Source: Balamuthia mandrillaris (Eukaryota). From it: DNA of 64,000 nt. A model generated the notes under the pieces. That model worked only from the letters and a program-made list of their open reading frames with translations. It did not search any database and was not told the DNA's origin. The stretch is from assembly GCA_031835245.2 (NCBI GenBank), contig JAVKOQ020000022.1:186001-250000 (forward strand), given 5' to 3'. The position numbers were made by a program, and so were the translations under genes. Shown one piece after another: positions 1 to 64,000 of the stretch (positions are counted from its first letter, which is position 1; each line of letters begins with the position of its first letter).

Positions 1-869
1 GGAGGTGAAGGAAGAGCGCGAGCAACGCCAGGGCCAAAACTCTCTGCTCTGCCCTTCACCACCCGTCTCAGTGAAGTTGAGGTTGGTTGTGGAGCCAAAG
101 AAACCTCAGAAGGAGGAGCTGAAGAAGAAGAAGAAGAAGAAGACACAGCAGCGGAAGAAGAGCTAGAAAGAGAGGAAGGAGGAAGAGGAGGAGGACAGAC
201 CCGGTCCGAGCGTGGAGGACGCGGAGGAGGCGCAGCCGCGTTTGTGGTGGCAGCAGCAGCAGGAGGAGGAGCAGCAGCCACGGAGGAAGCCAAGGAAGAA
301 AAGGAAGAAGAGGGGGAGGGAGGAGAAGAAGAAAGAGAGGAAGGAGAGGGAAGCGGCGCAAGAGGAATGGTATCCAAGGAAGGGGAACGAGGCAGTGGGC
401 GTGGTCGCTCGGGCAAAGAAGAAGACGGAGGAGGAAGCGCCGCGGCGGTGGAAGAGGAAGGAGGAGGGACAGCAGAAGTCGCGTTCCTCCTTCGAAAGGC
501 CATCGGGTTCGAGGAGGCGGCGGCGGCGACGGCAGCTGGAGGAGAAGGAGGGGACAGAGGCTGAGGCTGAGGTTGAGGTTGAGGGAGGGAAGCGGGGGAG
601 GAGTAGGAATAGGAAGCAGAGGCCAGGTCGAGGGAGGAGAAGGTGGCGCTGCGACCAGGCTGTCCACCTCCTCGTGGAAGAGGAGCCCCGATCGTGTTTC
701 TGTGGTTGTGGTTGTTGTGGCGACGAAGGGTCTGCGACGATTTGTTGAGGAGGTGGTCGTTCAGCTGCTCCACAAAGTCGCTTGGGCTGGCGTCCGGCTT
801 GGGGTCCCCCTCTCCGTCCACAGCAGCGGCATGGGAGGCGGTGGTGGAGGTGGAGGGCTCCACGCGCAT
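1..869 (-). CDS. 5' part of an unknown gene running off the left edge; Pro/Ser/Ala-rich disordered N-terminus
   Basis: ATG at 869 opens a minus frame (MRVEPSTSTTASHAAAVDGEGDPKPDASPSDFVEQLNDHLLNK...) with no stop before position 1, so it is absent from the ORF track. An AT-rich upstream region 900-1300 is shared divergently with the cpRAS gene. Confidence 0.65.
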   Translation of the reverse strand, partial: MRVEPSTSTTASHAAAVDGEGDPKPDASPSDFVEQLNDHLLNKSSQTLRRHNNHNHRNTIGAPLPRGGGQPGRSATFSSLDLASASYSYSSPASLPQPQPQPQPLSPPSPPAAVAAAASSNPMAFRRRNATSAVPPPSSSTAAALPPPSSSLPERPRPLPRSPSLDTIPLAPLPSPSSLSSSPPSPSSSFSSLASSVAAAPPPAAAATTNAAAPPPRPPRSDRVCPPPLPPSSLSSSSSAAVSSSSSSSSAPPSEVSLAPQPTSTSLRRVVKGRAESFGPGVARALPSP

Positions 870-1303
870 GGAGTGGGTTCGTTTCCATCCCCCTGAAAAG
901 AGACCTTTCCCCCCTAGGCTCATTCGTTCTTTCGGTCAGTCGTTCGTTTTTTTTTCTTTCTTTCTCGTCTGCAGACCCGCGCTTGCTCTTCTTCCTTTTT
1001 GCTCTTCCGTTCCTCGTTCTTTTCTTTTATTTTTATTTTTATTTTTATTTTTTAATGCTTTTTCCAACAATAATTCATTACTGTCGACACCATGGTGATC
1101 ATGAAAATGACGTCACGCCTAATCTACAATAATTCAGGAACGATCGAAAATAATGGGTGATCGGTTCATAATCTCACTCGTTTTTGATTTGTGGTTGGTT
1201 GCTATTTATAACTTGCCGATTCAGGTAAATAAATATTCCGAAATTTCCGATTTTTTTTTTGGGAATTTTTTTTGGTTTATTCATTATAGAAAACTGCAAC
1301 AAG

Positions 1304-2214
1304 ATGGAAAAGAAAGACAACGGCACTTCTGGTGCGGCGGCTGCGCAATGGGGAGAGTACTTTCAGGGCTCCGCCCTCCATGAGGACGCGGTGACCAAGT
1401 ACGCCGCCCTCTTTGCCGAGGAGGGCCTCTCCCTCGACGACGTCCAGGACTTTGACCACGACCTGCTGAAGAGCATCGGCGTCTCCCTGGCCAAGGACCG
1501 GCTGTCCCTCCTCAAGTGGATCGGCGAGAAGCAGGCGCAGCAGCAGCAGCAAAAGCAGGCACCACCGCAGAAGGCGGAAAAACCGAAAAAGAGAGCTGGT
1601 GGCAGTAAGAAAGGCAAGGAGAAGACGGAACCGAAGGAAGAAGCGAAGAAGGAAGAAAAAGAAAGCAAAACGAAGAAGAGCGGCAGGAAAGGCAGCAAAG
1701 TCGCCACGAGTGCAGCTGCGGAGAGTCCCAAAGAGAAGAAACGTTCTGCTTCTACCTCTTCCTCCTCCCCTTCGTCTCCTTCCTCCTCCAAAACCAAAGC
1801 CAAGAAGTCGGACAAAGGCAAGGAAAAGGCTTCCGCTTCCTCCTCCTCTTCGAGGGTTGATCCCCCAAAGCAACCAAGCCAACAGGAACAAGAAACGCTG
1901 TATGTTGGCAGCGAGCGGGTCTACGTGGGCGAGGAAGGGCTGGAAGCGGGCTTCAAGGAGGAGGATCTGGATGGCGGCATGGCCTGCCTCGCCAAGAAGG
2001 ACTGGAAGACCTCTGACGATGGGCAGACCTGCATGATCGACATTTTGGACACGGCGGGACAGGAGGAGTACTCCTGCCTTAGGGACGCTTATATGAGGAC
2101 TGGACAGGCCTTTATTGTTATTTACTCTGTTACCAGCCGAAGCAGGTTTGCTTTTCCTATTCTTCTTTTCGCGCATGCCTGTTCCTCTTCTCTTCTCTTC
2201 TGCCGTTTCATATC

Positions 2215-2257
<43 letters not shown>

Positions 2258-3746
2258 CTAACTGTTCCATAGTTTCGAGGAAGCACACTCTCTTCGCGAT
2301 TGGATTCTTCGTATCAAAGACTCTGATCACGTGCCCATCGTTTTGGTCGGCAACAAAGTCGATTTGGAGGATCAGCGAGAGGTCAGTCGCACCGAAGGAT
2401 TGGACTTGGCCAAGTCCTTTGGCATTCCCTTCTTCGAGTCATCTGCAAAGATGCGCATTAACATCGAAGAGGCAGTGCACGAGCTCATTCGCATTACTCC
2501 GAGAGAGAGCCCAGAATACAAAGTCGTTGTTTGCGGCGCCGGTGGTGTTGGTATGTCTTCTTCTTTGTCATATTCTCCTTTGTCTTGTTCTTGTTCTTGT
2601 TTTCTTCTTGTTCTTCTTCTTCTTCTTCTTCTTCTTCTTCTTCTTCTTCTTCTTCTTCTTCTTCTTCTGGTTGGTTATCATCTATACTAACAAACCTTGC
2701 GACTGCATTACCATTATAATAACAGGAAAATCTGCATTCACGGTTCAATTTGTTCAAGGCGTATTTGTGGAACAATATGGTATTCTCACTCACTCTCTTG
2801 TTCTCTCTTTCCTCTCTTGCCTCCTCTCTTGCTTATTTTTTAAAAAACCACAGACCCAACTATTGAAGACTCCTATAGGTACTTCTCTCGTTCTCTGAGC
2901 AAGCTCGTGCACAATTATAAACATTTTTATTAACACATTAAAATTCGCGAACACAGGAAGCAAATAGTGGTGAGCGGGTTGCCTGTGGCAGGTGGAGGCA
3001 TTGGAGCTCGTGCGAAGCCTCAGCCCAAGAAAAAGGGATTCTTTGGAATGATGAAAGGGCTGATGGGCTCCTCTTCGAATTTAGCATCTTCACCACCCTC
3101 CGCTTCTTCTGTGGAGGAACCTAAAAAACAAGAGGAGGAGGAAGAGAGCGGAGAAAAGATTCCAATGGCAGATCCAAACGTTCTTTTGTTGAGCTTAGGC
3201 ACTTTGGCGAATGTCAATGATATCATGACCGGCGAAGCATTCTTTTGCGAAAAATGTGGAGCAGCCTTCTCTCTCTACAGTCATCTAGAGCAACGCCAAC
3301 GAAAGGAAGGAGAGAATGTCGACGAGGACAAACAAGAAGATGAAGAGAATGAAGCAACTCAATGGCATTGTGAGTTTTGTGGAAAGTTGAACGAAGAAGT
3401 CGGACTGGAGGAGGAAGAGATGCCACGTGCACAGAGCGTAGACTACATGCTAGCGCCTCCTTCTTTGGACAAAGGAGAAGATGGCCTGGTCGTTATTTGT
3501 GTGGATATCTCTGGTTCCATGTGTGTCAGGTATATCCTTCCCATCTGCTTTTGTTCTTTTTTGTTTTGTTCTTATCTTACCATCTCTTGTTTTATTGAAG
3601 CACGGAGGTGCCTGCTTTACAAGGAGAATGGAAGAACATGCGCAACAAAGCTGCTTCGCGCGAGCGTCGTAACAGTCTCAAAGAAGGGATGCCTAAGAAC
3701 GATCTGTTTGACACTGGAGGAGCCAGCCAATATCTCCCTGGTACCT

Positions 3747-3796
<50 letters not shown>

Positions 3797-5399
3797 TCTC
3801 TCCTCTCTCTTCTCTGTTCTTTGCTTTTCTACTTCTTATTGATTTGCCAAACATAAATAAAGGTGAAAAACGAAATACCTCCTACATTTCAAGACTGGAA
3901 TGCATGCAAGAAGCAGTCAAGACTCACCTCCAACGCTTGCTGGTTCAAAGCAAAGATAAGAAGGTGGTTCTCATCACGTTTAACAACGACGTTACCATCA
4001 TCGGCGATGGTCGAAGCAAACAATTCCAGGTGGTGACGGGAGATAAGTTGAAAGATTGGGAGACGTTGTGGGGCATCGGCGCCGGCATCAATGTTGATAA
4101 GGACATTGCTGCTATTGCAGAGAGTTGCGAGCCTTTAACAAAGACTGTGGAGGCATTGCAAGAAACTGGAGCCACTGCTTTGGGTATTATTTATTTTTTA
4201 TTATTATTGTTTTGCTTTTGTTAGTTTCTCACTCTATGTCAAACCAAAGGACCAGCGCTGTTGATAGCCGTGGGATTGGCCAGCCAGAAGCCTCGCTCGG
4301 AAGTGATCATATGCACAGACGGTTTAAGCAACGTTGGTGTAGGCTCCTTAGAAGGTTTTATTTGTTTCTCTTTCTCTCTGGCATAGTCTTTCTGTAGTTC
4401 ATCTAAACACAAAAACAAAAACCAAAACAAAACAAACAGAAACGGAGAATATGAGCAGGAGCAAAGACGAAGATGACGATGACGAAGAACAGGGTGGATT
4501 CTATTCTAGAGTTGGTCGCATTGCTAGAAAGCATGAGACCACCATTAATGTGATCAGCATTGAAGGAAGCGACTGTGCAATGGATAGATTGGGCGAAAGT
4601 GCTTCTATCACTGCTGGCACTGTTAACATTGTGGTACGATTCTAAAACAGAAATGAAGGAGAGGAAAAAAAAAAGAGAGGAAGAACATAAGCGTCATTCT
4701 AAGCTTTTGTCTTTAAACAAAAACCAACAGAATCCATTGGAACTCGTTCGACAGCTTCGGTCCATCTCTCAGAATCCAGTCATCGCAACGAACGTGAGCG
4801 TGAAGCTTCTTCTTGGCAAACAATTACTATGGAAGGAGGAGAACGTTCTACAAAAAGAAAAGAACAACAGTTCCACCACTGCCAAGAAGAAAAAGAAACA
4901 AAGAGAGAATGGCAACGAAGGGGCAGCTGTGAAGATAGGCATTGCCGGTGTGGATGAGGATGATAAAGAAGGCGACTCTAAGAAAAAGAAGAAAGATAAG
5001 AAGAAAGTCGCTTCTTCGGAGAGCAAAAAAGATGCAACCTACTTCTTGTCCTGCGATGTCGGAAACGTCACCAGCGAAACCGATCTCACCTTTGACTTCG
5101 CTTGCAAAGACGAATACAAAACCTCTTCAAGGAAGAAAGACAAGACGTCTTCCAAGAAGGTATCAGATGAAGGAGAGGAGGAAGCGATTCCTTTCCAAGC
5201 CCAAATACGATTTACGACTTTGGATGGAATGCAATGCCTGAGAATCGTAACGTCAAAGTTTGCCTCCACTGCCGATAGGGAAGTCACCGAAGAAGGGCTT
5301 GATGTTGCTGTGGTAGCTCTTCATGCCTTGCATCGCGCGGCAGAGATTGCTCAGGCTGGACATTATTTGGATGCCAGGAAGCTGTTATTTGGGGTTTGA

Positions 5400-5456
<57 letters not shown>

Positions 5457-5941
5457 CTCTTTCTCTCTTTCTTGCGTTAACTTTCTTCAACTAAAGGTAC
5501 AACGACTGCTGAAACGAGGAGCAAAGAGCGATATTCAAATGGAGGAATATGCCAACTACATCTCTACTTCCGATGAACTGGATAGAGAGCTCCGTGAATG
5601 CATTTTACGCCTCAAGAGCTACACTAAAGGTGGCTTCTTCTTCTCCTGCTTTCTTGTTTTAATCCTTCTTGCCATTTCTTTTTCTCTCTTCCTCTCTCAC
5701 CCCCTCCTCCTCCTTCTCTTCTCTCCAGTCCTTATTGTCCATTACTCTCTGCTTTCATATTACTAAATCGAAAAACATAAAAGGAGGAGCAATGGGCGAT
5801 ACAACCGCTAGAACGTTAATAAAGATGAAAGGCGCTCACAAGAACATGTTGCTGAGCGGCAGAAGAAAAACGGACGTTGTTGGCAAACGTCAAAACACCG
5901 ATTCCACACTCGCCGAGATGTATTATAGCTTCAAGTTCTAA
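1304..5941 (+). CDS. cpras1: Circularly permuted Ras (cpRAS) - Sec23/24-like Zn finger - VWA protein with N-terminal SAM-like domain; multi-exon
   Basis: Spliced translation gives G3 ([10 protein letters not shown]), G4 (VGNKVD), G5 (ESSAK), then G1 (GAGGVG|KS) and G2 ([12 protein letters not shown]); CEKC...CEFC Zn finger; [17 protein letters not shown] introns e.g. 2146-2272, 2551-2725, 2780-2853, 2879-2956. Confidence 0.92.
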
Positions 5942-5985
5942 TGTAAAAGGAACATTGTTTTTTTTTTCTACGGTCATAACTTTCC

Positions 5986-7503
5986 TTACGAACGTTGATA
6001 GTAAACAGCAACATAATGATTTCCTTGTGCTCTCTTCGTGCTCCTTCTTTGCTGGTTATTTACTAACAATCCGTTTGGCTCGCTCTTGCTGTTCTGCCCT
6101 TCTTCTTCTTCGTTCTCAGGAAATCCAGGAAAACCGGTTGCTGCCCAATCCATCTTTCCATCGCCATCAAAGTCATGCGCCACCAACGCCGAGGCTCCAT
6201 ACCTCTGGTCCAAAGAAACCGGATAAAAGGTCCACTCCAACTCCAACTTCTTGTTGTTCTTCTTCTTGTGGCACTCATACATCCAAACGCCGATTACAGG
6301 CCCTCTCAGGCCTACCAAGAAGTCATCGCAGCCATCCCCGTTAAAGTCAGCAGCCACAACGTCATGCGCCTGTGGACCCAACACGCCCAATTCGATCCTC
6401 TGCAACGGGGGTTGGAAGATGGAAGAGGAAGAGGAAGAGGGAAGCAGAATGGCGACGGTGGCAGGGGAGAGCACGTTGACGCCCTCCCATGGAGAGATCT
6501 GAGCCATGAAAGCCGGGCGACCGTCCACAAAGCCCAAGCTGGTTCCCTGAGAGCCGTGAAAGGGACTCCATGCCACCGGCGCTTTGCCCGGATTGAGGTT
6601 CGTCAAACGCGCTTTCGGAGCGAACGCAGCAGAAGAAGAAGAGGAAGCATCGTTGAGCACATCAAGCCGAGTGATTCCTTCAAGACTGTTGATGATGAGG
6701 AAGTCCTGCTGCGCTGCTGCTGCCTCTTTGCTTGAAGCAGACAAGAGAGAGGAAGAATAGGAGCGAACGGTGTGACAGATGTGAAGGGAGGAGTTGAGGA
6801 GGGTGGAGTTGGTGTTCCAGGCGGAGGTGCGCGTGGCGGCATCCTCCGGACGCGCAAAGTACCGAATGCTGCACCCCGACTGGTTAAAGTACTGCGGTCC
6901 CACGCCATAGTCAAAGATGGGGATGACGATGACGTCCTTGTCGCTGCCTCCCTTCAGGAATCGGCCCACTCGGATCCTGTGTATGCCTGCCACGTAGTTC
7001 GTGGCATCTGCAATCGGTCTGTACTCCCATCTCTCGTCTTCTTCTTCTGCCCCTTCAAGCACGGAAGTATCGTTGGAGGTGCTGTTGGAGGAGGGATGAA
7101 CCAGCCAACCGGCTTGACCTTCGTTGGGGCTGACGGGAGGGACGTGGAGGTCCCACGCCACGACAAAGTCCAAGAGGCCGTCCTCGTTCATGTCCGCAAA
7201 GTCCAGGTCCACAATGCCGGGGTACTTGCCCACGTTGTGCTGCCGCCAGGAGGGGTTCTCGAACCAGGCCAGCAGGCCGGTCTGCCAGGCGAAGGCCACG
7301 AGGTCCATGCGGCCGTCCTGGTTGACGTCGGCTTTGCGGAGGCCGTAGTCGCCGTAGAAGGAGTCCGTGAGGACCACACGGTCAAAGAAGACAGAGGCGT
7401 TGCCCGGTTTGGCGGCTTGAGCCTGCACCACCGTGGCCGAGTGCGAGAGCAAGAGAAGCACCGAGCAGCATAGGAAGAAGAGAGCAACGCTGCAGCGGGG
7501 CAT
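5986..7503 (-). CDS. Secreted FG-GAP/VCBS beta-propeller, aldos-2-ulose dehydratase (AUDH) propeller-like; intronless
   Basis: 505-aa ORF with signal peptide and repeated DxNxDG motifs (ADVNQDGRMD, ADMNEDGLLD, ADFNGDGCDD, HDFDGDGKMD); GIHRIRVGRF and AHDVVAADFNGDG recall the AUDH propeller. Confidence 0.8.
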   Translation of the reverse strand: MPRCSVALFFLCCSVLLLLSHSATVVQAQAAKPGNASVFFDRVVLTDSFYGDYGLRKADVNQDGRMDLVAFAWQTGLLAWFENPSWRQHNVGKYPGIVDLDFADMNEDGLLDFVVAWDLHVPPVSPNEGQAGWLVHPSSNSTSNDTSVLEGAEEEDERWEYRPIADATNYVAGIHRIRVGRFLKGGSDKDVIVIPIFDYGVGPQYFNQSGCSIRYFARPEDAATRTSAWNTNSTLLNSSLHICHTVRSYSSSLLSASSKEAAAAQQDFLIINSLEGITRLDVLNDASSSSSAAFAPKARLTNLNPGKAPVAWSPFHGSQGTSLGFVDGRPAFMAQISPWEGVNVLSPATVAILLPSSSSSSIFQPPLQRIELGVLGPQAHDVVAADFNGDGCDDFLVGLRGPVIGVWMYECHKKKNNKKLELEWTFYPVSLDQRYGASALVAHDFDGDGKMDWAATGFPGFPENEEEEGQNSKSEPNGLLVNNQQRRSTKRAQGNHYVAVYYQRS

Positions 7504-7716
7504 TCTTGTTTTTTTTTTTCAGTTTTGGAATTTATAATTTATAATTTTTTAAGATTAATTTATAGATTGTTAAATCCACGTGGTTCAAATTATCTTAATT
7601 GCGTAAATCATGACGTCATATATGATTACACGATCTCAAACCATCCAATGGGTGATTTTTCGGGAAAATTGTAATTCCCCGACGGCACAAAAAGAAAAAG
7701 AAAGAGGAAAAGAAAA

Positions 7717-8736
7717 ATGAGGGTGGAGGGGACGTTGTTCCAGTATCTGCCGGAGAGGAGGTTGGTGGCCTTTCAGAGCGGTGCTGCCGCCACCAACAAG
7801 AAGTACGTGGTGTTCCTCGGTGGGTTGACGGACTCGTTCTTGTGCCTGCCCTACCTCGTGCCGCTCTCCGAGAGCCTCCAAGCGTTGGGCTGGTGCTTGG
7901 TCCAAGCTCAACTCAGCAGCTCAGGGCTAGGTTATGGCATCCAAAGCCTTCAAACGTGCTGTTTGCTCTCTCTTGTCTCTCTCTCTCTCTACGTATTTCA
8001 ACAACTCACTTCTCTCTCCCCCTCTCTTTGCAGTGATGCTGAAGAATTGGATGCGTTGCTACGTTTTTTGCTCTCTCGTCATTCTCAAAGCGGAGGAGCA
8101 AAGGCAGAAGAGGAAGAGGCACCACCCACGATAGTGCTGTTAGGTCACAGCACTGGCTGCCAGGACTGCATCTACTTTCTCCAACAGCACCAGCACTCCT
8201 CTCGCGAGCTGGTGAGAGGCGTCATTCTTCAAGCTCCAGTCAGCGACCGGGAGTACATGCAAACCCTTCCCTCTACCAGCGAGAACAAGGCATTAGCGGA
8301 GCGCATGTTGAGAGAGGGCAAGGGGGAAGAGCTGATGCCGCGAGGGACGGACCCTACAGGTGCTCCCATTTGTGCTCGCCGCTATCACTCTTTGGTGGGG
8401 CGCATGACCTGTGACGACATGTTCTCCTCTGACTTTACGGAAGAAGAACGTCGTTTGAAACTGGCCATTCCTTCTCTCGATGAAGGAGACGATGAGCAAG
8501 AAGACGAAAAGAAGGAGAAGAAGTGGCCCCCAAAGTTTCTGGTGGTTTGTTCCATGAAGGATGAGTACGTGCCTGAGAGTGTGGATAAACGCAAGTTGGT
8601 GGACGAGATGTGTCGAGCTTTGCCCCAAGGCAGCGAGGGCTTCTACATCGAAGACGCAGACCACGCTCTCTCCTCTCTCGACGCTCAACAACAGTTCCTC
8701 TCTCGAGTGACTTGCTTCTTGCAAAACATTGTTTGA
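7717..8736 (+). CDS. DUF1749/UPF0613 alpha/beta hydrolase (SidJ-like esterase family)
   Basis: VFLGGLTD, nucleophile elbow LLGHSTGCQD, ILQAPVSDRE, DDMFSSD, DEYVP, ADH; one in-frame intron 7956-8033. Confidence 0.88.
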   Translation: MRVEGTLFQYLPERRLVAFQSGAAATNKKYVVFLGGLTDSFLCLPYLVPLSESLQALGWCLVQAQLSSSGLGYGIQSLQTCCLLSLVSLSLYVFQQLTSLSPSLCSDAEELDALLRFLLSRHSQSGGAKAEEEEAPPTIVLLGHSTGCQDCIYFLQQHQHSSRELVRGVILQAPVSDREYMQTLPSTSENKALAERMLREGKGEELMPRGTDPTGAPICARRYHSLVGRMTCDDMFSSDFTEEERRLKLAIPSLDEGDDEQEDEKKEKKWPPKFLVVCSMKDEYVPESVDKRKLVDEMCRALPQGSEGFYIEDADHALSSLDAQQQFLSRVTCFLQNIV

Positions 8737-8770
8737 GACAATCGGCACATGAAAAAGAACAAGCTTTTCT

Positions 8771-9805
8771 TCAACATGTTTGGAGACGACCAATTCGATA
8801 GTGCTGGAGAATACGACGGGCCCGTGGGGAGTGAAAGCTGTTGTTGATAAAGAGGTTGGAAGCGTCCTTGCCAGCACCAAGAAGCAGCTTTTCGCCAGTG
8901 CCTGGATGGAGAGAGAAAAACTTGGTCACATCGTAAACGGAACCATCGATGACCATCCACAAATCCTTTTCGTGGTTATGGCGAGCAACTTCCTCCATGC
9001 TCCATTCTGGTTCTTTTTCTTCCTCTTCTTTTGCTTCTTTTTCCGTTTCTTCTATTCGCTGTGCTTGTGCGTCTTGTTCCATCACCGCTTTTGGTTCGTC
9101 TTCCCAAACGAACTTCATCGGTTCAGCAAAAACAGACCAAGCAGCCATCCATGCTTCCACTTCTGCATTCTCCTTCTTCTCTTTCTTCTCCTTTTCGTCT
9201 CCTTCTCCTTGCGCCTCTTCCAACACCTGGGTCAAGGCATAGCGCAGCGAACCGCCAATGCGATCATAGTCCTCCGGCAGAATGCCTCTGCCTCTGTGCC
9301 TCTCTGCCAGCGCCCTCAGGCTTACCTGAAGGTCCACATCGGGGTCGGCCAAGACCGCCACCATCTTCTCCATGCTTTGGTGCAGGTTGAAGCGCCAAAA
9401 GATCTCTCGCATTTGAGGGTGGGTGGAGAAGAGGTGGCGGTAAAAAGTGAGGGTCAGCAAGGGGCTTTCTTCGTTGCTGTTGTTGGAGGCAGCAGCTCTC
9501 TCCCAAAGAGCGGCTTGTTCTTCTTTGCTGGCCGCTCCTTCTGTGCTTGTTCTGGTGTTTGTTAACAAAGCGAGAGAGCGAGCATAAGCATTAGAGAATA
9601 AGAGAACGAAAAATGACAACAAAGAGGAGCAATACGTGATCACGTCGTGGTGGTCATAACGCGAGGCAACCGGCATGCCAACGTCCTGCTTGAGGGACTG
9701 CAAGCCCCCAAACCCTTTCTTGCTGACCAATGGTTCCAGTCTCTTCCATGAGGTCCTCACCAGCCACCGTTGCCTAGCGCTCAAAGCGGCACTGTCTCGG
9801 TTCAT
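8771..9805 (-). CDS. Globin - cytochrome b5 fusion protein
   Basis: Globin: LVRTSW (helix A), FYRHLFSTHPQMREIF (B10 Tyr, CD1 Phe), LAERHRGRGI (proximal His), EAWMAAW (helix H). Cytochrome b5: WSMEEVARHN, WMVIDGSVYDVTKF, HPG, FHS, YRIG. Probable in-frame intron 9552-9635. Confidence 0.88.
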   Translation of the reverse strand: MNRDSAALSARQRWLVRTSWKRLEPLVSKKGFGGLQSLKQDVGMPVASRYDHHDVITYCSSLLSFFVLLFSNAYARSLALLTNTRTSTEGAASKEEQAALWERAAASNNSNEESPLLTLTFYRHLFSTHPQMREIFWRFNLHQSMEKMVAVLADPDVDLQVSLRALAERHRGRGILPEDYDRIGGSLRYALTQVLEEAQGEGDEKEKKEKKENAEVEAWMAAWSVFAEPMKFVWEDEPKAVMEQDAQAQRIEETEKEAKEEEEKEPEWSMEEVARHNHEKDLWMVIDGSVYDVTKFFSLHPGTGEKLLLGAGKDASNLFINNSFHSPRARRILQHYRIGRLQTC

Positions 9806-10033
9806 TGTTCTTTCTTCCTCGTTCGTTGCGGTTGAGAAAATTAACAAAGAAGAACGAAAAAGACAAGCGTTACCTGAAGCTCAGGCTGGTCTCACGGAAT
9901 GATGTTTATCAGAAGCAATATAGGTGTCGACAGGTATATCGAAGCACCGGTTGGTATCCATCAAAGGAAATGAAAAATGTCCGTTCGCCAAGCAAGAGAG
10001 CGAAACTGGTCAAGAATAAGAAAAGGAGAGAAA

Positions 10034-11182
10034 ATGAGAGGACCGGAACGAGCGTGCTATGGCGGTTGGTTCCTTGTGGCTGCCATGGGGATGCTGTGCT
10101 TCTTGACAGCGTGCTTCGCACTTTCGGATGAGGAGAGAGACATTGTTTTGGAGGCCCACAACTGCGCCAGGCGAAACAAAGGCCTCCCGGAACTTTCCTA
10201 CGATACCTCTCTTGAAAAAACTGCCCAAGGTTATTGTTGCCTCTTTCTTTGTGTTTTGCACCTTCTTAGCAACCATCTTCCATCTAACCAAACTGGTTTG
10301 TTTTCGTGCATGTTTCCAAGCTTGGACAAACAAATGCGACTTTCGGCATTCCGGACAAGGAGGGGTTGGAGAAAACCTGTGGGCGTCTTCAGGAAAACCT
10401 ACTGCAGCGGAGGCGCTCAAAGGTTCCCTTCGGTCATGGCTGTCCGAGGAGAAACAGTGGAACTGCAAAACGAACGGGTGCAAAGGTGTCTGCGGACATT
10501 ACACTCAGGTCATGTGGAGCAGGTACATCGCACCTTCACTCATATTTAGCAATGTTTTCCAACTCGTTTGAAAACAGAACGACGCATGTTGGGTGCGGCT
10601 TTATAAATGATTGTTCCACCGAATGGCGTACCATCATCACCTGTCAATACAAGCCTCCGGGCAACTACGTGGGCGCAAGACCTTTCTCAGGTATTCTTTC
10701 TCTTGTGTTTCACGATCCGCAATCCCTCTTGTTCATCTTACCTCTTCTCTGGTCCTTTCGTTCTCTTGTCCTCCTATCTCTACGTTCTCTTGTTGTTCTT
10801 CCCCTGGCGTTCCACCGATGACTCTTGACCGTTCGGTTTGTTACCACCTTAGCCGATAAGTGTGATGTAGAAAAAGGTTGTGATAAAGCAGAGGACAGCC
10901 ATTCCAGTACCGGTTCGTCCTCATCATCCCTCACCTCCACATCGTACCACTTTTCAGCAGCCACTTTATGTTTTCTCATGTTTTTTGATCCACCCTTTTG
11001 TTTTACAAACGCAACCGACCGGAGCAGAAAAGACGGCCGCAGCAGTGGTCGGCGCGGTGGGAGGAGTGCTGTTGCTTGGAGCAGTAGCGGGGGTGGTGGT
11101 CTACTTCCACCTGAGAAAAAAACGAAAGACCATGGTAAGGAACCAAGTTACAGCTCCGACGGTGTCTCCCTCCACGGCCTAG
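10034..11182 (+). CDS. CAP/SCP (PR-1-like) protein with signal peptide and C-terminal transmembrane anchor; multi-exon
   Basis: LEAHNCAR, FRHS, GENL, CGHYTQVMW, VGCG, TCQYKPPGNYVG; hydrophobic AVVGAVGGVLLLGAVAGVVVYF followed by RKKRK. Confidence 0.88.
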
Positions 11183-11446
11183 AGGAGGGCGGAGGAAAGA
11201 AGCATTGCATCACGTGAGAAAAATAAACAAAAACAATTCATGGAAGTACAGCACTCTCCTATCTAATCTCATGTCTTGTCCACTATCCTCGCTCTTATCT
11301 TTGCTCATGTCCTGGCTCATGTCCTATCTCACGTCGTGGTCATTCCATTCTCCTGTCCTCTCTCCTGTCGCCATATTTTTCAGGACGACACGAAGAAGAA
11401 ACCAAAAAGAAGAGAAGAAAGCAAAACATACAAAGAAGAAGAAGAA

Positions 11447-12015
11447 ATGAAGGTATGACTTTCTTGTTAGAGGACAACAACACAAACAAGAGAAGGTTCC
11501 CTGTTGTGGGAAGAGAGAAGAAAAAAAAGGCTAATCATATCTTTCTCTCGCTCTCTCTCTTTTTTAATGCTAATAGTCAAAAAAAGAGTCCATCCTTGAC
11601 CTTGAGAACTACCTCAATCAAAAGGTTACAGTGAAGTTCACCGGCGGACGTGAAGGTTCGATCTTACAGCCTTCCTTCTTCCTTGTGTTAGTTTTTTGAC
11701 CTTTTGTTTTTGTTTCAGTGCAAGGAGTTCTCAAAGGACATGACAACATTCTGAACATTGTGCTTGATGAAACCATCGAATTCCTTCGAGGTAAACTACT
11801 CCCCACTTTTGGTTTTTCTTCATCATTTTTTTAAAAAAACATTGCTTCAAAAAAAACAAACAGATCCGTTGGACCCATACAAACCGACCACACAAACACG
11901 CAAGCTGGGCCTGGTCGTTTGCAAAGGCACCGCCATCATGTTGATCTGTCCGGTGGAAGGCACCGTCGAGATTAGCAACCCTTTTGCCAAAGAAACGGAA
12001 GAACAAAGAATATAA
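11447..12015 (+). CDS. LSM7: U6 snRNA-associated Sm-like protein LSm7 (4 exons)
   Basis: Spliced MK|SKKESILDLENYLNQKVTVKFTGGRE|VQGVLKGHDNILNIVLDETIEFLR|DPLDPYKPTTQTRKLGLVVCKGTAIMLICPVEGTVEISNPF. Confidence 0.95.
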
Positions 12016-12083
12016 ACTCTTTTTCTCTCTCTCTTCTCTTCTTCTCTTTTTCTTTCTTTCTTCTTTTTCTTTATTTTTATGTG

Positions 12084-14341
12084 TTAGTTGGTGGATGAGT
12101 TCCCTCTTTCTTCTTCTCCTTCGTCCTCTTCCTCTTCTTCGTTTTCCTTTAGGTTCGTTGCGAGTTGCTTCCATTCAATGACGTTTGTGTACTTATCTCT
12201 AAACTCTATCTTCCCAGTGGCCACTTCCACTATCATCTTTTTCATGACGTGAATCAGGTTCGACTTTTGTGCTTCCTTTTCGTTCTCTTCTTCCTTTTCT
12301 TCTTCGTCTTGTTCTTCTTCCGCCTTTGTGCCTTTCATTTCTGTTTCTTTTCCTTTTTCTTCGCTCGATTGTTCGGTTATTGGCGTTGTTTTTGTTATCC
12401 GTTTCTCTTTTTCTTGCTTCTCGTTTTCTTCTCTCTTCCTCTTCTTTCCCGCCATCCTTTCTTCTTCTGTCTCTTCCTCTTCTTCGTTTCCTACTTCTCC
12501 TTCTTCCACTTCTTCATCTCTGTTTGTTGCTAACGGTTGTACGTTTTCTTCTTCCTCTTTACTCTTTTCTTCCAAAAGCTTTCTCCTGCGAGCTGCTACT
12601 TCTGCTCTCTCCTTCTTTCCAAGATTTTCCAAAATGAAGAGAACGCAATGCTTCTTCAACTCGGGAAGTTGGAACGCATCTCCAACATCATACACGAATC
12701 GAACGTTCTCCCAGTTCAAAACTTTGTCCACCAGATAATTGCTCACTGCCACCGCCAAGCTCTCGTACAATAAGAACTGGTCGCTCGCTACCAACAACTT
12801 CATCGCAAAGTCCAAAACAGACGAAGAAGTAGAAGATGAAGAAGGAATATGAAGATGTTTGCTGTAGAGGAACCGAAGTAAGCAAAGAAAGACGTCGAAC
12901 TCGAGCCACTCCATGCTCAGCACGATGTTCTTTTGGTCTGACTCGCGCCAGCTGTTGTCGAACATGGCTCTAAAGTACTCAGAGCGAGCGGAGAGAATGG
13001 ACTTGTGAGCTCGTACCATCCTTCCTTGCACCACGAATCGCACCCCGTCTCCTTCCTCTTCTCTTTCTTTGTTGTGTCGTTCGTTCGTTTCGTTTTCTTC
13101 TTCACTGTCAGTGCGGATGAGAGTGATGTCGTGAACTTCTCCTGCAAGCATAACTTCTTCTCTTTCTGCTTTTACCTCTGTTGATTTTCAAGGCAAAAGT
13201 CAGAACAAACAGAAAGGCGAAAAACAGGAACACTTACCGCAATTATCAAGAAGATGATGCAAAGCTGATCTTCCATTAGCATCAAGTATGGTTGGATCTG
13301 CTCCTTGATCCAACAAAGTCTTCAACGAGGAACGTCTCGACATGCTCCTCGGCTTTGCCGCTAAATGAAGCGCGGTATATCCTCCACAAATTTGTACATC
13401 CACCACTTTTCTTTGTCTCTTATTCTCTTCCTTCTCTCCTTCCTCCTCCTCTTCTTTTTCTTCTTCTTCTTCCTCTCCGCTTATAATTATTTCTACTTTG
13501 TTCGTTATAGCATCTACGCAAGCTCCCAAGCGGACCAACGCCGGCACAAACGCGTCATCTGACACAACGGCCAGATGCAACGGCGTGTTGCCCTCGTTAT
13601 CCCTCGCGTTTACGTCTGCCCCTCTCTCCTCCACTAAGTGACGAAGCAGTTCGATGCAGGCATCCACTCGTTTCTTCCTAGGAGCCAACGAGGTCGACGA
13701 TGCTGCCATCGCTGTTACGTCTTTGCCTTTCAACAACCAGTGAAGAGCGGTGCAGCCGTCCTTGTCGGCTGCATTCACGTCGGCACCAGCATCAAGGAGA
13801 AGGGAGGAGCAGAGCAGGTCAGGGCGTTGCATTTGGAGGTGGAGGGGAGTCCATCCGTCAAGACTTCTCGCGTTAACGTCTAGGTTGTTGGCTATCAAAT
13901 ATTTAAGAAATTCTCGTTTTCTTTTTCGTTTGTGTTAGAACATAAAGACGTAAGAGGAGCGAAGAGAGTGAATATGATGAGAGCAGAAAGAGAGCGAGAA
14001 AGGAGAACAAACTTTTCTTTGTATTGATCATGTTTCTTTGGAGGGCGAGCTTTACGCCGAATGAAGTCGTAGTGTTGATCTATTTCGTGTTTGTCGAAGA
14101 GCTCAAATTTTACGTAAAATTGTAGAGAGCCTTCTTCCGTTAAAAAGCCTTTTCATTTTTTTAAAAGTGTTGTTAGATGGGCCGAGGATAGGAGAAAGGA
14201 GAAGGAAGAACAAAAGAGCAAACCTGAATCGTTTTTGACAAGATCTTTTAACTTGTGAAACTTTCTCCAACCCCAGCCATTACCATCACGCTCAAACCGA
14301 TTTCCAGACTCTGTTTTTATTAATAAATAAGGGTAAAGAAG

Positions 14342-14384
<43 letters not shown>

Positions 14385-14945
14385 ACAAACCCATGATAAC
14401 CGATTTGGGAAGATCACGGTTGACGATACAAATGGAGTAATCCACAAACACTGCCCAGTTCTTCACATCGCTCCTTCCTTCCTCTCGATGCTTTTATTCC
14501 AAACAAAGAAATGGCAATGTGAGAAAGGAGGAGGGAGAGGAGGAGAAGAAGAAGAACTAAAAGAAGAAGGTAAGTAAAAATTGCAAAGAACACCAACCTG
14601 AAGTTTTGTACATTCAAAGAAGAGCGACAGATAAACATCGCCTTGATGAGTTTCTTGCCACTTTCGAACTTTCAAAGACCTATTAAACAACAGAGTGAGA
14701 GATATGTACAATTAAATAACTTGCATAAGGGACAAGATGAGAAAGTACCATGCGTAGCCTCCATATTCCTGTGGATCAGAAACGAGCTGAAAGACCTCTT
14801 CGTGTTTCACAAATAGAGCAAAGTCATCTATCCGGAAGAAGAATTTGCCTTGACGATCCACCAAAGGTAACCGATGCACCACTTTGCTGCCTCTATCCAA
14901 ACCTATTTTCTCAGATAACAGAAGCAGCTTAAAAAAGATGGGCAA

Positions 14946-14988
<43 letters not shown>

Positions 14989-16641
14989 GGAAAAAGAGAA
15001 GGAAGTGAAACCTGGAGAAGGAGGAAGATGATCAAGAATGCGGCCGATGGTCCGCTGCATAGCAGTGCTTCGGTCGGTTTTGCCATCAGCACATGCCCAG
15101 TGCAGAATGGTACGTTGTCGCATGTCGAGAACATCTAATGTTACTCCCATCGATACTAACTTCTTCACCAACTCCAAATGGGCTCCACTAGCAGCTTTAT
15201 ATGAGGATATGTTAAAAAAGCGAGAAAAAGTAAAGAAGAAATAAAAAGAACCTTCATGAAGAGGTGTAAGACCACCGAGATCCTTGCAAGTAACAGTCAT
15301 TCCTCTATCTACCAACAAGGAGAACAGCTTGTGATTTCCTGACCTTAGAGCAAAATGCAACGGGGATAAAGTTGTCTGAAGTTGTTCATCCTCCTCAACT
15401 ATAGCTCCGTTCGTTATAAGCAGCTCTGCACAGTCGACGTGATCGTGCATCGTGGCAAAATGTAAAGGTGTGTTGCCTTTGGCATCGGTCTCATTGACCG
15501 GTGCGCCGTTGGCAAGTAGATATTGCAGGCATTTATAGAGGCCTCGTGCTGCGCAGTTATGCATTACGCTCACCTCTTCCTTATCTTTCAGCAGAAAGTT
15601 GGCGTTGTTGCGCATCAAGAAGAGGGCACAATTGCCAAATCCGCCTATGTGTGAAAAGGTAATGGAGTGTTAAAAGAAAAGCAACAAGGAAGGAGGAGAA
15701 AAAGGTGAAATACAAACCGAGAGTAGCTTCCAACAAAGGCGTAGCCTTATTAATATTCCGTACGTCAATAAAGCGGGAACGTCGCTTCATCGTCATCAAG
15801 TACTTCATCTTGTCCTTTTCGTAGGTGCACCGATCCACACCAGGAATCAAGCTCAAGAAGTATCTGACCAGCTCTGTGCAACCATGCCTTGCTGCCTCGT
15901 GCAAGGGTACCATCTTGCGAGCATCGCTCGCCATCAACTTGCTGCCTCGTTCGATGAGAAGCTTGGCACAGTCAACATGTCCTCCGATGGCAGCAGCATG
16001 AAGGGGCGTTCTTCCACGTGAGTCGGTTAAGTTGGGATCGCCAGGGCATCGTTCGTTGGTCAACAGGAAGTGAAGAATGTCGAGACGCCCGTGAAAGGCA
16101 GCCTCGTGAATGGCCGACTGCATTTCCACGTGGACGAGAGCAGAGTTGGTAGTGAGGTTGGTATCACAACCGGCTCCGATGAGGGCGCGCACGATGTCTA
16201 GGTTTCCCCCTTCCACAGCGCGCAGCAGAGGAAACTTGTGGTTTACTGTGTTAAGCTGAGAGCGATCCACTTTGGAAAATAATAATTGAAAACACTGAAA
16301 CAACAATGCAATGTTGCAATATAGTTGAAAATGAGAGAGAGAGAGCAGTAAGAAACAGAAACGAAAATAGAATAGAAACAAAGAAATTTGGTGCGATAAA
16401 TATCAAACCTCAAAGTTTGCGTAACAGCCAGCAGCAAATAGTTCTTGGTCCACGGTTGCGCCATTGTTCAAAAGAAGTTGAATAACTTCCTCGTTGTTTG
16501 CATAAACTGCATCACTTAGAGGGTTCTGAAGAATCTTTGTGGCTCCAACACTAATTCGCAACCCTACTTTTGGTTGTGAGACTAAATGTCGAATGCATTC
16601 CACACACTCCTACCTCACAGAAGTGGTAAGCAAGGAAATAA

Positions 16642-16683
<42 letters not shown>

Positions 16684-19202
16684 AGAACCTTATTTTCAAG
16701 GTTTTTAGCAACACTCAATAAAGAGCATTTCCCTAAAGCAGCTCCATTGGACGTCAACATCTTGACGCACTCCACATGTCCACCAGCGGCAGCCAACCCA
16801 ACCGGATTAAAATGTCTTTTGTCCTTCAAATTCACAAACTTTGCTATATCTGCTGTCTCTCTCTGCCTTCCACCACTTGTAGCTATCATCTCTTCTTCTT
16901 CATATTCTTGTTGTTGTAGTTGTTGCAAATGTTGAATCATTTCCAGGATGCAATCGGTGTGTCCACCAACGGCGGCCCAGTGGATGGGTTTCCTTAGGGC
17001 CACATCGGAGATCATCGTAGATGCTCCGTTTTGCAACAGCAAGCGAACGCATTGAAGGTTGCCTTTGAGGCAGGCGAGATGCAATGGGGTGAGTTTCTCT
17101 TGGCTACGAACGTTTACAACGGACGTTTCCCCAAGTATCAATTCTTCCTCGTCTTCATCTTCTTGTTCGTCATTGGGCGGTGATTGTTTGGGTTCATCTT
17201 CACCAATAAGAAGTGAACGAAGGAGCTCGTCTGAAGAGGAAGGTTGATGGCGTTGTTGTTTCATCGATCTATTGGGAGTCGAGCAAATCGCGGCTTGTTT
17301 GATCGAGTTTGGCTCATTTTTCTTTTTCTCTTTTTCTTGTTCTTGTTCTAGAATTGCATTTTCGATGGCAGCCTCCAACATAGTAACGTCTCCTATCTTA
17401 AAAGAGTTGTTAGAAATGCGAGAGGGCAAACACGACGAGAGAAATCACGTACCAGTGCTGCCAGATGCAATGGTGTAAAGTTCCTATCGTTGGAGGAAAT
17501 GTGTTCCTCTTCCTCTTTCTTTTTGTGCCCCGTTCCTTTCATTCGATATTCTCTCTCTTTCTCAATATGTCCCAACTCGCTTTCAATGATGGCTCGCAAT
17601 AACTTGGCGTCTCCCTGATGGTGGTTGCCTTCATATAGAGCCTTATAAAACGGGGTCCATAACTCGCACGCTCGATTGCGAGCACCTCCCGCTAACAATG
17701 CCATCGCTACATCCGGCTCCACCAAGCTGCAAGCTGAGTATAGCGCAACAACGTCATGTCTGCTCTTACAATTGGCATCCGCTCCGTGTTCCAACAACAG
17801 ACGCACGCCCTCGTACTGATTGTTCTTGACGGCTTTGTGCAGAGGGGAGATGTGCATAAACTTGGAGAAGGTGTTGACTTGTACTCCCTCTTGAGCCAGC
17901 AGGAATCGCAAGGCATCCACACAACCTAACCAAGCCGCTTTGTGCAGGGCCGTCTCTCTATCTCGGGTACTCTCTTGGTTGATATCTAAGCCGTTGACGT
18001 TCTCCATCAAGAAAGATAGGACATGAGGATGATTCGAAGCAGCTGCTTTGAGAAAAGGCGTCTCTCCATCTTTGTCAGGACAGTTACTGTAATCGTTGGA
18101 TGATCCATCATTACCAACTTCTGGTGTTGGTGTTGATGCTGACGATAGAAGAAGAGAGACAGTAGGAAGGTCGCCTTTGGAAGCAGCGAGATGCAGAGGG
18201 AGAGTGCCAACATCCGATTTCTTAGAGTGAATATTGGCTCCTGCCTCCAATAAGAGTTTAACGATTTCAGCGTGGCCGTAACATGCCGCAAAGTGGAGTG
18301 CAGTGTCTTCAAAGAGATTCTCAGCGTTGACGATCTCGGAGAGGGTGTAGAGTGTGGAGCTACTGCCTTTGTTATTGTTTCCGAAAAGTTGTGCAGGGAG
18401 TTTTTCAAGATCCATGTCTCCCATTAGGGCGTTTATGAATTTGCCAACTTTTTTTTGGTGTGAAGAATGAAAGAAGAGGAGTGAGGAAGGGAAGAGAAAT
18501 AGGTACGAAGTACCAGAAGAAGAAGCAAAGAGTAACCTTTTTCTTTCTTTTGTTGCCTACTTTCAGTATCAGAGGTGGAGAGAACTTCCTTAGCAGCCTC
18601 CAACATAACCCTGACACAAGCTGCATGGCCAAACATGCACGCTAAATGCAATGGTGTATTTAGTTCCGCATCTCTTGTATTGAGATAGTCCAGTACTCCG
18701 TTTATGCTTCCAGACTCTGAAGCAGAGCTTTCTCCGCCTCCTTCTCCTCGTTCCTTCTCTACCTCGTTTCCTTCTTCGTTCGTTGGTGTGAGAGGGACAT
18801 TATCAGTGTCACTCATTCGAAGATAAATCGCTCTTCTTCGCATCTTTTTGTCTATTTCTTTGTCTTTTTCTATTTGCATTTTATCCTCGCTCTCTTTATC
18901 TTGTTGGCTGCCTCCATCATCTTCACCATCACTGCTTTCCTCTGCTGTTGCTTTTTGTTTCTCTTTACTAACGTGAGCATAGCCCAACAACGAAACCAAA
19001 AGAGCAAAATATGATGACAGATGATACCTGTTTTTGCAGCTTCATGTAGCAACAAGTGCACAACCTCACAATGACCGTTCAAGGCAGCTAGATGAAGAGG
19101 ATTACTATGAGGAAAAACACTCCAAGACATACAATCTTGATTCACCAAAGAAGCTCCTCGCTATTTAAAATTGCAGCAAACAACTTGAATAAAGATCGAC
19201 AG

Positions 19203-19246
<44 letters not shown>

Positions 19247-19251
19247 AGAGA

Positions 19252-19297
<46 letters not shown>

Positions 19298-21250
19298 AGA
19301 GAGAAACAAACCTCAAGCAAAAACTGAACAGCGGGGAGGATGCCCCGAGCACAACAAATGTGCAATGCAGTCTGCCCATAAATATCTTTGGCTTGCAGAA
19401 GCGCACCAGAGACAAGCAAACTCTGCATGCACTCTATCCCATCATCTCCAGTATCATTCGAGAACACACCAAGGGCAACCATGTGAAGCGGGGTACGTAG
19501 ATTGGCATCTCTTGCATTGACGTTAGCGGTAGGTAATGAGAGCTTTGTCCGTTTATCACCTTTGCATTCTTCTTCTTCTTCCTCTTCTTCTTCTTCTGAC
19601 GTGATCTTCGGTGACGAGGGCTCTGAGAATATGTAATCAATAAACAGAGAGAGATATAGCGAGCGCGCGAAAGCAGGAGAAGAAGAATGAAGTACCTAGC
19701 ATAAAATCAATAAGTGCCTTTCGATGAAGAAATGCAGCAAGATGAAGAGGAGTACATCCTTCCAGTTGCACATACCGAAAACAACAATCCTTCCCAAACA
19801 CCGAATTATTTTGCAAAGCATAAAACTCGTCCTCTTCCTTCATTCTCGCTTCTTTTGTCTGCTCGTTCTCATCTTCCATCTTGTTCGTCATTGTTGTTTT
19901 CACTTCACCATTCGAGTCCAAGTTTGAAGAAGGTAAATAAGAAGAAGGTCGCATGTTATGAAACGTGGAAGGAGCAGGCGGTGGATATCTCCATAGCGAG
20001 GAACCAAAGTTGAAGATGCACCGCTCCTGAGCCTCCATCGAGATGCCAACGTACAAGCCATCCCTCACTTTGATGTCCTGGAAGGCAACCCCCAGGAACT
20101 CGCCGTTCAGCCAGTACATGATTTGAGAGGGGTTTGAGGCCAAGTTGAGACCGCATCCCACCACATCGCCTTTTACATACAACAAGAAGGAAATGTACGT
20201 TTAACGTCACACATCAACCAAACTAACGAACCAACAAACCAAACAACAGAAAGCAAGAATAGAAAAGAAACAACCGGAACAACCAGACAACAATGTACAA
20301 TGAAATAGGGAGAAGAAGAACAAGAAGAAGAAGAAGAACGAACCAGCTCTCCATCGCTTGCCATAGGGAATAAAAGACTTGCCATGCCACTTCAGCACGC
20401 GATAGCCGTCGTAGGCATAGGAGAACTCATCATCGCCCACGCCCTCGTTGCGCGTGAACTTGCACCTCCTGGTGGCCCACCCCACCTGAAACAGCCCGTC
20501 CGTCAGCAACGTCACCTCATAGTACCACATGCCTCCCCCTGTCCTTCTACTTCTGCTTTCTCTCTCTCCTTTGCTTCTCTCTTTTCCTTCGTCTTCTCCG
20601 GAAAAGGTTGAGGAGGTGACTCGGACGTTGCTGCGAACGCTCCCCATGGTGCCTAACACGCGGGAGAGCTTCGCAGCGTTGAAGACATAAAGCCCGTCCT
20701 TGGAGAGCTTGATCTCTGGCGTTTTGTCCTGCGAGGACATGACCACCCGACGAAACGGTCTTTGCCCGTTTGGTTGTCTCGTCCTCTTTCCATGCTGAGG
20801 ACCTTCCTCGGCGTCATCCAACCCTTCCGCTGCGTCTTCTTCCTGGAGAGGAAGATCGATGGCAGCGCCTTCGGAGATGAGGGTCTGAACGGTGGGAAGG
20901 AGGCTGTTGCTGGTGACGGCGGCGTAGTGCAGAGCGCTCAACCCGCGTTCGTCCCGTTGGTTCAAGAACTGGCTACGTTGTTGTTGTTGGGTTGCTTCTT
21001 CTTCTTCTTCTTCTTCCGCTTGGTTTGAGAGGGGATGGAGGGACACTACTTTTTCTTTTGCTTTTTCATCTTTTGCAGCCACCCCTGCTTGTTTCGTGCT
21101 GGACGTTTCGGAACAGGAAGAAGAAGAAGAAGAGAGTGAAAGTTGAGTGAGAAGGAAGCTGATCCTATCAGCATCTCCCTCGTAGGCCGCCACATGGAGG
21201 TCCCTCGTTGGACCTTCTCTTCTTCTCGTCGCAGCTGCCGACGACTTCAT
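12084..21250 (-). CDS. Giant ankyrin-repeat protein: ANK-SPRY-ANK(n)-MATH-ANK-BTB/POZ; many exons
   Basis: Many TPLH-type ANK repeats; SPRY (WYYEVTLLTDGLFQVGWAT...GVGDDEFSYAYDG...GDVVGCGL...FNFG, about 19970-20660); MATH (FFFRIDDF...GGYAW...YLSLFFEC...NWAVFVDYSICIVN...GWGWRKF...GFL, about 14100-14850); BTB (RAHKSILSARSEYFRAMF, about 12640-13140). Junctions checked near 19620 and 18450 keep frame; not all junctions checked. Confidence 0.82.
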
Positions 21251-21550
21251 CTTTTTTTTTTCTGCTTTCTGTTTGAATTTTTTACATGTCGTCACGGATC
21301 TAAAAGCAAGTCATTTGATCGACCAACTAAAATTCAAAATTATTTTTTGCAGACACCACTATAGCCGCGATGACGTACGCTTCGCAGTAACGGCAGAGCG
21401 CAGTGACTCCCGTAGGGACACACCGTTCAACCATCAACCGACGCAAGCACCTCCGTGGTCACACGGCTGTGCAATGTGGCAAGCCCTTCACCATCACCAA
21501 GCACGCAAGCGAGTTGCATTCATTCTCTTTTTTTTTTTTTTTTTTTTGCT

Positions 21551-22728
21551 TTATTCCAAACCGTGATGAGCAGCGTTGGCCTCCAGCCATTGTCTCCAGG
21601 TCTTGAGCTCGGGGTTGGCTTTCTTGGCAAGCGCGCCCCCCTCTGCAAAGTACGGCCCAAACGAGCCAAACTCCTCCAGATAGCCAAACATCTGAGCCAG
21701 CTCGTCTGCCACTGGTTTCTTCCTTCTCATCCCTTCATCTTCCTCTTCTTTGTGGTGTGCCTCCGAGAGGAACTTCTCCTGGGTGAGGGGGACGTATTTT
21801 GCCTTCTTGCCGGTCACCTCCTCAAAGGTTTGGATGTAGTCCTGCGGGTGAGCGTTCTCCCCAAAGAGAGGGACGTGCTTCTCGTTCCATTCTGATGGAT
21901 TGTTCAACACAGTTACCACCGCTCTTCCTGTTTGTTTATAGGTTTGTCAGAGGCAACAACCAGGGAGAAAAAGCAACAGTTCAAACCTATATCTTCGATA
22001 TCAACTCCAGTAAGATAGGTCTCTCTGCTCAGCGGCAGCTCAAACACTAAAGTGCCGTCCTGCTCCTTCCTCGGCGCAAAGAACTTTCTGAAGTTTTGGT
22101 AGAAGAAAGCGGGAGCCAAGAAGGTGGTGTACCCTCCTTGAAACTTCTCCCTGGCATACTCCTCCACCAAGGCTTTGTCCGTGAGAAAAGGCACTTTCCA
22201 TTTGCCATGGCTCAACTTCTCCACGTTGGGCGCTGAGATGAGAACAAGGTGCTTAAGCGCGTCTGTTTGGGAGGCGACGTCGACGTGCATCTTGCCGACG
22301 GCGAGTTCTTTGCCGGCAGTGGTGGGCTCCCAGGAGCTGGTCATCGAGAAGAACGCGTAGGCTTTGTCCAAAGCATTCCTGTTATATGCAATAATAGTTA
22401 ACAATAAAATAAAATAAAATAAAATAAAATAAAATAAAATAAAATAAAATAAAATAAAATAAAATAAAACGCACTTGACTTCTTCTCTGTTGGAAGGATC
22501 CGCCGAGAAGAGCTCCACTTCCTCGCCCAACTTTCCCAGCTCCTCCAGGACGTGCTGCGAGTCCGAGGAGCGGTGCGTCAACGCCCTTATCTTCCACAGC
22601 GCACTCTGTCCCTGAGAGGCTCGGACCTTGTTGTCCTCCAGCAGCGCCTTGACGACGCTTTTGCCTTGTTTGCCGGTGGCCTCGGAGACGACCACCAGTC
22701 TCCCTGCTTGTCTTTCGGGTTGCTCCAT
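21551..22728 (-). CDS. NmrA-like NAD(P)-binding SDR-fold protein (3 exons)
   Basis: VVVSEATGKQGKSVVKALL, IRALT, DKALVEEY, PAFFYQNF, DIEDIG, LKTWRQWLE; in-frame intron 22379-22474. Confidence 0.88.
22404..22468. repeat. (TAAAA)n pentanucleotide microsatellite inside the NmrA intron
   Basis: About 13 perfect copies seen directly. Confidence 0.95.
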
Positions 22729-22984
22729 TTATTTATGATTTTGTTCTGTGGTTTGTTTTGTGGATTGAATGAAAGAGAAAGAAAGAGAGGTAAATAACGA
22801 AGAAGGGAAGGAGGAGAAAACATAAATAAACAAACCTGAGAAGATTAGTTTCGTTCGTCATTCTGCATTCTTTCTGTGAGCTTTCTATCGAAATAAAAAG
22901 TCAAAAAAAAAACACAACGCAACGATAAACAAAAAGCAAAAAACATAGAGAGAGAGAAAAAGAGGATAGTTCCAATGGGCCTCT

Positions 22985-23170
22985 TTATTCTGATTTGTCA
23001 TCAGGCGTGACGATGGTCGTTTTGGCAGGAGAGCGGCGAAGCGCCCATAGCTCTCTGCACTTTGCCATAAATTTCCGTTCCGTTAATGCTCTTTTTTTAA
23101 AAAAAAAATGTCAGCAAAGATGCTTCCTTCAGAAGGAAGTATGGAGAACAGCAAGGAAATAGAATGAGAG

Positions 23171-23204
<34 letters not shown>

Positions 23205-23551
23205 GGCAAACATGGTGAAAAGGATAGAAAGCAAGCAAAGAGAGCCAATGGTGATATGCCCAAGTTCGCTGAACAACGAATACTGAGAGATGTCTCCACA
23301 AAAGTAAATGCTGGAGAACCGTGTGATGAAGAAGGACCAAAGGAAAGAGGCTAAGACGAGTGAGGAAGGCAGACAAGCTGACAGAGAGAATAAAGCTTCT
23401 TCTTTCTGGTTTTTGTTGGTGTAATGATCGTTGAAAAAACGATGCATGAAGTTGAGACAAAAAGTGATTCTCATCGCCATGTCTATTTTCAAAAAAAAAA
23501 ACAATGTAAGATAAAGTTGAATGTAAAAAGAGAAAGACGAATGGGAAACAG

Positions 23552-23594
<43 letters not shown>

Positions 23595-24731
23595 TACTGC
23601 AGCATTCGGCCAATATGAGACCCACAGTTCTCCATTGTTGAATGAAAACAATCGCTACAGCAACATAAACAGCTGCAAAAAGGATCAAGAAACCATTGTA
23701 CACTTTCATATCCTTTGGCGAAGCCACCGCCCGCATAAACGCTTCCGAAACTCCTGCGAAGAAATTACAAGCGAAAAGAGAGAGAGGGAGAGAAAGAGAA
23801 AAATAACAAAGATAAGAAACTAAGAATTATAGAAAATGGTATAAGAAATGAACAAAGTACCGTTCAGAGCCATGAATGCAACGTAGATGCAGTACCACCC
23901 AAGAATATAGGGGGCTTCAGAAACGCTGTATTTTTTCGTATATAGGCGATCCAACAGCGTGAAGGAGTAATTGGGGCCAAAAGAAATAAATAAAAGTCCT
24001 AATAACCAGGTTGTCAGTTCGTATTACCAACGAAACATTTCCAATACACATAAAAGCATACCTATGAGCAACATAAGTTTTAGGACAAGAGTAAGAACTT
24101 CACTCGATTTGCGAAGCCCTAATGTTTTGTGCTGACTAAACAATGCAGCACTTACTTGCTCCACTGGTAAGAAGATGAAACGAGCCGCCAACGATCCTGT
24201 TGTGTTTATATACGATGTTATGTCAGAGAAAAAGAAAAGAGGATGAAGAAGAGGAAGAAGAACAAGGCCAAGAAAGACACAAAAAGAAGTAAGAAGAAAG
24301 AACATGGAGAAGCTTACCCAAATTGTTAACTAAAGAAAAGAGACCCTGATTGACGAGAGACATAGTATACTTGATCAAATGTTTTTGTCCTTCAGTAAGA
24401 ACGTACATCTCTAACGACTGCCACAGAAAATGTACCCACAAAACAATCGATTCCCGTTGTGTCCACCTGTTACGTTAGTTTTCGTTTCGCTGTTAGTCGC
24501 TTTCACTTTCTCTCGCTCAAGCAAATACAAACCGTAATGGATGAACAAAACGTGGGAACATCTCGTTAAAGGAAGAGAGAGGAAAGGTTTGGTATTCAGG
24601 ATGTTGCAAGAGGATAGTAACGAAGAAGTAAAGATAGTAGCCTATGGTGATAGTCAACGAATAAAACAGCCATGAAAAAGCAAAAGATAGTGCTCCTGGT
24701 TTTGACAATAAAATAAATGGGCAAATAGTTT

Positions 24732-24787
<56 letters not shown>

Positions 24788-26017
24788 ATACCTAAGTGAG
24801 GAAAGAAGAAAGCGAGACAAAAGTTGGTTATACAACGAATAAATGTGGCCAAAGATTCGATAGTCACACGAGGGCCATAGATGTGATGCCGCAAAGTGAG
24901 AATGTACAACGGTTCTGAGAGAAGTTCTATGAATGCGGCCAGTGCTGTGTATTCAGCAACAAAAGAGATCAGAAGCATTCATTAGTTTGATGGAGAGAAG
25001 AAGAACAGAGAGAGAGAGAGAGAGAGAGAGAGAAGGGAACAGAGAAGAGCGGGAGAAAGCTGGGGGAACAAACCAGTAATGAGCATTACAGCGTGATAGT
25101 AAGGAAGACTGCGTTCCTCCTCAGAGGCTGAGGCAAAGGAAAACCCCAAAGTAGCGGCGGTGACAGCCATGCCCAACGGTACGCATAACCACGAAAGGTT
25201 CGTCACTTTCCACTCATTTTCTACCTCCCTTTTTGTTTGTTTTCAACTTCATAAGAAAAGAAGAAGAAGAAGAAGAAGAAGAAGAAGAAGAAGAAGAAGA
25301 AGAAGAAGAAGAAGAAGAAGAAGAAGAAGAAGAAGAAGAAGAAGAAGAAGAAGAAGAAGAAGAAGAAGAAGAAGAAGAAGAAGAAGAAGAAGAAGAAGAA
25401 GAAGAAGAAGAAGAAGAAGAACAAGAAGAAGAAGAAGAAGAAGAAGAAGAAGAAGAAGAAGAAGAAGAAGAAGAAGAAGAAGAAGAAGAAGAAGAAGAAG
25501 AAGAAGAAGAAGAAAAGAAAGAAGAAGAAGAAGAAGAAGAAGAAGAAGAAGAACAAGCAAAACAAGAACAAGAAGAAGAAGAAGAAGAAGAACAAGAACA
25601 AGAACAAGAACAAGAAGAACAAGAAGATTGTTAAGATTAGAATACTTTGGATCAGAGCGTTGGCACGTATTACGAAAGGCTTCTCTGGAGAGGAACAGCA
25701 CTGTGGTCACTAATAGTTCGAGTTGCACGGTTGCAAACTGTTGTGGTTCAGTGGAGCGAAAAAAGAAAGAAGAGAGAAGGGTGTGCACATACACCAAACA
25801 AAGAGGTGTCGAGGTGCCGAATGAGCAAAGTGTTGAGGACAAACGTCAACGCGTGTGTGAGCACATTGCGAACTGTGGTAGAATGCGAGAGAGATGAGTT
25901 TCTTTTCCGCATCATGAAAACGAACCCATTCTTTTTCCCTCAAGAGTCACCAAAAAACGTACAAATGAGATAGACTAGGCCCTGTACAGAACTGCCGAGC
26001 ACCCTGTGTGGCTCCAT
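22985..26017 (-). CDS. RFT1: RFT1 (Man5GlcNAc2-PP-dolichol translocation factor); multi-exon
   Basis: QLELLVTTVLFLSREAFR, IELLSEPLYIL, VLTEGQK, NQGLFSLVNNLGSLAARFIFLPVEQ, FGPNYS, MALNG..EAF, GLILA; stop TAA at 22985-22987. Confidence 0.9.
25258..25626. repeat. About 370-bp (GAA)n / sense (TTC)n microsatellite inside an RFT1 intron
   Basis: Near-perfect trinucleotide run, flanked by RFT1 exons. Confidence 0.97.
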
Positions 26018-26158
26018 CTCTCTTCTTCTTTCCGTCTCTTTCTCAGTTTATCGTTAATAATTTCGAAATCCTGTTTCCACTCATCGCGTCGTCACGAGAA
26101 AATCTCGTCCATGTCGACGTGAAAATTCAAACGATAATCGACGCCATTTATTGAATTT

Positions 26159-27598
26159 TTATTGCTCCGAAGTCGTTTTCTGTCGCAAAGAGCGAGCCTT
26201 TCCTCCTCCTCTTTGCTTTCGTCTCTTAAACAAGCCAGAAGCAGCTGCTCCTTCTTCTCCTTCTCCTTCTTTTTTCACCTCCTTTGGCTCGTCGTGAGCA
26301 ACTTCCTCGTCGGCTTCTCGTTCCAACTCATCCCAGTCTCTCTTCAATGATTTGCGTGGAGCCTCTTTGCTCTTCCACTCCAAAAAGTCGTCCGCTTCTT
26401 GTGGAACAGTTGTTGAAGTCTCTTCTTCTTCTTCGTCTTCTTCGTATTCTTCTCTTTCTACTGTAACCCACTTTCCGAATCCTGTCACTGGGTCCCGTTC
26501 AACTGTGTCCTCTTCCGCTTCAAATGCTGCTCCTTCTTGGTCTTGCTCTGCTCCTTCCGATGATTGTGCTTGTCCTTCTTTTTCCTGCGTTACTTCTTCG
26601 TTTGTCTCCTTTTTCACTTTTTCATTGCTCGTGCCTTCACCATTTACTTCACCAGTTTGTTGCTCTGTCTTTGGTTGTTGTGGCGGATATTGTTGCTGAT
26701 AGTAGTAAGCATAGTAAGGATCGGCAGCAGGAGTGGAAGAAGACGATGAGTAGTTTGCATAGTATTGTTGATAATAGTTATTATAGTAGCTGCTAGCATC
26801 ATAGTTGCCGTTATACGTTTGTTGTTGTGCGAGGGAAGCATCAGTCGTTGGTGGCGTTTGAGTTGTGTGATAAGAAGGATAAGAGGTGGCAGCTGCTTGA
26901 ATGACAGACTGTGTGGAAGTGGGAGAGGAACGAGAGCGACCGCCTCGCGCGGTGGAGGAGGCCGCAAGAACAGTGGACGCATTGGCATAGCCTTTGTTTA
27001 TGTCCTCAAAGTATTGCTTCTCCGCAGCCTTTCATGTGAGAGTAACGAGTGAAGAAGCGTGTATGTGAGGAAAGAGGGTGAGAAGAGTAAGTGAAAGTAA
27101 AAGAGAAACCAATGGAAATGAGAGTGAGAGATAGCAAAGAAAACAGCGAAGAGCTGAGTGAGAGAGAGGGAAGAAGAGGAAGAGACTTGAGAGTGAAAAT
27201 AATGAGGCGATAAGAGAGGTTACCTGTTTAATCTGCTCGAGCTCGTTTAACACTTCCTTCTCTTTCTCGGCATCCTCTTTCTTTTTCTGTTTGAGGGCAT
27301 TCATGTGCTCTTTCACGTTTTGTTTGTGCCTGTTGCCATTCTCATGGGCTTCTCTGTTCTTCACAAAAAAAAAAGAAAACATTAGAGAGAGAGAAACCAA
27401 AGCCACTGCATTGATACCACTCCCTGACCAGCCACTTACGTTCTTCTTGTCAGTGATCCATGTGTTGCAATACTTGCAGTAATAACGAGGCGTGGACACC
27501 CAATATTCGGTCCTTTTTGTTTGTTGGTTGAGAAAAAAGTAGTGGTGTCAGCAGCACCAAGTTTAGATCTAAAGAGCAAGGTCAGCATGTACGCACAT
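26159..27598 (-). CDS. WBP4/ZOP1-type U1/matrin C2H2 zinc-finger splicing protein; multi-exon
   Basis: M|TEYWVSTPRYYCKYCNTWITDKKN|NREAHENGNRHKQNV; Tyr-rich middle; C-terminal GFGKWVTV and LFKRRK. No WW domain recognised. Confidence 0.85.
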
Positions 27599-27669
27599 TC
27601 TTGTCCCTTCTTTCAGCGTCCGTTGCGCTCTGCCCTTTTTCTTTTCTCTTTCTTTTCAGGGGCATCCTG

Positions 27670-27735
27670 TGACGTCGGTTCGACGCCGAAAAGAAACAGT
27701 TTTATTGTTGAGAAAGTAATTGCCGGTTCGACGCC
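27670..27735 (+). promoter_or_regulatory. Bidirectional promoter containing two copies of CGGTTCGACGCC (B-box-like) and a TGACGT motif
   Basis: GGTTCGACGCC at 27677-27687 and 27725-27735, within the 180-bp gap between divergent starts at 27598 and 27779. Confidence 0.4.
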
Positions 27736-27778
27736 AAAGGGCAACACTTTTGTTTTTCACACAAAAAAAAAAAGGGAA

Positions 27779-30772
27779 ATGAAAGTGGTGGCGTTGGTGA
27801 GCGGTGGCAAGGATAGCTGCTATAACATGGTGCAGTGCGAGCAGTACGGTCATGAGATCGTCGCTTTGGCGAACCTTCGTCCTCCACAAGTCCCATCGCA
27901 CACCACATCAGCGGCGCAATCCTCCGAAGGTATTCTTTTTTTTTTTGTCTTTAATCAATCGCTCAACAAAAGTTTATCAATCCAGATGAGTTGGACAGTT
28001 TTATGTTTCAAACGGTGGGGCACAATGTGTTGGATGCCTACGCGGAGTGTATGGGCGTTCCGCTGTTTCGCGGGGAGATCCGCGGCTCTGCGCTGCAACA
28101 GTCGCTGCAGTACGAGCGAAAGGAGGAGGGAAAGAGGGAGGAGGCCGACGAAGTGGAGAGTCTCTACTGGTTGTTGCGGCGAGTGAAGGAGGCCATTCCC
28201 TCCGTGCAAGCCGTTTCCTCTGGTGCCATTCTCAGTGACTATCAGCGGTATCGCGTTGAGAATGTGTACGTCTCTTGTTCTCCTTCTTATTCTTCTTTCT
28301 TCTTGTTCGTCTTGTTCTTCTTCTTCTCCTCCTCCTCCTTCTCCTGCTTCTTCTTCTTCTTCTTCTTCTTCTTCTTCTTCTTCTTCTTCTTCTCCTCCTT
28401 CTTCTTCTCCTCCTCCTTCTTCTTCTTCTTCTTCTTCTTCTTCTTCTTCTTCTTCTTCTTCATCCTCTTCTTCTTCTTCTTCTTCTTCTTCTTCTTCTTC
28501 TTCTTCTTCTTCTTCTTCTTCTTCATCCTCTTCTTCGTCGTTAACATAATGTTTTAAAAGTTGTGCCAGGTTAGGTTTAGTGTCGCTTGCCTATCTATGG
28601 AGGAGGGACCAAGAGACTCTCCTTCAAGAAATGATCGCCCAACCCATAGATGCTATTCTCATCAAAGTGGCAGCGATGGGGTTGCACCCGGATAAACACT
28701 TGGGCAAGTCCATCACCGCTCTCTATCCTTATCTGTGCAAGCTGGTATCGTTTTCTTCTTGTCTTTGTTTTCTCTTTGCAGTCTCTTTTCTTTGTTTTTT
28801 TTTATGCCTTTTTTGTTTGTTTGTTCGTTTGTTTTCGCTTTCTTTACTTAAACATATTAACGAGAATAGAAAAATATGTACGGCTGTAACGTCTGTGGTG
28901 AAGGAGGTGAGTACGAAACACTCACGTTGGATTGCCCTCTCTTCAAGAAAAAGATTGTCATGTCGGTTCTACTCTTTGCCTTTTCTTCTTGTTGTTTTTT
29001 GTTTCTCATCATTCGTATTATTATTGCTTTATAGAGATGAGATGCAAACTATCATCCACTCGGATGATGCCATTGCTCCGGTGGGTTACCTACGAATAAC
29101 TAAATATCACTTGGAAGAAAAAGAAAGAAATGCACCTCTTATGTCTTCAGAAGAAACTCAAGTTGCTACTGCCAAAATAGAAATGGTATCAACAACGGAA
29201 GAGCAAGAACAAGAAGAAAACGAAAACAAAGAGGAAAACAAGAAACGGATTGAAAGTGGAGAGCTGGATGATGCACTTTTGGCCAAGTTTAAGGAGAGCC
29301 ATTCTCACTTCTTCGTTGCAGGCCTTCAAGCCACAACAGATGAACACTCTTCATCCGTAACTAAACAAATGAATCAAGTTCTTTCATCTCTTCAAGGTAC
29401 ATTTTTTCTGCTTTAAACTGCTTACTTTTTTCTTTTCTTTTTTAAAATGTTTAAATGTCGTGTTTTCATTATCAGGAATATTGTTGGCAAAAGACTTAAG
29501 TATGGAGAATGTTGTCTTTGTATCGATGTATCTGCGGGATATTGCCGATTTTGCAGAGGCAAATGCTGTTTACAAGACTCACTTTGGGCTTTACAATCCT
29601 CCAAGCAGGTCTTTTGTTAATTTATTTTTTTCATTTTATTTTTCTCGTTCTTATTATTGGTATCGAGACAGATTATGTGTCCAACTGGATTTGAGCTCTA
29701 AAGCGATGATTGAAGTGATAGGAGTTAGGCCACATTCTTCCTCTACGAAAAGGTTTGGTCTTGTTCTCGTTAAGTTCCTCTGTTCCATAAAAAAACAACT
29801 TAAATCAAGTCACCTCCTTACAGAAATAAAGCACTACACGTGCAAAGCATTTCTCGGTGGGCAGCAGCTTGCATAGGACCCTACAGTCAAGCCTGCACTA
29901 TCAATGAGCGCCTCGCTCATCTCGCTGGACAAATTGGACTCGATCCTCCTACAATGCAACTAACTTCCTCAGATAGAGAAGATCTGTCCCTGGAGCAACG
30001 AGTAGAAGGACAAACAAAAATGGTATTGCATAACATAGCTCAAGTTTTGGCAGCTGTAAATTCCTCTCCAGATAAAGTTTTGTGGGCAAGCTGCTTTCTT
30101 ACGGATCTACAAGGAGGCAAAGCAATCGTCGAGAGGCTTTGGGATGAATGGCGATACAGCGAGAATGCTGAAGAAGGAGAACAAGAACGAAACTTCTCGT
30201 TTGCATTTTTGGAGGTGGGACAACTTCCGAGAGGAGCTGAAGTCGAAATTCAAGTCGTAACGCAAAAGCAAAAGAATGGAGATGATGACGATTATGAAAG
30301 AGGCGAAGGAAAATACTCACTTAAAGAAAGGAAGAGGTTGGCCAAAGTGGACGAGGGACGGCAACGTAGATTAGAATTTGTCTTATCGGATGATCGCCGT
30401 GCTGCTCTCGCTCGATTGTACGTGAATGATAGCCGACATTTGGGAGAGAGAATTCTGGAGATGGAACAGCAGCTTCGTAAACAATTTGCTATCAACCTTA
30501 CGGAAGACTCTTTGCAACTTCGACTCTATTTTGCACAACAGGAAGAAGATCAACTCAGCCAACAAAAAGGTGCTCCATCTTTCTTTCACGTTGTTGCTTC
30601 GTTCACTTAGCGTCTTCCTTGAATAGCCTTGATGGAAGATTTGTCTGTGTTGCCTTCTTCGCAAGTGACGTGGCTGCCCGTGAGGCGCATTGCCTCGATG
30701 GTGCCCTCCCCGCACGCCACCTCCACGTGGCAGTGTCTCTTGGAGTGTTCCTTCTTTTACGCCCCTTTTTGA
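27779..30772 (+). CDS. DPH6: Diphthine--ammonia ligase with C-terminal RidA/YjgF domains; multi-exon (3' end uncertain, 30772 or 30876)
   Basis: MKVVALVSGGKDSCYNM, DELDSFMFQTVGH, GAILSDYQRYRVENV, LAYLWRRDQ, VCGEGGEYETLTLDCPLF, PPSR, LHVQSISRWAAACIGPYSQA, LPRGAEVE. Confidence 0.95.
28306..28536. repeat. (CTT)n microsatellite inside a DPH6 intron
   Basis: Seen directly. Confidence 0.95.
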
Positions 30773-31260
30773 GTTTTGCAAAAGAAATGGCAAGGGATAA
30801 AAAGGGCAGCAAAAATAGTCCCTGCGCTTCCCTGCTACTTTCTGCGGAGAAAATCAATGTCGACAAGGACCAATGACGAACCAAACCATTGTTTTCTGTT
30901 TTGCGCGTTAGTCGAATAACTGTAAGCCCGCAAGGTAGACAAAACTTAGATACCACGTCACGCTATTCCCCTTTGTCTCAGCGGGAAAGTACATGACTCC
31001 TCAATACTTATGTCCACCCTGCGGCGCTACAGTCGAATAACAAAAAAAACAAAAATATCAAGCAAAAAGAGATACAGCCCCACCCAGAATCGAACTGAGG
31101 GCGCGAGAACCAGAACCTCGCATGTTACCAACTACACCATGGGGCTTGGATGCCTCCGATTAAAAAAAATCTACCACAAAACTTTCATAACGCGCTCCTG
31201 CCTCTGGTCTCGCCGTGAAGTATCGCTGCTGGCACCCTAGGCTTGCCTCCAGGCGCTGCG

Positions 31261-32358
31261 ATGGAGGCTGCCGTTACTCCGCGTAGCAGCGGCGGTAAAG
31301 GGGTGTCTTCCTCTCCTCGGTCAGGCTCACCGCGCAACGTGGCGCGGAGGCGGTTGCGTCGACTGTACGGGGAGAGCGCCCTGACCACCCTTCGCCTGCT
31401 CTCCGTGCTGTCCCTCTGCGCCGTCCTCGCCACCCTTCTGCGGGTCTCCCTCACCCAGTTTCTGCGTTGGAGCGTCGGCCAAGCCTACCAAGGCGTGCTG
31501 CCGTCCAACCTCTTTGCGAATGTGTTGGGGTGTGTCATAATGGGCTTTCTAGCTCCCCAAAAGGGGCTTTCGCTTTGGAAGAGGTACTCTCCTGCCACTT
31601 GCCCATTAAACTTGATGATTTGCGTAGCAGAAACTGATTTGAGTTTGGCTCAGAGAAGGTTGGCTTTATGTAGCGATGACCTCAGGCTTTTGCGGAAGTC
31701 TGACGACGTTGTCCTCTTGGATGAAGGACGCGGTGGCTGCTTTGGGACGTGTGGAGGTTGTGCATTACTTGTTGCTCATCTTTCTTGAATTTTTTTCCAA
31801 CCTTTGTGCTTTCGCCTTTGGTACCGGTTTTTCTCCCTGTGTTCTCGCTTCTGTTCCCTCCTCTCGCTTTCTCTCTGTCTCGACCCCTCTCTTCTCTTTC
31901 TTTCTCGTTCTCTCTTTTAAAAGTGCACGAAAAGGATTGCATCTGTACAGCACCGTTACTGCTATTGGAACAAGAGCATCCACCTCCTTCCTGTCCAAAC
32001 GTTTCCAAGTGATTCATGACCATTCCGATTCTTCATCACATCAACAACAACAAGGAGTGGAGGAAGATGGAGAATACAGCGATGTCTCACTGGCAACCTC
32101 GGAACAAAACGAGGAAGCATCAACAGGCAAGCCATTAAAACGGCTGTTATGGACGGCCTCACTGCCAACTCTGCTCTTATCGCTGGCAGTTTTGACACTC
32201 AGTATATTGAGTGTAAGCCTTAAGAATTGGCGCTGGCTGATGTTTTCTGCTCTCTTTGCTCCATTTGGTATCCTTCTCATTCTTCTTGCTCTTGTGCTTT
32301 TCTTGTTCTTGTTGTTTGTGCTTCTTCTTCTTCTTGTTTTTCTTGTTCTTCTTCTTCT

Positions 32359-32397
<39 letters not shown>

Positions 32398-32840
32398 TCT
32401 TCTTCTTCCTCTTCCTGCTCATCTTCTTCTGCTATCTGATGTTCTACCTTTGACGTCTGTGTTTCCTCATCATTATCAACCGCGTTAAAAACTCAGGAGC
32501 CCTCTTGCGGTACTATCTCTCGCTCCTAAATGCCAATGAGCCTTATGCCAGCGGCTTCCCTCTTTTCACCTTCATCCCCAACTTGGCCGGCTGCCTCTTT
32601 GCCGCCGCCATGCACATCCTGGCCGCTAACAAAGGTTGGACGGATCGCTCTTCTCCCGGCGCCTACCTGGTGGAAGCTTCCATGATCGGCTTTTCGGGAT
32701 GTCTCACGACGGTGTCCACCTTCATGGCGGAGCTCATGCAGCCCCATCGCGCCCTCCTCCTGCGCTATCTCTACGGCGCTTGCACCGTGGGCATCGCGCA
32801 AGCGTTGCTGGTGTCGCTGTTTTGGACGTTTCTATGGTGA
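31261..32840 (+). CDS. FEX1: Fluoride exporter FEX (two Fluc/CrcB domains); multi-exon
   Basis: LFANVLGC, GFCGSLTTLSSW, FAPFG|ALLRY, IPNLAGC, GFSGCLTTVSTFMAEL. Confidence 0.9.
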
Positions 32841-33319
32841 TTGTTTCCATGGAAATAACCAAACGACAATTTGTCGACTTATTTGGTGTCTATGGAAACC
32901 GGATATTTCTTTAAAACGGAGAATAATTAACGGGGTGATCTTGCAGGATCGGATCCGATAGGTCGATAACAGGCGGTGGTGACGTGCGCGTTTGCTGCGG
33001 GGGACTCATTTGGGCAAAAGCATCTTGGCAAGCAAGAGACGGACTCATCCGGGCAACCCAGACCCTGAGGCTTCCAGGCAGAACGCCGAAAGCGAAAGAG
33101 AACCAGATAAGGAGCAACGCCGGCATCGGGAAACAGGTCGGGGGAGTAGAACGACCAACAACCAAGTTTTTTGCCTAATTGTTGAGCGGGGGAGGTTAGG
33201 ACTTTATTTTTTTGCTGGCTGTGTGGAAAGGGAGGCGTGCGCTTGTATCATCAACCAAACCAACAACCACAGCAAACCAAAAAGAAACGTTCTGTTGTCA
33301 AGAAACCATTCAATAGGAC

Positions 33320-35561
33320 ATGAAGAGGAAAGGAAGCCGAACCCTGGGAGAAATGCAACCTACCGGCAGCCCTCCTGGCCAAACTAAGCACCTGGAGAGC
33401 AGCAGCAGTATATCTGCCAACGGTCGCCGAGGTGGGTACAGAGGAAAGACCGGAGGCAGCCTCACAGCCCTGAAAGACAAAGAGAAGGGAAAAGAAAAGA
33501 ATGTGGACGAAGGGAGAAGAGAAACGTCGAGGCTTAGGCAGGAGGAAGAGGAAAAGGCAAAACTGGGCGAAGAAGAGGATGAGGAAGTAGAAGACGTCGA
33601 TGATGATGACGACGAGGAGGAGGACACCAACAAACGGGCTAAAAAATGGGAAACTCCAAAACCTCAAAGATTCAACGACGTCTCCATTTGCAGCATCGAG
33701 GTCATGGGGTGCAATGAGTTTGTGGAGAGCTGTCAGGATACGGAAAGCGCCTTCCAGAGGCTCAACGTCATCTTTAACCTTCTCGATGACACGCTCGCCT
33801 GCTTTCCTTCTCTTCAAAAGGTTTCCATGGGAGGAGGCAAGTATCTTGTCGTGGGAGGCCTCTCTCGAGCAATTCTTCATCCACAGTCAGCCGACGGACG
33901 GGAAGGAGAGGATGAGGACGAACCGATGAACAACTCTCTGCTTTCTCTGCGTTCCGCTCCGTTTGTTGGCCAGTTGAATAGTTACTCGGAGACCAACTTG
34001 ACGTTGCGGGTGAGAAGAGCCAAGATGAAAGCAAAGCGATTGAAGGAGGAGAGGATGCGTAAGGACGAGAAGGCGTTTCTGTTCCATCCAGAGGCCATCG
34101 CCACCTCCGTCTCTGCTGCCTCCACAGACAGAGGAAGAGCTGCCACTTATCCCGCCTTCTTTCAGCCTTACTCAGAGTGGCGCAAGTCCGCTCCGTTGCC
34201 ATCCTTTCCAGAAGAGTACGCCTTTCCATTTTGCTTCTTTATCTTTTGTCTTTCTCTCCTTATGATTTCTCTCTTATTCTTCTACTTCTATATCACCAGC
34301 AACAGAGATCCAAAAGATTCATTTGGCCAGCTGATTCTGCCATCAAGTACCTTGTATAGCCTTATCGAAGAGGATGAAGAGTATTCCTCGATAGGTGACA
34401 AGGGGCGCGCCTTATCCTCCTCTGCAAGCCAAGCAGCCTTTGAAGCAGCTATCTCCTCTCCCATCGAACCATGGATGAGCAACACTTCAACGTCTACCGC
34501 GACAAAGAAGATAACTCCTAGCTTCTCCTCCTCCAAGCTTGCCTTTGGCAAGAAAGCGTCCTTTTCTTCTTCTCCCAAAGAGATACGAATGCACAGAACT
34601 GATTCAGCAGCGAGAAGAATCAGAGAGGAAGAAGAGAAGTTGGGGCAATTGCAACGGCTGAAGAAAGCAGCCGAGAAGAAACGAAGAGCGGAGAGAAGAA
34701 GACTTCAGTTGCTTGCTGCTTCTCCTCCCAAAGCGAGACCGCCCCAACAAAGAATACTCACGCGAAGACGTTCGCGCTCCAACGAAAGTCCTTCTGACAA
34801 TATGAAGAATAGCAGAGAGCCTCTTGGAGAGCAGCAAGCAGAGTTTGAGCAACAAAGCAGACAACAGGCAAAAGAGATGATGGCTTCATTTGCGTTGACG
34901 TTGAAAGGCAGGCTCAAGTCTGTCATGACGGCATTTGCGATGCAGATGAAAAGAGAGAGTTCAGAGCAAACAACATTCTCTCTTTCCACGTCCGGAAGTC
35001 ATTTGGTTAGTCAGCGACGAAAACCATGCTCACTGTCAAATACTGCTTCTCCTGAATCTTCTTCTCCTTTTCCTTTTCCTTCTTCTTCGTCGAGCCCTTC
35101 TTGTTCTTCGGGTACTAAGTGCATAGTCTTTGGACTGCGGCTTGGTATACATTCTGGCTCAGTCATTGTTGGCACTCTTGGGTACAAAATCTTCTCCCTC
35201 TCGTCTTTCGATTTCGTTCTCATTCTGGCATGCAAAAAGGCCCACAAGACTTTTGCCACGAACCTCAGTGGAAGTGTATGGCGATGCTGTGCGTCGAGTG
35301 GATTGCTTGCGTGAGTCTTGTGGGGTTGGTCGCATCTTGGTCAGCGAAGAGGTGCGTGATTGCCTTTCAAGAAAGTTCCGATTCGCTTCTTGTTCCTCTT
35401 CTCCTTCTCCTTCTTCTTCTTCTTCTCCGGAGCAGTCTCCCTCTTCACCATCACCGCTGTCACCATCACCAGCACAAAAGAGTGCAATGGCCACAAGCGG
35501 GCCATGGTACTTGGAAGGCTTTCAACGAAGAGGAAAACGAACGAGTGCCAACAAAGTGTAA
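33320..35561 (+). CDS. Degenerate class III adenylyl/guanylyl cyclase-like protein with a large low-complexity insertion
   Basis: N-half RFNDVSICSIEVMGC...LNVIFNLLD...LQKVSMGGGKYLVVGGL; C-half LRLGIHSGSVIVGTLG|...EVYGDAV...GRILVSEEV. Confidence 0.75.
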
Positions 35562-36047
35562 ATAGCTTTTTATGTGGTATTTTTTTGCTATTTTGTGAGT
35601 AAGTTTTTAAATGAGAACGTAAAGCAAAAAAAAAAGTGATTTGTTGTTGAAGCCATCTGCAGAGATTAGAAAGAGTACCTCGTACAATGGCTGTTCATTC
35701 GTTTTGGCCAGGAGGGTGTGGACGCTGAATGGGGGCGGAGGAAATGTCGTGAAAGAGGGAGTGCCATGCTTGGAGGAACGTTTGGTTCGACTCCACCAAG
35801 AGAGAAAGCTCATCCACCTTTGCTTTGTTGGCCGCCACCGAATGTTGAAGCAGCGCAAGCGTAGTGGCTAGCTGTTATGCATGTTTGTTTACAACGTCAA
35901 ACAGAAGTGGATAAATAAAATGAGAGGAAGTTGCTTTCTGCTTTACCGCTTGTGCTTGCAACCGCAACGTTCGCGTGAGATCCTCCTCCTTCGGCGCTTC
36001 TTCATCTTCCATTTTCTTTTATTTTGTTGTTGCGATCGGAAAAATTC

Positions 36048-37197
36048 ATGACGACACGACTCCTGGGCAAGAGGGTCAAATCTCGGTCCGAGAGGTCAAG
36101 CCTCCAAAACGGGCTGTCCTTAATGTTCTTGGTAGCAGACTGTTCCACCAGCTCGAACAGCTGGCCCATTCCTGTTCCTCCTGCGCTCTCCTGCTCTCAT
36201 CGTTGCTTTAATAAACTGGTCGACATACCCCCAGAAATAGGGCTCATCACCTCGCTGCGCTCGTTGAATCTGCAGCACAACAAACTCATCTCGGTTCCCA
36301 AAGAGGTCTTCTTTTCTTTGCTCTGTTCTTTTCGTTTCCCTCTCCCCTCTCTCACGGTAAAATGCTGCTGCAGCTGTTTTTGCTCAAAGGGTTGACAGAC
36401 CTGTTGCTTGACTCCAACCAGCTGCTCTTCCTCCCGGCCGAAGCTTTGAGCAAAGTGGCCTCCTACAATCTCTTTCGCGCACAAAACAATCCTTTTCCTG
36501 CCATTCGAGCCCTCACCGGTGAAGTTGGCTCTCCCCATCATGCTTCCTCACCCTCTTCTTCTTCTTCTCGTTCCGATAACAACAATGACGGCGATGATGA
36601 AGAAGAAGAAGAAAGAGGAGGGAAAAAGGTGAAGGAGGAAGAGGAAGAGCAGGCAGTGGAGGAACCACATTGGTGGAAGTACGAGATAGAGAAAGGAAAG
36701 CCTCCGCCCTGGGCCCCTCTTCCTTCTCTCTTGGTGCTTTGCGCCCAAAACGTATTTCGGCATTACTCCCTCAAACAGGCCAAGGTTTGTTCTCCTTTTC
36801 TCTTCCCTTCTATTTTCCTCCTTGCTCGTTCTCTTCTCTTCTTTCTCTTGTCTTAGCCTTTCTTTCCCCTTGCTCCACGGCAAAACAGAAGCTCGTACCT
36901 CTCGATCTGATCGAATGGGCACAACGCGAGTGTTGGCGCTGCGCGGCCTGCCAAGCCCTCTCCATCGGGCCGCCAGGCCTCCGCATCGGCAAGGCCATCA
37001 GCTTGGAGGACGGCAGTGCGACCTTGCCGATCGCCCAGCCTCTCTGCTCTGAGCGCTGCGCTCGACGGTTCCTGCGAGGTAGAGACGATCTGGCCAGGCT
37101 TCGTCTGCTCACGGAGCAGAACCAAAGAGAAGAGCGCAATGCCGCTCACGAACGCTCGTTCTCTTCGTCAGGTTCGTCTCGGTGTGCCTTGAACTAG
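36048..37197 (+). CDS. Short LRR protein with BC-box and C-terminal Cys cluster (LRRC58/LRRC28-like); start uncertain
   Basis: NKLVDIPPEIGLITSLRSLNLQHNKLISVPKE|LFLLKGLTDLLLDSNQLLFLP, QNNPF, LPSLLVLCAQ, CAAC...LPIAQPLCSERC. Confidence 0.75.
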
Positions 37198-37517
37198 ATG
37201 AGAGAGAACGAGGAAGAAGGAGAGGGAGAGAGATTGGAGTGTAGAAAACAGATTTTTTTTTTTTGAGATGAATCACAATCCACAAAAAATGCAACAGAGA
37301 GAAAACGAAAGGAAAGGGGAGAAGAGTTTTGGGAGAGATTAAAAAATTTACTGATCTTGTTATGGTGTGTGAGGATGATGAGCCGTCAATCAACGGTCTC
37401 TACTTTAACAATGTACAAAAAAACAAACAGAAAAAAGAAGGTTGCGAAAGATCGCAACTTTTTGTGAGTATTTGAAAAAAAACCAAAAAGAAAATGTTTT
37501 TTTTTTCTGTGTGTGTG

Positions 37518-38033
37518 TTAATCGTAAGTTGCCATCTTGGGCTTGTAGTGAACCTTTTCTTCAAGAGTGGCCGTCATGTTCGACTTCTTCTTGGGTGCGC
37601 TCCTATTATTTGGGTTGGTTTTACAAAAATAATGGATTAGACCACACCAAAAAATAATTTAGAGATTTTTGTTTCATCTTCATCCACAGATTGCTTGATC
37701 TTCTTGAGTTGCAGTTGAGAGAGAAAAAAGGGGAGAAGATCAAACGTACTTTTTCTTCTGATTCTCAGCAATGGCAGCCTCGATGGCCTTCTTGTTGGCG
37801 GTGTGGTACTTTTTGAGCTCCTCCCTCAATTTCTCGCTGGGCTCGTTGGCCTTGATGCCGGCCCTCTTGCAGAGGCTCTGCAGCCTCTTGTGTTTGAGGC
37901 TGTCCAACTTGGTCACATCAAAGGGGACTATCCGCTCCTTCTTCTCCTTGGCGGCGGCGGCGGCGGCGCCTCCCTTCTTGGCGGCGGCGGCGGTGGTGGC
38001 GGCGGTGCTCTTGCTTCCGTTGTCGGTGGACAT
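37518..38033 (-). CDS. Small basic SAP-domain protein (NuSAP N-terminus-like); 3' exon uncertain
   Basis: KLDSLKHKRLQSLCKRAGIKANEPSEKLREEL matches the SAP helix-extension-helix pattern; donor GTACGT near 37749. Confidence 0.65.
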
Positions 38034-38176
38034 TGTTTGTACTGAGTGGGGGGTACTCGGTCGTGTGTGTTGTGCAGAGAGGTAGTGAGTTTTTTGTCTT
38101 GTTTTTTGAGTAGTGGCGAAAAAAAAACCTGAAACAAAAAAAAAAGGAAACGGAAAACAAACAACAAAAAAATTTG

Positions 38177-38253
38177 TAACTGGAAAAAATAACGGAGCGT
38201 TGCAATTGGCGGTTAAGTTAACGGCTAATGAAGCTCCTTAAAAAAGACCGTTA
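38177..38253. promoter_or_regulatory. Cluster of Myb-type TAACNG sites upstream of the SAP-domain gene
   Basis: TAACTG 38177, TAACGG 38190, CGGTTA 38210, TAACGG 38219, CCGTTA 38248. Confidence 0.45.
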
Positions 38254-38391
38254 GCCACTCAAGTTATTGGCTAAGAAATTTCGCTTGATTTACTGCCGAC
38301 ATCTACCTTAAATCTTATTTTGTCGACGGTAATTTTTTTTTGTTACAAACAACAAAGTCGTAGAGAGAGCTGTTTTGATATAGAGCTTGGA

Positions 38392-38885
38392 CTACGCTTG
38401 GCCATGGTTGAACTGCTGGCGTCTGTGCCTGAACATGATGGTGCTAATCACCAGAACAGGGCAGCAACAAAGGAAGCACAAACCACCACCATGGCGATGC
38501 CCCGCGCCAGGGACCGATGATCCTTGCACACGATCTGACCCAGGTCGTCCACACAGTGGCACTTGTTCGACCCTCCCCGCTCCATGTGGCCACAGTCAAA
38601 CGGCGGACAGTCTTCCTCCCTATTGCCGGGTTTCTTTTCCGTGTCGCAACAATCCAGTCCCTCATCTGTGGAAGATAAGGGGTTCAAAGAGGGGAAAAAA
38701 AAAATGGAGTTGAGGTTCTAATACCCACCGGAGTAGTCGCAAATGTTCTCCACTTCGTCAGCCAAAATGACGGAACCGGCAATGACCACCGCCAAACCGC
38801 CAAAGAAGAGCAAACAGGAGCAGGGAAGGGTTAACAACAGCATGACGCCCTTCTTGCTCCTATCCTCAGCGATGTTGGACAGCAT
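38392..38885 (-). pseudogene. Two-TM protein with Cys-rich loop, copy 1; apparent frameshift near 38485
   Basis: GSVILADEVENICDYSG|DEGLDCC..EEDCPPFDC..CHC..IVC..ARGIAMVV; the continuation matching copy 2 (FLCCCPV..RHRR) is in another frame. Could be an assembly error. Confidence 0.55.
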
Positions 38886-39278
38886 TTCTATTTTTTGCGT
38901 TGGTTTTGTTTGTTTACCGTTGATATCCTGCTTTTTATATTTTGAACTACTGGCCATTGAGTCAACCCCCAAGGGTCCGGTGAGGGAGCCTTTCGCTGGC
39001 GGTGTGGCGTTTTCTGAGAGGGTGAATTTCTTTCATTTACCTTAATGGAGGTCGCTCACGTCCATCCCCCATTTGAACTGCAGTGAAAAACGGTCTTTGC
39101 TCCTATCCATAGAATCACCTGGTGGTTTTCTCGCCTTTCGTTACCTGGTTGCCCTTTTCCGGTTTTATTGCCCTTTTCGCCTCTCAGCCAAACCGTTTCC
39201 AGCGCCTATACGCTGCTTGAGCAAACGAACAGCTAGATACTGGAAGAAAGAGGAGGAGGAATCTAGCTTTGAGCGCCA

Positions 39279-39822
39279 CTAGGCGTTGTGAACACTCACC
39301 GTCAATTGTCGTCGGGCCTTTTCTCTCGCCTTGTGTCGCCTGCGAACCAAAAAGGCCGGTGCAGGCGGCACAGGTGAAAAGCAGCATAAAAAGAACACGG
39401 CGCCGACGATCACCATGGCCATCCCTCTCCCGTAGGCCTTATGCTCAAAGCAAAGGATGGCGCCGTCCGTCGCATCACAGCGACAAGGTTTCGACTGCTC
39501 GCAGTCATGCACCGGGCAGTCGTCATCCTTCCTGGGCTTTCGCCGTTACAACAGCTAACGATGTACTCTATTAAAATCGTTCCGTTGGTTGAAGAGCGAT
39601 CGTAAGAGAAAGAGAGAGAGAAGCACTCCAGATGCACAAGAAAAGGAGATGGAGGAACAACCATCAGTGTAATCGCAAATATTATTGAGCTCCAAGGCCA
39701 GAAATACAGACCCGTTGACAAGAACCACCGCTGCGTCGGCAGACGATGCAGGTCAGAGGCAGAAACAGCCAGAACAGCGCCACCTTGCTACTGTGGGGTT
39801 TCGGCGTTGCATTAGAGTTCAT
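39279..39822 (-). pseudogene. Two-TM protein with Cys-rich loop, copy 2; two apparent frameshifts
   Basis: GSVFLALELNNICDYTD|..SCC..DDDCPVHDC..CRC..ILC..GRGMAMVIV..FLCC; frame changes near 39738 and 39540 are needed to align with copy 1. Confidence 0.6.
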
Positions 39823-40057
39823 CTTCTCCCTGTGTGGAGGTGTCTGTTGGTAGACAAAGTTTTTTTGCTCTTGTTTTTGTTTATATAAAGAACTTATTAT
39901 ATAAACAAAAAAAAAATACAAATAAAAATACAGGATTATTTTGGTCAGTTTGCAGCAAGCTTTTCGTCCGGTTGCCTTGTTGGAATGCGTGCGAAAACTA
40001 TGTCGAAGCTTTATAACAAAGGATATCATTTCGGGACAGATAGGGCGATGCAGCTTC

Positions 40058-40807
40058 TCACGTTGGGCTTACGGGAGCCCACAGGTTCCTCCTGACCGTT
40101 TGCGGGTCGTCAAAGTCTCTGTCCCAGTATCCGCAGCCCATGGTGCCTGAAAATCCAAAGAAGTCAAAGACAAAGGCAAAGAACACCAGGAACCATGCTT
40201 GAGATGGCCACCAATGGTCTATTCCAGGAACCAGCTCGTCGTCGAACTCGCTGGCAAAGAGTGAGATGAAACCAACGGAGGCAATAAACGAAAACACACT
40301 GTTCTCGAAAAGTAAGCCAAGAGTGAGTGGAAGATAATAAAAGCATTGAGAGAGCAAGAAACAAAAAAACGAGGGCTATCATTGGGAAGGAATGGAAAGG
40401 ATAACTACCCACCATGCAAACGCGATAAACACAAGAGAAATCTTTCGGAAGCGCGCACGATGGGCAACGTCCTTGGGCCATGCAATGCCAAAGATCAACA
40501 AGACTCCACCTGTAACATTGGCCACCAATGCCATTACGGAAAAGGCCAGGGCCATCTTGCCTGTTCCTGCCAATTGGGTGGATTGAACGGACTCGTGGGT
40601 GTAGTAATAGTTTTCCTCATGGTGTTCGATGGTGTAGCCTTTCCATCCAAAGTAGAACTCATCAAGGAAAGCGCTAACAAGCACCTCGCGGGACCCTTCA
40701 AACCAGCCCTTGTAATCCGAGGCCACGTCGACAGAGTTGAAAGCCGTAACACAGATCACCATGAACAGAGGATACAATAGCAACACCCTGCCCCTCGCCA
40801 AAGCCAT
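40058..40807 (-). CDS. Four-TM membrane protein (claudin/amastin-like topology); 2 exons
   Basis: Four hydrophobic segments with a large first loop, across ORFs 40379..40855 and 40058..40357. Confidence 0.6.
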
Positions 40808-40953
40808 GTTGTCCCAGTTCTTCTTCGCTGGCGGGATACCGTCTCGTTCGCCCAAGGGTCATGGTCTTTCGTTGGCTGGTAAGTGTCGACATCAACGGAG
40901 AGAGTGCTCTCTCCTCTCCTCTCCTTTACCCAGCCTCGTGGAAGCGAGGACAG

Positions 40954-41961
40954 ATGGAGGCGTTACCTGCGGAGGTGGTGTGCCTGGTGTTGGGCTGGCT
41001 GCCCAAGGACATGGTGGGCGTGGCCGCTAGAACCTGTAGGCGCTGGTTCGCTTGTTGTACCCCCGAGGCAAGGCGCAAACTGTACGCCCGCAGGGCTTGC
41101 AGTTCCGCCACTTTTCTTCGTTGGGCGCTCGCTCAAGGGTACCCCCTGCACCACGCCAACACCTGCGCAGCCGCCGCTGGGCAGGGCCGGTTGGAAGTGC
41201 TGCGGTGGGCAAGGGCACAAGGCTGCCCCTGGGACAGCAGGACGTGCCACCAGGCAGCACGCAACGGCCATTTGGCAGTGCTACAGTGGGCCTTTGCGCA
41301 GGGCCTTCACCCCTTTCATGAACGGCGGGTGTGCAGGGCTGCGGCCAAGCACGGTCACTTGGAGGTGTTGCAGTGGGCCCGTGGGGTTGGGTACGAATGG
41401 GATCAACTGGTCTGCTTCTATGCTGCGCTCCACGGCCGTTTGGACGTGCTGCGCTGGGCGCATGCGCACGGTTGCCCCTGGGATGCCACCACTTGCGCAG
41501 CCGCCGCCGAGAACGGCCACTTGCCTGTGTTGCAGTGGGCTCGTTCTGCGGGTTGTCCTTGGGACGAGAGGACCTCATACGGCGCAGCACGGCAAGGACA
41601 TCTGGGGGTGCTGCAGTGGGCCAGAGAGAACGGTTGTGAGTGGGAGGAGTGGACCTGCGCCTTGGCTGCCGAACACGGTCATCTGGAGGTGCTGCGGTGG
41701 GCAAGGGAGAACGGTTGTCCTTGGGACGAGAGGACGAGCTACCAGGCCGCCAAGAATGGGCATTTGGAGTTGCTCAAGTGGGCGCATCAGCACGGCTGTA
41801 CTTGGGATGCACGCACTTGGCGCGCTGCACAGCAGTGGCCGGAGATAAGGCAATATGCTCTGCAGCATGGATGCCCTCAGGAAGAGGGGGAGGAGGAAGA
41901 TACCGTTTGGTCTCGTTGTTCTTATTCTGCATGGAAGAGAGGAAAAGAAAATATTCTCTGA
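40954..41961 (+). CDS. Intronless F-box-like + ankyrin-repeat protein of the GHLEVLQWARENGCPWD type
   Basis: MEALPAEVVCLVLGWLP...TCRRW (F-box); about 9 repeats of AAxxGHLxVLxWAxxxGCxWD. Confidence 0.9.
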   Translation: MEALPAEVVCLVLGWLPKDMVGVAARTCRRWFACCTPEARRKLYARRACSSATFLRWALAQGYPLHHANTCAAAAGQGRLEVLRWARAQGCPWDSRTCHQAARNGHLAVLQWAFAQGLHPFHERRVCRAAAKHGHLEVLQWARGVGYEWDQLVCFYAALHGRLDVLRWAHAHGCPWDATTCAAAAENGHLPVLQWARSAGCPWDERTSYGAARQGHLGVLQWARENGCEWEEWTCALAAEHGHLEVLRWARENGCPWDERTSYQAAKNGHLELLKWAHQHGCTWDARTWRAAQQWPEIRQYALQHGCPQEEGEEEDTVWSRCSYSAWKRGKENIL

Positions 41962-41977
41962 GTAATACAATGCCTTT

Positions 41978-42655
41978 TTAGACAAGCACCAGGGAAGGCC
42001 TGTTGGGATCTCTGGCCACCATAACAGAGGCCCTTCCAGCATACTCGTGCTTCTCCCAGAGGTCCTTCGTGGTGCGCACCAGGCAAGGGTGCGCCCTCAA
42101 ACTATCCAACAGACACCAAGCGCCGTCGCTGTCCTCCAATCTCTGAGCAGCAAACGCGTGGGCTTTACCGCTCTCGATGTGGGCCAGGAAGATGGAACTA
42201 ATAGAGGGCTCTTTCTCCAAAGCCTCCACGAATGTCTCCGTTGTTTGCTTCTTGTCCTCCGCAAACTTGCTTCGAGCGTAACGATGGTACAAACGATGAG
42301 GCACGTAGACGAGGTGCGGCTTTCCGGTATTCTCGTCTGTTCTCATCTGGAACTGCAACAGGAACAAGCATTGACTAGGAGAGAGTTCCTTGAGCTCCGC
42401 TTTGGTGATCATGTTGAGCAAGTCTGTGGGAGAGGTCTGCTTGAAAATCTCAAAGTAGCCAAAGAGATCCGGATTGGAAGCCAGATCGGAGCGGTCATCT
42501 TCCATCTTCTTTTCATCGGCGGGCACGTTCTCTGCTCCGCCATAAAAGTCGATAGCACAGTTTTCGTAGATTAGTTCCTTTATTTTCCCTGTTGCTTTCT
42601 GCAGGCGTTTTTGTGTTAAAATATATTTTTTTTTGGTTAAGGTAGGTAGTTCTTG

Positions 42656-42702
<47 letters not shown>

Positions 42703-45438
42703 AATGCATAACAAGAAATAACGTACGTTAACAAGCGCGCTATACTGTAGCAAGAAGGAGGGGTCGTTCACGAGAGGTTTCTGGAAATACATGTTGAGGG
42801 CATGGCGGAAGCAAGTATCGGAACCTGCGTCTTGATGCTCATGATGGATGCTAGAAGGGATTGTAGGCGTGGATATGATACGTTGCATGATCTCCACCTC
42901 CTTCTGCAGAGTTTCATCTCCCAGCTCATCGATTTGCTCCTCGAAATGATCGCTGAATGCCTTTTTTTTTTGTTCCAACTTAAGTTTTTCCATACTAAAA
43001 GACGAGCAATAAAAATGAAAGATACCTTAAGGAGGGAGCGGTAATGAGGAGAAACTACTAAAGGAGTAGTACTGTAGTCAACTGTTTGGCCATCAGCCTC
43101 TTTGGTAGGCAATAGCAAGCCAGTTCCTTTGGTAATAGTTGGTTTGGTCCGAGCATCTATTTCAAACAGGGAATTTTGTTAGCAAATAATAGCTTACGGC
43201 AAAGCGGAGAGCAAGTACCGCCAGTTCTCTCGTCGTCAGACCAATGTTTGATAAGCGTAACAAAGCGAGAGAGAAGTATGGCCTTTCTAAGGCCAGAGCA
43301 TCCATAATAGCCTTTCGACTCTCCATTCTTCAATTCCTCAAGTGGAAGCTGTACTCTGGTGTTATCCTCTGCATAATACAAATGAATAAACAAGCCACAG
43401 GCAAGAAGTAAAGAAGAGAAGGAGAGAGTTACCATAGGTCTTATTGGAACGATCTGTGTAGCTAATGTCGAGGTTAATAAAGGAGGAAGAGATATCCTCA
43501 GAGGTTTGGCGAAGCTTCAACAAAATGATGCCTCCCTTGTTCTGCCCGCTTTCGTCTTTCTTCGACGGGAAAAGAGAAGCCACTGTCGATAATAAGCCAA
43601 CGTTAAGAACTTGTTTTCAGAAGAGAAAAAAGGACTGTAGGCAGACTACCATTCATCAGCTCATCCTTGCCATTAACACTTTGAGGAGAGCCATAAACCT
43701 GAAGATAAGAGCAGCATGAAAATAGATTAAGTACACCTGGAAAAAATAAAGATATCATAATGGACAATAAACAAGCAGAAGCAGCAGCAGCAGCAGCAGC
43801 AGAAGAAGAAGAAGAAGAAGAACAAGAACAAGAAGAAGAACAAGAAGAAGAAGAAGAAGAAGAAGAAGAAGAAGACGAACAGCAAGAAGCAGAAGCAGAA
43901 GCAGAAGCATAAGAACAAGAAAGAACAGCATCAACGCACGTTTTCAATCTCCCATCCCTCTGCCTTGAATGAAAGCTTCAAGTCGAAGAGCAGAGGAGAA
44001 ACCATAAGGTCGAACTCATCATCCAACTTTGCGGTGAATTCTTTGCCGGATTTGACGGTATAGTAGTTAGAGCCTTTGACCTTCATGAGAAACTCCACTA
44101 GTGTTGGGTCGAAGTCAGAGCCAATTCCCAAGCACGAGGTAAATATGCCGTGAGGGACATTTTCCTTAACGAGATTGGCAAATCCCTCAGGGTGATGAGT
44201 GTCTGTTCGTTTTGATATGGACAGGCATTAGCAAAGAGAGAGAGAAGAGAGAGAAGAGAGAGAGCAGAGAAATAGGGAAGAATGAACAAGAGTGATAGAT
44301 ACCTGCGTTGGGCCGGTCGTCCGTCAAGAAGATGATCCTGTTCTCACTCTCGTCAATTTTCAACTTGCCCAGTTGCTGCAGCTCATTCGTGGCGGCCCTG
44401 TACCCCACCTCCATACTTGTTCCTCCTCTAGGGTGAACGTCTAGTAGTTGGCGTTTCAGCTTGTCCATGTCGATGTCCTTGAACTTTGTGAGAGGGAGGA
44501 GGTGCTCCGCTTCGGTATCGAACAACACGATACCCACGCGGTCGTTCTCCTTGAGGTGGCCAAGCAATGAGATGATGGCCGTCTTGGCCACTTCTAACTT
44601 GCTCAGCCCTCCCTCTCCAAATGGACAGCTCATCGAACCAGAGATATCCTTTTGGTAGAAAAGTTAAGAAAGAAAGAAAGCAAGAAACGCAAGAAAGAAA
44701 GAAACAACAAGAATGAAAGATTTACCAGAACAAGAACCAAGTTGAGAGGAAGACGCTGAAAACCGTCCTCCTCAATGGTGGAGTTAAGGCCAACGCTCAT
44801 AAAGTACTCTGGCTTTCCTGAGATAGGATCTGTCGGCACCACACAACAAAGGTCGGTCAATAACAGATTCGCAAAGAAGCGTCGAAGCACAGTTAACAGA
44901 ACAAGTATCACTCACCAGGAGCGCAAGCAAAGGAGTAGGAGGGATAGAAAAGGGCATTTCTCTCTCTCGCTTTAGCTTCCAGCTCGTCAATGTCTCCTGT
45001 GTCAAAGAAGTACTCGTAGAAGAGGCCTTCGTAGCTGAGGGAGGCAGCCTTTGGCAACAGATCTCTTTCAATGTTTTGACGAAAGTTGATCCCGTCTTTT
45101 GCTCCTCCCTTTGTTTTTTTCAAAAAAAGATTAAGCAAGAGCAAAGTTAAAAGCACGAAGAACATTGAGCGAAGAAGAAGACTTACCACAGCGAAACAAA
45201 AGGTGGAAGGACCACCACGAAGTCGCAAAACCATATGCAGAGTACTCTCCTTCTGGATGTTGTAGTCCGCCAGGGTTCTCCCCACTTCCAGCTGCCTGCC
45301 GGCAAAGATGAGGCGTTGCTGGTCGGGAGGGATGCCCTCCTTGTCCTGTATCTTTTGCATCACCTCGGAGAGCTCGTCCATGGACTCTACCTCAATGGTG
45401 ATGGTCTTTCCCGTGAGGGTCTTGACGTAGATTTGCAT
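41978..45438 (-). CDS. Ubiquitin - VWA - Josephin-like deubiquitinase fusion protein; multi-exon
   Basis: Ubiquitin 45438-45211 (62/76 identical to canonical); VWA ([48 protein letters not shown]); in-frame splices into [22 protein letters not shown]...HAFA...WCLLDSL. Confidence 0.85.
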
Positions 45439-45610
45439 TTTGCGCGTGTGTGTACGTGTGGATGTTCTAACAGCTGTGTTGTTCGGTTGTTGTTTTGTTT
45501 TTTCGAACGTAAGGTTTGACTGAAGCTCTTTTTTTTTTATGCGGTTGCAGGCACTTCACCGAAAAGGTACCCATGGATGGGTTGAAAGGGGGAATTGGAA
45601 AAATGGAAAT

Positions 45611-45783
45611 AAAGACCCTCACGCCGTTCGAGGAAAGAAGAGCAAAGACCATCACGCCGTTCGATGAACGCACGTAAAGACCATCAGGCCGTCCTATAAA
45701 GGGGGCACAAAGACCATCAGGCCGTCCGATAAAGGGGGCACAAAGACCATCAGGCCGTTCGATGAAGGGGCACAAAGACCATC
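45611..45783. repeat. 32-33-bp minisatellite, 5 full units plus a partial
   Basis: Units begin AAAGACC at 45611, 45644, 45676, 45709, 45742 and 45774; consensus AAAGACCATCAGGCCGTYCGATRAAGGGGGCAC. Confidence 0.9.
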
Positions 45784-46370
45784 GACGCTTGGTATTAAGT
45801 TGCCTCGCGGTTCCAAACGCCACGACATGCTGGTGGATAGGATCGCCGGTTGGGGCGTCTGTCCCGTCCACTCTGTTTGCTGGAGCCCTTTGGTTTACCA
45901 CCGCTCGCTGTAGTTTATTTTAGAAAAGAAAACCGCCAGCCCTTCCAGCAGGGCCTTCTCCGACCTCCTCTCCAGTGACCTCTCCGACTTCTCCAACGAG
46001 GTGCTCTGACTTCGTCATGGCTCACAGCCCCAGCCAGTACGGCCCTCAAGCACCCCGAGCAGCGGCTCTACTCCAGGAGCACGTCGCCAGGTGATGAGCA
46101 AGAAGGAGCTGTTGCAGGTGGTCGGCGGACGCTAAACCCCCCTACAAGGAGCAGAACCTGGCTGGTGGAGCTGCAGGGACGAGCATCCTTGTCCGTTTCG
46201 TCGGAGCCTCCAAGCATGGACATACAAACCACAGGGAATGGCGGAGGGAGGGCCAAGACTGAAATTCAAAGGCGAGGGCAGAGAGAAGGAAGCCCGCCCG
46301 AGGAGATTTTAGTGAGTTCACGTTGTTGCTGAGCGGGGCCACCAAGCACACAAGCCAAAGGTGCAACAAC

Positions 46371-47841
46371 ATGGGCAACACAAAGGCCAAGCAGGCCACG
46401 GACGCTACCTCTTGCTTGCGGTTCAAACAACGTCTCGCCGATGCGTTACACGTGCCCTTGGGCGATGTGGTCGAGAGTGTGGGCCAGGAGCTGCGTTTGT
46501 TCGTCGTGGACCTGAAGGACAAGCCAACCCTGGACGCTCTCTCGGCTCGAGCGGGCTTCGCTGTGCCTCCTCACCGTTGTTTGGTCACCTTTGGCTGCGG
46601 GCATTTCTATGGCGTTGAGCTTGTGCTTCGCGTGCCAGTGGATGAGCCGCAACACCAACGGGTCCTTGAAGCCGCTCATGCCAACCTTGATGTGTTGCAC
46701 ATGATGATGGCCGGTGGAACGAGGTTCGGTCCTTACCACACCGTGCAGTTCATAAATAGATGGCCCTGGGCGGATGAGCACAAAGAACAAGGCGTGGAGG
46801 AGGCGCTCATCCTTGCGGAAAGGCACGTGTTGCATGGTTTGCTGCCCTTTGGAGGGAGGGAGAACGAGCAAGAGGACGAGGAGGACAAGACCCCTTTCTA
46901 CGACGACGACCGCTGGCCTCAGCGCTTCCTGCTGCTTCATCCGCTTCGTCCGAGGGAGTACCTAGCTGTCAGCAGCTCCGCCACCTCCGGCGTCAGCGAG
47001 ATCATCTCAGAGGACAACCCGCTCTTCCTCTCCTCGACGTCCAGGCCTCACTACGCCAAGGACGAGCCCTTTGCCTCCCGCATCGAGGAGCTCAGACTGA
47101 AAACTCCGGTCAACAAGAGCATCGACGGTCTCTTGATGGGGTTCGAGATTCGAGAGGAGGGAGAGGCGGTGGATGTGGTAATGCTTTCACTCGCTTTCCT
47201 GCTTTTATCAGCTGCTCCTGCTTCACTCCACCCATGGGTAGCTCATTTTTCTCCTTTGTTTGTAGGTGTTGGGTCCGCATTGGATGCAGTCCCTGCTGCA
47301 AACGTTGGAGCAGGCCTTTGACAAACCAGAAGTACCGCTGGGCACCCTCATCACAGCCGAGTCCGACAGCGACCCTTGTTACGCGACCTTCCAGGCCCAT
47401 CACAAGGATGGCGCCGTGGTGACCGCCGAAACAGCCACCTTCGACCTCCACAGTATCTTCTTCAAAGTCACCAAGGAGGCAAACGGGGAGGACGAGAGCT
47501 TTGTGGAGCTGACCGACCTCACCGAGGAGCAAAAAGAGGGACTGCTGGAACGTCCGGAAGAACTGAAAGCCAAGGATCTGTTTGTTCGGATCCACGCGGA
47601 GTTCTTCATGCCCCCCAAGCAGTTGGCCAAGATGCACGCGGACTGGCAAAAGGCTTTGGAGGGCAAGTCTTGGGACTTTGGAAAGAAGCCCTTGTGTCTC
47701 TCCTGGCCGACTGTGTTTCAGGGCGCGGGAAGAAGCTCCAACGTGTTGCCAGCCTTTCGGCTTATCACCGTTGGCGTTGAGTATATGCAAGCTGATGGAC
47801 TTGGCATTAGTGCCGATGGCAGGAGCTACGTTCGAGCTTGA
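46371..47841 (+). CDS. Hypothetical protein with possible N-myristoylation site and SUFU-like N-terminal domain; 2 exons
   Basis: MGNTKAK; LVTFGCGHFYGVELVLRVP...FGPYHTV; intron about 47178-47265 joins ORFs 46323..47321 and 47266..47841. Confidence 0.65.
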
Positions 47842-47907
47842 ACATCTATCTCTTCTGGTTTTTTCTTTAAAAAACAGTTATTACTATAGTAATAATAATG
47901 GTGTGAG

Positions 47908-49904
47908 TTATTTAGCAGCTCCTGACGATGGGCGATGTTGCAACAAGTATCCAATCCATCTCGAAGTTATCGTCGTCGTTGTTCCTTCCTTCTGCTTCGC
48001 TTCGCTCTCCTCATGTGCTTCTTCTTCTTCTTCTTCCACTTTTGCTTTGGCCAATAACAGTCGCTTCGCGTCATCACTCGTCGTCTTCACAGTGACCAAA
48101 CGTGCTTCCTCCTTTACATATCTTTGTACAAGCAGCCAACTCAACTCGATGGAGAGATCCCAGACTCTATCTGTTGTGCTTCGCAGTGCGTCTAGCCTTT
48201 GTTTGATCCATTTCTTGTGTCTTGCTTCACGGTCGTTGGCAGGTTGTTGTTGGTTCTTGCGGTTCTCTGCTTCTTCCTCTGCCTTTAATTTCTCTCTTTG
48301 TTGCTTCCAGTAGTCTTGATAGCTCTCAAAAGTGCAAATCGAGTCGCCCACTTCAACGGAGATGGGGAGAGTTTGCTGTTTTTGTTGTTGCGTAGTTCTT
48401 GTTCTTTTCTCTTCTTCCTCCTTCAAAATGTATCGTAGCAAATCTATCTCGTTCCTGCCTTCGCCTTCGTTTGGTAGTTCCAAAAACACGAGCGATGGTT
48501 CGCGAGAAGACGAATAGGAAGAGAGACAACGAACGCCTAAACCTACGCTGAGACTTTCTGCGTCCATCAAAGAAGTTCTCATTCGCATCAACAGTTCCAA
48601 CGAGCGAATGCAGCTTCTCAACTCATCACAACTCGAATCGGTTGTGTCGTCCTTCAATTTAAAATACAGCTTTTCTTCAGAAGGTATCACCACGGTCAGC
48701 AATTGTTCTTTCCGTTGACGCATTCCAGCCTCTGTTGTTGCTCCAGAAAACATGTTCTCTTCTTCTTCATCTTCGTCATCATCGTTTTCGTTTTGGTTGG
48801 CTTCAGTCTTTTTGGGTCTATCCTTTTTTAACCTTTCTAGTCTAGCAGCCAAGTTTTGTGCAGCTTGGGCTGCGGCTTCTTCCATCCGTCTCACATCTTT
48901 TCGTTCTTTCTTCCTCATTTTGCTTTCCTGGTTTTGTTTGTCTTCTTCGCTCAGTTTACTTTGTTGTTGTTGTTGCTGCTGCTGTTCTTCCGTTTCAATA
49001 CCGTATTTGGAAGCTCGTCTCTTTTCCTTTAACCTGGCTCGATACTTGGCCCGTTTCTCTCTCTTCTTTTGTAGTTTCGCCTCTGCACTTGTCTCTTCAT
49101 CCCCCTCTTCTTCATCCTCATCATTCTCATCTCCTGTTTCATCTTCATTCTCTTTGTCGTTGCTATACCGACCTTGAAGTCTCAGTCTTCTCCTCCTCTC
49201 CTCCTCCGTCTCTTCCTTTGCATTCTCGTTCGTTTCTCCTTGTTGCTGCTGTGGCTGACCACTTTCCGTCTCTTGTTTGATGGCAGCATATTTCTTGGCC
49301 AAATACTCCAGCGTATTGTACCGCTGCGATACGGCTCTATGCTTTGCCCATCCTCTCAAGTTGCTCGTTCTTCCTCCCGTCGTTGCTGTGGAGTCGCTGC
49401 CTTCGCTGGTTGTTTCTTTGTCTGCTTCCTCTGGTTTGTTGGCTTGGTGGGCATTGTTGTGGCCCTGTGAGCGCGCTAGTATGTCCAGCGAGTCCGCTCT
49501 GAGCCGCGCAAACGACCGCACCTGTTTGTAGTTTCATGGCGGCAAAGAAAATGTACGCAACAACAATAAAAAAAAAAGTGGATGAATGGAATTAGTAACA
49601 CCCGAAAAAAAAAAAGGGAGTAGCACATCACATCGACTCAAACAAACAAAAAAAAAGAGGAGAATCATCATACCCTAGGGGCTTCACTGCTTGTTCCTCC
49701 TTCGTCAGAGCCGTTCGCGCCAGTGGACTCAGACGAGGAAGGGCCGAACCAGGGCGGAGTGGCATCCGTCACATCGTCGCGCACGATCATGTCGTCCTCT
49801 TCTTCCTCATCATCATGTTGCCCCTCGTCCGCTTCTTCTTCCTCCGGCCTCTCGTCGCCCTTTCCCCCCTCTCGAGCGGCGTGCGCCTCCTGCGCCGCTT
49901 CCAT
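47908..49904 (-). CDS. Hypothetical acidic/basic coiled-coil protein; 2 exons
   Basis: Exon MEAAQEAH...SEAPR| (donor GTATG) splices in frame at CAAACAG to the 537-aa ORF VRSFARL... Confidence 0.7.
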
Positions 49905-50121
49905 CCTTTCCTCTCTTGCTTTGCGAGAGCAAAATCTTATTTATTTTTTTTTCTTTGGTGTTACCATCAAAATTTAGAACAAATGAAACTACCCTTATTT
50001 GGTCAACTGTTTTACTGGAGTTTAAACATTACCATATCTGTCAAATGAACACACGTCACTACAAAACCTCATGACGTCCTGATTAAATTTTCATGTCGTC
50101 ATGAATAGATGCTTTATTTTG

Positions 50122-53100
50122 TTAATAAGACCGAGTGAGAAAAGTGGCTCGCTTACTTTTGGAGTCTGTGCCTTCTTCGGCCGGCCCCGCCGTCTTGCCT
50201 GACCTGCACGAGGTACCGCATGCGAACCTGCGATACGTCGTAGACGATGTACTCGTTGTGCGCGAGCGAGTAGTAGTTGCCCCACTGCTTCTCCTGCGGA
50301 GTGGCCGTATCTGGCACACGGTACTGAATGATTTTGCCCGCTGGCAACGTCGTTCCGTTGTCCAGAATGATATCCTCCTTCGGATCCGGTCCTTCTCTTC
50401 CCAATCCTTTTGTTTGTGTGTTTGTTGGTTATTGAACATAAAAAGAAGCAAAAGCTTGACAACAACGGGATATATTACCTTTGGTGCTGTCGGTGCCAGG
50501 AGCACGACTGTCCTCAAAGCCGCCCGTTCTCATCTCGTGGACCCTCCCCAGGGCCACCTCGCACAGCAACAAAAGGGCGGGCGATTTGCCGCCATCGAAA
50601 TTGCGGCAGTAGCCAAAGCTCTTGGCGAACATGTCGGCAAAGTACACGCCCTTGCCGAAAGCGTACCCGCTGACGGGTGCCTCAGGAGGGGCGATGCGCA
50701 GGCCTTGCTGTAGGATGCCAATGAAGTTGGAGAGGGAGGAGCCGTGCCAGAGGAGCTTGCGGTTGGGGTTGTCGCGCCAGGGGGCGAAGCGCTCCGCTTC
50801 TCCTTTGCGTTGCAGGTCGTAGATGCATTGCACCTATTTAAAATTGGTCAACAAAATAAAGGAGAAAAGAGAAGCGGAAGAGAGAGTAGCAACTAACCTC
50901 AAGGCCGCTAGAGGTGGCACCACGAGAGCCATGCTTAATGTAACGGAACAAAGTGGCAAACTCAGCCGAGTCCTTGGAGATAGGCTCCAATTGAACGCCC
51001 AAGGCATGGTAGCAGTAGTCCAACGGGTTCATTTCCTTCATGCGAAGACGAGCACCCAACAGTATTTTGCTGGCTATCTCCAACTCGCCCAATGATTGCA
51101 GCATTTCCAACTGAGACATGAAAAGAGGTTGAGAGAAAAGAAGAGAAGAGAAGAGACCGATGAAGAGAACGATGAAGAGAAGAGCACGAGGAGAAAAGAA
51201 CGATGAAGAGGAAGATTAGACAGAAAGAGGATATGAAATGAAAAGAGAGAAAAAGAAAGCGAACCTTTTTGCCAACTTTCTGTTCGGTGTCAATGCTGTC
51301 CATTTTCTCAGCAGCAAAGTTAGTATGCGGGATGAGCTCGTAGAACTTGTTGCTCAGCTCTGCAATGTTCTGCAAGTACTCCATCAGCTCCGCCACTTCC
51401 AACTTGCCGCTGGAGCGCTCCTCCTCTTTCTTCTTTATGATCTCATAGATTTCTTGCAGGATGTCTTTGGCCTCCTCCAACGTCTTCTTCTTCAGCTGAC
51501 CGAAAGGTAAGAGGTTGGTGTCCACTCCGGATTGCTTCATGGCTTGCGTCAACATTGTGACGTTGGCAATGGACTTGATAGTGGCTTGCAGGGGCAGAGC
51601 GAGTTGGGAGGGAGCGTAGACTTTATTGTTGTGGAATTTGCCTTTGGCTCGTTGTTCCTTAAGAAAAGTGGCTTCGCTAAAGTTTTGGTCGTAGATCGAA
51701 TCGGGATAGTCCGGCAATGCTGTGAAGGGCTTCAAGAAGTGCTTCACATTGCGAAGAGTTCGATCGATGGGAACAAGCCAGTATCTGTTTTAAGAGTTGT
51801 TAGATTCGTTCTTTTTTTCTTTTTGAAACAAGAAAGAAACAAAATGGAGGGAACCAACTTCTTGGGCATCTTCTCAAAGTCATCTCGGTTTTCCCATAAG
51901 TTACCAGTCTTGGCCTTGAAGATCTTTTCAAATTCAGCGCAGGCGTCTGCTGCGGATGGGAATGGAGTTTGTTGCATTTGTCCCGATTCGCCAATGCGTC
52001 CCCATCTGTTTTTTTTGAGAGTTCGTAAGAAGACAGACAGAACGGATGAGGAAGAAAACGTACTTATTCCAGAGAATGAAGATGTCTTTGACCAAGTTGT
52101 GAATGACTTGCATCTTGTAGAATGCGTTTTGGCCGTAGAGCCCTTTGGCCACGTCAACTTTGGTGAGGATAACGTCATAGATGACTTCTTTGCCGGTGAC
52201 TCCCTCGTTCTTGATGTAAACTTTGCTGTTGCGCCAAAGCTCAAACTCGTGATCGACAACTGGTGTTTGGCGTTGAAGAGCCTTTCAAAAAGAGCAAAAA
52301 AGTAATAAGTAAAGTAAACAATAATGATGGTAGTGTTGAAGTGGAGAAAGAACCTGTTCAGAAGCTTTAGACTTGAGCTTCTCACGTTCTTGAAGAGTAA
52401 GTTTTGTGCCATCGTCAGAGACAACATCCATGTCGGTTGTTAAATCCTTCTCCTTCCCTTTGTCCTGCTTTGCGCTGGCAGCTGTACTTTTGCCTTTTCC
52501 TCGTTTGGCTTTTGGTTCTTCTTCTTCTTCTTCCTCATCTTCCTCATCTTCCTCTTTCTCTTTTTCCTTAGCTTTCTCCTGTTCTTGCTTTACCTTTTGT
52601 TTCTCGTTGTCGATTGTGAGAAGCCTGTTAACTAGCGTCTCTGCGTCCTGTTCAAAGTTGACTTTGGCTTTCGCCCATTGAGTCACCGGCAGGAAGGAGT
52701 CTTGGCGAACAGGCTTGGGCCGCTCGTCCCCAAAGCCGGTCTTAACTTTGCACTTATCGACCAGCGCTCGCAACATCTTACCCGAACTTTGCAGAGCAGC
52801 ATAGTATGCGGGTGTGTTGCCTTAAATTTTTGGTTAGTCCGGAGTGAGAAATAGAAAAAAAAAGGGAAGAAAAGCACAGAGAGCAGCAAACATAGTACAA
52901 GGAAGGAGGAAAAGAAAGATAGTTTTACCAAAGTTATCAGCAATATCAGGATTAGCACCAGCCTTAACCAAATCAAGGAGTAGGCCTGTGTTCTCATAAG
53001 AGCCCCATTCCAAAGGCCTGACCACATGGTGAATGACGGTCTTGCCCTCCTTGTCTTGCACATTAAGACCCAGTAAATCGGAAGACGCATCCAATTGAGA

Positions 53101-55593
53101 GCTGGATAATGTCCGAACCACTTTGCCCAGGAACGAGCGAACCGGAGAAGCACCGCTAGCAACAGCAGATCCACTTGCTGAGGATTGCTTCCTTTGAGCG
53201 AGTTGCAGAAGGTAGTCCACCATTTCTTTGTCGTTGCGTTGCACGCAGTACATGAATGCAGTGAAGCCTTTGCCATCCTGACCGGCAAGAGAGGCACCAT
53301 GATTGATCAATTCTTGGATTAGGCGGAAGTCCCTCTTTCGGACGGCGTGAATGAGTAACGTGGTGTGAGCTTGTGCTTCTCTCTCTTCCCTGCGGCGAGC
53401 CGCTTCGTCCTTTTGTTTCTTGTCAGTGGCGCCTTGTTTTTCTTTTCCCTTTCCTTTGGTGGAAGTAGACGAAGAAGCAGATGCGGTGCCTTTCGTTTTA
53501 TCGTGTTTAGACTCGTTTCTAGGGAGATAATCTTTTTCCACGTACGGAGCATTGGGATCCGCGTTGTTAGCCAACAACAACACTGCCAGTCGTAACGAAG
53601 CGGACTGCACATAACTGGAATGTGACGAATATGACGAGGAATCTCCACCTAAACGGAAAGGAGGAGGCGTGGGTTGCGTGCCATGTCCGCGCAAAGCCAT
53701 GATGAGCGGGGTGTTATTGTCCTCATCCAAAGCGCAAGTGATGGATTCTTTCTTTTCCTTCGTCTCAGCCGCTCTCAACAGATGAGTCGCAAGGTCGATG
53801 TTGTGATTGCTACAGGCGTAATGCAAAGGATAACGTCCGTGGGCATCCTTGAGATTAGGATCCACGCCGCGTTGTAACAGTTTGTCCAGTAGACGGCTTG
53901 CCCATTGATCCAATGTGCTACAGTGGATGGCAATGGAGTGGATGAGGTTGCGATGAGTTTCCGGGTTGCACTGTTGAACAATCTTGTTGTCTCGCATCTT
54001 GGCCAGCAGGGTGAGGCATAGCTGAAGTTTGCCGGCTTTGATAGCGTCGTTGAGGGCTTCGAGTTTGTCGAAGCCAGCGTCTAACATCATATAGGCTACT
54101 CCTTGCCATTCTAAAAACGAGGAAATGAGTTAATAAGTATTCAAGGAAGAGAGGGCGGGAAGCAGAGAAAACGAGAGAGCAAGAGAGTGAGAAAATGAGG
54201 GAGCGCTAGGGAGAGAAAGAAGGGGACGGAGAGAGGAAAGAGATAGAGATAGCGAGAAAGATACCAGCAACAACAGCTTTGTAGAACATAGATGTAACAG
54301 TTCTGGAGGTTTCTACTTCGATTTGTTGCCACCACGTGCCTTCGTCTTGGTCACCAACAGCTGAAACGATGGACATGGCATCCCCTTGGCCTTGAGTACC
54401 TTCTTCTTCTTCTTCGTCGTCGTCATCTTCCTCATCTTCAGAGTGATCCTCTTCCTCACTGTCATCAGACTCTTCACTCTCATGTTCTACGGGGTTATCT
54501 GCAACAATAAAAAGCAAGCAAAAATGAACAACTTTGAATTAAGAAGAGAACACGATAATTCCTGAACGCGTACCATAAGCGCTCTTTTGTTTCGCGAGCT
54601 TAGCCATGGTTGCTTCGTGCAGTTCTCTTAATTCCTGGAGAGATTTGGAGGTCACGTCGACGTCCTTTGGTACCAACAACTTCTCCCTGTTTACATAATG
54701 AATGGGATGCTTGACATTGGCCTCTTTTTGGATAAGCATAATGCTGTAATCCGGATGAGAGCTTGCCATTGCCACCGATAACGGTGTGTTGTTATCCCTT
54801 TTTTTTTTTAAAAAAATGTATTAGGCCAAGACAACGAAGAAGCATTGCAATGAATAAAGAAGCAAACAAACAATACAAACCTATCACAACGTTCCAAATT
54901 GGCTCCTCTCTGCAAGAGATAGAGAGAGCAAGTAGTGGCTCCTCTCTGAGAGGCATAATGAAGCGGAGACCGACCGTGCTTGTCCGTGTGATCAATATCT
55001 ACTCCTTCTAGGGAACAAAGGCTGGAAATGGTTTCGATGGGGTCGATGCGTGACGTGTTGTTGTGGTTATCGGTAAACTTGATGAAGGCATAGTGCATGG
55101 GCGTGCGGCCCAGTTTGTCTGCTTTGTTGGGATTGACTCCAGCTTCCAACAAAAGCTCCTCCATGTCGAAGGAGGCATCAGCACCACCTATTCACGAGAA
55201 TACACCAAACGATTTAAACATAACAAGGAAAAGACTTATAAAACGAAAAACGATGCAAGGAACGGGAATAGAGAAGGAGGAAAAGATTACCAGTTGAAGC
55301 GTCGACAGCATAATGGAGGGAATTGCGCTCGTATTTATCAACAGCGTTGACATCGGCTCCTTTTTGGATGAGCAACGTAGCCGTTGCGATGAGCTTCTTG
55401 TTGACAGCATGGTGAAGGGCTGTCATTTGAGCCTTGTCTTTGGCGTTCACCTCCACTCCAAGGTCGATCAGCCGCTCCACCAGTTTAAAGTTGGCAGAGT
55501 CCTTTTTGATTACCGCATCCAATGCCCTCTCTCCATTCTTATCCGCAACATTCAAGTCCACAACCTTAATTAATAGCTCAATCTTGTATCGCA

Positions 55594-55631
<38 letters not shown>

Positions 55632-56540
55632 AAAAAAATGTGTTAGTAAATGCAACCACAAAAAGAAATGGCAAACTAACCATAGCATGAGCTCTAGAGT
55701 GAAGGGCCATAAGGAAGGGTGTAACAGCAGAATCTTCCTCTTCGTCCGTTCGTGCGTTGACATCAGCTCCTAAGTCTATCAACTTTTTGGCTAGTTTCGA
55801 AGTTGAGCTGTTCTTGGCAAGGAAGTGCAACGCAGTATACTTTGCAACGCCGGCAGCATAGTTGGGAGACTTGGAAAGGTCTTCTTCTGGCTTTTCTTCT
55901 TCATCGGCTTCCTCGGGAGCGGATTCTGAGCCCTCTTCCTCTCCTTCACCTCCTTCTTCTTCGGCTCCTTCAGCTTGCTTGAGCGCTTCCTCCTTTTGTT
56001 TTTTCTTTTGTTGTAATAACTTCTCTTGCTTTGCTTTTTGTTTTTCTTCCCATTCCACCTTCTTGCGAAGGCGTTGAACTGGGAAGGACACGTCCAAGCC
56101 AGCCACTTTGATGAACTCCACCAAAAATTGTTTGAACTCCTCCCGGATGTCTTGCTCGATCTTGTTTGTCTGCTGGATGGTAAGAGAGATTGTGGAAGTT
56201 GGTTCATAGCCTAATATCTTCTTGATAATCCTGTAAATTTTGGTAGGGGGGACGGAAGAGACAGAGGGAGAAGAGTTATAAGTCGGTGAATTGTTCCATA
56301 CGGAACGACCGGCTTTGCCTCTCCCACGGCCAAAGGTGTTGTTATTTCCTCCGGCGCTAATTCGTTTTTGAATAATGTTGGAGAAGTCGGGTCGATTCCA
56401 TGAGGCATACATTTGCACGTAACGAAGGAAAGGGGTAAAGCCTTGGTCATCCACTTTGTTGGCCATTTGTTTGAACTGCGGATTTTCTTAACGACAAAGA
56501 TAGAGAATAAGTTAATGGAAAGGGTTAACGAAGAGAGAAG

Positions 56541-56571
<31 letters not shown>

Positions 56572-58957
56572 ACAAACTTGCGATAAGGCGGAATATAGGA
56601 AGGATGTCACAATTCATGATATGGGGCGTGAGTTTATGAAGAATGTTGGCGCCATCCGAAGAAACTATCTCTTCCGGCTTTGCTCCGTTTTCCATCAAAA
56701 AGAAAATGAGCGGCTCGTTGAAACGGGCAACAGCAAAGTTCAAAGGAGAGTCCTTTTGCTCGAACGTGACAGCATTAACGTTGGCACCATTATCCACCAA
56801 CAATTTGGCAATCTTAACAACGGCTTTTGATGTGTCTTGGTCATCGTTGCTGGAGATGATGTGAAGTGGCGTTTCACCGTTGACATCAGCGATAGTGACG
56901 TCGGCTTCTTTCTTGGTGATGAGGTACTTGAGTTGTTGATAAGTGCCCTTTTGTAAGGTGGAACACAGTTGGGCGACGAGAGTGCGGCCTTCTTCATTGG
57001 TTATGTTGACATCCACTCCCTTGGTAATGGAGATAAGTTTGATGCAAGAAGAAGAAGAAAAAAAAGGCGAGAGAGAAACCTCTTGATTTAGCAACAGATC
57101 AGCAATGTCGAGATGTCCTTTCATGACAGATATGGCTAACGGCGTCGTTTTCCTGTACAAAAAAAAAAAAATATAAGGTAAACATATGCACGAAAAGGAC
57201 ATGAGACAAAGAAAGGAATGAAAACAAACCATGCGTTAAGAGCATTAGGATTTGCACCCACTGAGACAAGGTACTTCACACATGCTCTCCAACCGAAGGC
57301 GGCAGCATAATGAATGGCAGAGTTGTCAGAAGAGTCACAGGCATTAGGATCAGAACCCATGTGCACCAAATAGCTCAACACTTTCAGGTTGCCGTTCTTT
57401 GCGGCCAGAATAGCCGCTGTGCGACCATACTTGTCAACCTTGGTGATGTCGCATTTATTTTCCACCAAAACTAAGTATGTTAAAGCGTTTTGTTGTATTA
57501 ATAGATGAGCAAAGGGTGGTTAAATAAAGTGTTATGTCACTACCTTTAACGCATTCAAGGTGACCTTTCATAGCAGCCAAAGCAAGAGGAGTGCATCTGG
57601 TTCTATCCGGAATGTTGATGTTGGCTCCGTTGTCAATAAGCGCTTGCACAGCTAAAAGAACAATGAATATTTAAAAGCTTTGAGAAAAATACAATTGATA
57701 AAAGTGATGATGAAAGACCTACTTTCAGGGTGGTTTCCAAGAACGGCATAGTGCAAAGCAGCATTTCCAAACTTGTCCTTGTTGTCAACTAGTGACTTGG
57801 TATCAGACTTTCCAATCAAAAGCGGAATGTTGTGAGCTCGTCCAGCCTAAGGTGGTTTTACGAGTGAGATAAAAGGTTTGAAAGAAACAAAAAAAAAATA
57901 AAAAATGTGAACCTTGGCAGCAAGCATTAAAGGAAGAGTTTTTTTGGCGTCGAAGCAAGCAACATCCACTTGATGTTCTTCTAACAAAAGCTTAAGAGGA
58001 CCATCTCCACAACAAGCAGCAGCATAGTGAACAAGTTGTCTGCGCCTTTCATCCTCTAGCTTTGGTTCCTGCTTCATCTCAAGCAGTTGCTTCAAGTATC
58101 TGAATTGTGAAAGAATGAGAGCATTGCTGAGTAAACGAAAGAGAGAGGGAGAGAGAGGGAGGGAGAGAGAGAGAGAGAGAGAATGCTTACTTGGGATTCG
58201 GGTTGATGCAAGCCATGTGCAATGGAGCAACACCAAAGTTAGATTGGTTCGGCTTCTTAGTTACTGAGATAGCTCTATTTGTCATACGTATGTCTACATT
58301 AACCAAACTGATAACGTAAAAAGACAATAATCGGAAAGCACGAACCGAAAAGTGTCTAACTCCTCCGTTCCGTCATATTTCAACACTTGAGAGTGAAGAA
58401 AGTTAAAGCCATAACCTTCATCCTTGACCAGCCTTTCAACCACGTAAGACGCAACTTCCCTGTGGCCGAGCTCCACCGCTTTAGCCACGTGATCATACAT
58501 GAACCTCGTGATTTCAGGGTTCCAGAGCGTAAGCTCGTCGAGAAACTTGGTGGAAACGGGCGTTTGCATCAGGAAGTCATAGGGCAGCGAAAAGTAGTGA
58601 GTGGAGTAGGCGGTGGCAAGATCAGCAGCGAAGGCATCGTTGCCTTCTCGGTTGCCTCTACCGGAGGTCAAAGCTCTAACTCGATGACCCTAGAAGCCAC
58701 AAAGAAATTGTTAAGAAGAAGGGTAAGATAACAAGCAGACGAGGCAAACAAAAGGTGCACATACATAAGTGTAGTTACTGTAACCTCCAGTATTGCGTTT
58801 TGCCAAAGTTGGAACGGTAGGGGAAGTTCTCTGTACTTTCTCTTGGTAAGGCTTCTCCTGATCTTCTTTAAACAGCTTCAAAGCTATTTCGCAACAAATA
58901 ATATTGAAAGAAAAGAGGGTGAGAAGAAAGAGGAGACTAAGAAGAGTGAAAGAATGA

Positions 58958-59001
<44 letters not shown>

Positions 59002-60671
59002 AAAAACCTTCAATGTTTTCATTGATGATCGCATAGGCGACAGCTGACAACTCAATATCAGGGCTCCTTGGTATAAAGATAGAGTGCACGTGCTTTGCAT
59101 CGGCCAAAAGGGTCTTCAACAACGTCATGTTGTTGGTGAGCACAGCTCGGATAACTTCCCTACTTGCAGAGACAGTAGAGCAGGACGCAGCAAAAGAATA
59201 GTCCTCATCTGATGGTAATAAAATGAAAGACGCATAAAGAGGTAAGACGCAGTGGGAATAATAAGCGTTAGCTCTGAAAAGGAAGAAAGAAGAGTACCGC
59301 TCGTGTGAGCCTTCTCCAGTTCAACAAAGAAAGGTGTGTCGCTGGTCGAGTCCCACGTGGGATCCTCCTCCAACAGAGGAATGTCCTCTTGAGGTTCGCC
59401 AAACTTGATCTTCTTCTTCTTTGCTGCAGGCCTTTGGTTTGTTGAAGTCGAGTTAGCAAACCAAAAAAATAAAATAAGAAAGGCAAAAGACAGGAAAACA
59501 AACTTTTCTTTACGAGCTCTCTTGGCTGGAGCTTTTCCGGTTGAAGATCTTCTGGGCTTGCGCATTGGTGTGGTGGCTTCTTCACCATCTTCATCTGTCT
59601 TTTTCTTTCGTGGAGTGGCAGGCGTGCTTCTCCTCTTTCTTGGCGTGGATGCGGTACTACGGCCACCTTTGCGACGAGGAGTAGAAGCACCAGCTCCGCT
59701 CTGTCTTCGCTTTCTCTTCTTGGAAGAGGTCGAGTATTCATAATCCTCTTCTTCTTCGTCTTCTTCGTCTTCCTCTTCCTCCTCATTCTCTCCTTTCTTC
59801 TGCTTTCGACGGCGAATGCTCTTCTCCTTGTCATTTTCATCCTCTTCGATCTCCTCAGGGCCACCGCCCTCCGTCAACTGCCTTTCCTTGACGTTCACCA
59901 ACCTCTGGACCTCCTGCTTGAGCACCCTGATGCCCTTCTCCTCATCCAGTTCCACCAGGCCTTTGTTGCGGATGCGACAAAAGATGCTGGCCACGGGGAT
60001 GGTACCGTAGTTGCCCGAGAAGTAGAAAACCTGCTCTCCCTCCTCCTGGATCTCCTCCGCGTTGGGCTCGATGTCCAACCAGCTGACGTGAACGTCCTCC
60101 ATTACCGGCTGTATTACGTCCTCCCGCAGGAGGGCTACCCAGAAGGACTCGGCCTCCTCCATCTCATCCTCCGCTGGGTTGACGGCCACAAAGTCGCCTC
60201 CCATGAGCGTTGGCTTCAACACGTCCGCGGAATAGACTTCATTGGTCTGGCGTTACCTCAGTGAGTGAAAAAAAAAACCAGGTAATAGTTGTTTTAAAAA
60301 AAACACTGAACCTTGACGAGCATCTGTTCCAACGTTTCGGAGCGGCGTTCTTTGTTCTTGCCTTTGCCATTGGCTTTGGAGCGCGGTTTTGTTTGCTTTG
60401 GGGGAGGCTTTTTCTTACCCCTAGTACCGGTCTTTCGTTTGGGTTTCGGCTTTTCTTCTTCCTCTTCTTCTTCTTCTTCCTCTTCCTCCTCCGCTGACTC
60501 CTTTTCTTCAGCTGCTTCTTCTTCCTCCTCCTCCTCCTCTTCTTCGCTCTCTTCCTTGCCTTTTTCTTTGCTTTCCACCTCCATTTCCTCTTCCTCCGCT
60601 TCCCCGGCAGCAACAACTTTCGTCTTGTGCGCGGCGGCGGTAGTGCCGTTCGTCTGAGCTTCTTCTTCCAT
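50122..60671 (-). CDS. Large ankyrin-repeat - WGR - PARP regulatory - PARP catalytic protein (PME-5/tankyrase-like architecture); many exons
   Basis: LLWHGS, GYAFGKGVYFADMFAKSFGY, LLLCEVALG, HNEYIVYD (H-Y-E triad); WGR (FYKMQV...RWGRIG...FEKIFKAKTGNLW); regulatory domain (LPFGQL, SNKFYELIPH); many ANK repeats at about 52700-59150. Confidence 0.92.
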
Positions 60672-61353
60672 TCGTCGTTACCGGGTTTCGCCTCAAGAAA
60701 AAAAAGTTGGGTTGTTGTCCGTGCGCGTGCGTTTATTTGTTGTTGTCGAGGTGGTGGTGGTGGTTATTTGTGCTCCTCGTCAAACTAACTAAATAGAAAA
60801 CATTTCATTGCCGGCTGAAAAAAAAGGGCAAATCGTTCCTGGAATTACAATCAACAAATTCCAAGTATAATTGCATACAGGGCTGTAGAAAACTTGCACA
60901 TGAATGGAAAAAAATTTCTCAGCGAGGCTGCTTGTCGCCAACTCATGGATTCTCAATATTCAATGCAACACGATAAAGGAACTTGGTGGTGCCGGGAGGT
61001 TCTTTGCCCGCATCGATAATCTTTGGTTACGGTTTTCTTAATTGTTTCAGCTGAAAGAAAACCAAAACGTCAGACTTTCATTCCCCTTTTTTTTTTCTTT
61101 GATCCAAAAAAGTTCGAAGAAATTATTTTTGAATTGTCCCAATCAATTTTTGGTCCATTTTCTGATTTTTGATTGGACGTTTGAAACCAAAAACAATTTC
61201 GTATCCTTAGCAACGCCCTTATAAGGTAATTCTGTCACAAAAACAAACTCAGAACACCACACCACCAACCATCTCTCGCGCAGGAGAGGAGAGAGGGTTT
61301 TGCCCAGTTTTCATTTGTTGAACGCACTTATACCACGAGTGAGAGAAAAAAAA

Positions 61354-61679
61354 ATGATGGAGCTTTCCCCTGCTCCCGTGCGCCTCAACTCCACTTCAAG
61401 AGGTGGCGCTCCTTCTGAGGAGATGAAGGGCATGAAGGCCTGTTGGGTGTCGCTTCCTGGCAGCGCCCACGACTCGACCGTGCTCCTTATGGATGAGACC
61501 AACGGGGCGTACTGCAGGATATCCTTGCTCGGCGGTACCCTCTTGGAACTCGCGCTGCCCTCATCCCCCGGTAGCTCTGACCTCGCTGAAATCTTTCAGA
61601 CTCAAGGTCTGTCGTAGAGCTCCCTGCCATGCAAGTTTTCCCACTGCGTTTATTTTCTGACATTTTTCTTACTTTCTGT

Positions 61680-61726
<47 letters not shown>

Positions 61727-62813
61727 GAGTCGGTTCAGCTGGCTTGAAGTTGGTTTGTTGCTTCTCTCTTCTTGTTGTGTTATCCTTTTTTTTGGGACTG
61801 ATTGGTAGCACAGATCCCATGGCCCAACAGGGTGGACAACGGGGAGTACGAACTGCCGCCAGGAAAGAAGCATCAGCTGCCCATCAACGAGACCGCCCGC
61901 AACAACGCCATCCATGGCCTGCTCCCCAAAAAGACCATGCAGGTGAACAGCCTGCACTGCACGGAGAACGTGGCGCAGGCCCTGTTGAGCTATCGCTTCG
62001 ACGGCAAGGACGAGGGCTATCCCTTTGAGCTCTACGTGGAGGTCAACCATCGCTTGGTTAGAGGCGCTGGCTTGACTGTCACCACCACCGTTCGTTCACA
62101 TTTCCCTCTCTTGCTTTCTTGATTCGTCTCTCATTGTTCTACTCTTTCTTCTCGAAACAAAGGCCTATAACGTCGGTAAAGAGCCACTGCCTTTTGGGGA
62201 TGGATGGCATCCTTACGTCAAACTTTTGGCCAAGAGTGAGCAAGAAGCAGAGGACAAGGAAGAACCAACAAACATCCCCTTGGATGACCTCTATCTTACC
62301 GTTACTACGTCGCCACCTTCGACTTCCTCGCAATTTGAAGAGCTGTTGGTGAACGAACGGATGATCCCAACTGGCGAACGAAGTGCGTGGGCCGGCATGC
62401 AACAACAATCCCTCTCCGGCCTCTCCTTCGACACTGGCTTCTTCGTTGGTAACAAAGGTTCATCCACCGCCTCCAACAACAACAAAGTCCTTTGCAAGCT
62501 GAGCTCCTCTTCTTCATCCACCCCAACAATCGTCTTGTGGCAAGAGCAAGAGGCCTATCCGTACTTGCAGATCTACACACCGCCCAACAGGAGGAGCATC
62601 GCGTTGGAGCCCATGAGCATGCCCACCAATGGCTTCAACACGGGCGAGTTCCTGGAGTTGCAGCCCTTGGCAGAGGGAGAGGAGAGGCGGGAGGTGCTGG
62701 CCTTGGCGGAGAGGATTAACAGCTGCGCGGAGACATACCAACTTTCGGAGGAGGAGAGGCGCAGATGGCAGGGAAAACTCTTTGTGGGAAGTTACGGCGT
62801 TTATCTGGAGTGA
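61354..62813 (+). CDS. Aldose 1-epimerase (galactose mutarotase-like) family protein; multi-exon
   Basis: IPWPNRVDNGEY, NNAIHGL, GYPF, PFGDGWHPY, FDTGF, YLQIYTP, SIALEPMS. Confidence 0.9.
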
Positions 62814-63034
62814 CAAAAAAAGAACGGGAAATGAATATAAAATGGCTGAGTGGAAGAAAAAAGAACAGGAATAAAAGCCACAGAATAACAAAAAAGAAAG
62901 AAGGCAAGAAAAAGCAACAAAAAAAACAGAAGAAAGAAATAGAAACTAAACAAACAATAGAAGCACGGCACAGGAAGCAGAAATATAGAAGAATAGGGTT
63001 ATGGTTTGTTAGTTTGGTTGAAGAATGAATTCGC

Positions 63035-63328
63035 TCATTTCCGAACGGACATCTCTTCGGCGGTGAGAGGCCTTCGAAGTTTTCTCTTTTGGAGGTTGCA
63101 GTCTTGGAGCATGACGTGGGGAATGTCAATGCCGAAAACCATTTGCGTGCCAGTCACGAAGCAGACCATTTCTTGGTTGGAAAGCTGCGAGGAGGGGTTG
63201 ATGGCGGGTTTGTTTCTCTGCTCACTGGAAGCTGTGTATTGACCCTCACCGTTCACACAGTAAAGAGTGATTTTCACCTGTTGAACAACGCAATCATGAG
63301 ACCAAAAGACAGAAACGCAAAGAAGAGA

Positions 63329-63388
<60 letters not shown>

Positions 63389-63413
63389 CAGAGACAGAGA
63401 CAGAGACAGAGAC

Positions 63414-63475
<62 letters not shown>

Positions 63476-63526
63476 GAGAGAGACAGAGACAGAGACAGAG
63501 ACAGAGAGACAGAGAGACAGAGAGAC

Positions 63527-63557
<31 letters not shown>

Positions 63558-64000
63558 CAGAGAGAGAGCGCGCAGCAGAAACGAGCACAAAAACCAAGAA
63601 CAAAAGAAGAAATAAGACAAGGCGAACGGAGCAAAGGCTGAAACAAAAAAAACGGAACCTCTTCTTGAATAGCCTTATCAATGTCAAAGGTCAGCTCAAG
63701 TTCATCTCTGTCGGCACGGCTACGCGCTCCTTGCCGGTGGTAACGGACCGTCAACTTGTTCCTGCCCTTCAGCACTTCCACTTCAAAATGATACTTATCC
63801 CCTCGGTCTTGCACTTGTTTGCCTTCCCAATTTTCGGAATAGGTCTGATTTTGATGAAGCAGTAAAACCAAAAAAAAAAAAAAAAACGTAGTAGAACGAA
63901 AAAATTATAAATGTATAAAAAATACATTAATCTTGATTACAAGCAAGACACAATGGATAAACCAAAACAAAAACGAACCCCAAAAACCATGTCTCCCAAT
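63035..64000 (-). CDS. 3' part of an unknown gene entering from the right edge
   Basis: Coding-like exons about 63860-63659 and 63277-63035, joined in frame over a 381-nt microsatellite intron (63278-63658). Confidence 0.65.
63324..63568. repeat. Compound (AG)n/(AGAGAC)n microsatellite, intronic
   Basis: Seen directly. Confidence 0.95.

What the first reader, a model, noticed from the sequence alone, without database searches (positions are those of the whole stretch)
41978..45438. One gene fuses ubiquitin, a prokaryote-type VWA domain and a Josephin-like deubiquitinase
Seen: the ORF fragments splice into one frame. Introns 43218-43157, 43025-42961 and 42726-42599 carry the VWA C-terminal tail ([38 protein letters not shown]) with no stop into [22 protein letters not shown]...GKAHAFA...WCLLDSL. 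Established: Josephin DUBs (ataxin-3, JOSD1/2) begin HExQ...CxxHxLNN and end H...W..L(N/D)S. Candidate triad: Cys 42811-42813, His 42158-42160, Asp 42104-42106. Cys-His spacing is about 175 aa versus about 105 in ataxin-3, implying an insertion. Inference: a self-contained module carrying its own ubiquitin tag, a MIDAS adaptor and an eraser, which might autoprocess or be auto-inhibited by its own ubiquitin. I do not know of a described protein with this architecture.
Basis: partly seen in the sequence, partly recalled or inferred. Interest (0 to 1): 0.9.

Follow-up and report, generated by a model that had tools for sequence, protein, structure and literature searches.

The report
Amoeba ubiquitin–VWA–Josephin-like protease fusion
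This amoeba gene is spliced into one 830-residue protein joining a ubiquitin, a prokaryote-type metal-binding VWA adaptor and a Josephin-like protease domain of an unannotated protist family that lacks the residue ordinary deubiquitinases use to read ubiquitin's tail, so it likely cuts ubiquitin, or another substrate, in an unusual way.

Summary
Eleven exons splice into one 830-aa reading frame; all 10 introns appear as joints in transcript-like contigs, and the protein equals an NCBI record named only 'Ubiquitin [Balamuthia mandrillaris]'. Parts: ubiquitin (K48R, Gly76-Pro77), a VWA module 39-44% identical to archaeal/CPR proteins with intact MIDAS, and a C-terminal domain Pfam misses. That domain defines a family of 52 representatives from Amoebozoa (three phyla), a foraminiferan and metagenomes; Cys, His and Asp are conserved, and its profile and predicted fold match Josephins best. 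The full three-part architecture recurs in Soliformovum and in one metagenomic eukaryote. It is an apparently active Josephin-fold protease, but a conventional 'eraser' is doubtful. Best guess (0.35): it cuts ubiquitin-type tails before Gly-Gly, as clippases do. Rivals: non-ubiquitin substrate (0.3), conventional DUB (0.27). No activity was tested.

The parts
41978..45438 (-). whole gene, 11 exons, 830 aa; exons 45438-45187, 45108-44916, 44829-44726, 44648-44303, 44202-43940, 43698-43650, 43582-43433, 43368-43219, 43156-43026, 42960-42727, 42598-41978
45211..45438 (-). ubiquitin domain, aa 1-76; Leu8/Ile44/His68/Val70 patch and LRLRGG kept; Lys48 is Arg, Lys27 is Met; Lys6, 11, 29, 33, 63 kept
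   Evidence: Pfam PF00240 E 3.5e-27; residues listed
45208..45210 (-). Pro77 directly after Gly-Gly; expected to block ordinary deubiquitinases
   Evidence: PMC9703124 passages; also Pro in L003/L004, Glu in P0138
42877..45201 (-). prokaryote-type VWA module, aa 80-574 (VWA core about aa 178-354, beta-sandwich, helical tail), spread over exons 1-10
   Evidence: 39-44% identity over 99-100% of the region to the 119 other listed hits; 115 of those 119 alignments end at query 570-579; fold like ArnB and 4fx5
44319..44648 (-). MIDAS residues Asp184, Ser186, Ser188, Thr260, Asp293
   Evidence: invariant in 43 of 43 aligned VWA modules
41981..42849 (-). Josephin-like papain-fold domain, aa 584-830 (exons 10 and 11)
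42832..42834 (-). Gln589, predicted oxyanion-hole residue
   Evidence: Gln in 26 of 27; aligns with the ataxin-3 HEKQ motif
42811..42813 (-). Cys596, predicted nucleophile
   Evidence: Cys in 28 of 28
42272..42301 (-). family-specific motif PHRxYHRYA (aa 724-732) within the ~70-residue insertion between Cys and His
   Evidence: His729 40 of 40, Arg730 39 of 40
42158..42160 (-). His771, predicted catalytic His
   Evidence: His in 42 of 42
42155..42157 (-). Ala772 at the aromatic 'gatekeeper' position (Trp120 in ataxin-3, Phe188 in PaJOS)
   Evidence: Ala 41, Ser 1, aromatic 0 of 42; alignments
42104..42106 (-). Asp789, predicted third catalytic residue
   Evidence: Asp in 39 of 42

Best explanation
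The gene makes one protein whose C-terminal Josephin-like domain is predicted to be an active cysteine protease that likely acts on ubiquitin-type tails but, lacking the Gly-Gly gatekeeper, would most likely cut before the Gly-Gly (after Arg74, 'clipping') rather than after it. Shown: one spliced frame, the three domains, conserved triad, missing gatekeeper, Pro77, K48R. Inferred: with Ala after His the pocket next to the active site is open, as in general papain-like enzymes, and can seat Leu73 with Arg74 at the cut site. The fused ubiquitin resists ordinary deubiquitinases (Pro77) and cannot be extended at Lys48, so it stays on as a handle for ubiquitin-binding proteins or as the enzyme's own built-in substrate or inhibitor; a cut after Arg74 would not be hindered by Pro77. 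The VWA module, a surface-anchored protein in prokaryotes, has lost its anchor and is inferred to serve as a metal-dependent (MIDAS) adaptor that brings the protease to a partner.
For: Triad under strong selection across the family (Cys 28/28, His 42/42, Asp 39/42, Gln 26/27). Family profile against 177,635 PDB sequences gives 6 hits at E<=10, all Josephins. Model of family member P0121 (47% identical, pLDDT 95.8): VIA-align top rows PaJOS Z 8.6 (rmsd 5.0, 166 aligned), clippase BpJOS 8.6 (3.7, 147), clippase PcJOS 8.4 (3.8, 143), Mug105 8.1, ATXN3L 7.9, JOSD2 7.9, all tied; Foldseek top hit ATXN3L. Gatekeeper aromatic in 0 of 42; mutating it to Ala opens other DUBs to larger P2 residues and killed JOSD2 (PMC7391069 passages and Discussion). 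The Josephin fold is known to switch to clipping through changes in the helices after the Cys (bioRxiv 2024.07.24.604956, parts 1-5 of 8 read), the region that carries the insertion here. [quoted passage not shown] LRLRGG is intact in all three lineages with the full fusion, even where the ubiquitin is much diverged.
Against: The characterised Josephin clippases mostly keep the aromatic residue and need it (PcJOS F285A inactive; BpJOS Trp167 contacts Leu73), so His-Ala departs from them too. Eukaryotic Josephins tested lack clippase activity. Structural Z-scores near 8 are in the range the tool calls common, and non-ubiquitin papain folds (C39, staphopain, AvrPphB) follow within 1 Z. Many family members seem to lack both ubiquitin and VWA (Rhizamoeba, Pelomyxa, Reticulomyxa records), so the ubiquitin is not needed by the family. 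Pro77 is not universal (Glu in Soliformovum). From recall, not from a call: some natural ubiquitin-like domains keep Gly-Gly-Pro without being cut, so a kept tail does not prove cleavage. Uncontrolled clipping is toxic to cells, which would demand tight control of an endogenous enzyme.
Confidence: 0.35

Rival explanations
1. The domain is an active Josephin-derived cysteine enzyme whose substrate is not ubiquitin (a peptide with a bulky P2 residue, or an amide/ester bond as for deamidases and acyltransferases); the VWA recruits the substrate and the ubiquitin is only an integral handle for the proteasome or p97.
For: No gatekeeper, the feature reported as enriched 477-fold in DUB and UbL-protease families (PMC7391069). 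The ubiquitin-binding hairpin region is replaced by a ~70-residue insertion with its own invariant His-Arg motif. Ile44 patch intact, Pro77 and K48R fit a retained handle. Stand-alone members exist. Non-DUB papain folds score within 1 Z of the Josephins.
Against: All 6 sequence-profile hits in the PDB are Josephins and five of the six top fold rows are Josephins, the sixth a ZUFSP-family DUB. The fused ubiquitin keeps LRLRGG in three lineages.
Confidence: 0.3
2. It is a conventional deubiquitinase or UbL protease that cuts after Gly76 using another way to read Gly75.
For: Josephin motifs at both ends of the domain; 14 of 51 family representatives hit Pfam Josephin at E<=0.5 and one (P0145) passes its cut-off, 26.7 against 26 bits. 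The ZUFSP family are DUBs without the aromatic motif (PMC7391069 figure legend) and its member Mug105 is tied at the top of the fold search. In Soliformovum the junction is Gly-Gly-Glu, which is cleavable in principle.
Against: Gatekeeper aromatic in 0 of 42; JOSD2 W126A lost all probe reactivity. Gly76-Pro77 in this protein and in L003/L004 argues against processing of its own ubiquitin at Gly76. The Balamuthia protein has no Pfam Josephin hit at E<=10.
Confidence: 0.27
3. The domain is a catalytically silent scaffold that binds ubiquitin or the VWA partner.
For: The W-to-A change alone inactivated JOSD2.
Against: Cys, His, Asp and Gln are the most conserved positions over a family at 30-50% identity.
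Confidence: 0.05

Closest known systems
Eukaryotic Josephin/MJD deubiquitinases (ataxin-3, ATXN3L, JOSD1/2; Pfam PF02099, MEROPS C86)
   Same: ExQ...C and H...L(D/N)S motifs in the same order, Cys-His-Asp triad as in JOSD2, papain-type fold.
   Different: Ala instead of Trp after the catalytic His; Cys-His spacing about 170 instead of 101-105; no UIM tail; fused behind ubiquitin and a VWA module; below the Pfam threshold.
Bacterial Josephin-like DUBs and ubiquitin C-terminal clippases (BpJOS, PcJOS, PaJOS; bioRxiv 2024.07.24.604956)
   Same: Best fold matches (Z 8.4-8.6); Asp as third residue; variable helices after the Cys.
   Different: Those are bacterial effectors, mostly with Phe/Trp after His; this family is in intron-bearing protist genes, and no relative was found in prokaryotic genomes, plasmids or viral contigs by the scans run.
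ZUFSP/ZUP1-Mug105 deubiquitinases
   Same: Papain-fold DUBs that lack the aromatic gatekeeper; Mug105 Z 8.1.
   Different: No sequence-profile match; different motifs and domain context.
Archaeal/CPR VWA proteins ('Ca-activated chloride channel family'), structurally ArnB-like
   Same: Whole module aa 80-574 at 39-44% identity, intact MIDAS.
   Different: The 7 prokaryotic N-termini inspected carry hydrophobic signal or membrane segments where this protein has ubiquitin, and 116 of 119 end within 40 residues of the module.
Non-cleavable ubiquitin fusions (Ub-Pro, UFD substrates)
   Same: Gly76-Pro77 junction; Lys29 kept.
   Different: Natural, conserved, and with Lys48 lost, which should blunt the K29/K48 branching that the review describes as needed for efficient degradation.

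Membership tests
Josephin/MJD deubiquitinases | Cys-His-Asn/Asp triad with upstream Gln | tested here: met
   Cys 28/28, His 42/42, Asp 39/42, Gln 26/27; aligned to ataxin-3
Josephin/MJD deubiquitinases | Josephin-type papain fold | tested here: met
   Model of family member P0121: five of six top rows are Josephins, Z 7.9-8.6, rmsd 3.7-5.0, 133-166 aligned; margin over other papain folds under 1 Z; Foldseek top hit 3o65
Josephin/MJD deubiquitinases | Pfam PF02099 score above the curated cut-off | tested here: not met
   No hit for P0001 at E<=10; 1 of 51 relatives passes, 14 of 51 hit weakly
Josephin/MJD deubiquitinases | Aromatic gatekeeper directly after the catalytic His | tested here: not met
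   Ala 41, Ser 1, aromatic 0 of 42; feature defined in PMC7391069
Josephin/MJD deubiquitinases | Helical hairpin that binds the Ile44 patch of ubiquitin | tested here: inconclusive
   Region is ~70 residues longer and of different sequence; no contact information obtained
Josephin/MJD deubiquitinases | Cleavage after Gly76 of ubiquitin | not testable with these tools
   needs enzyme assay
Ubiquitin C-terminal clippases (bacterial Josephin-like) | Josephin fold with Cys-His-Asp | tested here: met
Ubiquitin C-terminal clippases (bacterial Josephin-like) | Aromatic residue after His contacting Leu73 (BpJOS Trp167, PcJOS Phe285) | tested here: not met
   Ala here; paper says many, not all, clippases keep it; its alignment is in a supplement I could not see
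Ubiquitin C-terminal clippases (bacterial Josephin-like) | Cleavage after Arg74 | not testable with these tools
   needs Ub(1-73)-PA probe or intact mass
Ubiquitin | Beta-grasp sequence with Ile44 patch and LRLRGG | tested here: met
Ubiquitin | Seven lysines including Lys48; cleavable Gly76-X junction | tested here: not met
   Arg48, Met27, Pro77
MIDAS-bearing VWA domain | DxSxS...T...D | tested here: met
   Asp184, Ser186, Ser188, Thr260, Asp293; 43 of 43

The most novel reading that the evidence does not exclude
The first eukaryote-encoded ubiquitin clippase family: a protist Josephin offshoot that removes ubiquitin irreversibly by cutting after Arg74, carried with its own DUB-resistant, Lys48-less ubiquitin that only it can cut off and with a MIDAS adaptor taken from prokaryotic surface proteins.
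Probability: 0.3. Interest if true: 0.92.

Novelty: new variant of a known kind. Interest (0 to 1): 0.7.

Why it matters
Josephins are a small family, and the review passages read (PMC13720258) list clipping only for bacterial Josephins and one viral protease. A Pfam-invisible Josephin-like family spread over Amoebozoa, with a conserved triad but no gatekeeper, is either a eukaryotic clippase, a Josephin that has left ubiquitin for another substrate, or a DUB that breaks the gatekeeper rule. Each outcome changes how DUBs are predicted from sequence, and a single expression-and-probe experiment decides between them. The protein is also an enzyme of a free-living amoeba that infects people, currently annotated merely as 'Ubiquitin'.

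Tried and rejected
No whole genome was held, so paralogs and a conventional Josephin in the same genome could not be checked; tblastn found no second copy in the window. No holder on record as RNA was listed by the run search; runs X7 and X9 showed no listed splice joint and X4, X5 behaved as DNA. Single exons 10 and 11 gave no Pfam Josephin hit, exon 11 no PDB hit. ESM Atlas gave Josephin as first feature hit at 0.78 and TM 0.50/0.63 by structure, both under its bars, so leads only; for P0138 only VWA clusters at 0.78-0.82. The search for longer proteins with alignment A2 found nothing and missed even P0001 and P0138, so it is uninformative. No relatives in viral contigs (0 of 65 pattern matches), prokaryotic genomes (0 of 178, single-protein patterns) or plasmids; these scans are weak. 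The complex prediction of the protease domain with the protein's own ubiquitin gave no verdict (score 0.00, alignment not used). The full-length model (pLDDT 86, pTM 0.75) has a poorly modelled ubiquitin because of the mixed alignment and gives no coordinates, so cis docking was not assessed. The VWA tree (63 rows: every second of the 119 prokaryote-type hits plus three eukaryotic rows; quick search, long branches) shows no donor and is not used to claim transfer. Rejected: two neighbouring genes merged by a predictor (spliced contigs cross the junction); chance motifs (family conservation). Literature searches that found no description of this architecture or family: (listings only) and a term look-up in PMC10673212; most subscription journals are outside the library. 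Earlier findings of this scan: none.

Full report
Gene model. The minus strand from 45438 to 41978 splices through ten GT-AG introns into 830 codons with no internal stop. Laying public runs on the region showed joints at all 10 of 10 predicted introns in contigs of X1 and of X2, and none in X4. One X2 contig of 2016 nt covers 41943 to 44647 across eight joints, so the VWA core and the C-terminal domain lie on one assembled transcript; one X1 contig of 964 nt joins the ubiquitin exon to the VWA core. X3 shows four of the joints, and raw reads of RNA run X8 show two, including ubiquitin/VWA. Limits: X1-X3 are guessed to be RNA, contigs are assemblies, and no record spans the whole gene. The model is letter for letter P0001, an NCBI protein named 'Ubiquitin [Balamuthia mandrillaris]'; that record may come from this same assembly and is not independent.

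Ubiquitin. Residues 1-76 match PF00240. Leu8, Ile44, His68, Val70, Arg42, Arg72 and LRLRGG are kept; Lys48 is Arg, Lys27 is Met, and residue 77 is Pro. A review (PMC9703124, passages) states that Ub-Pro fusions are not cleaved and are degraded through Lys29 with Lys48 branching. So this ubiquitin is expected to stay attached, and loss of Lys48 may blunt that degradation (inference).

VWA module. Residues 80-575 found 2055 proteins among 7997 candidates scored; the 119 listed besides P0001 are 39-44% identical over 99-100% of the region, and those with names are archaeal (DPANN, methanogen), CPR or Chloroflexota. 115 of 119 alignments end at query 570-579 and 116 of 119 proteins end within 40 residues of that point; the 7 N-termini I printed carry hydrophobic signal or membrane segments. 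Ubiquitin thus sits where the anchor was and the protease begins where the module ends. MIDAS is intact in 43 of 43 aligned modules. The full-length model matches ArnB and 4fx5 over aa 136-579 (Z 20.7, rmsd 6.5 and 5.4, 342 and 351 aligned). The tree did not identify a donor.

C-terminal domain. Pfam gives P0001 no Josephin hit. HMMER over 1.84 billion representatives gave 52 proteins at E<=0.001, itself included. Of 30 that I looked up, named ones come from Soliformovum, Mastigella, Paradermamoeba, Pelomyxa, Rhizamoeba and the foraminiferan Reticulomyxa; the rest are unnamed. Taxonomy look-ups place Balamuthia in Discosea, Soliformovum in Evosea and Rhizamoeba in Tubulinea. Over the 52, many of them fragments, the positions covered show Cys 28/28, His 42/42, Asp 39/42, Gln 26/27. 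A profile from 27 rows hit 6 of 177,635 PDB sequences at E<=10: three ataxin-3 constructs (E about 0.0013), ATXN3L, PaJOS and JOSD2. I folded P0121 (47% identical to the Balamuthia domain) as a stand-in: pLDDT 95.8, pTM 0.92. Foldseek ranks ATXN3L first, with low TM-scores of 0.37-0.41 for Josephins; VIA-align ranks PaJOS, BpJOS, PcJOS, Mug105, ATXN3L and JOSD2 at Z 8.6-7.9, tied, with other papain folds just below. In the viral library the top row is an Orpheovirus Josephin. Cys-His spacing has a median of 171 in 20 members (regular expression, a few may be mis-picked) against 105 in ataxin-3; the extra sequence lies after the Cys helix, where Josephins bind ubiquitin (PMC7337049 passages), and carries a motif with invariant His729 (40/40).

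Architecture elsewhere. P0138 from Soliformovum irregulare has ubiquitin-like, VWA and protease domains in the same order, 36% identical over 847 columns; its tail is LRLRGG followed by Glu and position 48 is Gly. Metagenomic loci L003 and L004 (96.6% alike, so one lineage together with L005 and L007) hold intron-bearing genes with all three parts; their ubiquitin has Arg48, no Lys27 and Gly-Gly-Pro. Several of their tblastn breakpoints and introns appear, by eye only, to coincide with Balamuthia introns; this was not computed. Of 27 representatives holding the Cys motif, 10 carry the VWA-module tail just upstream (10 of the 14 with 20 or more upstream residues); 13 have under 20 upstream residues and may be stand-alone or truncated. 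P0172 is VWA plus protease with an uncertain 5' end.

The point against a plain deubiquitinase. The residue after the catalytic His aligns with Trp120 of ataxin-3 and Phe188 of PaJOS but is Ala in 41 and Ser in 1 of 42 members. PMC7391069 (passages and Discussion) defines this aromatic residue as the gatekeeper that contacts Gly75, finds it enriched 477-fold in DUB and UbL-protease families, and reports that JOSD2 W126A lost all reactivity while the same change in other classes admitted a larger residue; it also notes that ZUFSP DUBs lack the motif. The family is therefore Josephin-like in fold and triad but fails one defining feature, and I do not file it as a member.

Mechanism. The clippase preprint (bioRxiv 2024.07.24.604956; parts 1-5 of 8 of the main text read, supplements not available, and its alignment of gatekeeper residues is in a supplement) shows that the Josephin fold can cut after Arg74, that the helices after the Cys set the mode, and that a gatekeeper should not be needed for clipping, although PcJOS needs its Phe285. 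Lbpro clips with Leu in a general papain-type pocket (PMC5877979 passages). An open pocket, a rebuilt helical region, a kept LRLRGG and a Pro77 that blocks only the conventional cut fit together as clipping, which I put at 0.35. Nothing here shows ubiquitin binding or cleavage. A non-ubiquitin substrate (0.3) and a conventional DUB without gatekeeper (0.27) are close rivals; an inactive scaffold is unlikely (0.05). That some natural ubiquitin-like domains keep Gly-Gly-Pro uncut is recalled, not from a call, and weakens the argument from the tail.

Novelty. Searches (listings seen) and passages of PMC5381560, PMC13720258, PMC10673212 and PMC7344625 (nothing relevant) gave no description of this family or architecture; the library lacks most subscription papers. 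Verdict: real, conserved, unannotated; a new variant of the Josephin kind. Interest 0.7.

Noticed in passing
window 40765-41961 (+): Apparently intronless, GC-rich F-box plus ankyrin-repeat ORF (Pfam F-box-like 4.9e-06, Ank_4 4e-23; 81-bp repeat units) that converges on the studied gene, the two stop codons 17 bases apart; resembles the F-box/ankyrin genes of amoebal giant viruses (recalled).
   Followed up: partly
window 45643-45788: Tandem repeat of a 33-bp unit, 4.3 copies, 86% matches, about 200 bases upstream of the start codon, without depth in the transcript-like runs; possibly a promoter element.
   Followed up: partly
P0133 and P0149 (Reticulomyxa): Family members with a long hydrophobic insertion between the catalytic His and Asp strands, suggesting membrane-anchored versions of the protease.
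   Followed up: no
P0145, P0160, P0168: Shorter subgroup (Cys-His about 137-140) that scores best on Pfam Josephin; a possible bridge between this family and true Josephins.
   Followed up: partly
L001:336-338: A stop codon interrupts an otherwise continuous VWA-tail plus protease frame and reads as Gln under table 6; sequencing error, pseudogene or alternative code.
   Followed up: no
window 2934-5396 (+): Exons of what looks like a second, unrelated VWA-type gene (ORF list).
   Followed up: no
window 50965-57235 (-): Large ankyrin-rich gene whose C-terminal exons look PARP-like by eye (ORF list).
   Followed up: no
P0139, P0170: Members with other fusions: an extra ~85-residue N-terminal region (P0139) and a ~200-residue C-terminal region (P0170), neither with a Pfam hit above cut-off.
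   Followed up: no
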